Assembly: GCF_006345805.1 (NCBI RefSeq)
Contig: NC_043000.1
Span: forward strand, 142,724,001-142,788,000
DNA: 64,000 nucleotides
Direction: 5' to 3'
From: Octopus sinensis
Taxonomy: Eukaryota
The position numbers were made by a program, and so were the translations under genes. Below are positions 1 through 64,000 of the stretch, piece after piece; position 1 is the stretch's first letter; each line of letters starts with the position of its first letter. The notes under the pieces were generated by a model, which did no database searches, had not been told where the DNA came from, and saw nothing but the letters and a program-made list of their open reading frames with translations.

Positions 1-239
1 AAATCTCGTAAGTTATTCTATAGATATTATCTTTCTTCGTTACAATTCCTTTACTTCTAAATATAGATTTGATATTTCAGCGCACTTTTAAATTTTGCTT
101 TTTATGTTCTTTATTCTATTGTAGAGCGTTCACTTCTTTTAGTTTTTGAAATTTAAGAGAATATTTTTATTTATATATATATATTTTTTTTTTTTTTGTA
201 GCCACGAATTAGTTTAAGGTAATATAATTTTCTACTCTA

Positions 240-410
240 GGCAAAATGGCCAAAATTTGGGGGGAGGGGGGAAGTCAATTAGATCGACTCCATTACGCAC
301 CTGATACTTAATTTATTGACCCCGAAGGGATGAAAGGCAGAGTCGACCTCAGCGGAATTTGAACTCAGACGAAATACCGCTGACCGTTTCGCTAGGCGTG
401 CTAACGTTTC
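240..410 (-). mobile_element. SINE family A (tRNA-derived), partial copy with variant tail
   Basis: Reverse complement of the family A body (GACCCCGAA.GGATGAAAGGCA.AGTCGACCTC.GCGGAATTTGAACTCAGA) seen many times in the window. Confidence 0.85.
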
Positions 411-412
411 TT

Positions 413-645
413 ATTTCTTTATTGCCTACAAGGGGCTAAACATAGAGAGGACAAACAATGTCAGACAAAGGGATTAAGTCGATTACATCAACCTCAGTGC
501 GCAGCTGGTACATAATTTATCGACTCCGAAAGGATGAAAGGCAAAGTTGACCTCGGTGGAATTTGAACTCAGAACGTAACGGCAGACGAAACACTGCTAA
601 GCATTTCGTCAGGCATGCTAACGTTTGTGCCAACTCGCTGTCTTA
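413..645 (-). mobile_element. SINE family A, near full length
   Basis: Aligns end to end with the copies at 56905-57135 and 63240-63470; B-box-like GAGTTCAAATTCC on the minus strand. Confidence 0.9.
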
Positions 646-689
646 GTAACAGTATAATTCTAAGTGATCTATTATTATGCGTTTACCAT

Positions 690-971
690 TTACTTGTTTA
701 GTCATTAGCGTACGGTGAAGCTGGGGCACCGACTTGAAGGGTTTTGTCTCATGCATCGCCCCCATTACCGATTATCTTTAAGCCTGGTGCTTATTCTGTC
801 TGTGTCTTTTGCCGAACTGCTAACTTATGAGCAAGTAAACAAACCAACGGCGAAAGTCAAGTGGTGGTGGTGACAAACAGAAGCACAGAGACAGACACCC
901 ACACGCTCACACACGCACGCACGCACACATACACGCACACACACACACACACGCACAGGTAAACCAAATCT

Positions 972-1054
<83 letters not shown>

Positions 1055-1258
1055 ACATATAGATATACATAACATATGTGTGTGTATGCTAGTGCATGTG
1101 TGTATGCGTGTGTATGTGCATATATTTAATGGGCTTCTTTCAATATCTATCTACTAAATACGGGCACAAGGCTTTAGTCGGGCCGAGACTATAATGGAAG
1201 TCACTGAACCCAGAACCATGCGGTTGTGAAAAAGATTTGATACCACACATCCTACACC
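690..1258 (-). mobile_element. SINE family B (CORE-like, internal microsatellite), degenerate
   Basis: GGGGCACCGACTTG...GCCGAACTGCTAA and CAAGGCTTTAGTCGG...ACTGAACCCAGAACCATG match other family B copies. Confidence 0.75.
973..1052. repeat. (AGAT)n microsatellite inside the SINE B spacer
   Basis: Perfect tetranucleotide run. Confidence 0.98.
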
Positions 1259-1822
1259 TGACCTGTGTAGTATAAATATTAACTGCGGTAATGGTAGTTC
1301 TGAACATTGGCACAACGCCATAGATTTTGATAGGATGGTTCTGGAGGAAAATGGAATTAGACATCAGTATTACACTGATATTTATGTCATGAACTTGGAC
1401 TAATATAAAAAGGAAAGACGACACCTAGCTTGATTTCAACTCAGCACCTAAAGAATATAACTAAATACCACAAATCTCAGTTAACCTAGCGATTCGTTGA
1501 TTTTTCTACTGCACTGTACCTCCTTTCAACTATAGGCACAATAATCCTACAAGCTATAGGCATTTTCCGTTGGAAGGGCAGCTGGACAATTATATTGGCC
1601 TTAGTACTCAGCTGACCTCAGAGCTCAACTAGTATTTATTTAAGAAGGATGAAAGGAGAAAGCAACCTTGTCAGAATTTGAACTCAGAATATAATGCCAA
1701 AAGAAATGCCGGTAAGAATCTGATCTGGCAAGTGTTGACGATTCTGTCAGCTTGTCGCATTACCAACTCTAATAAATATTAATACTGACGCTTATATTAC
1801 CTGGAACAGTTATTATAACTGG

Positions 1823-2433
1823 AAGAAGAAGAAGAAGAAGAAGAAGAAGAAGAAGAAGAAGAAGAAGGGAGAGGAGAGGAGGGGAGAAGGATGTGGTCGG
1901 GGAGAAGGAGGAGGGGGGAGAAGAAGAGAAGAAGAAGAAGAAGAAAAGAAGAAGACGACGAAGAAGAAGAAAAAGAATTAAGACGAATAAGACGAAGAAG
2001 AAGACAAGAAGAAAAGAAGAAGAAAAGAAAGGTAAAAAGAAGAAGAAAAAGAAGAACACGAAGAATAAGAAGAATAAACTGATAAGAAGAGAAGAAGAAG
2101 AAGAAGAAGAAGAAAGGAGAAGAGAAAAGATAAGAAGACGAAACGAAGAAGAACGAAGCAGAAGAAGGAGGAGAAGAATAATAAGAAGAAGAGACGAAGA
2201 AGAAGAAAAACAAAAAAGAAGAAAAAGGAGAAAAGAAAGAGAAGAAAAGACAAACGAAGAAGAAGAAGACAAGAAGAGAAGAAGAAGCGACGAAGAAGAA
2301 GAAGGAAAAAAGAAGAAGAAGAAGAAAAGAAGAAGAAGAAAAGACGAAGAAGAAGAAAGAAGAAGACGAAAGAAGAAGAAGAAGAAGAAGAAGAAGAAGA
2401 AGAAGAAGAAGAAGACAACGGTGACGACGAAGA
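1823..2433. repeat. Compound (GAA)n polypurine tract, about 610 bp
   Basis: GAA/GAC/AAA variants; source of the spurious Lys/Arg/Glu and Phe/Ser/Leu ORFs. Confidence 0.97.
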
Positions 2434-2776
2434 AGTTAGGACATGAAAGAAGGAAGGGGAGCAGGTTGTGTAAGAATGACCAATATCAAGTAATTTCCTG
2501 AAGTGAAGAAATCGATGAGATAAATAAACAAGGACACGTTGCGAACATTTGGAACTGTAGACATCCTAAGCTAAAGCACATCATTGGCAAAGTGGACGGT
2601 TATTAGAATATATTTAATGATTAAGACTATCCATAAAATAAACATTTAACAAAAACAACACCATTGCTAAGACGTTCAGCATCGTAGAAAATTGACTCTA
2701 CATAAATATGTGTGTGTGTGTGGGTGTTTGTGTGTGCATGTGTGTGTATTTACGTGTACGAGTATGCATGTATATA

Positions 2777-3130
2777 CTCTTTTACTCTTTTACTGGTTTC
2801 AGTCATTTGACTACTGCCATGCTGGAGCACCGCCTTTAGTCGAGCAAATCGACCCCCGGACTTATTCTTTGGAAGCCTAGTACTTATTCTATCGATCACT
2901 TTTTGCCGAACCGCTAAGTTACGGGGACGTAAACATATCAGGATCGGTTTTCAAGCGATGTTGTATATATATATATATACATATATCCGACTCTACCAAA
3001 TCCACTCACAAGTTTTTGGTTGGCCCGAGGATATAGTAGAAGAAACTTGCCGGAGGTGGCACGCAGTGGGACTGAACTCGAAACCATGTGGTTGGTAAGC
3101 AGGATACTTACCACACAGCCACTCCAGCGC
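2777..3130 (-). mobile_element. SINE family B
   Basis: CTCTTTTACTCTTTTAC tail, TTTCAGTCATTTGACT..GCCATGCTGGAGCACCGCC body and CTTACCACACAGCCACTCC head on the + strand. Confidence 0.92.
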
Positions 3131-3345
3131 CAATACATGTATATAAGAATTTTTGCGTAATAAGATAAAATATACAAGGCATTTATAGATAGAAGGCCTT
3201 ACAACTGTTTCTAGGATATTTACGGTCTGTCTATAGCAATTATTCAGCATTACCTGATACCTTTGGGTCTCAATGACACCATTATCTCTTATATATACAT
3301 AAGTATTTAATTAAGTTATTTTATTCCACACAGGTAGAAATATCG

Positions 3346-3800
3346 CAAAAGTAGAAGTTGAAAATGTACTGAGAATAATTAAAACTGCTTTTATCATATT
3401 TAAAGATTTAACCGGTTTCATAGTTTACACTGATTTTCAAAAGTTGAGATAGGAAGACGTGGTTTATGCCGCAGGCGTCTTGCTTCTAACTAGTTTTGAA
3501 GCTTATCCTTGAATTTAACCCACAGACGTAGCGGTGAGCCTACAAAAATTTCAATGACCAGTCATGTGACTATCCCCTGTAAGTCAAGTCCTATCTTAAA
3601 CATATACTATTTTCAACTATGCACTCCCTATAAAGATAGAACAAGCATCAAGTACTAGTCAGAATAGAAATGCGACATAACCCACGTCTCTCTATCTCAA
3701 CTTCTTTTTTTAAATCAGTGTAAACTTGGAAACTGATTAAATCGTTAGATATAATTTTAAGATTTTAACTATTCTCAGTGCATATTCAACTTCTATTTTC
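3346..3800. mobile_element. Imperfect inverted repeat (arms about 3346-3473 and 3671-3800), probable inverted Penelope-like pseudo-LTR pair
   Basis: Arms are reverse complements with indels; each contains a degenerate hammerhead-like TTGAAAA-TCAG-TGTAAA-CT..-GAAAC-CG-GTT motif. Confidence 0.6.
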
Positions 3801-3814
3801 TCTCTCTTTCTCTT

Positions 3815-3855
<41 letters not shown>

Positions 3856-3899
3856 ATATATATATATATATATACAGAGAGAGAGAGAGAGAGAGAGAG

Positions 3900-4060
3900 C
3901 AGGAGTGGTTGTGTGGTAAGAAGCTTGCTTCCCGACCACATGGTTCCCGGTTCAGTGTTCAGTGCATGGCACTTTGGTCTTGTGTCTTCTACTATAGCCT
4001 CGGGCCGACTAAAGTCATGTGAGTGGATTTGGTAGACGGAAACTGAAAGGACCCCGTCGT
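3900..4060 (+). mobile_element. SINE family B, 5' half
   Basis: GGAGTGGTTGTGTGGTAAG head through GGATTTGGTAGACGGAAACTGAAAG, followed by (TA)n. Confidence 0.9.
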
Positions 4061-4068
4061 ATATATAT

Positions 4069-4147
<79 letters not shown>

Positions 4148-4769
4148 TTATATATATATATACATTTGCGTCCGTTATTTTAGAAAATAATTGTGCCTTT
4201 GTGGGGATCTTTTAGTGATCTTTTTTAGTGATTTCTCTCTCCCTTGCTCTCTCACTCTCTATTTCCCCCTCTATGTCTCTCTAACACGCGCGTGCGCGCG
4301 CACACACACTTTCATTGTATTTCCAGAATTTATTCAGAATTTTGAAAACATGCTAGTGTGTTGTTTCAGAATTCAACCCATCTGACACCTCTATAGAATT
4401 ATTTCTGCTCTCATTTCCAGTATCACAAGCATGAAGGCGACACTTTTAACAATCGTCTGCTCGAAGTCCTTGAGACTTCATATTTATTTAATGTCCACTA
4501 ATATAGCTTTCACAAATCCAGACCTATTGGATACTTGTGCGTCTATATCACTCACTAGTAGAATTCACCACTAAGAAATATGTTGTAAACAATTTTCTGA
4601 TTTAAGCAAAGTATTTGCCAGTGTCTGAATTGCAATTTTAGTCAAACTTAATGTCTTTGAGCTCTATTTATCTCTCGTCTCTTTGATCGGAAACGACTTA
4701 TCAAATTCATCATAGCAGACCGCACTGATTATCTACGGCTATCACTATTATTCAGGCAATGAATGGAAG

Positions 4770-4975
4770 GAAGATGGCAGAACCATTAGCACGACAGCCA
4801 AAATGCTTAGCGGAATTTCGTCCGTCTTTATGTTCAGAGTTCAAGTCCTACCAAGGTCGAGTTTAACTTCCATTTTTTCGGGTTCGATGAAATAAGTACC
4901 AGTTGAACGGAGGCGATGTAATTGATCCACCCACTCCTCCAGAATTGCTGATATTTTATCATAATTTGAAACTAT
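4770..4975 (+). mobile_element. SINE family A, diverged
   Basis: GATGGCAGAACCATTAGCAC...GAGTTCAAGTCC...AAGGTCGAG...ATAAGTACCAG. Confidence 0.8.
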
Positions 4976-5944
4976 TATCCAGACAACTCACTCATTTATC
5001 TTCCACTCCTAGGTTCGTCACCAACGTGCTTACTTACTTATGTGTCAATAATCTGGAATTTTTCTCTCCTGTTGCCATCAAGCTTCAGTTGGTAAAGAAA
5101 GCCATCAATCCCGCGATCTACCGGGGACCCAGTGTGACTGCTAGCACTATGTGTGCAAACCAAATCATTTTTAAAGTGGCCCGGTGGTCATTTTTCAAAC
5201 AAGATAACCTTCTTGATACTTTTGAAATTTTTGCTTATATCATTGTATATATTCTTGTTTAGTATTGCATAACATTGTATATTGTACTGTATAGTATTAA
5301 TATTTGGTAGTAAGCTGGCTGAATCTTTAGAGTGTTGAATTGATTGCTTTGCCGAAATCTTTCGAACTCAGCTCACATTGTCATCAAGTTTACCTATCAT
5401 CCTTTCTGGATTGATAATTAAAGTCTCAGACTTGTACTGATTTGCTTTTCTTCTTTCTCCCTTCTTTGCTTTTTGTCAGTGTCTAATTCTTTCTTTCTGC
5501 AAGAAATCAGTCATGACCAACCCTGGGAGAAGATGAGCTCCTCCATGTCCTAAGTGACCAACGCACGCAGTATAGCACAATGGTGCAATTTCAAATTCAT
5601 CAAAGAGTTAAGAGCTCATGGCATTATAAATATTTTTCTTCTTGTATATTTGAGCTTAGACAATGATCCAAGCTAACACTGGATGCTTCACTGCATTTTC
5701 TAATTTAAATGTCGCAGGAGATGCTTACGCACTTGATTTTTTTAATGATTGTATTTTTTCTTGCAGGTGGTTCTGTTAACAACTTGACCTCTACGAAGTG
5801 GAGAACGTTATTATCATTGCTGCTTAACTCATATTTTCTCCTATTAAACAAACGTAAGTGGAAAAACATTCAATAACTGGGCTCGACTTCTTTTGATAAC
5901 GTGGTTTCTGTATGTGTCAACCTAGTGGCGTGCACTAATAACCA

Positions 5945-6198
5945 TGTGATATACAATACCACAGAACGGGGTAGACACCAACCGTCTCCACTTGATGTAT
6001 TTCCATATACTCTGGAAACAAATCTAACCAATACAAAACAACTCTCAACGAACTATAAAAACTTTTCAGCAATTTCCTGCGACCCCATACACTCATGCAC
6101 GACACCTTTCGACTTCTTGCGATTTTCACTCCTCGCTCTCAGTCAAAACATTCGGCTAGTCCATTCTCACAGTGGGTCTCAGTATTCTCGCCGTGTCA
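5945..6198 (-). mobile_element. 3' LTR of a Ty3/Gypsy element
   Basis: Minus strand reads polypurine tract AAAAGGGGAGA directly followed by TG...; candidate CA end at 5945; directly downstream of the integrase relic. Confidence 0.7.
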
Positions 6199-7135
6199 TC
6201 TCCCCTTTTGAGATTTGACTTCTATAGGACGTACGAATTGTTCATTTGATTTTATTCCATATCTTTTTATCACCACCTTTTATGAGATTTTAATTTACTC
6301 TGAAGTTTTAATACTTCTTTCGCTTAGGGACTATTTCTAGTCGTTCTGCTTGTTTATGTTTTCTTTTGCTGACCCACCTAGGTTCAACCTCTTTTGGCAT
6401 TAGAACATCGAACTAATCATAACAAACTTTCATCAGTATTTCTTCTCTTTCTTCGGTATGTCTAGTCTTCAACTGGTTTAAATGTCATTTATGCTCGCCT
6501 ATTTGACCTTTTATTATGCACATCATACTGCCTATTCTTTTCGTCTCTATACCGTCCTCCTAACCTTGTCTACCATTCTTATTTATTTTGAAATGAACTT
6601 TTTATCTCCCACATTAAAACACTTTGTTGTTTTTCTTGGGTTTTTCCCTATAAGAATTTTTGCAAATAAAATTTATCAAAAATTCATTTTATTTTCCAGA
6701 CTAATATTAGCTTTGCAGGTGACTTGCCTGAACAGGTGTTCGGATTAGGTGTTACCCAGTAAACACTTAAGAACTGAGCTAGTGCTGCATCATTGCCTAA
6801 TTCCTTTCCTGATTTTTTAGTGCTCGCTAAAATATGTCAACAAACTTTTCTACTTTCCCATTTGATCGCGGATGGTACGGTGGAGTAGAAATATGATTGA
6901 TTGCATATCTCTCACAGAAATTTTTAAAAGCCTACCTCCAAAAATTGCGTTCCGTTATCTGTCCGGTAAAGTAGTGTCTGGGACACCTATTGCGTAAAAT
7001 GTTCGTGAAGGAAGCTTGTTGTTACCTTCGAGGTTGGCTGACTGCATTTACATATCTCCGGGTACTTGGTATAGCCATCTATAATGATCAGATAATACGC
7101 GCCGTTTACAGGTCCAGCAAAATCTATATGTAGCC
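6199..7135 (-). pseudogene. Ty3/Gypsy integrase relic (rve core plus C-terminus) and PPT
   Basis: Translates to RLHIDFAGPVNGAYYLIIIDGYTKYPE...DNGTQF...HISTPPYHPRSNGKVEKFVD (D,D(35)E) with stops and frameshifts. Confidence 0.9.
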
Positions 7136-8330
7136 TCAAGCAGTACCATTTAACAGTGTTAATTTCTACAATTAGATAATTATTCTTACACTTTTTTTGT
7201 TTTTGTATCGTTCTATTTTTCATTCTTTCAAAACTTTTTAACAGTCTATTTTTCCTCATTTTTTATAACAAACTAGCAGTATCGCCCGGCGTTGCTCGGG
7301 TTTGTAAGGAAAATAACTATAAAGCATTTTTAGAGAGTTATAGCCAAAAAATAGCAAAAAATGCATTAAAAATGAAAAAAAAATTATGGTAATTTTTTTT
7401 TAAATCGTTGACTCATCGTAGACATTTTTAGGAAGTTACTTCCCTTATATTAAAAAAATATGCATTAAAATGGAAATAAATTATGGTAAATTATTTTTAA
7501 AATCGTAGACTGATCGTAGACGCGCGCTAATACCCAGAAGGGCTCGATATGAATCACGACTATAAGATACCCGGTTTTGGTTAAACTGCACCGCAAAATG
7601 TGGGAGTAAGGAATCTAAATCGGAGTAGACAGACACACAACCTTTCTTTTATATATAAAGATTTTACTTCCTTACATTTTTTAAACGTTGATTAATGGTT
7701 TTAGATCTTCGAAATCCACGACTGGTTCGTCAAATTCGATTTCAACCCCCAATGGGTCTATGCTGCTTCCAAGCAGTTCTCTTAATTTTTCAAATCTCAC
7801 TTTATCTATGATAATTCCTGTAGTCTTTTCCGAGTATTTTTCTGGGAGCAGCCTTACTCTTATTACAGATTTATACTTTATAATATTTTTCTCTATTGCT
7901 ATACGTGGCCATATGTCACTTGTAAATTTTCCTTTTCACATCCGCTTGCTTCGGCTCCAGACCTGGGTTGTGCGGGTGTATAACAAAATCATAACCAAAA
8001 TCATAACCGCTGCCTCCTTCTACATCCTGTTATAAGGCTGTTTCTTCCTCTGCGCCCTCTTCCATTATTAATTCTGTTGGTGTCTCGCACCTGTATCTCT
8101 TTTGCTCCATCTCAATCTCTTTCAACCTGTTTTGGTTCTCTGGAGGAGAGCTCACCCGTTCTTTTCTCTTCCTCCTATTTACGACTGTGAAGGCTTCCTC
8201 TATCTTTCTCTGTTACTGGTACTACATCTTCGGTACTCTTTTCTTCACTTTTCTTCTCTTCGTTTTCCTTCTCAGGGCACCTTACTTTCATATGCCCTTT
8301 TTTTCTGCATAGGAAGCATGTCGGTGGCCT
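7136..8330 (-). pseudogene. 5'-truncated copy B of an ORF1/gag-like-only element
   Basis: Begins at knuckle RPPTCFLCRKKGHMKVRC (8277-8318); C-terminus LLGSSIDPLGVEIEFDEPVVDFEDLKP is homologous to copy A; same 3' end motif. Confidence 0.8.
7273..7661 (-). mobile_element. Non-autonomous Helitron
   Basis: Minus strand: A|TCTTTATATATAAAAG ... subterminal hairpin CCCGAGCAACGCCGGG ... CTAG|T; no TSD; internal ~100-bp tandem duplication; host sequence rejoins when it is removed. Confidence 0.88.
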
Positions 8331-8500
8331 TCAAACAGTACCATTTAACAGTTGAATTATACAAATTAACAAATCTTTCTTACACTGTCATTTCTCTTTT
8401 AGCATCGTTTTTTTTTCTTCTTTTTTTCCCCTTTCGGGGAAATTCTATTATTTATCTTGGGGTGGGTGGGGGCTGATTCTATTATTTAAAATTTTTTTAC

Positions 8501-9897
8501 TTATTTACTCCCTTTAAAGTTCATAAAGGGTTTCAAATCTTCAAACTCCACGACCGGTGGCAACTCGTCGAATTCGACCTCTAACGCCAACGGGTCCACA
8601 CTATTTCCGAACAGTTCCTTCAATTTCTCACATCTATTCCTGTCAATAACTAGTCCCTTGGCTTCCTCTAAATATCTCTCCGATCGCAACCCCACCCGCA
8701 TGACTGATTTAAACTTCGCAATCCTCCGCTAGACCGCCGCACCCCAGGCATGTGTGACCATACGCCACTTGTTTTTTTTCCGTCTTCAACATCCGCTTAA
8801 CTCAGCGATAGACCTGGGCTGTCCTCGCGAGTCGTTCTACATGGTTTCTCTCCTAGACCACCGCAACAAGCTTCAATGTCTAAGTCCTCCACATCGTGTA
8901 GTACTGATGCTTCTGCTTCCACTCCACCCTCCATTGTTGCCTCTACTGGTGACTCGCACCCGTTCCTTTCCTCCTCCATGCCAATCTCCTTCATCCTCTT
9001 CCAGCTCTCCGGCTGAGAGGTCACCCGCTCTTACCTCTTCCTACCGTTTACGATGGTGAATGATTCCTCCACTTTATCTTGCTCTCTTTCCGGTATTACC
9101 GCTTCGGCACTCTGCTCTTCCTCCCTCAGCTCATCTTAGTTTTCTTTCTGGTCGCACCTTCCTTTCAAGTGCCCCTTTTGACCACATAAGGAACATGTTG
9201 GTAGTCTTCCTTCCACCACCACTCACAGTCGGACGTTTTCTGAGAGAGTGATCTCCTCTGTAATTTCGTGCCAGTCTTTTAGTCTCACTTGTATGGCCAT
9301 CTCGAGGCCATACCCCCACCAATTAACATTTTTGGTTCTCGTAATCTTTAAGAATTTTACTTCATCCTCCATTCTGTGCATGATTGCTGCCACCAGCCCT
9401 GCTTCATTAATCTCGGGGGGTACTCAACCAATTCTTACTCTGGCGACGCTTTTGCCACAGTAAGTCGGCAGAAGTACCCATTCACCTGTTCTTATCGGCT
9501 CAGTAGCGTGGTCTATCGCGTCTTCTTCTTTGCTAAACCTTACTTCCACTGTGCCGTATTTCTTTTCACGCGTATAAAATGTGGTAAGCTTCTTTATTTC
9601 CTTCAAGCACTACTCTATTGCCTCTACTGGGGCAACCTCTATCTTTTTAGAGGACGTTGATAACGTTCTGTACACCATTGTCCTCTTCGCCACATTGTTC
9701 GTCACTTCTTGCGGTGGAGTCAGCCTCAAACTGGCTCCTTCCCTTTTTATTAATTTACTTCCTTCCTTTCACTTTCTGGGCTTTACGTTAATTTCACTTA
9801 CTTACAAGGCGTCGGCAAGTATTCCTTTACATGTCACTGATGCGCAACTTCCAGTTGGTTAATTTTCCATATCTCCTCTTTCCTCTACTTCACCCAT
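8501..9897 (-). pseudogene. Copy A: about 465-codon L1/Tx1-ORF1-like (RRM-like + CCHC zinc knuckle) pseudogene
   Basis: One frame from ATG 9897 with scattered stops: KYGTVEVRFSKEEDA...PTYCGKSVARVRIG*VPPEI...VVVEGRLPTCSLCGQKGHLKGRC (knuckle 9154-9195), acidic linker, one frameshift, ends DFELPPVVEFEDLKPFMNFKGSK-like C-terminus. Confidence 0.8.
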
Positions 9898-10148
9898 AAC
9901 TGGGTAAGAAAACAAATACAATAACAGGCGAAAACAGAAATAATAGTTTAAAATTTAATAAATTTAACAAATCCTAGGTTCACCCACACGAAAAGACCTA
10001 TAACAAACTAACGGCTTACTCCGAAATCACAAGTGATTTCACAAGAAGATGCGAATTTTAATCTCACACTATCAGTCAAATACTGTGCTACTTATAAGAG
10101 TTCAGCTAGTCCATTCTCACAGAGGGTGTCAGGATTCTCGCCATAACA
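9898..10148 (-). mobile_element. LTR-like leader upstream of copy A
   Basis: Starts TGTTATGGCGAGAATCCTGACACCCTCTGTGAGAATGGACTAGCTGAA, clearly homologous to the first ~100 nt of the LTR at 6198 (TGACACGGCGAGAATACTGAGACCCACTGTGAGAATGGACTAGCCGAA). Confidence 0.7.
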
Positions 10149-11951
10149 ATTTTTCTATGTGCAAGGAACACGAGACCGCGTTATCCAACGTGTATTTTTT
10201 TTTAATGAAACGATGGGATGTTATTTTAAGGCCCAGTGGCGTTATCGTGTGTGTCGATCCAATATTTTGTGGTGGCATCCGGCATCGAGAATGTTGTGTA
10301 AATGTAGTTGCCTTTAAATAATTATTTATTTCATACTGACGTGGCTGTATAGGATTTGAAAGGCAGTATCTCATGTGCATTTCATGGTTTAGTACTGCAG
10401 AAAATATTACTGTGATGAAAGATGTTTATGGCGTTTTTCTTCTGTAGAAGCCGTGAACAGGGGAATTATTTGGCAACTTCAGCTACATTAAGTGCGATGA
10501 TCTAAAGAATTTTCTTTTGAACTGAGTTCGGTTGACTGAATATGCTACCTGAAGCGTTTATATGAGATAGACTGATGTATCTCATGATGCTTCAGACTTG
10601 TGCTTCTTTGTGATTATTCGTTGCGCTCTAAGTCACTCTGCAGAACTGATACAATTAATGGTGATATGTTCTGTTCTTGTTATATGTAAAGTTTACAAAT
10701 ATTAAAAAAAATATATTTTTACAAAATTTTGAATATATTTGTTAAATCTTGAACAGCTATCATAACGTTCATCGTGTCGTGAACGGAATCCTAACACAGT
10801 GAACATAGCAGGCACATCTCTATGAATGAGGTTTGCATTTATTATGCTCGTACACAACATATACATTTCACTTCAATATTGAGCACTTCACTGAAACAAC
10901 CTAGCAGCAGCAGCAGCAGTAGTGGTGGTAGTAGTAGTAGTAGTAAGAGGGGAGGTAGAAGAGTCACGTGAGTAGTGATTACCTCCGCCTCACGCAGCAG
11001 CACCTTACAAACAGTCGTACTCACTAACCTAAAATATCGATTCTCCTCTGGTCTTTTTTAAAGTTCTACTTTGAACTTGCTTATAATAAATCCAACACTT
11101 ATCATCGTTTGTTCTTCATAGATACGAAATACAAAACGATATCTTTTCTTTAGAAGTGCAACAAATTTTATTGTTATATTTTTGGAGGGTTTTTTGTTTG
11201 TTTGTTTTTCAGACATGTTTTTCTGTTTTTGTTTTCTTTTTTATTGTAGCTTTTTTTTATATATATATAATGTTATAAGAATTTATATATGTTTTAACTT
11301 TTATTTCACCGTTTCACAGTCTTCGTATTTAATAGATATGATATTTGATAGATATTGGACCATAGATCAAACAAACAAGAGAAAAAATATAGAAATTAAT
11401 TACAAAAGTGTCAGCTGACACTTATATCTGGTTAATATATCTAGCAAAGGGGGTAAAACAATAAGACATCAAACAGTGATCGAATTAACACTATTTCAAA
11501 ACTGATTCTCATCATTAAAAAAAGATATACTCGTTCCTAGGTGGTGGTGACAAGTTCAGATAAATTATTTCCTTTGATTTTAGCTACCTATAGCCACGCG
11601 CACGCGCCTATGTTTATTTATGTTTGTATCAGCGTTGCTATGTTTGTGTATATGTATTTGTAAGCTTGTGTGTGTATTGATATGTGTGTGTGTGCGTGTG
11701 TATGTATGTGCGCACGTGCTTGTGTGTGTCTATGTGTGTGTGTTTAGAAGCTAGACAAGAAGTTGCTATAAGTACAGATGCGGCAATGGTTTCTACTAAC
11801 TTCTCACTTGATAGCTTATTTTTTTCCGTTTGTGTAATAGTTTTTGATTTATATGAAACTTTGCCATTCTTACAAATAGTTCTGCTGTTGGTAGTTCCTC
11901 GGGGTCAAGGATTAAGCACCAGAATTAATCTTGGTGGACCAGCATATAACT

Positions 11952-12328
11952 ATTTAGGTCATTCTTTGATCTGGTTGATACTGAGTATTTGTTGCCTCAT
12001 GAAAGGTAAACAGATGAAGCGCTGTACTGGTCACCTAGTGATTCTCTCTATACTCCTAATTATTTTTGTGATGATCGGTTCTAACCATGTCAAAATTATT
12101 TTACCCCCTCTATAGATGACTGCATCAGGTATTAGCCGATGAATCTAAATCGTACATATTGATGCAGTTACAAATTTACAAATAATTTTGACATGGTTAG
12201 AACCGAACATCACAAAATAATTAGGAGTATAGAGAGAATCACTAGGTGACCAGTACAGCGCTTCATCTGTTTACTTTTCATGAGGCAACAAATACTCAGT
12301 ATCAACCAGATCAAAGAATGACCTAAAT
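11952..12328. repeat. Near-perfect 150-bp inverted repeat (11952-12101 / 12180-12328) with a 78-bp spacer
   Basis: Arms are reverse complements with only a few differences. Confidence 0.95.
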
Positions 12329-12612
12329 CCTTTAAATCCTTCCTCTTTGCCATCGTCGTGCATTTTCTTTCATTGATCTGAGATTAAACCCGTTGTTTGT
12401 GCAACCGATTAACTCGCATTTTCACAAAATAACCAGTCGATAGAAACTAATGGCAGTTACTAATCGTTTCAATGTAGAATAAAATACGATGTGTTTTGAT
12501 TAAGCACATGTTCTGCCATTGGAAGTACACGATTTTTCGTAAGATATTTCTAATGTATTTCTTGATTATTGAAATGTTGCCTATAACATGACCAAATTTC
12601 AAATCCGTATAA

Positions 12613-13020
12613 ATAAGTTTCTTTGTTGGCCACACAGGGCTGCACACAGATGGGACAAGTTACAAGGTAGAGCTTTTCTTTTGGGGGATGAAAAAAACAA
12701 AAAACAAAAACAAAAGAAACAAAAAAAAGGTGGCGTAGGTTTTCGATCAAAAGGGAACGTAAAAGGGGAAAAAAGAACAAAAAAGAAAAAAAGAAAAAAG
12801 GATCGAAAGCAAAGAGAAATGAAAAATAGAAGAAAAAAAGGGGAAGAGGAAAAAGAACGATCAATAGGGATCGTGTATCACAGTGTCATGATGTATGGTG
12901 TAAAGGGGAAAGCAAGTAAGGTTTATCCGTGGGAAGAAAAGCCTACGAAAAAGACCACGGTAACCTTGGTCAATATTGTTATATGTTACCACATTTGTTT
13001 GCAAGTGGGTAACCCTCTGT
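12613..13020 (-). mobile_element. 3' end (T-rich 3' UTR) of a LINE-like element, probably L1/Tx1-type
   Basis: About 180 bp nearly identical to 55100-55279 in the opposite orientation; ends GTGTGGCCAA(C/T)AAAGAAACTTAT. Confidence 0.65.
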
Positions 13021-13949
13021 TTTCAATTTCTGGGTTCATAAATAAATGGGTATTGCGAATGCCTTAATGCCTTGTATATTTATAAGATCATGAGCTTATA
13101 CGTTCGTGAACTACATATAACCGCCTCTATACACGACCAAAGATTGTTTTGGCACATCTTACTTGGTATGACACTTCCTCACCGGCTTTTGTGTTCTGTA
13201 AAAAAAAACTGCAATATTGTAAAATGTCCCTTTTCTGTCCATTCTGCTCGTGTACACAAATAGATGGACGAGGTTCCGACATGCTGCTAGACTTCATTTA
13301 TTTATGTTAGGAGTTAGACCCCTTTTATTATATAAGCCGGTACAAATTGTTGGTAATTGTATCTTGTTCATCTGGAGAACATCGTATAAAAATTAATGAC
13401 GAACAATTTAGCTACAAGACACATGACTGTGTGAGATTTCGCTGAAATATATAAACTCTGACTACAAAGATTTATCCTCTCTTTCTGATAGTGTATCTTC
13501 AAAAAGAAGCATCAACCGGTCTCAGAGATGTAATCAATATTAACATGTTCTAAAGTTCTAGGAGCCAAATCTCAATGTGACAACTACGGAGAAATATCTC
13601 TTTTCTCAGCTGCAGGAAAATTTCTGATAAGGCTCTTCTTTACTATACCACCTGGCATACTATTGTATACTCACCTACCAGAAACTTTGTGATGCGGTAG
13701 TTCCGACTCTAAATTCAAATTCAGTCGAGGCCCACTTAATTTCGTCATTCTTTCAAGATCGACAAAATAAGTACCAACCGGAGTGATGTATTAGAGGAAC
13801 TGTAAAAACGTCGGGCAAAAAGTCTTCAGGTAGTTCTTCCAGCTCTTTGAGTTCCTAATTCAAATTCGACTGTGACCTACTTTGAGTATAGTTTTCAGAT
13901 ATCGTTTTGAATACCTTTAACGGAGTCCTTACTTTTGCAAGTATTTTGG

Positions 13950-14900
13950 TACAAGTAACGGTTTGAGGATATATTCCCCCTCCTACCCACTAGTCTCGGA
14001 TATCCTGTCAAGAGTTATGAGCACCGCTAACTTAAAGACAAAAAAGGGAATTCTTTCCTCTCCAAGGCATTTGATTCTGTAAATCCTGAACCTTCGTAAA
14101 AAGTGTTTATCAAATATGACTGTCACAAATTAGTGAACGCTGCACAAGAAAACTGCAGTACGCTGCAAGTCTTCTATTACAAATCAGTTTGCACTAAGTA
14201 CTGGAGTAAGCCAGGGATGGATAGCTGACCCTACGCCTTTTCTTTGCTTTCTTTTTCCCCCCTTTCTCCCGGCTGAGTTTGAACGGACACTGACGAAACT
14301 CTCATTTCGTGCTCTAATCGTAATAACTAAATGCAAAATTATTTAACTCTAGCAAATCCTTTGTCAGAAGAAAATCTACGTCTACCTCCTGAATTGATCT
14401 CCAGTATGCAGCTTATATTATCGCAAGTTAAATCTAAGACACATACAGTAACAGAGGGTCGTTGACATTCATTTTGTCAATAAACATTTGACAAGCAATT
14501 ATCCGTTTCGCGTTCAGATTTGTTACAATCAAAAACTTTAATATAATAATATTCTTCTTTATTCCGCAGTGCTGCGCTTTCATCAAACTCATATACTGCA
14601 TTAAGCATTTCTTTTTTCTTTTGCCGAACCGTTGGATTATTTCAGTGAAAATCAATGTTATGGAGTAAAATTGCAGAAACCTTCTAAAGCATCGGCTTAC
14701 GTAAATGTTTATCCGTTTTTGCTCGTCAAATAACTCTCTGAACTAAAACAGCAGCGATGAGATAATAAGCTGTCTTTCCACACCACTCCCAACCAGAGGC
14801 TTTATTTCCCCGTTTTGTTTTAGAATCAGCAATGTCTACACGCAAAAATATTACAACAAAACGTTGAATTTCTAGCAAAAGGTGAGATGCGGTTAATTCA
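13950..14900 (+). pseudogene. Highly decayed LINE reverse transcriptase relic
   Basis: SKAFDSVN motif at about 14061-14084; the rest is fragmentary. Confidence 0.35.
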
Positions 14901-15382
14901 TAGCTAATGACTAAACCCATGAGTGTTGAAATAGAGATAATTAGTTTGCTCTTCACATGATATTTTTCGAAACATTTTTTTTGTTATGGGTTGACATGCT
15001 TTCGCACTAAGATTACACATGTTTAAATAATTTACAATGAATAACTCAAATACCTTAGAGTGCTATATGACATTTTCGTACAATGCATAAAAATATTCTC
15101 ATGTATGTACGCTGAAATATATTCAAGTATCCTTTTATGCATCAGTGGACTTACACGTATATAATTCAGAGTTTGAAACATAATGATTGTACGCAGATGA
15201 ATATGGATACAACATTCAGCATGCATATATGTGAGTGCGTCCATGTATAAATATATCTATACATACATACACACATATAATATATTCATATATATATATA
15301 AACAAATATATATAAATATATAAATATATAAACTATATATATATATAATTACACATAATATACATATAATGCAAATTGTTTC

Positions 15383-15423
<41 letters not shown>

Positions 15424-16257
15424 TACGTACATATATGCAAAAATATATTCATTCATTCATTCATGCATACATACATACATTCATTCATACAAACATACAT
15501 GCTTATACATACATGCATATTTAAAGGATTCAAGAAAATCTTTCAAAACACCATCAACAGCGTAGCAAAACATAATTAAGATACTTGTATATACAATCTC
15601 TTTCATGTTAATTCTTTAAAAATTTTACGATAAAGGAAAGAAAAGTGAAAAAAAAAAAGAAAAGGGATGAAAGCTTCGTCTTTATTTAGCAGGTTATAGA
15701 GTGAAATAAACACCTGCTCTCTGTTGATGACTCTCAGGTTGAACGTAAACAAGTGTACCATTTGAAAACAGAAGCAGCACTTACTTTAGAATAAATATAA
15801 ATGGAATTCCCTTTTAGATTTATCTCTTCGAACTTATTTCCTTTTTATTGATATTTCCTCGCTATTCTCTCTTCCTTCTCTCCCTCTCCCTCTCTCTCAC
15901 TTTTTCTCATTCTCTCTTTCCCCTCTCTCCCTTTCTCTGAAACGCACAGACACAAACACAAGCCAAAGCACACCATTCTTATATGCGAGTGAGCATGCGT
16001 ATGTATGTATATAACATACACACAAACACACAAACGCATACATACATAATGTAAATATATAGACATGTTTTATACAAAACATATATATATATGTATGTAT
16101 ATACATATGCATACATATGAATGCATACATATATATATATACATACTCACACACTCGCATAATATATATTTATGTATAGATATATAAATATATCATATAG
16201 ACATTTACATAAAATATATACACATATATATACATATATATATATTTATATATACAT

Positions 16258-16317
<60 letters not shown>

Positions 16318-17117
16318 GTGTAAATGTATAGTTATATGTACACCATCATCAGTCCTTATCAGACTACCTTACAGAGTACACGTATACATACATACATACA
16401 TACATATATACATACACACACATTCTCACACTGACATATATATTCATTAGTATGTATGCGTGCATATGTGTGTGTGCGCGCGTGCTTGGTTATGCATGTA
16501 TGTACGTACATATATATATGTATGTATATACGTTGATTGCTCCAGTAGCATCTCTGACTTTCCGCGCCATGACATCTCGGTTGACTATTCGGTGCTGTTG
16601 TAAACCTGTAACATCTGGAAGTTGTTACTTCGCCCTTCCAGTTGTTAGGTCTACGCTCTTCGGCACTTTTCTATTGTCCTAATACTTTAAGTAGATGACA
16701 TAACAAATGAGGTCACCAAAGATATCTGCACGTACTGGACTATACAGATAAACGATTCTACAAGGCGAGTTTCACTTTCTGACTGTCTGTTGTTTAGTAT
16801 AAGTACCGGCCGAAGCGCGACGAGCAGTAATCACATAAAGCCGCTGGTTTTACATCAGTGTCACTCTCCTCAAAGAATGCTGTCACGATAGCAACGGCTC
16901 CTTCACAGCTGGTGGCTTTACTGAGCACCCTGACATTTACCAAGGATACTTCTACATCCCCGCACATAAATGGATTGCCATCACATATGGTAGTTAACCT
17001 GCAGCGGGGGTCGTCGCAGGTACTACTAGTCCATATCAGATTAGACCAGGAACATAATAGTGGCTCCTCGAATCACTAGAACACCTGAACCAGAGCCCTA
17101 TTAAGTAATACCAGGAC

Positions 17118-17166
<49 letters not shown>

Positions 17167-17199
17167 TGTGTGTGTGTATAGAAGGTTGGAAAGAAACAC

Positions 17200-18070
17200 A
17201 TGAGTTGATATATATGGTAAAAAAGTCAAGGTAGAAAATGCTAAAATAATTTTATAGAAAACATTTCAGTACCGGTTTCAGTCATTGAGACTTTTTCAAC
17301 TGTAAGTATGGAAAACAATTAAATTTTGGATAAATTAAAAGAAAAGTTTTTAAAAAGAATATTTGCATAGTATTCAAATACAAGGGGAATTTTCCTTGTT
17401 TACTCTTGTGAGTTTCGAGGTCGCTGTGAATTGTTGGCAGAGAAGAAGAAGAAGAAGAAGAAGAGAAGAAGAAGAAGAAGAAGAAGAAGAAGAAGAATGC
17501 AGGAGTGCCATCATAGTAGTAGGATAGTAAATGGTCGAGGGTGACTTGTTGTGGATGGTAGTAGTGATTGAATTCTTGAGACATCACTTTTGAATGTATT
17601 GTTTATAATATTTGCGTAGGTTTTATTCTAAATAGCAGTAGTAGTAAAGTAAGGAAGGAGGTGGCGGAGAGGAAGAAGACGAAGAAGAAGAAGGTGAAAG
17701 AGAAGAGAGAATAATAAGGGAATGCAGGTGGTACGGTAGTAGTAGGATGTTGAATGGTCGAGTGACCTAAAAGTGATTTGTTGTGGATTATAGCAGCGAT
17801 TGGGACTGTTTTCTAATGAATTCTTGGGTATCTCTTAAGTGTATCATTTTTAATATTTGTGTGTGTGTTTGTGTTATTCTAAGGCCGTGGTGGATATATC
17901 GTTTGTTGTACATGCGTTCAAAAGGGATCTGTATTTTGTAATAAAGAGAGTCTCTTTTCTAATTCGTTGGCTGCAGGTTGTATCGTCCCTGAATTGGTAG
18001 ACGGGGAAAATTCTGAAGCTTGGATCTTTGTTATTGGCGCAAATTTCGATGTGTTGGCTGAATGCTATTT
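17200..18070 (-). mobile_element. Penelope-like element 3' portion (GIY-YIG C-terminus, 3' UTR, pseudo-LTR)
   Basis: Minus translation AFSQHIEICANNKDPSFRIFPVYQFRDDTTCSQRIRKETLFITKYRSLLN fits the PLE endonuclease end (H..C, R...E..FI.....LN); downstream minimal hammerhead; ~225-bp tandem duplication in the UTR. Confidence 0.8.
17267..17302 (-). ncRNA. Minimal type I hammerhead ribozyme (U3-A8 core variant)
   Basis: CAG-UUGAAAA-AGUC(ucaau)GACU-GAAAC-CG-GUA-CUG: stems I and II pair perfectly, stem III is palindromic ACCGGU. Confidence 0.8.
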
Positions 18071-18710
18071 CTTTTTTTTTTCCCCGTTTTTAAAAGCATG
18101 TGATTTTGAAATGACTCCCTTATATACCCTGTCTGTAGACTGGACCGCCGTTCAATAACAGTCCTGCAATATCAATAAGTTATTCCTCACCTTGTAGCAT
18201 CGAAATGAACTCATCTAAATAAAGCAGTCGAAAAGGCTATGAAAAAGTAGGATTGCTCATGCAAAAGGACTATGATTCAACAAGCAACTTAACATACACC
18301 TGAACGTGGATTTTGATGATGTTTAACTCCAAGTTACTACTGATAAAGCAGACTTATGATTAAAGATACTTAACCATACAACCTTCTTTCCAGATGTCAT
18401 GATTTGAGAGAATTGCGTTTTCTTCGTTGAACAGGTCGAGCGATTACATAAACTCTACTAGCCATATTTAAGTACACTTTGATTTCAGTTACCTGCATTA
18501 GACATAATATTCTTTATCTTGTGGATATGTAAATGGATTACAGAGGAATCCCGGCAAGAAAATCAGTTCAAAACAACAAAGAACTATGTAAAGTACTATT
18601 TGCATAATCCATGGTTATGAGAAGGCCAATATTAATGTCCCTCTCAAGCATGTATCATTTCCTTTTCTATACACTTTAAACATGTTATGTCTGTGAAAAA
18701 GATTAAAAGT

Positions 18711-18778
18711 TATATCAAATTCATTGAAGCAGTCTGTGGTGACTATTCATTACAGACCGCTGCAATAAATTTGACATA
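18711..18778 (-). ncRNA. Pre-miRNA-sized hairpin (candidate only)
   Basis: Minus strand: 27-bp stem with 3 G-U pairs and 1 mismatch, 14-nt loop. Confidence 0.35.
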
Positions 18779-20124
18779 CCATTTGAAATCCATTGTAATT
18801 TATATTCGTTTCAAAAAATAATTCAAATAATGAAACATCCTTTGTTCATTTAACTGTATCCGAAATTTCCCCAGGTTATTGTTAATAGTAACGTTGTTCT
18901 CAAATTATTATTTTATTGTATATTGTATTTTTTTGTTTATTTTGCAGTGTCTTTTCTTTCAAAGCAGCATGATTTTTTTTTTAATTTAGTGGGAAATGTG
19001 TTGTCATGTCTGAAAAGAAATACTCTAGCATAGGAGAGATCTATGAAGAGAGATATGAAAAATCTAAGCTGATGTCTTCTTTCTCGTTACACACATTTAA
19101 AAAGGAATGAATACGTTATATATACATAATCACAACGATACTATCTAACTCTGCATGCTGGTAGCCATGGGACAAACATTCAATTGTTTGAGAGTTGTCA
19201 GTTTGTTTACGCTAATAATGTCAAACCAGTTTCTAAGCAATCTTATTGTATTTACATCTATTTATTTACATGACTGTATAGCAAAGACATTTGATTTGTG
19301 GAACTGAAGTTATTTGGCTGTCCATTTCTATAAAACTTATGTTTAGAAATCGGGATCACCATGACTATGATAGCACGAATAGTCATGCGTTTGATAAAGA
19401 GGGAAGACAACAGAAAGAAGTTACTTTTTTCAGCCCGGAATTGACTGTCTGATATTTTGTTGATGACAACGTTTTTATGAATAAAGATACGAGTAGAATT
19501 GTTGAAGTTGAAGCGAATATGTTTAATTTCCTCTTCAATATAACAAAATGTATTCAGCAATCCGGAATAGAGTATCACTATCATCAGCTTCGCCCATAGT
19601 ACCCATAAAATACATCACAGACTACTGACAAAATCCGAGTCTGAAAATATGGCTTTTAACTTTGCTCTCTCAGAATGATGTATTACACATCAAACTTTAA
19701 TCATTCCCAAACCACAAAAATCAGCTCACAAACTGAATAGTTAGATCTTAGTTAGCCTATTACCAGCATAATTTCTAACACAAAAAGTAACAAAAAGAAC
19801 AAGAGGAGAACAATTGTAAAATTAAATCAGAATAACGAAAACACATACAAGGTATGAAGCCAATAAATGGAATGTAACATCCAATCATTGTAACAATAGT
19901 GAAAGAATTGCTTGCTGTTTTATAACAGTTAACAATTTCTAGGTATTCTTTTGAATAATCACAACACAGATGTGTAGCGGGAGAAGTTCTATGTGAATAT
20001 GAGAGGTAACGCCAAAAGGTTAGAGAACTCTCGACCTAGATCTCAATTAACACTCGTTTGTTCTTTTTTTTTATCATCTGAAGATTTTAACAGCCACATA
20101 CAACTGAACGCATAAAATTTCGTA

Positions 20125-20466
20125 TACCACTTTACAACGAATTGAATTCCTCTGACTTTCTACATTGAATATGTATAGAGATTGCTGGTTCGTTTGTTTT
20201 ATATGTACATCATTTCATTGAAGCATAATTGATGTGTTGAGACATTATTAATTTAGGGTCCTTACCATTGGTTCCTAAAGAGAGTTGTTAGTGTTGCTGT
20301 TTAGTCAAAGGTCAAGCCTGTTTAAGAAAACCTATGATAAGAGACTTTCTGTTATGAACATCCTATCTTTTTGTATACCTAAAACTGTATTCTTCAGCAT
20401 GATCTTTCAGTCCCGTTGATGCAGTGTTATTATTATCATTGTTATTATTGTTGTTGTTGTTGTTGC

Positions 20467-20503
<37 letters not shown>

Positions 20504-20577
20504 GCCTTTGCACAGCTTCTAACGGCGGAGATGTACTGCGGTGTCAGCTATTCACTACCAGTGAACTAAAGTAACAC
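20125..20577 (+). repeat. Source copy of a local ~450-bp direct duplication
   Basis: Nearly identical to 23075-23543. Confidence 0.95.
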
Positions 20578-21340
20578 CTCTTATTTTTCGAGCACTTTCA
20601 GGAGATTTCGAGCGGTTCCAAGCAGTGCTGTTTTCTGCTAATGCTCCATCCTTATTGCAGCCCCTATTTGTTCCACGTACTTCTTGAGATTTTTGCTCAC
20701 TTTTCCCAGGGATCCGACAATTATTGGTATTACTGCTACCTTTTTCCTCGACCACAACAGCTTATCTTCCCAAGCTAGCCTGTCATACCTCTCGACTTTT
20801 CTTTCTTCCTTTTGCTTTCTTTCTCAATTAACATTATGTCTGACTTCCTATTCTCTATCCCATGGTCGCACTGAATCATGAAATCCCATAAGATCATTGC
20901 GTTTCTATTTTCGACGATGTCTTCAAGTTTCTGGTAGTACCAATTGTTTGCTCTGTCAAGTCCATACTTGTTGCAAAGTGTCCAATGGACAAGCCTGGCT
21001 ACATTGTCATGACGTCTCTTATATTCTCTCTGGGCTAGTGGCGTACATTGGCTCGTAATATGCCATACGAGTTCACCGTTTTGTCCACAGATTCAGCACT
21101 TATCACTTTCTGATGTGTTGTCTATTCTGTATTTGATGTAACTCGTTCTTAATGCTTGCTCTTGGGCAGCACAGATTAAAGCCTCCGTTTTGTCTTAAAT
21201 CACTTTTAGTTATCCATAGCCATCTTTTTTTCACTGTCTGTCTTATCTTCAACATCCCTATGAAATACTCCATGCATTCCTTTCTTTATCTGCCTGTTTT
21301 CAGTTTCATTCAGTATCAAGTGCTTCTTCAGTGCTTTATC
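20504..21340 (-). mobile_element. REL-endonuclease LINE relic (R4/Dong-like), copy 1, with (CAA)n tail at about 20440-20503
   Basis: CGQNGELVWHITSQCTPLAQREYKRRHDNVARLVHW...WDFMIQCDH and QKTALLGTAR motifs. Confidence 0.88.
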
Positions 21341-21368
21341 TTCATCATCATCATCATTATTATTATTA

Positions 21369-21437
<69 letters not shown>

Positions 21438-21439
<2 letters not shown>

Positions 21440-21945
21440 TTTGCACAATTTCTAACGCCAGTGATGTATTACGTTGCCAGCTATTCACTACCAGTGAACT
21501 AAGGTAACACCTCTTATTTTTCGAGCACCTCCCGGAGTATTCAAGCGGTTCCAAGCAGTGCTGTTTTTTGTAAGTGCCCCACCCTTATTGCAGCCCTATT
21601 TGTTCCTCGAACTTCTCATAATTTTTACTCACTGTTCCTAGGGTTCCGACAATTATTCGTACTACTACCACCTTTTTCATCGACCACAACTACTTAACCT
21701 TCCAAGCTAACCTGTCATATCTTTCGACTTTTCTTTCTTCCTTATCTCATACCTTGTTGTCAGCTGGGCAGGCTATATCTATGATCCAGCATAGTTTGTT
21801 TTCTTTCTCAATTAAGAATGTCTGGTTTCCTATTCTCTATCTCATGGTCGCACTGAATCATAAAATCCCATAGGATCTTTGCATTATCATTTTCGATGAT
21901 GCCTTCGAGTTTGCGATCGTACCAGTTTTTGCTCTGTCAAGTACA
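21438..21945 (-). mobile_element. REL-LINE relic copy 2 (same subfamily as copy 1), with (TAA)n tail at 21342-21437
   Basis: Homologous 3' end to copy 1; ILWDFMIQCDHEIE...WIIDIACPAD. Confidence 0.88.
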
Positions 21946-21999
21946 TCATCATCGTCGTCGTCGTCGTCATCATCATCATCATCATCATCATTATTGACG

Positions 22000-22610
22000 T
22001 CACACAGAATTCAATATCTTGAGGTGGTTGACTGAGGATATTGTTCTACCGGGGGATTGTACTGTTTGTCATGTCACAACAAGGACCTCAGGCACAGTAC
22101 TTTACGCAATATGCGTGCAGTTCCCAATAATGCCGACACTGTTGCAATATATTTAGATTGTAGGTTATGTCTAATGCTTTCAGATTTTTTTTTAATTTCA
22201 CAGATTGGGTGGTCCGATGACAATAGGGATAACCGTTATGTTCGACTCTTGTAGCTTCCACACCTTATCAGTCTTAATTCTCAGATCTCCAAATCTATCA
22301 ACATTTTTCTCTTTCTTTCATGATATGTTGATCTCCTGGCACTGCCACGTCAATTATTAGGAACTCTTGTTTGTCCCTCCTGAAGATTACTATATCCGGC
22401 CTTCGGTATTCTAACACCTCGTCTGTCTGGAAGTCAAAGTCTCAGACGATTTTTGCCTTCCCCTTCTCGTCCATTACATTTTTCGGTATATGTTGGTACA
22501 AAGCACCCATAACCTCATATCCATACTTCCGTCATAGTAGCCAGTGGAGGTTTCGGTCTACCTTGTCATATCTACGATTGTACTGTTTGACTCTGTAATA
22601 CCATCACTTG
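22000..22610 (-). mobile_element. REL-LINE relic copy 3 (second subfamily), with (GAT)n tail at 21945-21995
   Basis: RRYDKVDRNLHWLL...DFDFQTDEVLEYRRPDIVI. Confidence 0.82.
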
Positions 22611-23074
22611 TAAATATATATTACTTTACTTACAGTTTCTGCGGTGTCTAAAGCAATAAACAATATCTAAAAAGCGTAAGTTGCATCATTAGAGGTTGAT
22701 GGAGATCTTAGGTGAAGCAAATTATCGTTCGTAGCTGTGGAATTACACCAGAAGCCCCTTCAGCTGTTCAAAGCACTACCTAGCATCATTCATCACAAGG
22801 CAAAAGATATTTCATTTTCCAAGATCAAAAGACAGAAAAACCAATTTCATCTACAGTGGATGCTGTAATTCTGCATGTAAAGAAAATAGCAAGATGATCT
22901 GCAATCAGTGCCAGGATTAGGAAATCTGCCCATAAAATGCTGTAATACATTATTCAGACAATAAAAACTGATTGATAAAAGGAAAAACTGAAGTCTGTTT
23001 CCGGTATTTAAATGCACTTTTATTGGTGGGGACAAAGTGACTCCAAGGTTCCGCAAACGTAATATTTTTCATGG

Positions 23075-23388
23075 TACCACAACGAATTGAATTCCTCTGA
23101 CTTTCTACATTGAATATGTATAGAGATTGCTGGTTCGTTTGTTTTATATGTACATCATTTCATTGAAGCATAATTGATGTGTTGAGACATTATTAATTTA
23201 GGGTCCTTACCATTGGTTCCTAAAGAGAGTTGTTAGTGTTGCTGTTTAGTCAAAGGTCAAGCCTGTTTAAGAAAACCTATGATAAGAGACTTTCTGTTAT
23301 GAACATCCTATCTTTTTGTATACCTAAAACTGTATTCTTCAGCATGATCTTTCAGTCCCGTTGATGCAGTGTTATGATTATCATTGTT

Positions 23389-23448
<60 letters not shown>

Positions 23449-23543
23449 GCTGTTGTTGTTGTTGTTGTTGCCTTTGCACAGCTTCTAACGGCGAAGATGT
23501 ACTGCGGTGTCAGCTATTCACTACCAGTGAACTAAAGTAACAC
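23075..23543 (+). repeat. Derived copy of the local duplication
   Basis: Matches 20125-20577 except for microsatellite length and a few SNPs; breaks about 70 bp into the LINE 3' end. Confidence 0.95.
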
Positions 23544-24365
23544 AAGGTTACAAAGTACGGTAAATAAAGTAAATTGATCCTGCAACGGTTTCAAGGATAG
23601 ATATTCTAGTTGCTAGATCAACTACAATGTAGATTCATTCATTAATTAACGTGTAAACGACTGAGTACTCTACATAATCGTATACTGTTCACGTAATCAG
23701 TATGTGACAGTGTGTGACAAAGATGGTTCTTTGAATTTAATGTACAATTAATATGATACGATGTCACGAAAATTTTGTGTGTTTCACTACTTCCATTCAT
23801 CCGAAGCTTGTAAAAGTCAAACATGCCTAAGATGTCAAGCAATAAGATTGAAAGTGTAATTAACTTGTGGTTACACTTGGCAATTCGGTGGTAACTGCGT
23901 TATGTGTATTGTCAGGAATAGCACAGAGAAAACATGAAAGGATCATTAGCATAAGCTGCATTATGCATGGGTTCAGCATTATGTATGTGAACAACTTCCT
24001 TATTTATCAAGTACCGAATCAATCCAGTTCCAAATTGTTATTCCTTAACTCCATGTTTTTTCCGATCGAGATGATTTATAATCAAAATCATTTTAATTGT
24101 GCCCATCTCATCTCATTTTATATAAAGAAAAGTATTAACCAATTTGTCCTTCTTTAAGATTGTAAGATGAGACCTGTAGGTGTTGGTTGTTATTTCAAGC
24201 ATACACCCATTTGTAGTAATTGTTCTTAACATTTAGCTTCAAATCAAAACTGATCCCGAAAAAATTATGATCGAAGGTGATCGGCCTTGATAATTTTTTC
24301 ACGTATATATGAATATACTGATACATATGATCTTCTATTTTTAAGCCTGTAATATATTACTCTGT

Positions 24366-24612
24366 GGAGGCGCGTGTCTTAGTGGTTAGGGTGTCAGCAT
24401 CATCATCGTAAGATTATGGTTTCGATTCCTGGACCGGGCGACGTGTTGTGTTCTTGAGCAAAACACTTCATTTCCCGTTGCTCCAGTCCACTCAGCTGGC
24501 AAAAATGAGTAACGCTGCGATGGACTGGCGTCCCGTCCAGCTAGGGAACACATAAGCCATTGAACCCGGGAAACCGGGTCCAAGAGCCTGGCTAGGCTTT
24601 TAAAGGGCGCAT
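24366..24612 (+). mobile_element. SINE family C (tRNA-like head)
   Basis: A box CTTAGTGGTTAGG, B box GGTTTCGATTCC; 14-bp TSD TAATATATTACTCT on both sides. Confidence 0.92.
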
Positions 24613-25310
24613 TTATTATTTATCTTATTAATATATTACTCTAGATATTCAGCGATTTCTTTCCAAAAGATTTAGCGATCACGCAGTACTCTCATTGCCT
24701 CGTGGCTATGGCATGCTGTAATTCGCAAAAGCAATAAACAGTTAAGGATACTTGTTTTACATTTTTGAGCAGACATACATTTATAGCAGTTTCCATCTAT
24801 ATAAATTCTGAATTTAATGTGTTTTTTTGTCAGAGATAATTTCTTTAATATCGCTGAACATTGTAATAACAAAAAAGAAACTGATGATGAATAGAATGAC
24901 TTAATCTGTGAAATATATTTGTATATACATATAAATGGGGATAAATTTAATTTTGCCAGTATTGAAAACAAATCTTGACAACCAAATTAATATTATTCTG
25001 AAGTATATCAACGAGTAAAGATGAGGCGTTTCCTTCTTACATTTAAATCTGAATTGCGCTTGGAAGTGGAAAAGTAACATATTTCTTAAAAAGAAAAGCA
25101 CATTAATTAACTTAAGACAAGAAAACAAATAAAACCAGTAGTTACATATTTAACTGAATTTCTTTTTTCTGAGATTGTTTTGAAGAAAAATATTAAATAA
25201 ATTGTTATCTTGCTAAGCAAAACACCATGTTAACTATATGCTTGGGAAATTAAATTACTATAAAACATACAATTTATAAAAATGGTGCTTGGAGGAAAAA
25301 GAAATCAGTA

Positions 25311-25369
<59 letters not shown>

Positions 25370-25509
25370 TAATAATAATAATAATAATATAATGATAATA
25401 ATAAAAATAATGATAATAATAATAATAATATAATAATAATAATATAATAATAATGATAATGATAATAAATAATAATAATATAATAATAATAATGATAATA
25501 ATAATAATA

Positions 25510-25556
<47 letters not shown>

Positions 25557-25592
25557 TAATAATAATATAATGATAATGATAATAATAATATG

Positions 25593-25652
<60 letters not shown>
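25311..25652. repeat. (TAA)n microsatellite, about 340 bp
   Basis: Direct read. Confidence 0.98.
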
Positions 25653-25654
<2 letters not shown>

Positions 25655-26550
25655 AAAGAAAATGATGACAAAGAGCATGAAAATATAGTACCCATTAAGC
25701 AATATCTTTGGTAGAAGACAGACTGTTTGTATCGTTTGAAACGAAATCTATTGGTAATTTATGGAGAAAAGTAGATGAAAAATCAATTATGTCAAGAAGC
25801 CTGTCCAATGAAACAATTTTTAATACAGTTTACTTTTTTGGCAATTTATGATATATAAATATTGTTTTAGCAAGTTGACTGGTATTTTATTTAAATCGCT
25901 AGTTGGCGCGCGGTACGTCATTTAAAGATCGTTATACAATAGTATTTGTTTTGTGTGTCATATCGAGAAATAATAATAGCTAAATGCATAATATATTGTA
26001 TATTAAGCGGGAACAAAATATCAATTTGTTTTTTTCTTAAACCACAAGCATCGCTGCAAAACAACAACACTAAGAATCTTTAGTTCTACCGTCACAGAAC
26101 AGGAGATTAAAGGAGAATTATTCGATGAGAGAAAATGTAAATAAATGCTGACTGACTTATTCGATATTCTTATACGCATGTTTATAGGCGGCAGGGTTAG
26201 TGTAACAGACAGCTCAACTAATGAAAAATAATGACACTCAGTCCAAATACTTCATTTTCCTAAGCATCTTAACTATGTTTCTAACAGATAAACCTCGGAT
26301 TTATCTGTATGTATACATATTTGTGTGTGTATGCATGTGTGAGCGAATGCGTATCTCTTCGTTGTTTTTCTTGTCCGCTCGCTTTTAACAGAGCAGTTTA
26401 TGTTGCTGACACGACTACATTAAAGGATATTATGGTAAGGTATCGAAATTGTGATGATTTGTGGTCGATAACTGCTTAGGAATTGAGCCTATCTAAGTCC
26501 ATATCGCTTTTTGCCTGTTCGTTCTGATCCCGCTGAGCCGTAGTTACACG

Positions 26551-26590
<40 letters not shown>

Positions 26591-26639
26591 ATATATATAC
26601 TTTATTTGTGGGTTCATAAGGCAACCAATTGTTTCTTGT

Positions 26640-27000
26640 AAGGAAATCTTCACAGTTGTTCAAGCGTACAAAATAGAAATGCTGGTGGTCGTCTCCATGT
26701 CAATCGGATGTCCATTTTATAGCTTCCCACAAAGTAATCGTACAATGATTCTCTTTTTGGTCCCAAATATAACGTTGAGCCACTGGCAATTGGCGTTTGT
26801 TACTGTATTAACACGGGAGACCCTGTTCGTAAGAAATAAGTTTCCGGGGACCACACTTTTCAGATTGGGACGCCCCAGTAACAATTAGGCAAAATAGACC
26901 AATTGGTCAGTTTACATGCGGTTTTCGTTTTAAGCCGTGTAATCACTCGATACTAGCTACGTTGCATTTTCATTGATGCATGCTCATAACACTTCGAATC
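26640..27000 (-). pseudogene. Possible Tc1/mariner transposase N-terminal relic
   Basis: Fragmentary GRP... HTH-like region and YK(M)...DDH...FC pattern; heavily decayed. Confidence 0.35.
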
Positions 27001-27099
27001 TTAAGAATAACAGCGTCCAGAATATACTTTACCTACATACATGCAAGCATACATACTTACAAATATACATACATATATACACACATGGTTGAACTCGAC

Positions 27100-28720
27100 T
27101 CGTGAGGTAATAAAATCCATTTTACTCTATGAAATTTCTCTAAGTTGTTCCTCCCATCGTTAATGACGTCTCATGCAGCTCCTTAGACTTAGAGATCTTT
27201 TCACACTGACCACAAGTCAGCCTCTCAGAAACGGCCTGACCACATGAATGTTTGGGCCTATAATGCCGAATGAATCAACTGGTCGACCATACACTCTGCT
27301 ACGCATGGTGCACGAGAGGACATACTGGATGTCATATTGGTAGACGGGGGTGCCTCTGTGACAATGCTTGTAGCTGAGTAGATCTTCTTTGTGAAGATCA
27401 CACTGCTCATATGAAAGAGATTCTCTGGTGCCCTTAACAGGAAGAGGAGTCACATCTTCCATATATTTACCAACACTTTTCCCTTCAGTATATACAACTC
27501 TGTTGTTCCCTAATACTTCATCACGTGTAGCAATCAGATTTCTCCTCAGCTTTCTATTTGATGTAGGATCTTTCTAAGTGTTAGTATTGATAATGATCTT
27601 TACAATTGAAAAGGTGTTGGAGTGGCTGTGTGATAAGTAGTTTGCTTACCAGCCACATGGTTCCGGGTTCAGTCCCACTGCGTGGCACCTTGGGCAAGTG
27701 TCTTCTACTATAGCCTCCGACCGACCAAAGCCTTGTGAGTGGATTTGGTAGACAGAAACTGAAAGAAGCCCGTCGTATATATGTATATATATGTATATAT
27801 ATATATATGTGTGTGTGGAGGAGTGTATGTGTGTGTGTATGTGTGTATGTGTTTGTGTGTCTGTGTTTGTCCCCCCAACATCACTTGACAACCGATGCTG
27901 GTGTATTTACGTCCCCGTAACTTAGCGGTTCGGCAAAATAGACCGATAGAATAAGTACTAGACTTACAAAAACTAAGTCCTGGGGCTGATTTTCTCGACT
28001 AAAGGCGGTGCTCTAGCATGGCCACAGTCAAATTACTGAAACAAGTAAAAGTAAAAAGAGAGTAATTGTGTCTTCAAGATTGTCTTTGCAACGCAACGTT
28101 TACTTGGCTTGCACTGGAGACACTTTCCTAGTTCCAGATCATCATACAACTCCTGGTCTCAGCTAAACGGTGAAGATGACCGGACTGTTTAAGCTGGTAT
28201 TTCAAGATACTCGTTATCTTCGCCAGCTGCAGTACACGCCTATCAGTTACATGAAACTACTATGAGCTCTTCGAGATGTTATGCAAATATCATTGGTTGA
28301 AATGCTGGAGCCATTGGATGTGCCTACAGTAAAATGTCCAGGTCTCCCATATCAATACAACAGCACTATTAAGCTGTATGTTTGATAGACCTCAACTTAC
28401 CTGGCTGCTTTGAAGTCCGTTTTTAACCAGAGTCTCGATTCAAACTTTACAAATGCGTACAGTCTACAACTGTGTACTAAATCTAGATAGTGTGCTACCA
28501 GGATCTACGATTTTAAATTTTTAGCCTTGACGGATATCCACCATGGCATATATGGCTTGCCTGCTGCTGATTGTAACGTGACTACTATGTTCTTAAGGCT
28601 GGTTGTAAGTCTAAATTCATCAAACGTGGCTAAAAAACTGTGAATTAGGACCTGCAGGTCTTTTTCAGTGTAGGTTACGAGATCGGAGTAAGGACGTTTA
28701 CGAATGAGAGCCATGAACGC
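27100..28720 (-). mobile_element. RTE-clade LINE relic (RT and C-terminus), interrupted by a SINE B
   Basis: YSDLVTYTEKDLQVLIHSFLATFDEFRLTTSLK resembles the RTE YADD..LQ...F......GL.ISLKKT region; ETWT-like segment further downstream. Confidence 0.7.
27617..28063 (+). mobile_element. SINE family B, full length
   Basis: GGAGTGGCTGTGTG head, GGTTCAGTCCC B box, CORE-like GGCACCTTGGGCAAGTG, (TA)/(TG) spacer, GTAAAA tail. Confidence 0.95.
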
Positions 28721-28959
28721 TTTTGTTATTGTAGTGAACCGACGGATGTTGAAAAATTTACATGTCGAGCAGTAACGGATGTAGACACTGGCATCATTAT
28801 GCGTTATAGCTGATTGCGTTGGGTTCAGTGTTGTATAACAGTTTATCCAAATTAAAACATATCCACACATAGGAACTTCTTTGACGTTCGGAACAATACA
28901 CGGATATGCAAAAAAAACAAACTTGCAACTGAAATTACACACCTTACAATTTAGAATAT

Positions 28960-29549
28960 GTCATTGCTAGCCTATACGCAAGCAGCATGGGATAGTGGTC
29001 AATTCATCTTGAAATGTGACGATGGAGTGGTTCGTCAGCAGACCGAGTGACTGAACAGCTCCTTTTAGAGATAGCACTGCTCGTCTACTGGCCAGTGGGG
29101 CCTGGGAAACGAAGTCTAAACAACGCTTTCCACAACCAAGCTGGTCAACACATCGTGGATCGCGATTATTCACTAAGGCAAGCGAAATACAAATGTTCAA
29201 CAAACATTTGCGTTAAATCATGGACAAATAACATCTTCAAAAGAAAAACTCAATTTTAAGATCAAGTGATGGAATCTAATTACATTTTTAGACTTGCCAG
29301 AATCCGGCATACATTGAGCACTGTACCACTTTTACATCTACTCTTTTACTTGTTTCAGTCATTTGACTGTGGCCATGCTTGAGCACCGCCTCTAGTCGAG
29401 CAAATCGACCCCAGGACTCATTATTTGTAAGCCTAGTACTTATTCTATCGGTCTTTTTACCGAACCGCTAAGTTACGGGGACGTAAACACACCAACATTG
29501 GTTGTCAAGCGATGTTGGGGAGAGAAACACAAGCACACAAATACACACA

Positions 29550-29586
<37 letters not shown>

Positions 29587-30260
29587 CATGTATACATATA
29601 TACATTTCCGTCAACCAAATCCACTCACAAGGCTGTGGTCGGCCCATGCAGTGGGACTGAACCCGGAGCGATGTGGTTGGTAAGCAAGCTACTTACCACA
29701 CAGCCACTCCAACGCCTATGTAGGAAATGTTTTTCATATCAGCTCGATATAACTGCACCCTCAAAAGCGAAGTTTTTTCATGACCAGTTAAAAGAACTAG
29801 AGTCTGGCTACAACTTACTTCATAAGGAGTGGTCAAACAATTTACGTCGAGATACTGGTGTTCCTTTTGCCGTTAGAACCCCCTTGGGAAATCATTTAAC
29901 AGAGCTTCTTCGCTGTTTCTCTCAAGTGTAATGACAATATGGTTTCAACTCCACTCGAAACGCTTCAAGACAATGATCACTGTTATGCACCAACTGTTGT
30001 CAGTCTCAAGGGTGAAATAAACGTTTATCCTTCTTTTGTACGCGTGGTGAGGGGGGGGGCGGTTGATTAAAAAACATTTCTGATAAATGTTGATAAAAAT
30101 GACAAACTTGTATTTCTGAGGGATTTAAATGTCCGTTTAGGATAGTGATTCTATATTTTTGGAGTAGCATAGGAAATCACGGACTAAGTAATAAGCAACG
30201 CAAATAGCCTACTCTTTATAAAGCTGTGCCAAGAGTAGGAATTAATGATAGTCAATATTT
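28960..30260 (+). mobile_element. RTE-clade LINE 5' relic (APE endonuclease), interrupted by a SINE B
   Basis: QLKELESGY...RDTGVPFAVR, CYAPT and DKLVFLRDLNVRLG (GDFNAR-like) motifs. Confidence 0.7.
29340..29717 (-). mobile_element. SINE family B with internal deletions
   Basis: Matches family B consensus. Confidence 0.92.
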
Positions 30261-30333
30261 AGTTCAGACAAAATGAGTAAATATAAGGATACTTGGAAGT
30301 TTCTACGTTCAGGCTCCGTCACATTCTCGATTG

Positions 30334-30542
30334 TACATACATACATACATGTAGGCATACGTACATACATGCGTACGTACGTACGTACGTACGTATATAG
30401 ACACACACACATGCATACATACAAACATACATACATACATACATACATACATACATACATACATACATGCATGCATACATGCATACATACATACATACAT
30501 ACATACATACATGCATACATACATACATACAGGCATACATAT
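30334..30542. repeat. (CATA)n microsatellite
   Basis: Direct read. Confidence 0.97.
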
Positions 30543-30544
30543 AT

Positions 30545-31860
30545 GCATCCCAGACTTAGAAATATATGGCAGTCAGAAATCTCTTCTTACAAGACAATAT
30601 CCCACAATGCATTTGCAATAGATGTGCTGATTCCAACATTTCCGACACTTAACTTGTCAATAGAAGAAATCCAATCCACAGACGTTGAAACTCCCCAAGA
30701 TAACTGCTTAAACAGGAAGTCTCCATAGAAATAGAGATATCGAGAGGCTCTGCCTAAGAACAGATAAAGGAGGTGGAGGCTTGAGGTCAGTACAGGTAGC
30801 TTTTGAATGTCGTGTAGTCTCCCTCAGACAGCACTTGCTAAAAACAGAGGGGGGAAATAAATGCATTAACTTAGTGATGTAAAATGAATTGAACAATATC
30901 CTACGTGCCAGGAGCGAACCCCTCAGGAAGCACTCTCTTCTTAACTTTCCATGCAACCCTAAAGCAGCCGGGCTAACATACCTGAAAGAAGGGTTGGAAG
31001 TAAAACGTTCAGCACACAACATAAAGACTATGCATAGGTTTGTTTCTCGTAGACTTGAAGACGACAGTAATATCAACATAAAGCAAAGCTACTCTAGGAT
31101 TCGTGACCACCACCACACATCACACTTCGAAGGCTACGATGTATTTGCAATCCAAGAACAGGAGATTGCTGTTAATAGACAAAAGAGACAGCGAAGCCTT
31201 TGCAAACCTTAGATACAGCCGAAAATGTTGATTATGTCTTATAACTGTGGAAGGCATTACATACGTAATTAGCAGCTGCCCAAAAGTGTCACCAAGTTAT
31301 TACCTCTCATTGTGACACGACGTCATTTGCGAAAACAATAATACAATGCTATGTAGAAGAATAGAAAGCTACTCTCCTACTGTTATTGAATGCGTTCACA
31401 AACGTCAACAAAAGGGACACTGGTGGGAAATTTCCATCAAAACACCAGTCAAGTATAACCATAACTGGCCGGATGTTGTTGTTTTGGGATAGACAAGAAA
31501 ATTAATATACTGTCATAGAGGTCAGTTGTCCTACTGATGTGAATATCTCGTTGAAAATCAAAGAATAAGAGGATAACTAGGATAACTGCTTCAAAACCCC
31601 CAACTTCAATATCCTAATTATAAATTTACATTTATACCAATAATAATCTGTACACATGGTTTTGTGAGTAAATGCCTAAGTAAGAATCTGGGGAAACAAG
31701 GGTTTCCAGAAAAAGAAGTCGACAAACTAACTCGTACCTTACAAAAACAATCTGTAAGTGGAACAGTAAAATGTGACATTGTTTTCGTTATCTATATTTC
31801 ACCTGTAGAGTTTTGTACCTTTTTTAGAAATTGGCTACTTCTTCAGAGTAAAAATTTAAA
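30545..31860 (+). mobile_element. REL-LINE relic (RT thumb, zinc motif, endonuclease)
   Basis: DIERLCLRTDKGGGGL, AIQEQEI, NHNWPDVVV, IEVSCPTD motifs with many stops. Confidence 0.85.
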
Positions 31861-34324
31861 TAATCACAAACAGTCGAAACCATACATACTTTAATTTTGC
31901 CCGAGGGCAAAAGATGGAAGCAAGCGATATCCACCAAAAGTTTAACAACATAAAACTAGGCAAGTCGTACATATAAGAAAAACTATGTGCTATTTTTTCT
32001 ATTTGCTGACGGTGATATGGCAACTAAAAACAGCATCGCTTCAGAGGGGAAAAATTGTATTTATTCTAATATTAATATTTGTATTTCCAAATATATTTCG
32101 CTTGAATACCCTTATGTATATCAGATTACATTATTATTATGTTTGTGCATTATGCTAAGATCGCTCTGTTTCTACAATGGAAAGGCATATTGAATGACTT
32201 ACTAAGAAATATCTGTATGTATGTAATATTTGTGGAAGCTTCGCAACAAACTATATGCAAAATACATGCATAAAACTACGTGGGGAAAATAAAATAAAAT
32301 AGAGGCGATACTGTCGAAAATTCTATTTTCAAATTAATATAAAACTGTACGAACACACATATATATCTGTGTAAGAGGAGTATGTTTATAAATATATACA
32401 GAAATTATATTTGTCTATGCAAATATATCGATTTATAATATAAGAAGACGCAGAACAAACAAGCTGTTCATTTCTACCTTGAAGGTGAATTGCCAGGATT
32501 TAATCTTTCAGAAAATATGATTTGTTGAATTATATCTTCAAGATGGTTTATTTCTATTGTAAATTGAACAAGTTCTATATAAGTTTTGCCCTTAAGATGA
32601 GCATCTATATATTTAATTCGACACTGTTTTAAGCTATTTTCGTTTATATTCTTTCCTATGACCATCATATTACTGCCAATTGTTTAACTGATCGGATATA
32701 TATTTACATCTAGAGGATTTTATAACAACTTATCTCTCACTTTGGCAGGTTTACTAACTATTTACATCATGTTTAAGAAGAATCTATTTTTATGTGTGTT
32801 ATCTATAAATGTATTTTTGGACAGAGTTGACAAGAACTGTGGACTGTTAGACTAAATATATTACAGAATTTAGTTTTGATCCACTCATCCAACTTATCTA
32901 CCTCTCCGACTTCGATAAAACAAATAACAGTAATGTTGAGCTGTATTTTGATAAATCACCTAGCGCAAGAAATAGTTTTGCCTATTCCTATAAAGATAAA
33001 AGATCCGCTATTTGGCAGCTCAACATGCTGGAAATAGTAAGCAAATCTTTCTCAAATCAGACTCTGCTGTTTCCAAACGAGAAAGGCTATTAAATCATGT
33101 AATTTTACATATATTTAGTCTGAAAATAAAATACGATGGTTACCATTGACGGAATGTTTTTGGATACAATTATGTTTCATCAGGGTTGTCGGGAAACTAC
33201 ATTGTAATAACAAGACAGGAAAATTGAATTGAACTTTAGATTAGCATATCGATGTATAAAAATAGCCGTATATATTCCATGAATTCTTTGAAGTTTTATG
33301 TGAATGGATAATCATTAGAATCTGAATTAGTTTCAGGCCTAAATAGGATTTGTAAAGAAACGACAGAAATAAAACTTGATATTATGCTAAACATTTCGAC
33401 AAGGGACCAGTTCAAGTTTTGTTTTCTACTTCATCGTACGGCACACAATACCGGTATGAGATTGCTCGGCCTTCTAGAAGTAACGACCAAATTTCCTTTA
33501 AATCATACTCTGCTATCTTCGAAAAAAGGGCGACACGAGATGATGTAATCCTAGGGACAGTAATATCTTAAACTTGAGAAACAGATGGGACTGTCACAAC
33601 TGGAATCGCTTTTGATCATAGTTCTGCTTCTTTCATGTAGCGATTGAACATTCTGACAAAATATCGGCGACAAAATTTCCCTGTGTTTTTGTTTCTCATT
33701 ATGCTGATATATTGAAAAACATGATATCAATATTGTCTTATCGGATACGAATATTTTGATTTTTTTCTATGTTTGTCTTTCGTCTCCTATCAGCCAAGAT
33801 CGAGAATACTTTTGATTAAAAGTACAGAAGCCATAACCATACTCATACCTTTTTACTTCAATATGTATTCATACACGATATGTAATTATAAGAGCCAAAG
33901 ATCTAAGAGTAGGAAGTTTGTAAGCTTCGAGCAGTCCATGGTAGTTGTAAAACAACAACGTTCAGAAACAATAATAATTTAATGTTGAAGATTGTAGGCT
34001 TTTCGATATGCTGAAAAATAATCTTTTGTGGCTTACGGTTAGCAAATTCAGTCGCTATGAATGCGAATAACAATCCAAACTGAGGGACTGGAGCATGTAA
34101 AATTCAGACTACATATTTTTCCTAGCTAGTAGATCCTCTGACATCTAAGAACACTGTATCCATTTTTTTAGCCTTTGTTTTCAGTTGAGCTAAGTATAAT
34201 TTACTACAAATTTACCAATTTCATGCCGATTTCTATCAGAACAAGTAGCCAACCAGAGGCCTCCTCGCCAAAGATTTTCATTTCAGCTTTTATGCACTAT
34301 ATTTTTACTCTAGGGTGCAAAACA

Positions 34325-34900
34325 CGTATAGGTCATGATCAACTTCCGACAATTCTTTCAGTGCACGACACACATTCAGTTGTGACTGACTTTGATCTTC
34401 CGTGAGCAAGTGAGGCACAAATTTTGTGGCAACACTTTTCATTCTCAATTACTCGCTCAAACTTCGTTGGCTCCAAATACACCAATCATATCAACAAGTT
34501 CATTAATTGTTCAGTGACGGTCTTTCTAGATCAGTTCATGAATCTTTATGTTGTTTTCATTCATTCGAGAGGTCGACAGTCGCCTTGAACGAAGTTAGTC
34601 TTCAAGCTACCAGTGACTATTCCTAAAGCATAAAACCATTCCTAAACTTGCGTTTTGCCCATGGCAGCGGCCTTGTGCACTCTCTGAAGCATGACAACGA
34701 ATTCGGCCACCGTCCCCCCCTCCCCCACAGCAAAAAGAAGAACGGAATTTCATGGTAGCACGCTGTTCCTTCGTTTCAGCCATCGCAAAAATCGACGAGC
34801 AGTGAAGAAAAACTGCTGCGAAACAAAGAGGCATCAATTAGAAGTACGACACAACCGACGACGCCGGTCAATAGACTGATGCCTGTGGGTTGCATCAAGT
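34325..34900 (-). pseudogene. Mariner transposase N-terminal relic
   Basis: [13 protein letters not shown]...AMGKTQV*EWF and KFVPHLLTEDQ (WVPHEL-like linker) motifs. Confidence 0.8.
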
Positions 34901-35102
34901 GGCTTCTAGTGGCAGAAGACCCAACTACAACGGGCTTGTCCCACCGGGAACGTTTCTTTGTATATATATATATATATATATACACATGTATATATACACA
35001 TGTATATATATACACATGTGTATATATACATATGTGTATATATATACATATATATATATACATGCTGGTGTTATCCAAAAGAAACGTTCCCTGTGGATCG
35101 TT

Positions 35103-35174
<72 letters not shown>

Positions 35175-35481
35175 ACTACGCCAAGTAGGCAGACAAATAC
35201 AATTTGCTTACGTGTACACATGCATATTATGCGTATACATAAAATTTATAGAAAATGAAAGTCAGCAAAGTATATAATTCATTTAAAAATATTATTTCCC
35301 TTTTCTACATTGATTCGATATCTTTTGTGTCTTTCCTTTTCTTTCTTCTTTTGTCTATTCTATGTTTATTTCTGTGTTTTTATTTCTATCCCATTACTTT
35401 CAGTAATAACTGAATTGAATCTTCATTCTCTGTATTTCAGAAATATAACAACCATTGTTATAGAAACTGAAGAGAAGTATG

Positions 35482-35526
<45 letters not shown>

Positions 35527-35639
35527 ATGTGAGTATGTGAGTGTGTGTACGGATATGTGTGTATGCGTGTGTTGCAAACTCACACGCACGTGATTGTACA
35601 GAGAAATGTATGGTTGGGTTTATATGCATTTATTCATAC

Positions 35640-35819
35640 ATGCATACATACATACATACATACATAAATGCACGCATACAATTGTACATATATATATATA
35701 TATACACATATATACATATATTATATATATATATATAATATATATATATATACATACATATATACATATATATATATACATATATATATATATTATATAC
35801 ATATATATACATATATATA

Positions 35820-35867
<48 letters not shown>

Positions 35868-35942
35868 CATATATATACATATATATATTATACATATATA
35901 TATATATACATATATATATACATATATATATATTTATATATA

Positions 35943-35987
<45 letters not shown>

Positions 35988-36060
35988 GTACATATATATA
36001 CATATATATATTTATATATATATATATATGTATACATACATGTATGTATATATATTACAT
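35640..36060. repeat. Compound (TA)n/(CATA)n microsatellite
   Basis: Direct read. Confidence 0.97.
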
Positions 36061-36919
36061 AGTGTGAGTGTCTATAATATATTTATATATTATCGTTATT
36101 AATATTGTCTCAGCATTTTTGTTTTGAATATGTTTATTGTGAATAATAATGAGATTAATAATAAGAATAAGAAAGCTAAAGAATAAACATGTTTAGATTT
36201 ATTATTGTAATTCTAGTGGCTGCTGCACTTTCATAGTCCGATTTATAAAGTTATAAGCTTATGTATGATAAATACCTTTGTTATTGAAGCATGGCTTTTA
36301 CGAACATATTTTGAATACGTTGAAGCGAATGTACGCCAGCTAAACTCTATAATACTTCTTCTACATTACTTAACCTCACAATAAATATCATTCCAAGCAT
36401 TTGGTTGTATTCAATACTGGAAAATTCAAAACGCCGCAAATTCTAAGTGCGTGAGCGAGATATAGTTTTTATATAGTTATAAATCAAACAGAAAATGTGC
36501 AACGCTCTGTCATATAATAGTAATTTCCGTAGGATTAACCAAAGAATTTCCATTTGGTTTGGTTTATTTGCATGTCAATTTTTTTTTGTAGGGGTTATTT
36601 TATGTTATACTCTTTTGCATTTCGCACATTCTTTTTCACAACAAGTCTGCATTTACAATAGACACACATGAAATGATGGGTTAGTATTCTTTCAATGAAT
36701 TCCTTTTTTATTTTATTTAATTTACATATTGTACTTTATTTGAAAAATAGACAAACAAAACCCGTGTTTCACTTGATATATGTTGAAATATTTGTCTGGG
36801 TCATCCCAACTACCAGATATTAGGAGCACATATTATATGTTTATGTATGCGCATGTGCATGATATGACTTATAATAGTGATACTAACGTATCGATAAGCA
36901 TATAAATATGTAGCAGTGA

Positions 36920-37236
36920 GGGCGCGTGGCTTAGTGGATAGGGCATTCGGCTCATGATCGTAAGGTTGTGAGTTCGATTCCCGGCGACGCGTTGTGTCCC
37001 TGAGCAAGACACTTTATTTCACGTTGCTCCAGTCCACTCAGCTGGCAAAAATGAGTTGTACTTGTATTTCAAAGGGTCAGCCTTGTCACTCTCTGTGTCA
37101 CGCTGATTTTCCCCGAGAACTACGTTAAGGGTACACGTGTCTGTGGAATGCTCAGCCATTTGCACGTTAATTTCACGAGCAAGCTGTTCCGTTGATCGTA
37201 TCAGCTGGGACCCTCGTCGTCGTAACCGGCGGAGTC
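36920..37236 (+). mobile_element. SINE family C, long-tail variant
   Basis: tRNA-like A/B boxes; 13-bp TSD TAAATATGTAGCA at 36903-36915 and 37239-37251. Confidence 0.95.
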
Positions 37237-37842
37237 TTTAAATATGTAGCAAAAACATTACATTCTCTCCCTTATCAAATGCAGGCACCAAATGCAAACA
37301 TTTTGCCAGAGTAAGCTTGCTCTTAGCTCTCTCGTTATCTCTCTCTTCATCCCTCACACACACTGAGCAAATGCATAAACATCTGGTCATTGTTTAAATC
37401 ACATCAATGTTTTACCTCATCATAAAATATCCCCCTTTAAATGCGTTAAGTTCTCGGTAGCGCCGTGAAAGATGCGTTCGATTTCCGAAGAAACGGTTCC
37501 CAGTCTTTGAGTCTTATCTACTAAGTTGGCCTTGCACATCATTACACCCTAAGCTTCCAGTTTGAATGGTAGATACCCTACGCTATTTTCTTTCGTCGCT
37601 CTAAAGAAAAGTCTACAAAGATACCGTCTGAATGACACCATATGGTTGCTGATTTTGTCAAGTCTGAGTCGTAAATGTTTGCGTGATAGCGTTTCTGTGT
37701 TGGTAGATATGGAGAATAGTGTATAATATTTACTGAAGCAGTTTATTCCCCACCCCTAAATTGTAAAGAAACTCGTATCTCACTGATCTTGTTGATTTTA
37801 TTGTCGAGCTTTTCTGCTTCCTGCAAGTTTCTGTGTCTATCA

Positions 37843-38134
37843 TGAAAACTTCTTCATAGCCGCTTGTGACTATTGTAAAGCAGCACGCATCTTTATATTT
37901 TGGCTGGAAATGTTTGTGCTGTAGGTTTTCCTGTTGGTATAGTGGTGTGCTGAAAACTTCTTCATAGCCGCTTGTGACTATTGTAAAGCAGCACGCATCT
38001 TTATATTTTGGCTGGAAATGTTTGTGCTGTAGGTTTTCCTGTTGGTATAGTGGTGTGCTGAAAACTTCTTCATAGCCGCTTGTGACTATTGTAAAGCAGC
38101 ACGCATCTTTATATTTTGGCTGGAAATGTTTGTG
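37843..38134. repeat. Perfect 108-bp tandem repeat, about 2.7 copies
   Basis: Units start at 37844, 37952 and 38060. Confidence 0.97.
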
Positions 38135-38812
38135 TTTCCGTAAAGCACAGGAAATGTTGCGATGGCAATGTCGATAATTATAAAACGGTGACAGAGACAC
38201 CTTTTCTATTATTGTGGGAGTTACAAAGACGTAATTTTTTTCATGACGTAGCTTGTCTTCCACGGGACCGGCAATCTGTCTCTGTTGCTATGGCAGTACT
38301 TATTTATTTTTGCTTCTTATGTTGCACGAGTTCTTCTTGGTTGATCTCGTTGTGGTGGTAGTCATGGTGGGGTTTTTACTCTTGTCGTTCTTTTTGTTAT
38401 TATTATTATTTCGTTGCTCTTTTTCTTTTCTTTTTGTCGCCAAGGCAATTGTATTGCTATCACTTTCAAGAATAGCAAATTTCAAAGCGCTTGGAGATTT
38501 GGCACGTTCACTCTCTTTAACTTTAACTGCTGCATTCCTTTTCATTCTCTTAAGTTTTTCTGTCGTATATTATTGTGATTTCATTGAAAACCGTCTTGAT
38601 TTTCCCGGAAACGATTTAATTTTCGTTGTTTTGAAAAAAATTAAAAGCGTCCGACATTTCGAGTGGGGGTGTTGTTACGTAAAAACAATTATACCCAGAA
38701 GCACTTGATGATCACTTCACAATGGTCAACCAAAATTAAGCAAACAACCAAAAGAATGGCTGAGATAGCAGGAAACTTTGGTAACACAGAAATGACTTCT
38801 TGATCTTCTATC

Positions 38813-38874
<62 letters not shown>

Positions 38875-38888
38875 TGATGATGATGATG

Positions 38889-38958
<70 letters not shown>

Positions 38959-39068
38959 TAATAATAATATTAATAATAATGATAATAATAATAATCATAA
39001 TGATAATAATAATAATAACAATAATAATAATTATTATCATTATTATCATTATTATTATTATTATTATT
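38813..39068. repeat. (TAA)n microsatellite switching to (TTA)n at about 39031
   Basis: Direct read. Confidence 0.97.
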
Positions 39069-39199
39069 TCTATTATAGGCACAAGTCCCCAACTGGATTT
39101 CGACTTTGTTTTCATCCTATAGGGGTGGATATAACAAGCTTTAGTCGAGCACAGAGGTCGATGAATTCAATTGGCTCCCTCCCATCAAAATTTCAGGTC

Positions 39200-40280
39200 T
39201 GGTGCCTGTAGTAAAAAGGATTATTATCATTATGAAAGACGTCACACAGTATGCAGTATTGTGATGTAAAGTGAAGATACTGTGTGTAACGGTGGTTTGT
39301 ACTGTCTGACCAGTCACAAGAAATTCAGACAGAAAGTATTTGATGCAGTATGCGCTCAGTTCCAAGTAAAGCCGACTTTTGCAGTACATTAAGATAGTAG
39401 GGTATTTCTAAAACTTCTTCATGTTCGGTGGTATTGTACCCACTGCTCAGATGACAAAAGGGACAACATTTATTGGACTCACGCAGCTGCCACATCTTAT
39501 CAATCTCAGTTCTCAGGTCTCTATATTAATCGATCGTTCCTCTTTCTTTCATGATGATATATTGATCTCCTGGTGCTGCCGCATTGATTATTAGATAGTC
39601 TTGTTTGTTCCTCCTTAAGGTTACTAGGTTCGGTCTGAAAATCAAAATTCCAGAGGATCTTTACCTTCAACTATATAGCATATGTGTTCCACCTTGTCCA
39701 CCAACACTAGGTCCGGTCTTTTATGCCCTAACACCTGATGTATTTGAATTGCGGTCTTTGCTCATACCACGTCTTGGCTCTCTCTAGCCCCGACTTTTCA
39801 CACAGTTTCCAATGTAGCACTTTCACTATTTGGTCGTGTCGCCACAACTCGTAATGGTTTTGGGAAATTCTAGGGCATTCGTTCGTCATAGGGCAATGGT
39901 TTCATCCACTCTATTGCAGATGCTGCATAGCGGAGACACTTGCTCTTTCCTAAGGTTGACCCTCCAGTTTGTGCCCAAAGCTTGATCTTGCGCTGCCAGT
40001 ATTTTGCCAGTATAGAATTTCTTCCTTTGTTTTTTCCTTTTTTCTCTGCTCTCAATACTCTTTCGTTCCTAACTGTCACTAGGAAAGTTTCCTTACTTTG
40101 GGCTAGTTATCTCGTTAACCTCGCGAGTTCGATACACATGCAGTCTTCCACACCCATAGTCGTTTAGTTCTGCCCGTGGATGATAGACTCCATGCATCTT
40201 TAGGAGCTTTCTTCATTTTCTGTCCATCTCCTTTAGCTCCTCCTCTGTTCACTTCAGGATTCCAGTACCATACTTGTGAG
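39200..40280 (-). mobile_element. REL-LINE relic (same subfamily as 22000-22610)
   Basis: Shared sequence GATATATTGATCTCCTGG; MHGVYHPRAELN.LW and QTEPS.NL motifs. Confidence 0.78.
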
Positions 40281-40707
40281 TAGTAAATAAAAATATATAG
40301 ATTATTATTATTTCTAAACTTAATTATAATACATTTAACAATTATATTTTAATAATAATAAGAATATCGATCGTAAAGATTTTGAATATAATTATGTTGT
40401 TTATGATTACTTGCAGTATTCATATTCCTGGCTTTATATAGAGAGACGGAAAGACGGATTATTTAAGAAAGTAGTTTTCGGAAAAGAACTGCCGAGCTTA
40501 CGGCACTAGGTACATATTTCCACCATTTTATTTTTCTATGAGAAATACTAAAGTACATGTTGGAAAACTATGCTAAAAAAAATCTGTATTATGTTTGGGG
40601 GAACAAAATTGAAAATTATTTCTAACTCATTGTTTTTTCTTGTGATAATTTAAATGGTAAAATAGTTAAATAAATGAAACGTATAATTATGGGAAATGAA
40701 ATATCTT

Positions 40708-40722
40708 TTATTATTATTATTA

Positions 40723-40775
<53 letters not shown>

Positions 40776-40797
40776 GTTATTATCATTATAATTATTC
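40708..40797. repeat. (TTA)n microsatellite
   Basis: Direct read. Confidence 0.97.
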
Positions 40798-41339
40798 AGG
40801 AAGGTCACGTGTTGTTAATGGGGGTCAATATTTAAAGGAATAGAAGTCTTTCTCTTGGTAGGAAACAATGATTGCTGTATATAGATCTGAACAGATTTTG
40901 TAAGAGATTGGCCAAATAGGAAATCAATGTACCATGATGAACTGCTTCGATGCACAGCAAATGAAATAGTATCTCGTGAGTAAAACCATCTTTACCAGTT
41001 TGCCAAACGTCATGCATAGGATTATAAATATCACGGATTAATCGCTTTCATGATTACAATTACTTTTGTCATGGTCTAGAGATATTGTTGAAAATTACTT
41101 AATACACACACACACACACACACATGCACACACATATACTTATATATGTTGGGGGCGTAAGCATGTAAGTATATGACTTATTTAAACGGAAAATTTGCCT
41201 CTCGCCTCGAGATGTACACCGTTGCGATATATTTGATGATATTGATACGTAAATTGTTTTTCGATTTTATATACATATATCTACCTACCTACCAACCCAC
41301 CTACATACATACGTGCGCATGTACTACTTACGTACATAC

Positions 41340-41365
41340 GTACGCACATACATACATACATACAT

Positions 41366-41417
<52 letters not shown>

Positions 41418-42016
41418 ACATACATACATACATATACATACATACATACATACATACATAATACATACATACATACAACATACATACATACATACATGCA
41501 TGCATGCATGCATGCATGCATGCATGCATGCATGCATGCATGCATGCATGCATACATACATACATACATACATACATACATACATACATACACACACACA
41601 CAACACACACACACACACCACACACACACACACAACACACACACACACATACACACATACATACATACATACATACATACATACATACATACATACATAC
41701 ATACATACATACATACATACATACAACATACATACATACATACATACATACATACATACATACATACACATACATACATACTACATACATACATACATAC
41801 ATACATACATACATACATACATACATACATACATACATACATACATACATACATACATACATACATACATACATACAACATACATACATACATACATACA
41901 TACATACATACATACATACATACATACATACATACATACATACATACATACATACATACATACATACATACATACATACATACATACATACATACATACA
42001 TACATACATACATACA

Positions 42017-42045
<29 letters not shown>
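41340..42045. repeat. About 700-bp compound (CATA)n/(CATG)n/(CA)n microsatellite
   Basis: Direct read; explains the six overlapping HTYI/MYVC ORFs. Confidence 0.98.
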
Positions 42046-42047
<2 letters not shown>

Positions 42048-42133
42048 TCATAATTTCGGCTCATCTAATGAATGATGATTCAGGAAACTATCTCTACATG
42101 TCAACTTTGGAATTCTGGTGAGTGACAAGGTTT

Positions 42134-42365
42134 GTTTCTTTATTACCCACAAGGGGCTAGACATAGAGGGGACAAACAAGGACAGACAAACGGATTAAGT
42201 CGATTACATCGACCCCAGTGCGTAACTGGTTCTTAATTTATCGACCCCGAAAGGATGAAAGGCAAAGTCGACCTTGGCGGAATTTGAACTCAGAACGTAA
42301 CGGCAAACGAAATACTGCTACGCATTTCGCCCGGCGCGCTAACGCTTGTCCCAGCTCGCCGCCTT
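42134..42365 (-). mobile_element. SINE family A, full length
   Basis: 14-bp TSD GTGAGTGACAAGGT at 42118-42131 and 42367-42380. Confidence 0.95.
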
Positions 42366-43074
42366 CGTGAGTGACAAGGTAAGTAGACTTACCCAGCTGC
42401 ATATTTTGAATCCGGTGCTACTGTGTCACTGTTTATCAATATTCTGTCTTCATACCCCACCTTGTGTGCGCATTTGAAGGAACAGACTCCCTAGGGAATA
42501 GCATGTTACCAAAAACTCTGCGATCGGGAGCTATAGTAGAGTACTGAGGATGATAATATGACAGGCATAACATTTATTTCTGCAGAGAAAAATTGCTTCT
42601 TTTATAAGATGCCCGTCTGCAACTCTGGCTAAAGGAGCATTCAACATACACTTCCATCTTGAGTAGTCGAAATCTGCCATTTTGAAAGTAAGAGATGGAA
42701 AGTAGAATGAGATGGAAGGAGAATGAAATAATGAAGAGTCAATATATAACGAACAGCGCAATGTAAGGTAGGATGAAAAGTTGCAAGAGAAGAGGAGATA
42801 CGAAAATGAGAGTGGAGTCTACAGTATGTGTAATAGAGAAGAGACAGATCAAAGCGGGGGAAATAATAAAAGTAGAGAGAATAAGAGACTGAAAGAAAGA
42901 ATGATAGAATGAAAGAGATGAGAATCCTTCGTGTGCAATACCTGCCAGGGATGTTTCCATGTCTTCTTTGGGTGGATTGTGGCAGGATTGCGCAGGCCTT
43001 GTGAAAAAAAAAAGATGCATTACTTTCATGCACTATTGAAATGGCCCCTATTGAGTGTTTTTTTTGTTCAAAAT

Positions 43075-43260
43075 AATTTTGGGGCAGGGTGCCAGTCGAT
43101 TAGATCGACCCCAGTACGTAACTGACACTTTATTTATCGACCCCGAAAGGATGAAAGGCAAAGTAAATCTCGGCGGAATTTGAACTCAGAACGTAAAGAC
43201 AGACGAAATACCCTAAGCATTTTACCCTGCGTGCTAACGTTTTTGCGTGCTCGCAGCCTT
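43075..43260 (-). mobile_element. SINE family A, variant tail
   Basis: Family A body and head. Confidence 0.88.
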
Positions 43261-43269
43261 TAATAATAA

Positions 43270-45090
43270 GAATAATGGCCAAGCAATGCAAGCGGTTGAG
43301 AAAGGATAGCGGAATAAGTATTTGGAGATACTGGCGGCTGATGAAATACAACATGATGAGGTAAACCATATTACACGCAGAGAGCATACAAGGAGAATGA
43401 TAAAAAATATTACAGCTTGAGAATTCAAAAATGCTATTGACGCAATAAATGCAATAAGAGCACTACCGGGATTCAGATATAGAATTGGAATTGTTGACTG
43501 GAATTGACACACATCCTCAGTTGAATTCAAATGAATGAATAGAAAAACTAGAAAACTATTGATAATAGGGAGCTCACCATCCCAAAGCCGATATCAACTG
43601 CTTGTATAAATAAAAAAAAGAGACCAGAGTGAAAGAGGCTTAGTTGCTGTGGAAGAGTGTGTAAAGCTAGAAAGAAGAAAAAAAACTACTAGAATATTTA
43701 CAGAACAGTATAGAGAAATTAATAAAAACATTGAATAAAGAACAGTTGATCAAGTGTGTGATAGGAGAAAAGGACAAGAATGAAATTCAAAGAGAGCATC
43801 TTAAATAGATTGAAGAGAAATGTTTGCATTCGTCAGTTTTGGAAAGCCACTGAGGATGTGTGTCAGACAAAATGCTGGGCGTTGTTAAAGAAAAGGACAA
43901 TTAATAGAAGCGGAGGTTGTAATTACAGTAGCTCAAGATCAAGTGATAAAAGCAAACAGCTTGAGAAAATATGTGGTGGGGGGAGAAGGTGTTGGAAACA
44001 AGTAGAGTCTATGAAATTTGAAATGAGACAGTGGCACACATTGTTCCAGTATACTCTTTTACTCTTTTACTTGTTTCAGTCATTTGACTGCGGCCATGCT
44101 GGAGCACCGCCTTTTAATCGAGCAACTCGACCCCGGGACTTATTCTTTTGTAAGCCCAGTACTTGTTCTATCGGTCTCATTTGCCGAACCGCTAAGTAAC
44201 GGGGACATAAACACACCAGCATCGGTTGTCAAGCAATGCTAGGGGGACAAACACATACACACAAACATACACGCACACACATGTATATATATATATATAT
44301 ATATATACATATATACGACAGGCTTCTTTCAGTTTCCGTCTACCAAATCCACTCACAAGGCTTTGGTCGGCCCGAGGCTATAGTAGAAGACACTTGCCCA
44401 AGATGCCACGCAGTGGGACTGAACCCGGAACCATGTGGCTGGTAAACAAGCTACTTACCACACAGCCACTCCTGCGCCTATATATCCCAAATAACACAAA
44501 TAGAATACGAAAAATGGGGACTTAACCTAGTTGTGAAAGTTTTGCACTAGAATCTTTGTTAGAAATCGGATTTGAAGCTGGAGTTACATGGTATGATCAT
44601 CGGGTCGAAGGAGTGCTGGAGTCGGAGAAATGCGAAATTTCGTGGAATTTTCCTATCCAAACGGATAAGAAGTTAGAAAATAGCAAACGATACATGACAA
44701 TAACAGACAAGGAAAAACGAAGCTGCTTACTAATTGGTCTATCATGCTAGTTTGTAAAGAAAGATGGTGAAAAGCAAACAAATATATAATCCCCTTAAAA
44801 TTTAAAATTGCAAGAGTTTGGAGTATGAAAACTTTAAAGATAGTAACTGAAGTAACTGGTACATTGAGAACTGTAAGTGAAGATATATACAAAGGGTTGA
44901 AGGAGATTGAAACAGAAAGTACTGTACAGCTTTAACAAAATGTTTGCCACGAAAAGTCAAGAAAAATTATCAGGGGGCCTTGAGTGCTTGAAAGACCATT
45001 GAAAGCTTCTGAATACCTAAGGTTAAAGATAGCAACATGCTACCCACATAAATACTAACAGGAATAAGAATGAACCTGAGACAAATCAGT
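43270..45090 (+). mobile_element. REL-LINE relic interrupted by a SINE B within its zinc-motif region
   Basis: KYLEILAADEI, AINAIRALPGFRYRIGIVDW, HPKADINCLY, WYDHRVEGVLESEKCEISWNFPIQTDK motifs. Confidence 0.85.
44052..44479 (-). mobile_element. SINE family B, full length
   Basis: Reverse complement of 27617-28063. Confidence 0.95.
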
Positions 45091-45104
45091 AATGATAATA
45101 ATGA

Positions 45105-45282
45105 TTTCAATTTTTGACATAAGTCCAGTAATTTCGGAGAGGGTGTAAGTCGATTACAACTGGTCCTTTTTTTATCGACCCCGAAAAGATGAAAAGCATT
45201 TGGAGCTTAGAATACGGAAACAGACGGAAAGCCGCTAAGCATTTCGTCCGACATGCTTACAATTCTACCAGCTCACAGCCTT
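45105..45282 (-). mobile_element. SINE family A, deleted/diverged
   Basis: TTTATCGACCCCGAAAAGATGAAA and GCTAAGCATTTCGTCCG. Confidence 0.75.
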
Positions 45283-46189
45283 AGCAATGAGAATAATAAT
45301 ATTAATAACAACAACAACAACAATAATAATAATAACTTATTACTTTTAATAGTAGTTGTGAGTAATTTTTAAATGTATAATAACATTCTCAGGCTACCTA
45401 TAGACACTGAAACGCTAGAATTAACTTCTAATGCCAACTTTGCTTAACAGAGGTTTGCTATAAAATTACCAGATGAAAATAATGAATTATACCCCGTGAG
45501 TATTTCAGGGAATTAATGGTAAAACTATTGGGTTATATCTGAAAACTTTATCATAAAAACCTGAAAGCGTAGCCTGAGTTGTGTGTGTATGGAAAGATAG
45601 CCACTCATCTGCTACTCATTGAAAAGTGAAAGAAACTGGAATAATATGATTACTTAATGCATTTTATATACACACTTTATATACTTTATGCACAATTTTA
45701 TAAACTTAATACACAGCACTCAAAATAAATATTCACTCTTATTTTTCCATTTTTCCCATAAACAAAAAAGAAAAAAATATCTCGTACATATGATACAACC
45801 TTTAGTTAAATTGCATGTATCTGCCACGTAAATAAACTTGAATATTTCACAGAATTACACTTATATGCGTGTGTTAAGTGATAGCTGACGTAAAAAAAGT
45901 TCATTCAATATTTTATAAAATACATTTTTCACTAGCCAATCACCACCACCACCACCTCGATATCCACCACCCCATCATCATCTTTCTCTCTCACCCTCTT
46001 CACTCTCTCCTCTCTCTCCTCTCTTTCCCCTCTCTCTCCCTTCTCTCTCTCTCTCTCTCTTTCCCTTGTCTCTGCCTTTCTGTAACCTCACCTTCAGAAC
46101 ATCACCCCTCTGTTAAAATTATATTTCTTATTCTCCTCCTCTACCTTCAACTAACTTTTTTAACCACGTAATAAATATTACGTTCTCCC

Positions 46190-46445
46190 CACCTCACGTC
46201 ATGGACGCTTCTCTGTCCTTCTTTTTCTCTCTCCTTCTTTCTGTCTCACGCTTTGCCGTACCTTATTTTTATCTCTCCTTTTTCTCCTCTCTTTCCCTTC
46301 CACTAATCACGTGAAGGCGTTACAATTATATTCGCTCCACATTATGTCATGGATGCTTCTCTCTCCCTCTTTTCTCCCCCTCCCTCTTTTTCCTTCTTCC
46401 GCTTTCCTTTCTCCCTCTTTTCCTCTAATCACGTGAAGGCGTTAC
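46190..46445. repeat. Two diverged ~125-bp tandem units (GTCATGGA.GCTTCTCT...CTAATCACGTGAAGGCGTTAC) in a pyrimidine-rich tract
   Basis: Direct read. Confidence 0.7.
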
Positions 46446-47409
46446 CAACGGGTTAAGTAATGCAATGACAAGCAGAATTAGTATACGATGGATTATTATT
46501 CATTTGCTTGTATTAGTTCAAATACACGCTTGGGTATTACAAATACAAGGTCTGTCTTTAATTTAAAGAAAACGGTAAAATTCTGACCAGTAAATTACGA
46601 CACCCCATAAATACATCACTTTAGACCTTTCTTCTAATGTTATCATATCTTTTACTTCATGTGTGATTCCATCAATTTTTTTCATCTGATTTCCCGATTC
46701 TTCCATTTCCAACTTACCTCAAATAAGCCAGTTTTTTTTTTAAATATCTAAACCAGACCCCAACACTTGAGTTTCATTACTGCTTTCCACTAACCACATT
46801 TCCAAGTACCATATAGGCAATTTCCACGATTTTACATTAAAATTAGCTTATTCCTGTTTAGTTAATTATATCACTGCAGTTTTCGTTGTCCTTAATTTTT
46901 ATTATAATTGGTAGTTTATTAGTAATATAATCGCAGACAGTAAAATAGGTTTCAAAGTATCTAATGAAATCAAAATCAAGCAACGAAGCATTCATAACAG
47001 GTTGTTAATTGCATTTGTTTTTGTTGTTGTTGTTTTCTCGCGAATGATGTAATATGGAGAGGTTTAGCTAACATTACTCGTGCAATAGGGGCTTGGCTAT
47101 GTCTGTGAAAACTTGCAACTAATGAAGTTAGAAAACAAAAGCAGAAATCGTGATTTAGCGATGCTACAACTGCCCTAGCATAATGTACGCCTAATTCTGA
47201 TATATCTCCGTGGTTTTAACAATATAGGTCTATAATAGATGCTTTGCTAAAACGAATACTGCAGTTTAGGAGGTTTTAACAGTATATATGCTTTAAGTAC
47301 AAGATTCAGATCGATAATTTTAACTAATATAGCTTCCGTTGCTAATAATGAATCTACTGGTATATTCTACAATACATTGTAAAAATTAACTGATATATTG
47401 TTAACATGT

Positions 47410-47661
47410 TTGTTCCTTCTCGAGCCATGCTTGGCTCATAAAGGCCAGTCCGTCGCAGGTGAGCTTCAAGATGCAGAAGGAAAGAGTGATAGAAAGTTGT
47501 GGCGGAAGATTCAGCAGAAGTTCGCCATTACGTACTGCCGGAGCCGCGTGGAGCTTAGGTGTTTCGCTCATAAACACACACACATCGCCTTGTCTGAGAT
47601 TCGAACCCGTGATCCCTCGACCACGAGTCCGCTGCTCTAACCACTAGGCCATGTGTCTCCA
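47410..47661 (-). mobile_element. SINE family C variant
   Basis: Head TGGCCTAGTGGTTAGAGC...GGTTCGAATCTC on the minus strand; TSD ATATTGTTAACAT. Confidence 0.92.
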
Positions 47662-47679
47662 CATATTGTTAACATACCT

Positions 47680-47906
47680 ATTTTTTTACTACCCACAAGG
47701 AGCTAAACACAGAGAGGACAAACAAAGACAGACAAACGGATTAAGTCGATTATATCGACCCCAGTGCGTAACTGGTACTTAATTTATCGACCTCGAAAGG
47801 ATGAAAGGCAAAGTTGACCTCGGCGGAATTTGAACTCAGAACGTAACGGCAGACGAAATACGGCTACGCATTTCGCCCGGCGTGCTAACGTTTCTGCCAG
47901 CTCGCC
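47680..47906 (-). mobile_element. SINE family A, full length
   Basis: Family A consensus; TSD ATATTGTTAACAT. Confidence 0.95.
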
Positions 47907-48194
47907 ATATTGTTAACATATCATTTATTAAATGTTCCAGCCAGCTGCTTACTTAAGCCTCTAATAATTATGGTGATCATTAAAAGCGGGTGAACAGTCT
48001 CTGGCGAAATCTCAACAAAGTTTCCAAGCATGCGTGTCCGCTACTTCCTGTTCACGGAGATATTGTTTATATCTATGTATTGTTTACGTTCGTCGTAATA
48101 TGCAGTTTAGACTAAAATCTGTAGGTATCTTCTGGAGTACATTATAGCGATTTATAAACATATACACACATCAGCACACTCATAAAGACACATG

Positions 48195-48196
48195 TG

Positions 48197-48262
<66 letters not shown>

Positions 48263-48410
48263 TGTATGTATGTATATATGTATGTATGTATATATGAATG
48301 TATGTATGTATGTATGTATGTATGTATATATGTATGTATGTATATATGAATGTATGTATGTATGTATGTATGTATGTATGTATGTATGTATGTATGTATG
48401 TATGTATGTG
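48195..48410. repeat. (TATG)n microsatellite
   Basis: Direct read. Confidence 0.97.
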
Positions 48411-49190
48411 TATGCCTGTGTGTTAACACGATTGTATTTTTATACGTATATTTGTGTAACCTATTAGCAATTCTTCAATGACCAACATTCTGTTTTCAAC
48501 TATAAATGTGAGGTTGGGAAGGTCATGTTAAACATTAGCTAAGAAAATGAAAATGCAAAATATGACTACGATGAGATCAAGGGTCGAAATGGAAATAGAA
48601 ATTGTAAATTATTCAAATAAGTATCTCTGCTGAAGAACAAATAAAACAGCTGCAATTTTTGAAAAATGTTAATTATTTTTTTCCAGTTTATTCTCGTATC
48701 ACTTAAATTGAAGGTGACGCCAAGTCCGTTGCCCATAGCTTGTACATATTTTCCAAAAGAATAAAACAACGACATCATGAGATTGAAATAGTTAACGTTC
48801 AGGATGGATAGTCACATGTACGTTTAATTGTTAAGAATAATGCCTAAGCCGAGAAAATTATTGTTCTGGAGATGAAAGATACAACAACAGAAGATGTAAC
48901 TTAATTCACTCCTTTCTTTTATTTCCCATTTCGTTAAATTTAAGGAAGCTTTCATCCTTTCATCTTTATCATTATTGTCATTTTAATTATTTCATTATTG
49001 GTGATGTACCCTAGTTTTGGTGAAATTAATTTAAGATGCATATAATTTTAATCGTTGTTATTCAAAATACGCCCACGCTAACTTTACCTTATCTCTTTCG
49101 AGAGTTGTAAGGTACAGGCCAGGCACAAATGCTATTCCTTCCCGCCATCTTTCTCACTCCCACTCACTCAATGTCTCTTTCTCTCTCTCA

Positions 49191-49230
<40 letters not shown>

Positions 49231-49815
49231 CGCTCTCTCGCTCTCTCTATCTCTCTTTATCTCTGTGAATCGGCTATGTTATTCGATTATAAATTGTGGC
49301 AAAATGTAATAAGATCAACTCTACGTAGTGAGAAAAGATTCTCTGTTCACGTATACTCTCCGATAAAAATCATATGCCACCGTCTTAAAAAAAACAAAAA
49401 AGATGTATAGAAATGTAGTCTTTTCGAAAAATCGCAAAACAATAAGAAATTCCATGGGAGAAGAAGGGGGAAGAGAAATAAAAGAAACAAGATGCAATAA
49501 TTTGAAATTAGAATAAATCTAATATTATAAAAAATATTAAAGATAGCTTATTCGTTATATGTCTAAAAACAAATCCTTGTGGAGAACAGTCTTATCTCTT
49601 GACCCGAAGTTAAATTTGCTTGCAGAAATAAAACACCTTTGCGCAGACAGTAGAGCAATTGAGAGTTAAACATAAAATAGACGAAAAGCAAAAGGCGTGC
49701 TTTAAATTTACCGAAAAATTATTTTAAAATGATTGTATTTCTATTTCATTTACTGGTATTCATCTATTGTCATACATTTGTAAGTAGCAGATTGTGTATA
49801 TATGTGTTTTCCTGT

Positions 49816-50188
49816 GGAGGCGCAATGGCCCAGTGGTTAGGGCAGCGGACTCGCGGTCATAGGATCGCGGTTTCGATTCCCAGATCGGGCGTTGTGAGTG
49901 TTTATTGAGCGAAAACACCTAAAGCTCCACGCAGCTCCGGCAGGGGATGGTGGTGATCCCTACTGTACTCTTTCACCACAACTTTCTCTCTTACTTCCTG
50001 TTTCTGTTGTACCTGTATTTCAAAGGGCCGGTCTTGTCACTATCTGTGTCACGCTGAATATCCCCGAGAACTACGTTAAGGGTACACGTGTCTGTGGAGT
50101 GCTCAGCCACTTACACGTTAATTTCACGAGCAGGCTGTTCCGTTGATTCGGATCAACCGGAACCCTCGTCGTCGTAACCGACGGAGTG
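49816..50188 (+). mobile_element. SINE family C variant
   Basis: tRNA-like head; tail shared with 36920-37236; 15-bp TSD ATATATGTGTTTTCC at 49798-49812 and 50194-50208. Confidence 0.95.
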
Positions 50189-52114
50189 CATCCATATATG
50201 TGTTTTCCACTCAATTTTTAATAGTTTAAAGAAAACGGTACTTTTACTTAACCTTGCGAAGACTATTTAGTATAAATGCCTCGTTTTGTCATTAAGCTAG
50301 TAAATAATCTAACCCAACTGAAACAGTTTTCTTACCTATTTTTATATCAATGGAATTTATATCCCATCAGTTAAACGTCCTCATCCGAATCAAAAGATAA
50401 TCTAGGCCTGATTAGGTACTAACTCCCACAAAGCACAACTGGGCCTTACATAACAGTACTGATCAGATATCTAGAATGGCGTTGTTGTTACCACGGAAAG
50501 ACGTAATAATCATCGTGTAACATCTCGTAATAAACGTTGACTCAAATACGTATTATTTGTCTCATGTTACTTCTATCAATATTTGTATCTTTTATATGTC
50601 TGCACAAGTTTACAATCTAGACCGCATTTTATTCATCTCCGCTTAGAAAGATACTGTCTCAACCCACAAAATTCCATTCTATAGTTTTTCACTCCTTCCA
50701 AATCAGAAAGGACAGCTGTCGCTGGAACCCATATGTTTTTCTCCACAGGTATCAACTTAAAGGAATTCATATATAATAGTATTACTACTAACGAGAGAAC
50801 ATCACATTTTTTTCTTCTATATCAATGTAAGAATAATTTACTTATGAAGGTGGATCGATCCAAATATTCTATTATCTAAATTTAGGTAGTCACTAATTCG
50901 TTATTTTATGGTGTTAGAGATATATGATGAACATTGTTTTTGCAGGTGTATGGATAGATTCATTTTAATTAATTAATTTCGGTTCACTCACAAGACACGC
51001 TGAATCTTTTGGTAAAATTCATTGTAATCATTTAATTTTTCATTTAATTATCTTCACTTCAAATTCTCGTAGTTACTTGAGTTTACGTACGTATTGTGGA
51101 GAGAAGTTTAAATTCTAGTATAGCTTGTCAATTTAAATCTTGCGCTAGCTGTTATACTTCGAGCGAAATCATTTCTTTTTTTATCACTTTATACCGTGAC
51201 TTATTGTTGAGTGTATTTTTATAAAGATTCAATTTGCAAAACGTAGTTAGTTGATCTTCAGTTTTGCTGACATTTTCCCTAACTAGTAACAGTGCAATGA
51301 ATAATGGATATGTTAAAGAGCACCTTTGGATAGTATATCCATTGTATTGAATTAATCCCTGGAAGGAAAATGGGTATTGTGCTTACACTAAATAAATATT
51401 TATTTAAAATAGTTTACTCTCGCTATGTGTCAGTTATTTTTTTTCTTACAGTTCTAAATTATTATTTTAACTGACTTAGGTCAAACCATTCAGCATTGCG
51501 TCTGAATTAGATTCTATGAAAACAAAACATGTTTTCAAATTTGATAAATATCTCTGCTTTCAAATGATGAATGTGCGAAACTCAACCCAAATTAATTAAC
51601 ACTCTTTTCAAAGAAATTCTATCTTCATTTATAAGCTTAGAAAGTCATTTCATTACACTAGTCAGACGATGTCTAAAATTTAATTACATCAACACCTATC
51701 AAATTCCTAATACATAATGTAACAGAATGAATTGCAGTTAAAAGGATATCCGCCTGATTTTGACCCTGCAGTTAAAAACAGCAGATAGCAACTCTATAAA
51801 TTAACAGCTTTCCATCTTCGCAAAAGTTCGGCAAAATTGGTGACAACAATTCTACAATGAAGCGTTGACCTAACCTCTTTGACAGATTTACTACCCTTTC
51901 TCTTGGCACCATCATTCAACGTCGTAGAGAGTTGATAGATAAAAGAGTTTATTTCGATATCAGATTCCTTTCGAAGAAATGAAGAACAGAATAGTATTTC
52001 CTTATTATTCTCCGGTCTCTCTTCCACCTGCTAAAAACTCGCTAGCTTTCTGATTCATACATTACTCTACCAAACACATATGAGGCTGATACGTAGTCGC
52101 TCAGTAAGCAAAAT

Positions 52115-52519
52115 TCTTTTACTCTTTTACTTGTTTCAGTCATTTGACTGCGGCCATGCTGGAGCACCGCCTTTAATCGAGCAAATCGACCCCAGGACTT
52201 ATTCTTCGTAATCCTAGTACTTATTCTATCGGTTTCTTATGCCGAACCGCAAAATTACGGAGACGTAAACACACCAGCATCGGTTGCCAAGCGATGTTGG
52301 GGGGACAAACACAGACACACAAACACACACACCCACACACATACATTTATACATATATACGATAGGCTTCTTTCAGTTTCCGTCTACCAAATCCACTCAC
52401 AAGGCTTTGGTCGGCCCGAGGCTATAGAAGAAGAGACTTGCCCAAGGTGCCACGCAGTGGGACTGAACCCGGAACCATGTGGTTAGTAAGCAAGCTACTT
52501 ACCACACAGTCACTCCCTA
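52115..52519 (-). mobile_element. SINE family B, full length
   Basis: Family B consensus. Confidence 0.95.
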
Positions 52520-52917
52520 TAGCGACGCGTGCTACAGTTTAAGCACAAGGACGCGTTAGACAATGTAGGTATACACAGAGAGACATACATACATACATAC
52601 ATACATACATACATACATACATACATACATAATACATACATACATACATACATACCCATACATACACACTTACATACATATATACATACAGATAGTCCGA
52701 CAAGCATCTCAAAAGGGAGAAGACAGCCTCATTTTGAAATTTCTTTTCCAGAGACAAAATAATGTCATCTGATGCATTTAACAGCCTAATCCAGTATTTA
52801 ATAGATATACCTTATCCAGCTTTTAATAATTTAGCTCGTTTGAACATCTTACTAAAGAATAGTGTCCACACGAACAAAGCGGTTTAATGAGGGCGTTCAT
52901 CTGCTTTTGAAACGTGC

Positions 52918-52967
<50 letters not shown>

Positions 52968-53332
52968 ATCTATATATATATATTCAAATATGAATAGAAA
53001 TTAGATGCAACACTAGGTATATAAACAAAGTCGAACACACACAAATACAAGGAGTGTATTGTTAGTTAGTAGGTGGCTGCGTTTTCGGCGCAAGAGAATA
53101 TATCCTCTTACATATATACAAACATACATACATATACATACACATACATACACACTTACATACACATATCTATGCAGATTGTCTGAAAGGCATCTCTTAG
53201 ACCTAAAATACAACCGACCCACGAACTAACAACACATACACCTTGTGTACGTGTGACCGATTTTGTTTACATACATATACTTGTGTGTGTATGTATGTGT
53301 GCGTGTGTGTGTGTGTGCATGTGTGTATGTGA

Positions 53333-53373
<41 letters not shown>

Positions 53374-53795
53374 GGTGGGTGTAAGTAAATAGTTATCATT
53401 CGAGCAGAACCAATTTTCTAAACTTCCAATACTATGAAATTTTAATTTCAATATTATTTTAATTCAATTATACTAAGAGACGTATTGAATTGCACTGCTA
53501 CAAACTCGCTATGGGTTGTCAATTTGTTCAGATAGCAAATACAAGCACAAACGTTCAAACACACACATAACAAAGAAAATAAATACATCACAAATATCAA
53601 GTTGTAAAAGTTCTCGCCAGAAGATCGCAATGGCGTGAAATTTCAGTCATGAAACAAACTTGATTTCAGTTTCAATCAAAATAAAACGTACTCAGCAACA
53701 TATACTGAGCATTCCTTTCTCATTCGCCCGACATAAACCAAGATACGTATACATACGTACATATATGTGTGTATGTATGTATGTATGTATGTATG

Positions 53796-53829
<34 letters not shown>

Positions 53830-54084
53830 TGTATGTATGTATGTATGTATGTATGTATGTATGCGCGTGTGCATGTGTCTGCGTGTGCATGCGTTGTGTA
53901 CGTGTGTGTGTGTGCGTGTAATCTTATTCTACATTCACATGACCTCCTAATTTGTAACACACTTTCGCTTCTTATTGTAAGCGCCTATGTAATCGTAAGA
54001 AACCATAGACATCCACTCCTACCTCACACTCAACCAAGCGAAACATCCAGAATCTATCCACTGATGTAAGAGAAAGCCGCACTA

Positions 54085-54230
54085 GTATTTGCTTGGTCCT
54101 CAATTGCAGACGACTAGACTGGTGCAACGTGAAATGAAGTGCCTTGTTCAAGAACAGAACCTGCTGCCCAGTTCAGAATTCGAACCCATAACCTGACAAT
54201 CACGAACCCAACACTACAACCACTAAGGCA
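54085..54230 (-). mobile_element. Degenerate SINE family C
   Basis: GCAACGTGAAATGAAGTGCCTTGTTCAAGAACA and AACCACTAAG. Confidence 0.7.
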
Positions 54231-54445
54231 TGTTTAAGTATACATTTCCGCTCTATAAACTTCATAGCCTCTGTAAACAAAACCAGTTGCATGTCTACTG
54301 GTAAGGCTAAACTGAATAGCAGCAGGGATACTATCTCAGATTTTTAATAACAAGTTACGTTACTGTGTGTGCACAGAAGTGGGTTGTGTGTATTCGCACG
54401 TGTGGCTGAGTGCATATGCTTTTATGCGTGTACTTGTGTGTGTAT

Positions 54446-54512
<67 letters not shown>

Positions 54513-54989
54513 TGTGTGTGTGTGTATGTAGACATATAAAGACAGAGCTAGATTTTTTTTTTCTTAATTTGAAAGTGGAGCTGGAGGCAAGGAGACAAAT
54601 CCTGCAATGACAGCAGGTGCATAACAACAAATCTGTCTAAGTTACGATTGCGAAAAGAGTGTTAGGAATCAGTTCAAATTTATTTTGCAAGGTACCTGAA
54701 TAAACAACAGCCTTTGGGAAAGGGCAGCTGTCTTCCAGAGAAGCAAAAGAGAGAGAGACGTTATTGCAAATAACATTACTAAGATACCGGACTGCTTCTT
54801 GATAATTAAACCGTAATGTATTTCAGACAACAATATGATAATGTCATTCTGTTGCCGTTCTCTAAGCAAATGCATACATCAGTCGGTGATAAACTTTAGT
54901 TCAGGAGGGGTTAGTTCGTCATAGCTGTTTATCGCAATCTTCAGAGTGGAGTTCGGCTAATGATGGTTACGAATCACTCTTCGCCTGCT

Positions 54990-55279
54990 ATGCTGTTTAC
55001 AGTGAAAGCCTTCATTTACTTATCATATATATATCTAATTATATTTAATTTTTTGTTTTTTCATTTCTCTTTTCTTTTGTTCCTTTTCCTTTTTTTTTAT
55101 TTTTTTGTTTTTCTTTTCCCTTTTACGATCCCTTTTGATCGAAAACCTACGCCACCTTTTATTTTTTTGTTTCCTTTGTTTTTTGTTTTTTTGTTTTTTT
55201 TCATCCCCCAAAAGAAAAGCTCTACCTTGTAACTTGTCCCATCTGTGTGCAGCCCTGTGTGGCCAATAAAGAAACTTAT
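54990..55279 (+). mobile_element. 3' end of the LINE-like element also present at 12613
   Basis: Near-identical terminal ~180 bp. Confidence 0.65.
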
Positions 55280-56230
55280 ATTTAATTATAGATGTTATTG
55301 TTAATTGAGTGCTTAAATATAATCATTCTAGGGGGAATGTACTGTCGTTCAGACTTTTGTGATGTATCTATGTCTAATTTGTCGAATACGTTCTTTCCTT
55401 TTTTAAGACAATAGTCAGTGATTTAAGGAGCCTTCGGCTGCTTGTTCTGGTTGACCAAGTAAGAGCACATAGGACCCTCTATTTGGTTAGTGTGGGCATA
55501 TTGCATAACAATTACAATATAGGAGTCTTTAACTATTAGGCGCAGATAATCCAAATAGACGTATCTGCACACCATAAATCATTATATTTTGTTTCAGTCT
55601 GCTGTGGTTCACTGAAGCAAGAGATATGATTGGTTGCTCATGACGTTAAACTGAAGACATAATATTTTCTCCCAGGGAGGTCTGTCGATGGAAAGCAACA
55701 AATATTTTTTTAAAGTTGATATTAAACGTATCACTTTTTAGTATTGTTGTAGGTTGCTGCAGTAACTAATTCTATTCTACAATACTACTTTTCAAATACA
55801 GTGAATTCACTTCAATAAGTACCTTCAAACTCATGAACACTTCACCTTCTCCCTTGAATAAAATGTTAAAAAAGTAAATTCGATTTTTGTAAGCTAAGTG
55901 GTCACATAGCCATTGACGGGTTACTAACGGCCAAATATCTATTTGCTCTATCGGCACGTACATTTGCAAACTACTCTATGTTATTATGCCCCATTCTGTT
56001 AAGAAGCAAATCGTTTTTTGTTATTTAGGCAAACGTTACTCTTGATATAGAGAGGTCTATCACCAAAGCAGTCGTAAACAGCCAAATACAGGGCCAGATT
56101 CTAATCAGACTATCAACCTTTGATATAATATGATGATATGTTGGTGATGGCTGATCAATAATGACTGAGAAGGTTCAATACTGACCATTACCCATTTAAA
56201 ATGCCAGCAATGATTGTGCATGAGGTTATT

Positions 56231-56330
56231 GCATCAGCAATAGGTTTCACCCGGGTTCATGTTCGCTGCTTCCATGCTCGCCGCGACGCCCTACTACTCA
56301 ACGTGGGGATCTTATACTTGCCACGCCGGT
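56231..56330 (-). pseudogene. Possible decayed 28S rRNA fragment
   Basis: + strand TGCA...CACCCGGG...GCTTC.A.GCTC.CCGC...GCCCT.CTACTC resembles, from memory, antisense eukaryotic LSU rRNA; divergent. Confidence 0.35.
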
Positions 56331-56904
56331 GATTCCACTACCTAAAATTTTAGGTCCAATTAGCCTTGAACAGAATGTCACAGACTCTCCATTCTACTGG
56401 CATGTTCCAAAGTCAAGCCAGGGCAAGATATCCAGCGTCCATATGGATCGCAGCTCAGAGGCGTGGGGGTGCCATGATCTCAAGCGCAGGCAAAAAATCC
56501 TCTAAATGTGCAATACCATTCTCTGCATAGCTAGTTCTATATCAGAGTGACTTTCTCCCAGTGACATGATTTAAAAGAAGATAAAGCGTGCCTCACTCTC
56601 CGTGGTCTTCCACCACTCTGCACAACTACTGAATTTTTTTAGATCCTGTGCAATTGCTGGATATCCGTGGAGCCTACATTAGGTTCACCCGACCTAATCA
56701 CTGGTCGCATATTTAATCCTGCTGGGTTACTTGAAACACTCCTCGCAAGACAACCTTAGTTGCAGCGACCAATCTAGTCACCAACGACTCACAATAAGTT
56801 GTACTGAATTTCATATTACCAGTAACACTAATGACTGACCCCACAAGTGACTTGACATGCGCGTGATATATATATATATATTCTATTATTCTTTTGCTTT
56901 TTAT

Positions 56905-57135
56905 TGGCGGCGAGCTGGCAGAAACGTTAGCACGCCGGGCGAAATGCGTAGCCGTATTTAGTCTGCCGTTGCGTTCTGGGTTCAAATTCCGCCGAGGTCG
57001 ACTTTGCCTTTCATCTTTTCGGGGTCGATAAATTAAGTACCAGTTACGCACTGGGGTCGATGTAATCGACTTAATCCGTTTGTCTGTCCTTGTTTGTCCC
57101 CTCTATGTTTAGCCCCTTGTGGGTAGTAAAGAAAT
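56905..57135 (+). mobile_element. SINE family A, full length, inserted in the tail of a SINE B
   Basis: 16-bp TSD TATTATTCTTTTGCTT on both sides. Confidence 0.95.
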
Positions 57136-57139
57136 ATAT

Positions 57140-57500
57140 TATTCTTTTGCTTGTTTGAGTCATTTGACTGCAGCCAGCCTGGAGCACCATCTTGAAGGGT
57201 CTTAGTCGAACAAATTGATCCCAGGAATTTTTATAGCCTAATACTTATTCTAGCGGTCTCTTTTGTCGAAACGTTACGTTACGGAGGCGTAAACTCACCA
57301 ACACCAGTTGTCAAGTGGTGATGGTGAGACAAGCACAGACAGAAAGACATACACACACACACACATATACACATGTATACGACGGGCTTCTTTCAGTTAC
57401 CGTCTGCCAAATCGACTCAGAAGGCTTTAGTAGGCCCGCAGCTATATTAGAAGACAATTGCTCAAGGTGCCACGTAGTGGGACACAATCCGACACCATAT
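57140..57500 (-). mobile_element. SINE family B, diverged
   Basis: Family B body. Confidence 0.85.
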
Positions 57501-59539
57501 GGCTTACCTCTCTCTCTCTCTCTCTGCCTTTCTCTCTCTCTCTTGCCTTTCTCTTTACCCTCTCTGTTACTCTCATATTTGCTTGTTACAAAAACAGCGA
57601 CTACGTGTTCGCTTGAAATATTTATATTGCGAGCAGAAGCAAGTTACTGCCAACTATAGCAGACAAGGTACTGAAGTGTGGCAGAAAGAGCACAAAACCA
57701 GAACTGGTCTGCTGGTACCGTCGCTTGATAGTGGTAGATGTTCTCTCCCTTGCTCGCAATTTTTCAGATGCAGCTCTGCATCGTTAACCAGCTAGAGGAG
57801 ATCCACTTGGAGTTAAAAAATCGCAGTAGGTTCCGTTCAAACAGACAGCCATGTTGAAGTGGCCACGAATATTATTTATTAGTACAATTACTACGTTGAT
57901 TTTTTAGAGAGATTTTAGAACTAGCATTTTTGTTTATTCAAAATCCTTTCTCAAATTTCAAAGATCCCACATCCTACCTCTCATCCATTGTATTTACTTG
58001 CTCTTTTTTCTCTCTACAACCTCGATTCATTTACGAATGCGTAGTCTAAGTTTTGCTGTCATGACATATGTTAGTAAACATAATCTGAAACGTATGAAAG
58101 CAATATAGATCCCTTTGAGCAGGAAGACCAGATCAAAGTAATTTCCTGTTTTATAACTTACAATTTTTCTTTTAAATGTTATTTATTTTGTTCAAAGGTG
58201 TGAAAAGATATACATCAGACAAATATTGTTCTAAATATAAGAAAAAGACAATATATGCGTCTGTACCATTTTTACAAGAAGTAGGTTGCTAAAAACTTTG
58301 AACTTTCCAATAAATCGCCTTTGTTTGAAGACAGCAACTAAGTCGATATTCGAAGTCCCAGTCAAACATTTCTTTATTTAAAAAATGTGATGCTCTACTT
58401 GCGGGTACTAAGAGATCTTTCAATAAATATTTGACCGATTGCTTATAAGACTCTACATAAAGACAAACATAAAGACAATAAATATTGATTGTCGCAGATA
58501 CATTAATAAACACACAAACGCTCACAAACATGTATGTGTATGTATGTGTGTATATATACGTGTGTTTGCGTGTGTTTTTGTGTGTGTCTATGTATGTATG
58601 AATGTATGTATATAGATATATATATACACATACACATATTTAAGATATATATATGTGTATGTATATATATATATATATATTCCAATGTATACATATATAT
58701 ACATATATATATATGTGTGTATATATAGGTATATATATGTGGATGGATATATATATACACATACACATGCACATATATTCATGTGTGTGTGTGAATACGT
58801 GCTTACTTAAAGTCCAAAAGAAGAAAATGCTTTGAGAGCTTCATCATGAATTGAAGAAGAAAAATATGACATCGGTTTCAATTGTTTAAGACGATTTAGT
58901 CATGCAATAAGAAAGGAGAAAATCAGTTGAATTAAATCAAATTGGTATTTCATAATAGCAGAGTCAAATATTTACATGTTTTTCTTCTGAAATTTAAATA
59001 GTAGCGAATTTGGTTGCCAGTTGTCAGCATTTCTATTAGCTCAGACTCAATGCATTATAATTTAGCTTTATGCTAAAGTGTGAGATACACCGGTTATAAA
59101 GATAAATCCATCACACATTAAGCAAGGAAAAGTGAGTTATCTTCTTTTCCTTGTGGCTAATACGAAGGAAATTATGCGACGCATGTAGCTCAAATTTTTG
59201 AGAAACACAGCTTTTCCAACGAAGTTAACCTCTCCCCAGCTTCTTTAAGTATGGCCTGAAGATTAACATGAGCGTGGAGAAGAAAGCGTAGCACTCCAGT
59301 AAGTTTTGATACAGGAAAGTGAGGGTCATGCAATTGGCTTACCGGAATGGACCTTTGCTATGCCATTGTTGGTTGGTAGAAAGAATGGGAGAAACATTTA
59401 CCCTTGATGCCTCAGGATAGTTGCGGGTTTTGTACTGGGTGCCCCGAATACATTATCCGTTTGTCTTCCAGTTTGAGTTTCCATTCTTGTCAAATTATAT
59501 TGAATTTATATTTTAATTTTTGTTTCTATTTTTACATAT

Positions 59540-59768
59540 ATTTCTTTACTACCCACAAGGGGCTAAACATAGAGGGGACAAACAAGGACAGACAAAAGGA
59601 TTAAGGCGATTACATCGACCCAGTGCGAAATTGGTACTTTATTTATCGACCCCGAGAGGATGAAAGGCAAAGTCGACCTCGGCGGAATTTGAACTCAGAA
59701 CGTAACGACAGACGAAATACCGCTAAGCATTTCGCCCGGCGCGCTAACGTTTCTGCCAGCTCGCCGCC
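59540..59768 (-). mobile_element. SINE family A, full length
   Basis: Family A consensus; TATTTTTACATA-like TSD. Confidence 0.95.
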
Positions 59769-59817
59769 TATATTTTTTACATAGTTGTTGCTTTTCAGAT
59801 TTCTGCACTATTTGTTA

Positions 59818-59836
59818 CTATTGTTGTTGTTGTTGT

Positions 59837-59898
<62 letters not shown>

Positions 59899-59905
59899 GC
59901 TGTTG

Positions 59906-59937
<32 letters not shown>

Positions 59938-59980
59938 GGTGGTGGTGGTGGTGGTGGTGGTGGTGGTGGTGGTGGTGGTA
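59818..59980. repeat. (GTT)n(GGT)n compound microsatellite
   Basis: Direct read. Confidence 0.98.
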
Positions 59981-61730
59981 GTGTTGCTGCTGCTTCAGCT
60001 ACTGTTGCTGCTGTCGACATTATTATTATTACCCAAATGACAAGGAAACGAACCAAATGTTTCTTGTGCTGATTTTGTTTCTTCACATTTCTTAGTTCAA
60101 ATCCCTACGGCGTCTACCTTAACTTCCATCTTCCAGGTGTCGCCAGAGAATTCTTCATAACTTTGCTCTCCATCTCTCTCACCACAGAAGCAATGATTTA
60201 TGCCAAATTTATAAAATCCAATATTATTGCAGGTGAGGTTAGTTATTTTACATTTTTATGTCCTTGCAGCTATTCTAGATATTTCTTTTGTATCTTCCAC
60301 TTTATGAATCTGTAGAAAACGTGTTAACTGGTTAATAAATAAAATTTTGAAGACAAGTCATATCATAAATTTAGATTAAAGTTCTAGTTACTCTCATCCT
60401 CATAAACACGTAATATAACATCTTGCCTATTCTTATTATATCATCATCATCATTCACATAATCATATATATTCAATATTTCTACAATAGAAAATGTACTT
60501 AGAGAATGGAAACAAAAAATATTATTATTAATGATAAGAATTTCTAACTTTGGTACCAGACAAACAGTGATATACGACCTAAAATCTATTATATATTTCG
60601 CTTTGATGTAAATACAAAAATATTTAAGAATTGGAGGCGCGTCCTTTGACTTCGCGTTTCTTGGTTCTTGTATATTAAACAAAATATTAACAACAACGCT
60701 AATAATTATTACGATGCCTCTGACACCGTCTCCACAATATACCTTTCTCTAGACATTATCCCCATTTCATTATGTTTCGTTCAGTTTTCATCTACACTCG
60801 CGTGTTTGGTACATTGACAAAACCGCCACCAACAGAGTTCTGAGCAAAACTGGCAATGCCAATGATGAAGGAGTGTTTCGTATTTTATTTTAGTATCGAT
60901 TGTACACATGTACGTACATACATATATATATAAATATTCATATAATATATATATATAATATATATATATATATATACATATATATACATGTATATATATA
61001 TATTCACTTTTGTGCATGTGTGTGTTATACATTTAAAAACGTAGGCGCATACATACACACAGATACTCATTATCTCTCCCTCCCACGTACATACATATAT
61101 ACAGACTAATATATCTATAAATACATATTAATATATATGCTTATATATTTCCATATACATATTTATACATGTGTATGTATGTGTGTATATATATATGTGT
61201 GTGTGTATGTATATACTTTATATCTGTATATATGTATATAGGTATATACGCATGTATATGTGTGTGTACTTGTGTGCGCGTGAGTATTGAATAAAATTGA
61301 ACTCAATGCCATATAAAAGGAATTCGCGATTTACTGAAAATGTCTTCATTTCCAGTGAGAAACAGAGAGGATCTCAAGAATCATAAATTCTCCGAAATTT
61401 ACATGCCGTTAAAGAAAAGACAATTTGTTTGTCTGGGGACAAGAAGAAGGTTATGAACAGTGAATGTCATTGGGCTTTTGTACCTTAACTCCAGCAGATT
61501 TAAAATTCAGGCATAAATATTTTTTTAATAACTTTCGGGAAGAATAGTGGTTTATCAAGACTGAAGGTTTCGGATTATTTTTTTTTATCGAAGAACGATG
61601 GGCAGAAAACAGTTCTTTTTATGTTCCACGCTAGGCGACCAGGGGTGTCGAGTGTGCGAAAAGAATACAAGATTCATAGTATGGAATAGGAAAAATCTGG
61701 GCTACATATGTTTCATAGCAACTGGACGTG

Positions 61731-61919
61731 GTAAAATTCAAGCGAGGTCTATACAGCCTGTTACTCTTCAGGCCAAGGATATCTTGATTAGATTAAAAGG
61801 CTACATTGTCGCAAAGAGGTGCATGTTAACACCTCATTGCGACAACGTAGCCTTTAATCTAATCATGATAACCTTGGCCTGAAGCGTAGCCGTCGATATA
61901 GACCTCGCTTGAATTTTAC
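61731..61919. repeat. Long imperfect hairpin/palindrome (~90-bp arms, short loop), degenerately extending to about 61680-61970
   Basis: GTAAAATTCAAGCGAGGTCTATA...GAGGTG / CACCTC...TATAGACCTCGCTTGAATTTTAC. Confidence 0.9.
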
Positions 61920-63239
61920 TACTTCTAAGGTTCCACACGCTATAAAACCCGCATTTTTTCCTACTCCCTTTCGCATTTTTCCTTCTCCCTTTTGTAGCTC
62001 TTGTGTTTATATATATATCTGTGTGTGTGTGTACATACATACATATATATATATATATGTATGTATATGTATATATACATGTATATATGTGAATGTGTGT
62101 GTATGTATATGTATGTATACACTGCTTATTGTATACGTTGTACTTGTGGTTGCTTATAGGACTGAGATCAGGGTTCTTTAGTTCACTATCGTGCAACAGG
62201 TAAATTGTTCATTTCGAATCATTTCAAAGCAAGATCAAAAACATTTAAATTTCTTCTTTGCGATATATTGTATGCTAACGATGGTGTTCGCATGTAAACT
62301 GGAACAAGCGCTTCAATATCTTATGATCTACTTCTTCAGTACCCGTAAAACTGCCGCACTTACTAAAAGCATGAAAAGGTCAAAAATAAAGTATGCACCT
62401 GTTCCAGAAGATACTAATGTAGAATGCAATATACTTGTCTGAAGGACTGGACTTGGTCTTATGGGTTGTTTTGTGTATCTTATCTTGGCAGTTATGTCTC
62501 CATGAATGAATCCGCAGTCTTAGGGGGGAAAAATTGAAGATTGAGAAGGTTTCACTTACGTTTCGATATCGGGAACGGTAGCGCGGCGGAGCAACGGGCG
62601 ACCGGCGCAGGCCTGCCGCTTACGTTTTGGGATACGGAAAAAAGAGGACGGTAAGGCAGGAACATGAAACCGTTAAGTCAGCTTTACATCTATGTGGCTT
62701 GTGTCTTCACATACCAACGATACATATTTGAGATAGGAAACTCGTTAGGACACTATCAGATTACGTGAGTGATTTCAAAAGATGTGTCTCTAAGATGTAT
62801 ATTAAACAAAAGTTGGAAATCTTTTCCACCTAACACAGAAGTGTTGAAAAAATCAGGTTGTCTTAGTATGGAAGCTCACCAAAATAACTTATGTTTAGTC
62901 ATGTCATCCTTTATGACGGTTCCAGGCTCCTGTAGATAACTCTTATGATATATTAGGAAGCAACCCCAGGATAAACCAATAGATTTTGTGTCATCAGAAA
63001 ACAAAAGCAACTATAAATTCTAGAAATCAGCACTACTCATTGAGAACCTCATTCAGTTAAGAGAAGCGAAAGACGATCTATTACGAAGAAAAATAGCCTT
63101 CAGTTTCAGAAAATTGTAATTGCCCACCAATTAACGAAACATAATACTTAACTACTGCATTATACTATCGAAAGCCACACATGTCATCATGAAATATCAT
63201 AGATCAGGAGACTAACACAGTTAGCTTACATGCATTTAA

Positions 63240-63470
63240 GGCTCCGAGCTGGCAGAAACGTTAGCACGCCGGGCGAAATGCTTAGCGGTATTTCGTCTGC
63301 CGCTACGTTCTGAGTTCAAATTCCGCCGAAGTCGACATTGCCTTTCATCTTTTCGGGGTCGATTAAATAAGTACCAGTTACGCACTGGGGTCGCTATAAT
63401 CGACTTAATCCGTTTGTCTTTCCTTGTTTGTCCTCTCTGTGTTTAGCCCCTTGTGGGTAGTAAAGAAATA
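63240..63470 (+). mobile_element. SINE family A, full length
   Basis: 15-bp TSD TAGCTTACATGCATT on both sides. Confidence 0.95.
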
Positions 63471-64000
63471 GCTTACATGCATTCAGTTCCAACAATATTA
63501 GCAGAGTGCTTATATTGTTGTCCTTATATCCAAATGTGCTACTCGATTAAAGATCTGTTTTGAACGAATGTACAAATGCAGAGCTGCTGCTAGAGTGACT
63601 CTTGACAAGAGTGCATTACACGTGTAACAAAAACAATTCAAATGTAATCAAAGCTTGGTAGTCAACTGAGGACCCATGATTGAAATTCAGTCATTGCAGA
63701 CATATACCTGATGCAGAGATATATTGTCAGAGAAAGAGGAATACAGAGGAAAAGATAGAGATAAAGCAGTGTTGCAATATGTACAAGTGTGTTTGAGAGT
63801 ATATACGTCCGAATGCGAATATGTATGTGCTCGTATATATTTTATATAACTTTATTCGTTTGACTTACGAGACTCCAACCACGTTGGGGTTCCTTGAAGT
63901 GTTAATCGATCAAACTACATACATTACTCATGCTTTCCTGATACTTTTTCCCTCGGTTGCCAAGTGATGAGATATAAAAGTACAAAGATACAAGTTAGCA

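Follow-up and report, generated by a model that had tools for sequence, protein, structure and literature searches.

Among non-autonomous LINEs, HAL1, HeT-A and Ag-Sponge have been described as ORF1-only elements in the available text of two sources (PMC5786205, PMC5753468), and in that of a third HeT-A forms head-to-tail arrays and is targeted by its Gag (PMC5537684). ORF1 proteins are divided into types, Type I combining RRM and CCHC, as given in the accessible part of PMC5203782. Regarding target choice, the sections available of PMC4494074 place in the target-specific Tx1 clade Tx1L/Tx1D, Tx1-Mar, Tx1-8_Crp and Tx1-4_AMi in LTR retrotransposons, and Kibi/Koshi, and cite R2 as being co-transcribed from its target. 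Meanwhile, TRE5-A of Dictyostelium is oriented oppositely to the Pol III tRNA genes that it targets, entering 44-54 bp upstream of them, and its ORF1 binds TBP, Brf1 and Bdp1, according to the portion at hand of PMC5911963.

The octopus element presented here shares with HAL1, HeT-A and Ag-Sponge the LINE 5' and 3' parts, a retained ORF1, the absence of ORF2 and the dependence on a partner, and with HeT-A the head-to-tail arrays. However, its ORF1 is of Type I and belongs to an L1/Tx1-type lineage, and its targets are internal and promoter-positioned instead of dispersed or telomeric. An L1/Tx1-type APE-RT partner, transposon targets, tandem insertion and a (TC)n-targeting sister lineage bring it close to the Tx1 clade, whose members, as far as the available text goes, are each said to favour a particular target family or sequence, whereas the octopus family has at least 16 unrelated, TATA-distanced targets. 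The crocodilian LTR sites of Tx1-8_Crp and Tx1-4_AMi may bear on this difference. By analogy, the family resembles TRE5-A as an APE-RT-type non-LTR element that would be position-specific relative to a transcription complex, but its copies are in sense orientation and follow closely on Pol II-type TATA boxes.

The window is a stretch of 64,000 nucleotides from Octopus sinensis (NC_043000.1, positions 142,724,001 to 142,788,000), and all features below are read on its minus strand unless stated. At 10148, where the LTR-like start reported in the preliminary description was found again, a Gypsy-type LTR of family A begins, of which the front, part of U3, is present (10051..10148; 74-88% identity to LTR-A starts); it is the target of the LINE and lies outside it. 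This front bears the TATA-like box TATAAG of the LTR (10091..10096), conserved among LTR-A copies, and the 5' copy of a target-site duplication (10051..10065) starting 31 nt behind the box; in L147, L150, L047 and L003 these 15-16 nt are found on both sides of the element, while the 3' partner is deleted in the window. Then follows the first ORF1-only LINE copy (8331..10050; 71-81% full-length identity to other genomic copies), formed by a 5' UTR, a dead ORF1 and a 3' UTR reaching the hairpin. The decayed ORF1 (8501..9897, ~465 codons) is ordered as RRM, RRM, CCHC knuckle (9195-9154), charged linker and C-terminal domain. As proposed earlier, the region 9897-8501 carries VVVEGR.P and the knuckle, but the frame is dead, being interrupted by 10 internal stops and shifted at least once, near 8770, and has two RRM-like domains rather than one.

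The 5' arm of the hairpin (8331..8345), conserved in 3' UTRs, is the deletion breakpoint of copy 1, from which the last ~150 nt of the element are absent. The second copy (7135..8330) belongs to a different subfamily (83% identity with L020 and 70% with copy 1), starts at the knuckle and stops at this same arm, and is dead like the first; it was correctly recognized, except that a ~390-bp, very high-copy insertion without assigned strand (7273..7661; 90% to L055, 88% to L034) splits it in the 3' UTR. This insertion has a read depth of ~10^6, with loose ends both at 7272 and at 7661-7665, and may be a Helitron/Helentron-like end. Next come a broken Gypsy-type integrase remnant from the host LTR element (6308..7134), with LHIDFAGP and PYHPRSNG motifs and 78-86% identity to internal parts of LTR-A elements that extend upstream beyond 7136; a polypurine tract (6199..6209) common to LTR-A 3' LTRs; and a family A 3' LTR of ~307 nt (5892..6198), its ends read by comparison with LTR-A copies. 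All three had been seen before, with the LTR start at 6198, but the LTR ends at ~5892 and not at 5945, and they belong to the host LTR element, adjoined through deletions, instead of being parts of the mobile element. A 14-nt piece, and with it the TATA-like box, is missing from the 3' LTR, which had at least 42 matches among 40 scored candidates in the genome search. The LTR starts are indeed alike, the likeness measuring 90% over 42 nt and 63 of 74 aligned nt with one gap, against the about 100 nt first proposed. The two LTRs may stem from one element, but their flanks match at 3 of 5 nt and their identity is like that of random copies. Uninterrupted LTR-A copies have a polypurine tract before or a PBS-like motif after. 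An assembly artefact is ruled out for two of the three joints by contigs from independent runs, which bridge 10050 (X2, X4) and 7135 (X2, X4, X5). Among the sets listed for the locus there was no RNA set, and in X12 coverage is limited to the integrase and the high-copy insert, neither result bearing on expression.

The element itself is a ~1.9 kb LINE with its own 5' end, at 10050 in the window, and it starts at window ~10065-10021 in 17 of the 29 other loci, these being the genome matches to the window element other than the window itself. The leader that had been assigned to the element recurs in one of the 29 (L020), while the upstream flanks of other copies are fronts of different LTR families, with the back of the same LTR after the element. 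Copies elsewhere have their own hairpin and AATAAAGAA tail, with 13-19-bp target duplications, and the hairpin folds in five of six natural tails (-11 to -14 kcal/mol). The proposed end at 8331 does not hold, as 18 of 20 distinct other 3' ends continue through the hairpin and the ~150-nt tail; the same 18 pass from the ORF stop to the tail, as expected from the non-autonomous, ORF2-lacking family that had been suggested. Behind an ORF of this type, no APE-RT was found in 20 loci of 10 kb except at L127, where a truncated RT piece is joined inside the ORF, and at L135 and L140, where separate Tx1 copies stand behind a tail. No intact copy was seen among the examined loci. The element is an abundant HAL1-like, ORF1-only non-autonomous LINE of the octopus whose sole product is an RNA-binding protein, as read from its sequence, genome-search counts referring to sampled loci with 40-150 scored candidates per search.

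Regarding the protein, ORF1 is 34-36% identical (E 1e-36 to 3e-49) to the ORF1 of ORF1+APE+RT LINEs in the genome, and the model of a natural relative's ORF1 (pLDDT 87) predicts two RRM/ferredoxin-like domains at residues 55-225. Gypsy Gag was rejected on this modelled region preceding the knuckle, which would hold no capsid (CA) fold, and the homology and the two predicted RRM folds agree with the LINE-type (L1/Tx1) ORF1 suggested at the outset. A first fold from a 15-sequence alignment was uninformative (pLDDT 50); Pfam returned weak zf-CCHC matches and nothing else; a profile search of solved-structure sequences gave zinc knuckles and low-complexity stretches only; and an L1 ORF1p chain was absent among the structure matches listed for the ORF1 model. 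Among loci selected for long open frames, pS exceeded pN in 105 of 105 pairs, with a median dN/dS of 0.195 (78 of 105 estimable). From these substitution patterns, ORF1 is under purifying selection and was functional during amplification.

ORF1-only copies occupy at least 16 sequence-unrelated targets, mostly LTRs, and at 21 of 26 resolved sites, in 14 of 16 target families (null 7.1%), the target duplication is preceded at 27-35 nt by a TATA-like hexamer, scored with a hexamer pattern composed after the sites had been inspected; five sites lack the spacing. A fixed distance to a promoter element across unrelated targets, as expected of a TRE5-A-like system, is thus observed. The 26 sites were hand-picked from 80 distinct tails for having the 5' duplication within the available DNA; one is a truncated Tx1 end and three come from LTR-seeded retrieval, without which the count is 19 of 23. 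A matrix test gave 18 of 26, compared to a null mean of 3.0 and a maximum of 8 in 300; the hexamer test is cleaner, L002 and L010 having been misplaced by the offset correction applied to the matrix. As a control, a SINE with a similar tail and duplications of similar length (10-20 nt) has the spacing at 2 of 23 sites; this SINE may be mobilised by a different Tx1 lineage. The duplicated target sequences have no common motif, and 5'-truncated copies, each with its own duplication, lie at the same spot (L047, L150, L202, L206, L079). The spacing, together with an Inr-like TCAGT at the sites of LTR families B and N, suggests insertion at the transcription start. An Rfam search at five target loci gave no match. 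The LTR association is systematic and position-specific across copies, not a chance insertion at one locus, and site choice appears to be positional and independent of target sequence, most likely through tethering. ORF1-only LINEs and LTR-preferring Tx1 elements are already known; the TATA-relative rule is apparently new, as neither it nor this octopus family was found described in the literature searched, nor in the available parts of PMC13282606, PMC10886601 and PMC11288735.

The autonomous relatives are L1/Tx1-type LINEs, with ORF1-APE-RT at 19 of 20 loci seeded by a Tx1-type ORF1. The best solved match of a related RT is L1 ORF2p (E 5e-41), and relatives with APE+RT+zf-RVT occur in fish and lancelet; this comparison places the partner RT in the L1 superfamily. 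At L005/L143 and L135, the 3' end of a Tx1 copy and an ORF1-only array have their duplication in common, at L214 and L233 Tx1 terminates in LTR-B, and the last 60 nt of the ORF1-only tail are identical at 40-49 positions to the Tx1 tails of L231, L239 and L233. Three intact-type LINEs (L278, L280, L281) lie 29-31 nt behind a TATA-like box. Intron/exon-like sequence follows L278. Related autonomous LINEs also obey other rules, with 6 of 20 in (TC)n and six in one repeat having only TATTTTT at -29.

Two alternatives concern how the site is chosen. In a classical sequence-specific Tx1 targeting, each subfamily would recognise its own LTR, aided by target-derived bases at the RNA end, and the TATA spacing would arise since only promoter-adjacent targets sustain masters. 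The available text of PMC4494074 reports Tx1 families that each target a single transposon, some clades' 5' ends resemble, by eye, the R-region starts of the target LTR, and target labels are partly clustered on the element tree (26 changes vs 34.5 shuffled; K, F), so that a lineage preference exists. However, labels are scattered for B (8 changes in 11 rows) and C (4 in 4), sisters 84-89% identical lie in unrelated LTRs (L001/L002, L187/L137, L004/L007), distant lineages share one LTR-B site, and a common motif is lacking, making this reading unlikely. Likewise L002, which at 88.6% is closest to the window copy, lies in another LTR family. LTR-B breaks at one spot (reference 80-82) in 6 of 30 loci, where the query counts as one and a further eight represent a single duplicated locus, and LTR-C carries the element at one spot in 5 of 30, so about 17-20% of the sampled loci of both families carry an insertion; hitchhiking inside one LTR family was ruled out by independent truncations and target switching. 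A stronger competitor, which we regard as a serious but still tentative possibility, keeps the positional rule and lets ORF2 pick the site, either through an endonuclease reading bent or opened promoter DNA or through ORF2 itself being bound to the initiation complex, with ORF1 retained solely as an RNA chaperone that Pol II-made RNAs require. LINE target choice is set mainly by the endonuclease, as stated in the accessible text of PMC4494074, some autonomous copies have the same spacing, and the (TC)n-targeting lineage has homologous ORF1s as well; the SINE control, whose mobiliser may differ, speaks against it.

Two further alternatives concern the arrangement in the window. A single chimeric unit, LTR-led and ORF1-only, lying between Gypsy LTRs and moved by LTR machinery, would account for the promoter-like leader at every resolved copy and for a window unit that begins and ends in LTR-A. 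It is nevertheless very hard to sustain, because the leaders trace back to at least 16 targets that are not related to one another, the ORF1 unit is bordered by its 13-19-nt duplications within the LTR, neither U5 nor PBS follows the window 5' LTR, and the window junctions recur at none of the 29 other loci. For the varied leaders and LTR-internal duplications, any LTR retroelement (TRIM, TR-GAG or chimera) was rejected as the mobile unit. Alternatively, the junctions could derive from spliced read-through RNA, with a donor in the hairpin loop, copied back into DNA, as the hairpin is broken at one and the same position in the two copies, AG|G is read at either joint, and CCAG precedes the joint on the integrase side in L035. 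This is improbable, since U3 is kept and a primer-binding site is absent, the 2-4-nt microhomology suits deletion equally, and L014, L002 and L010 likewise break or lose bases at the hairpin.

The reading that we favour, and consider probable, is that of decayed ORF1-only L1/Tx1-type LINE insertions ~30 nt behind TATA-like boxes, likely at the transcription start, read from the captured promoter. At the window locus, two such copies would once have lain inside the 5' LTR of a Gypsy element, and deletions from each hairpin would have taken away the tails, the remaining LTR and the Gypsy gag-RT region, joining the LINE copies to the integrase and giving a false LTR-LINE chimera. The element would be transcribed from the captured promoter, its RNA copied in trans by a Tx1-type ORF2 and landed at a predicted Pol II start site, each step being likely, so the borrowed RT and the use of the LTR promoter were probably rightly anticipated. 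Like R2, it probably needs no promoter of its own because its target supplies it; R2 differs in having one conserved sequence target and another endonuclease type. We infer that the initiation complex on the TATA box could serve as a tether for ORF1-coated RNA, and the retention of ORF1 would then be explained. More speculatively, and with real reservations, the L1/Tx1-type LINEs of the octopus, together with their ORF1-only derivatives in the thousands, may dock ORF1 on the TATA-bound Pol II complex and insert at the start, hijacking and probably silencing promoters that belong to LTR retrotransposons, to other transposons and to some host genes.

A base-precise LINE insertion whose distance from Pol II-type TATA boxes is fixed, whatever the target sequence, would be a targeting rule not found described for animal LINEs, and it gives a testable answer to why ORF1-only LINEs retain ORF1. 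For annotators, octopus consensus repeats of the 'LTR+ORF1' kind call for caution, as they are nested insertions. If the docking proposal is true, the family would be a Pol II counterpart of TRE5-A, an ORF1-only element bearing its own targeting factor. The insertion rule itself implies a transposon-on-transposon parasite disabling LTR promoters at scale, whose copies could also end up at host gene starts, as may be seen at L278.

On the minus strand of the window (G000:C4:142724001-142788000), the parts follow one another in the order given by the preliminary description, which had joined them into one chimeric, LTR-led ORF1-only element; that unit is not real, the leader, the ORF1 element and the LTR being separate parts. 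The ORF-like region lies at 9897-8501, but its reading frame is broken by a frameshift and 10 internal stop codons, while the 3' LTR starts at 6198 but ends at ~5892 instead of 5945, as most of the 42 matches of an LTR search end at query 362-374. The joints at 10050 and 7135 are spanned by independent sequencing runs among the pieces listed. Copy 2 (7135-8330) harbours a ~390-bp element of very high copy number with internal 98-nt repeats (7273-7661). Elsewhere, a 115-nt inverted repeat (11952-12066 / 12214-12328; arms 99% complementary, 147 nt apart) looks like a young MITE-like element or foldback.

The ORF1 protein, modelled from a 106-sequence alignment (pLDDT 87), has tandem-RRM proteins as best Foldseek matches (E 4e-5), and each half resembles RRM or ferredoxin-like domains in VIA-align (Z 7-8.5), with the knuckle C-terminal of both. 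RRM-like halves followed by a knuckle match the definition of Type I LINE ORF1 in PMC5203782, in agreement with the earlier assignment to LINEs and not to Gypsy Gag; a capsid identity was rejected given the RRM/ferredoxin-like halves. With its stops read as X, the window copy shares 34-36% identity with the ORF1 of elements carrying ORF1, APE and RT (ORF2 is 1131 aa long in two of them), and the best solved match of a related RT is L1 ORF2p. Among 15 natural stop-free ORF1 segments, pS exceeds pN in 105/105 pairs, with a median dN/dS of 0.195 over the 78 estimable pairs.

Searching the 2.72-Gb genome with 8331-10148 (40 of 567 candidates scored) gave at least 66 matches; among those listed, 17 of 29 non-self loci start at window ~10065-10021, and only L020 shares the leader that had been taken as part of the element. 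Position 8331 is not its end either, as 18 of 20 distinct 3' ends continue beyond it into a hairpin, a T-rich stretch and then AATAAAGAA, the predicted hairpin folding in 5 of 6 tails tested. At protein level, scoring the best 150 of 8824 candidates gave at least 151 matches, the named homologs belonging to Octopus bimaculoides, O. sinensis, O. vulgaris and Argonauta hians, which makes the host an octopus. The absence of ORF2 was borne out, as in none of 20 loci of 7-10 kb picked for long frames does APE-RT come immediately downstream of an ORF of the ORF1-only type. Many of these loci are head-to-tail arrays with a 1.7-1.8 kb period; a truncated RT piece is fused into the ORF of L127, and the Tx1 copies at L135 and L140 are separate units that follow an ORF1-only tail. 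The ORF1-only element is a family of its own, distinct from the LTR leader.

The leader (10148-10051) aligns with the first part of LTR family A; in this family a GTGGCGACGAG-type primer site comes after 5' copies, and the same PPT comes before 3' copies. At L047, L150, L003 and L147, the final ~15 nt of the LTR-A front recur after the tail, and beyond them comes either the remainder of LTR-A or the following array member; on these junctions, the leader is an insertion target. Further copies lie in different LTRs, and L123, L084 and L129 read on into an LTR end, then a primer site and frames resembling gag. Family B, a ~150-nt LTR with PPT and PBS in paired copies 0.4-1.1 kb apart, breaks at reference 80-82 into the element 5' end in 6 of 30 loci (one being the query; among the uninterrupted loci, eight are duplicates of a single locus). 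Family C carries the element at one identical spot in 5 of 30 loci, two more being interrupted there by T-rich sequence, and family A in 1 of 30, in a search biased toward uninterrupted LTRs. The small paired LTR-B elements (L152-L180) are TRIM-like, and eight near-identical ones on C22 and C11082 form a segmental repeat. LINE or ORF1-only ends also lie in or adjoin Mariner-like transposase sequence (L212, L227, L234, L125, L280, L281), a related target repeat being common to L125, L275, L280 and L281. At L187:1600-1650, L137, L005 and L026, 5' ends resemble the R-start of an LTR family other than the host LTR, as if target bases had been carried over from the donor's transcript.

The ORF1-only LINE inserts positionally behind TATA-like boxes. 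From 80 distinct tails, 26 sites had the first duplication copy in available sequence and no other tail before it, representing 16 sequence-unrelated targets, mostly LTR-like and two without class. One target is presumably Helentron-like. With a regex written after the sites had been seen, a TATA-like hexamer starts 27-35 nt upstream of the duplication in 21/26 sites and 14/16 families, against 7.1% at random positions in the same loci; 19/23 remain without three LTR-seeded sites, and a matrix test finds 18/26 against a null mean of 3.0. The window copy has a spacing of 31 nt (10096 to 10065). As a control, an abundant SINE with a similar tail (42 copies, 23 with a callable duplication of 10-20 nt) shows the spacing in 2/23, one within a TA repeat. 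On a 48-row tree, target labels are scattered (B, 8 changes in 11 rows, one duplicated; C, 4 in 4), though less so than after shuffling (26 vs 34.5 changes); the closest relative of the window copy, L002 (88.6%), lies in a different LTR.

Tx1-type RT elements, the presumed partners, have arrays and duplications in common with this family (L005/L143, L135), end in LTR-B at L214 and L233, and have tails identical to the ORF1-only tail at 40-49 of 60 positions. ORF1-APE-RT occurs in 19 of 20 loci seeded with autonomous ORF1; of the 20, three have a TATA-like box 29-31 nt upstream, six occupy one repeat in which TATTTTT lies at -29, and six are inserted in (TC)n, the others being tandem or without clear site. 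Because of this split, the TATA spacing is valid for some LINE lineages, not all. The repeat with TATTTTT 29 nt upstream is multi-copy and hosts young full-length LINEs (L271-L274, L276, L277), with an identical 18-bp duplication at the four loci where called, and Rfam gave no match on L273. Sister L1/Tx1-type lineages in (TC)n and (TATC)n microsatellites (L279, L282-L285, L287, L138) resemble Kibi in their targeting. At L278 (1290-1310, 6799-7200; G000:C18:17290400-17300300, minus), TATAAG stands 29 nt ahead of an autonomous LINE that is nearly intact; two CACGTG boxes lie upstream, and the downstream sequence resembles an intron end, a short exon and a GTAAGT donor, so this could be where a host gene begins. 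Close by is a copy of the ORF1 family in opposite orientation. At L141:9300-9901 / L142:1-60, the tail of a full-length autonomous LINE is joined, with no intervening duplication, to the final ~150 nt of an ORF1-only tail, which suggests a template switch during reverse transcription.

By TPRT geometry, the first nick would fall on the template strand at the duplication start, which is where Pol II would be expected to start; families B and N bear an Inr-like TCAGT. The captured promoter would then drive transcription of the inserted copy, making a promoter of its own unnecessary, and insertion would regenerate the target site, giving arrays. The site could be set by ORF1 tethering the element RNA to the initiation complex, a tentative reading with somewhat less than an even chance, drawn from the binding of TFIIIB by TRE5-A ORF1 (PMC5911963), the targeting performed by HeT-A Gag (PMC5537684) and the SINE contrast; ORF2-based sensing could set it instead, with an only slightly lower chance. 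The arrangement in the window probably arose by insertion of two ORF1-only copies into the 5' LTR of a putative single Gypsy element, followed by two deletions starting in hairpin loops, with microhomology of 2-4 nt.

ORF1-only LINEs are a known kind (PMC5786205, PMC5753468), as are, in crocodilians, Tx1 families preferring LTR retrotransposons (PMC4494074). In the literature outside Repbase, Bao and Jurka 2010 and the crocodilian supplements, no report was found of this octopus family or of a TATA-relative, sequence-independent LINE target. The family is therefore a variant within a known LINE class, its new aspect, within that literature, being the targeting rule, which was reached by following up the supposed chimera and is both unusual and testable.
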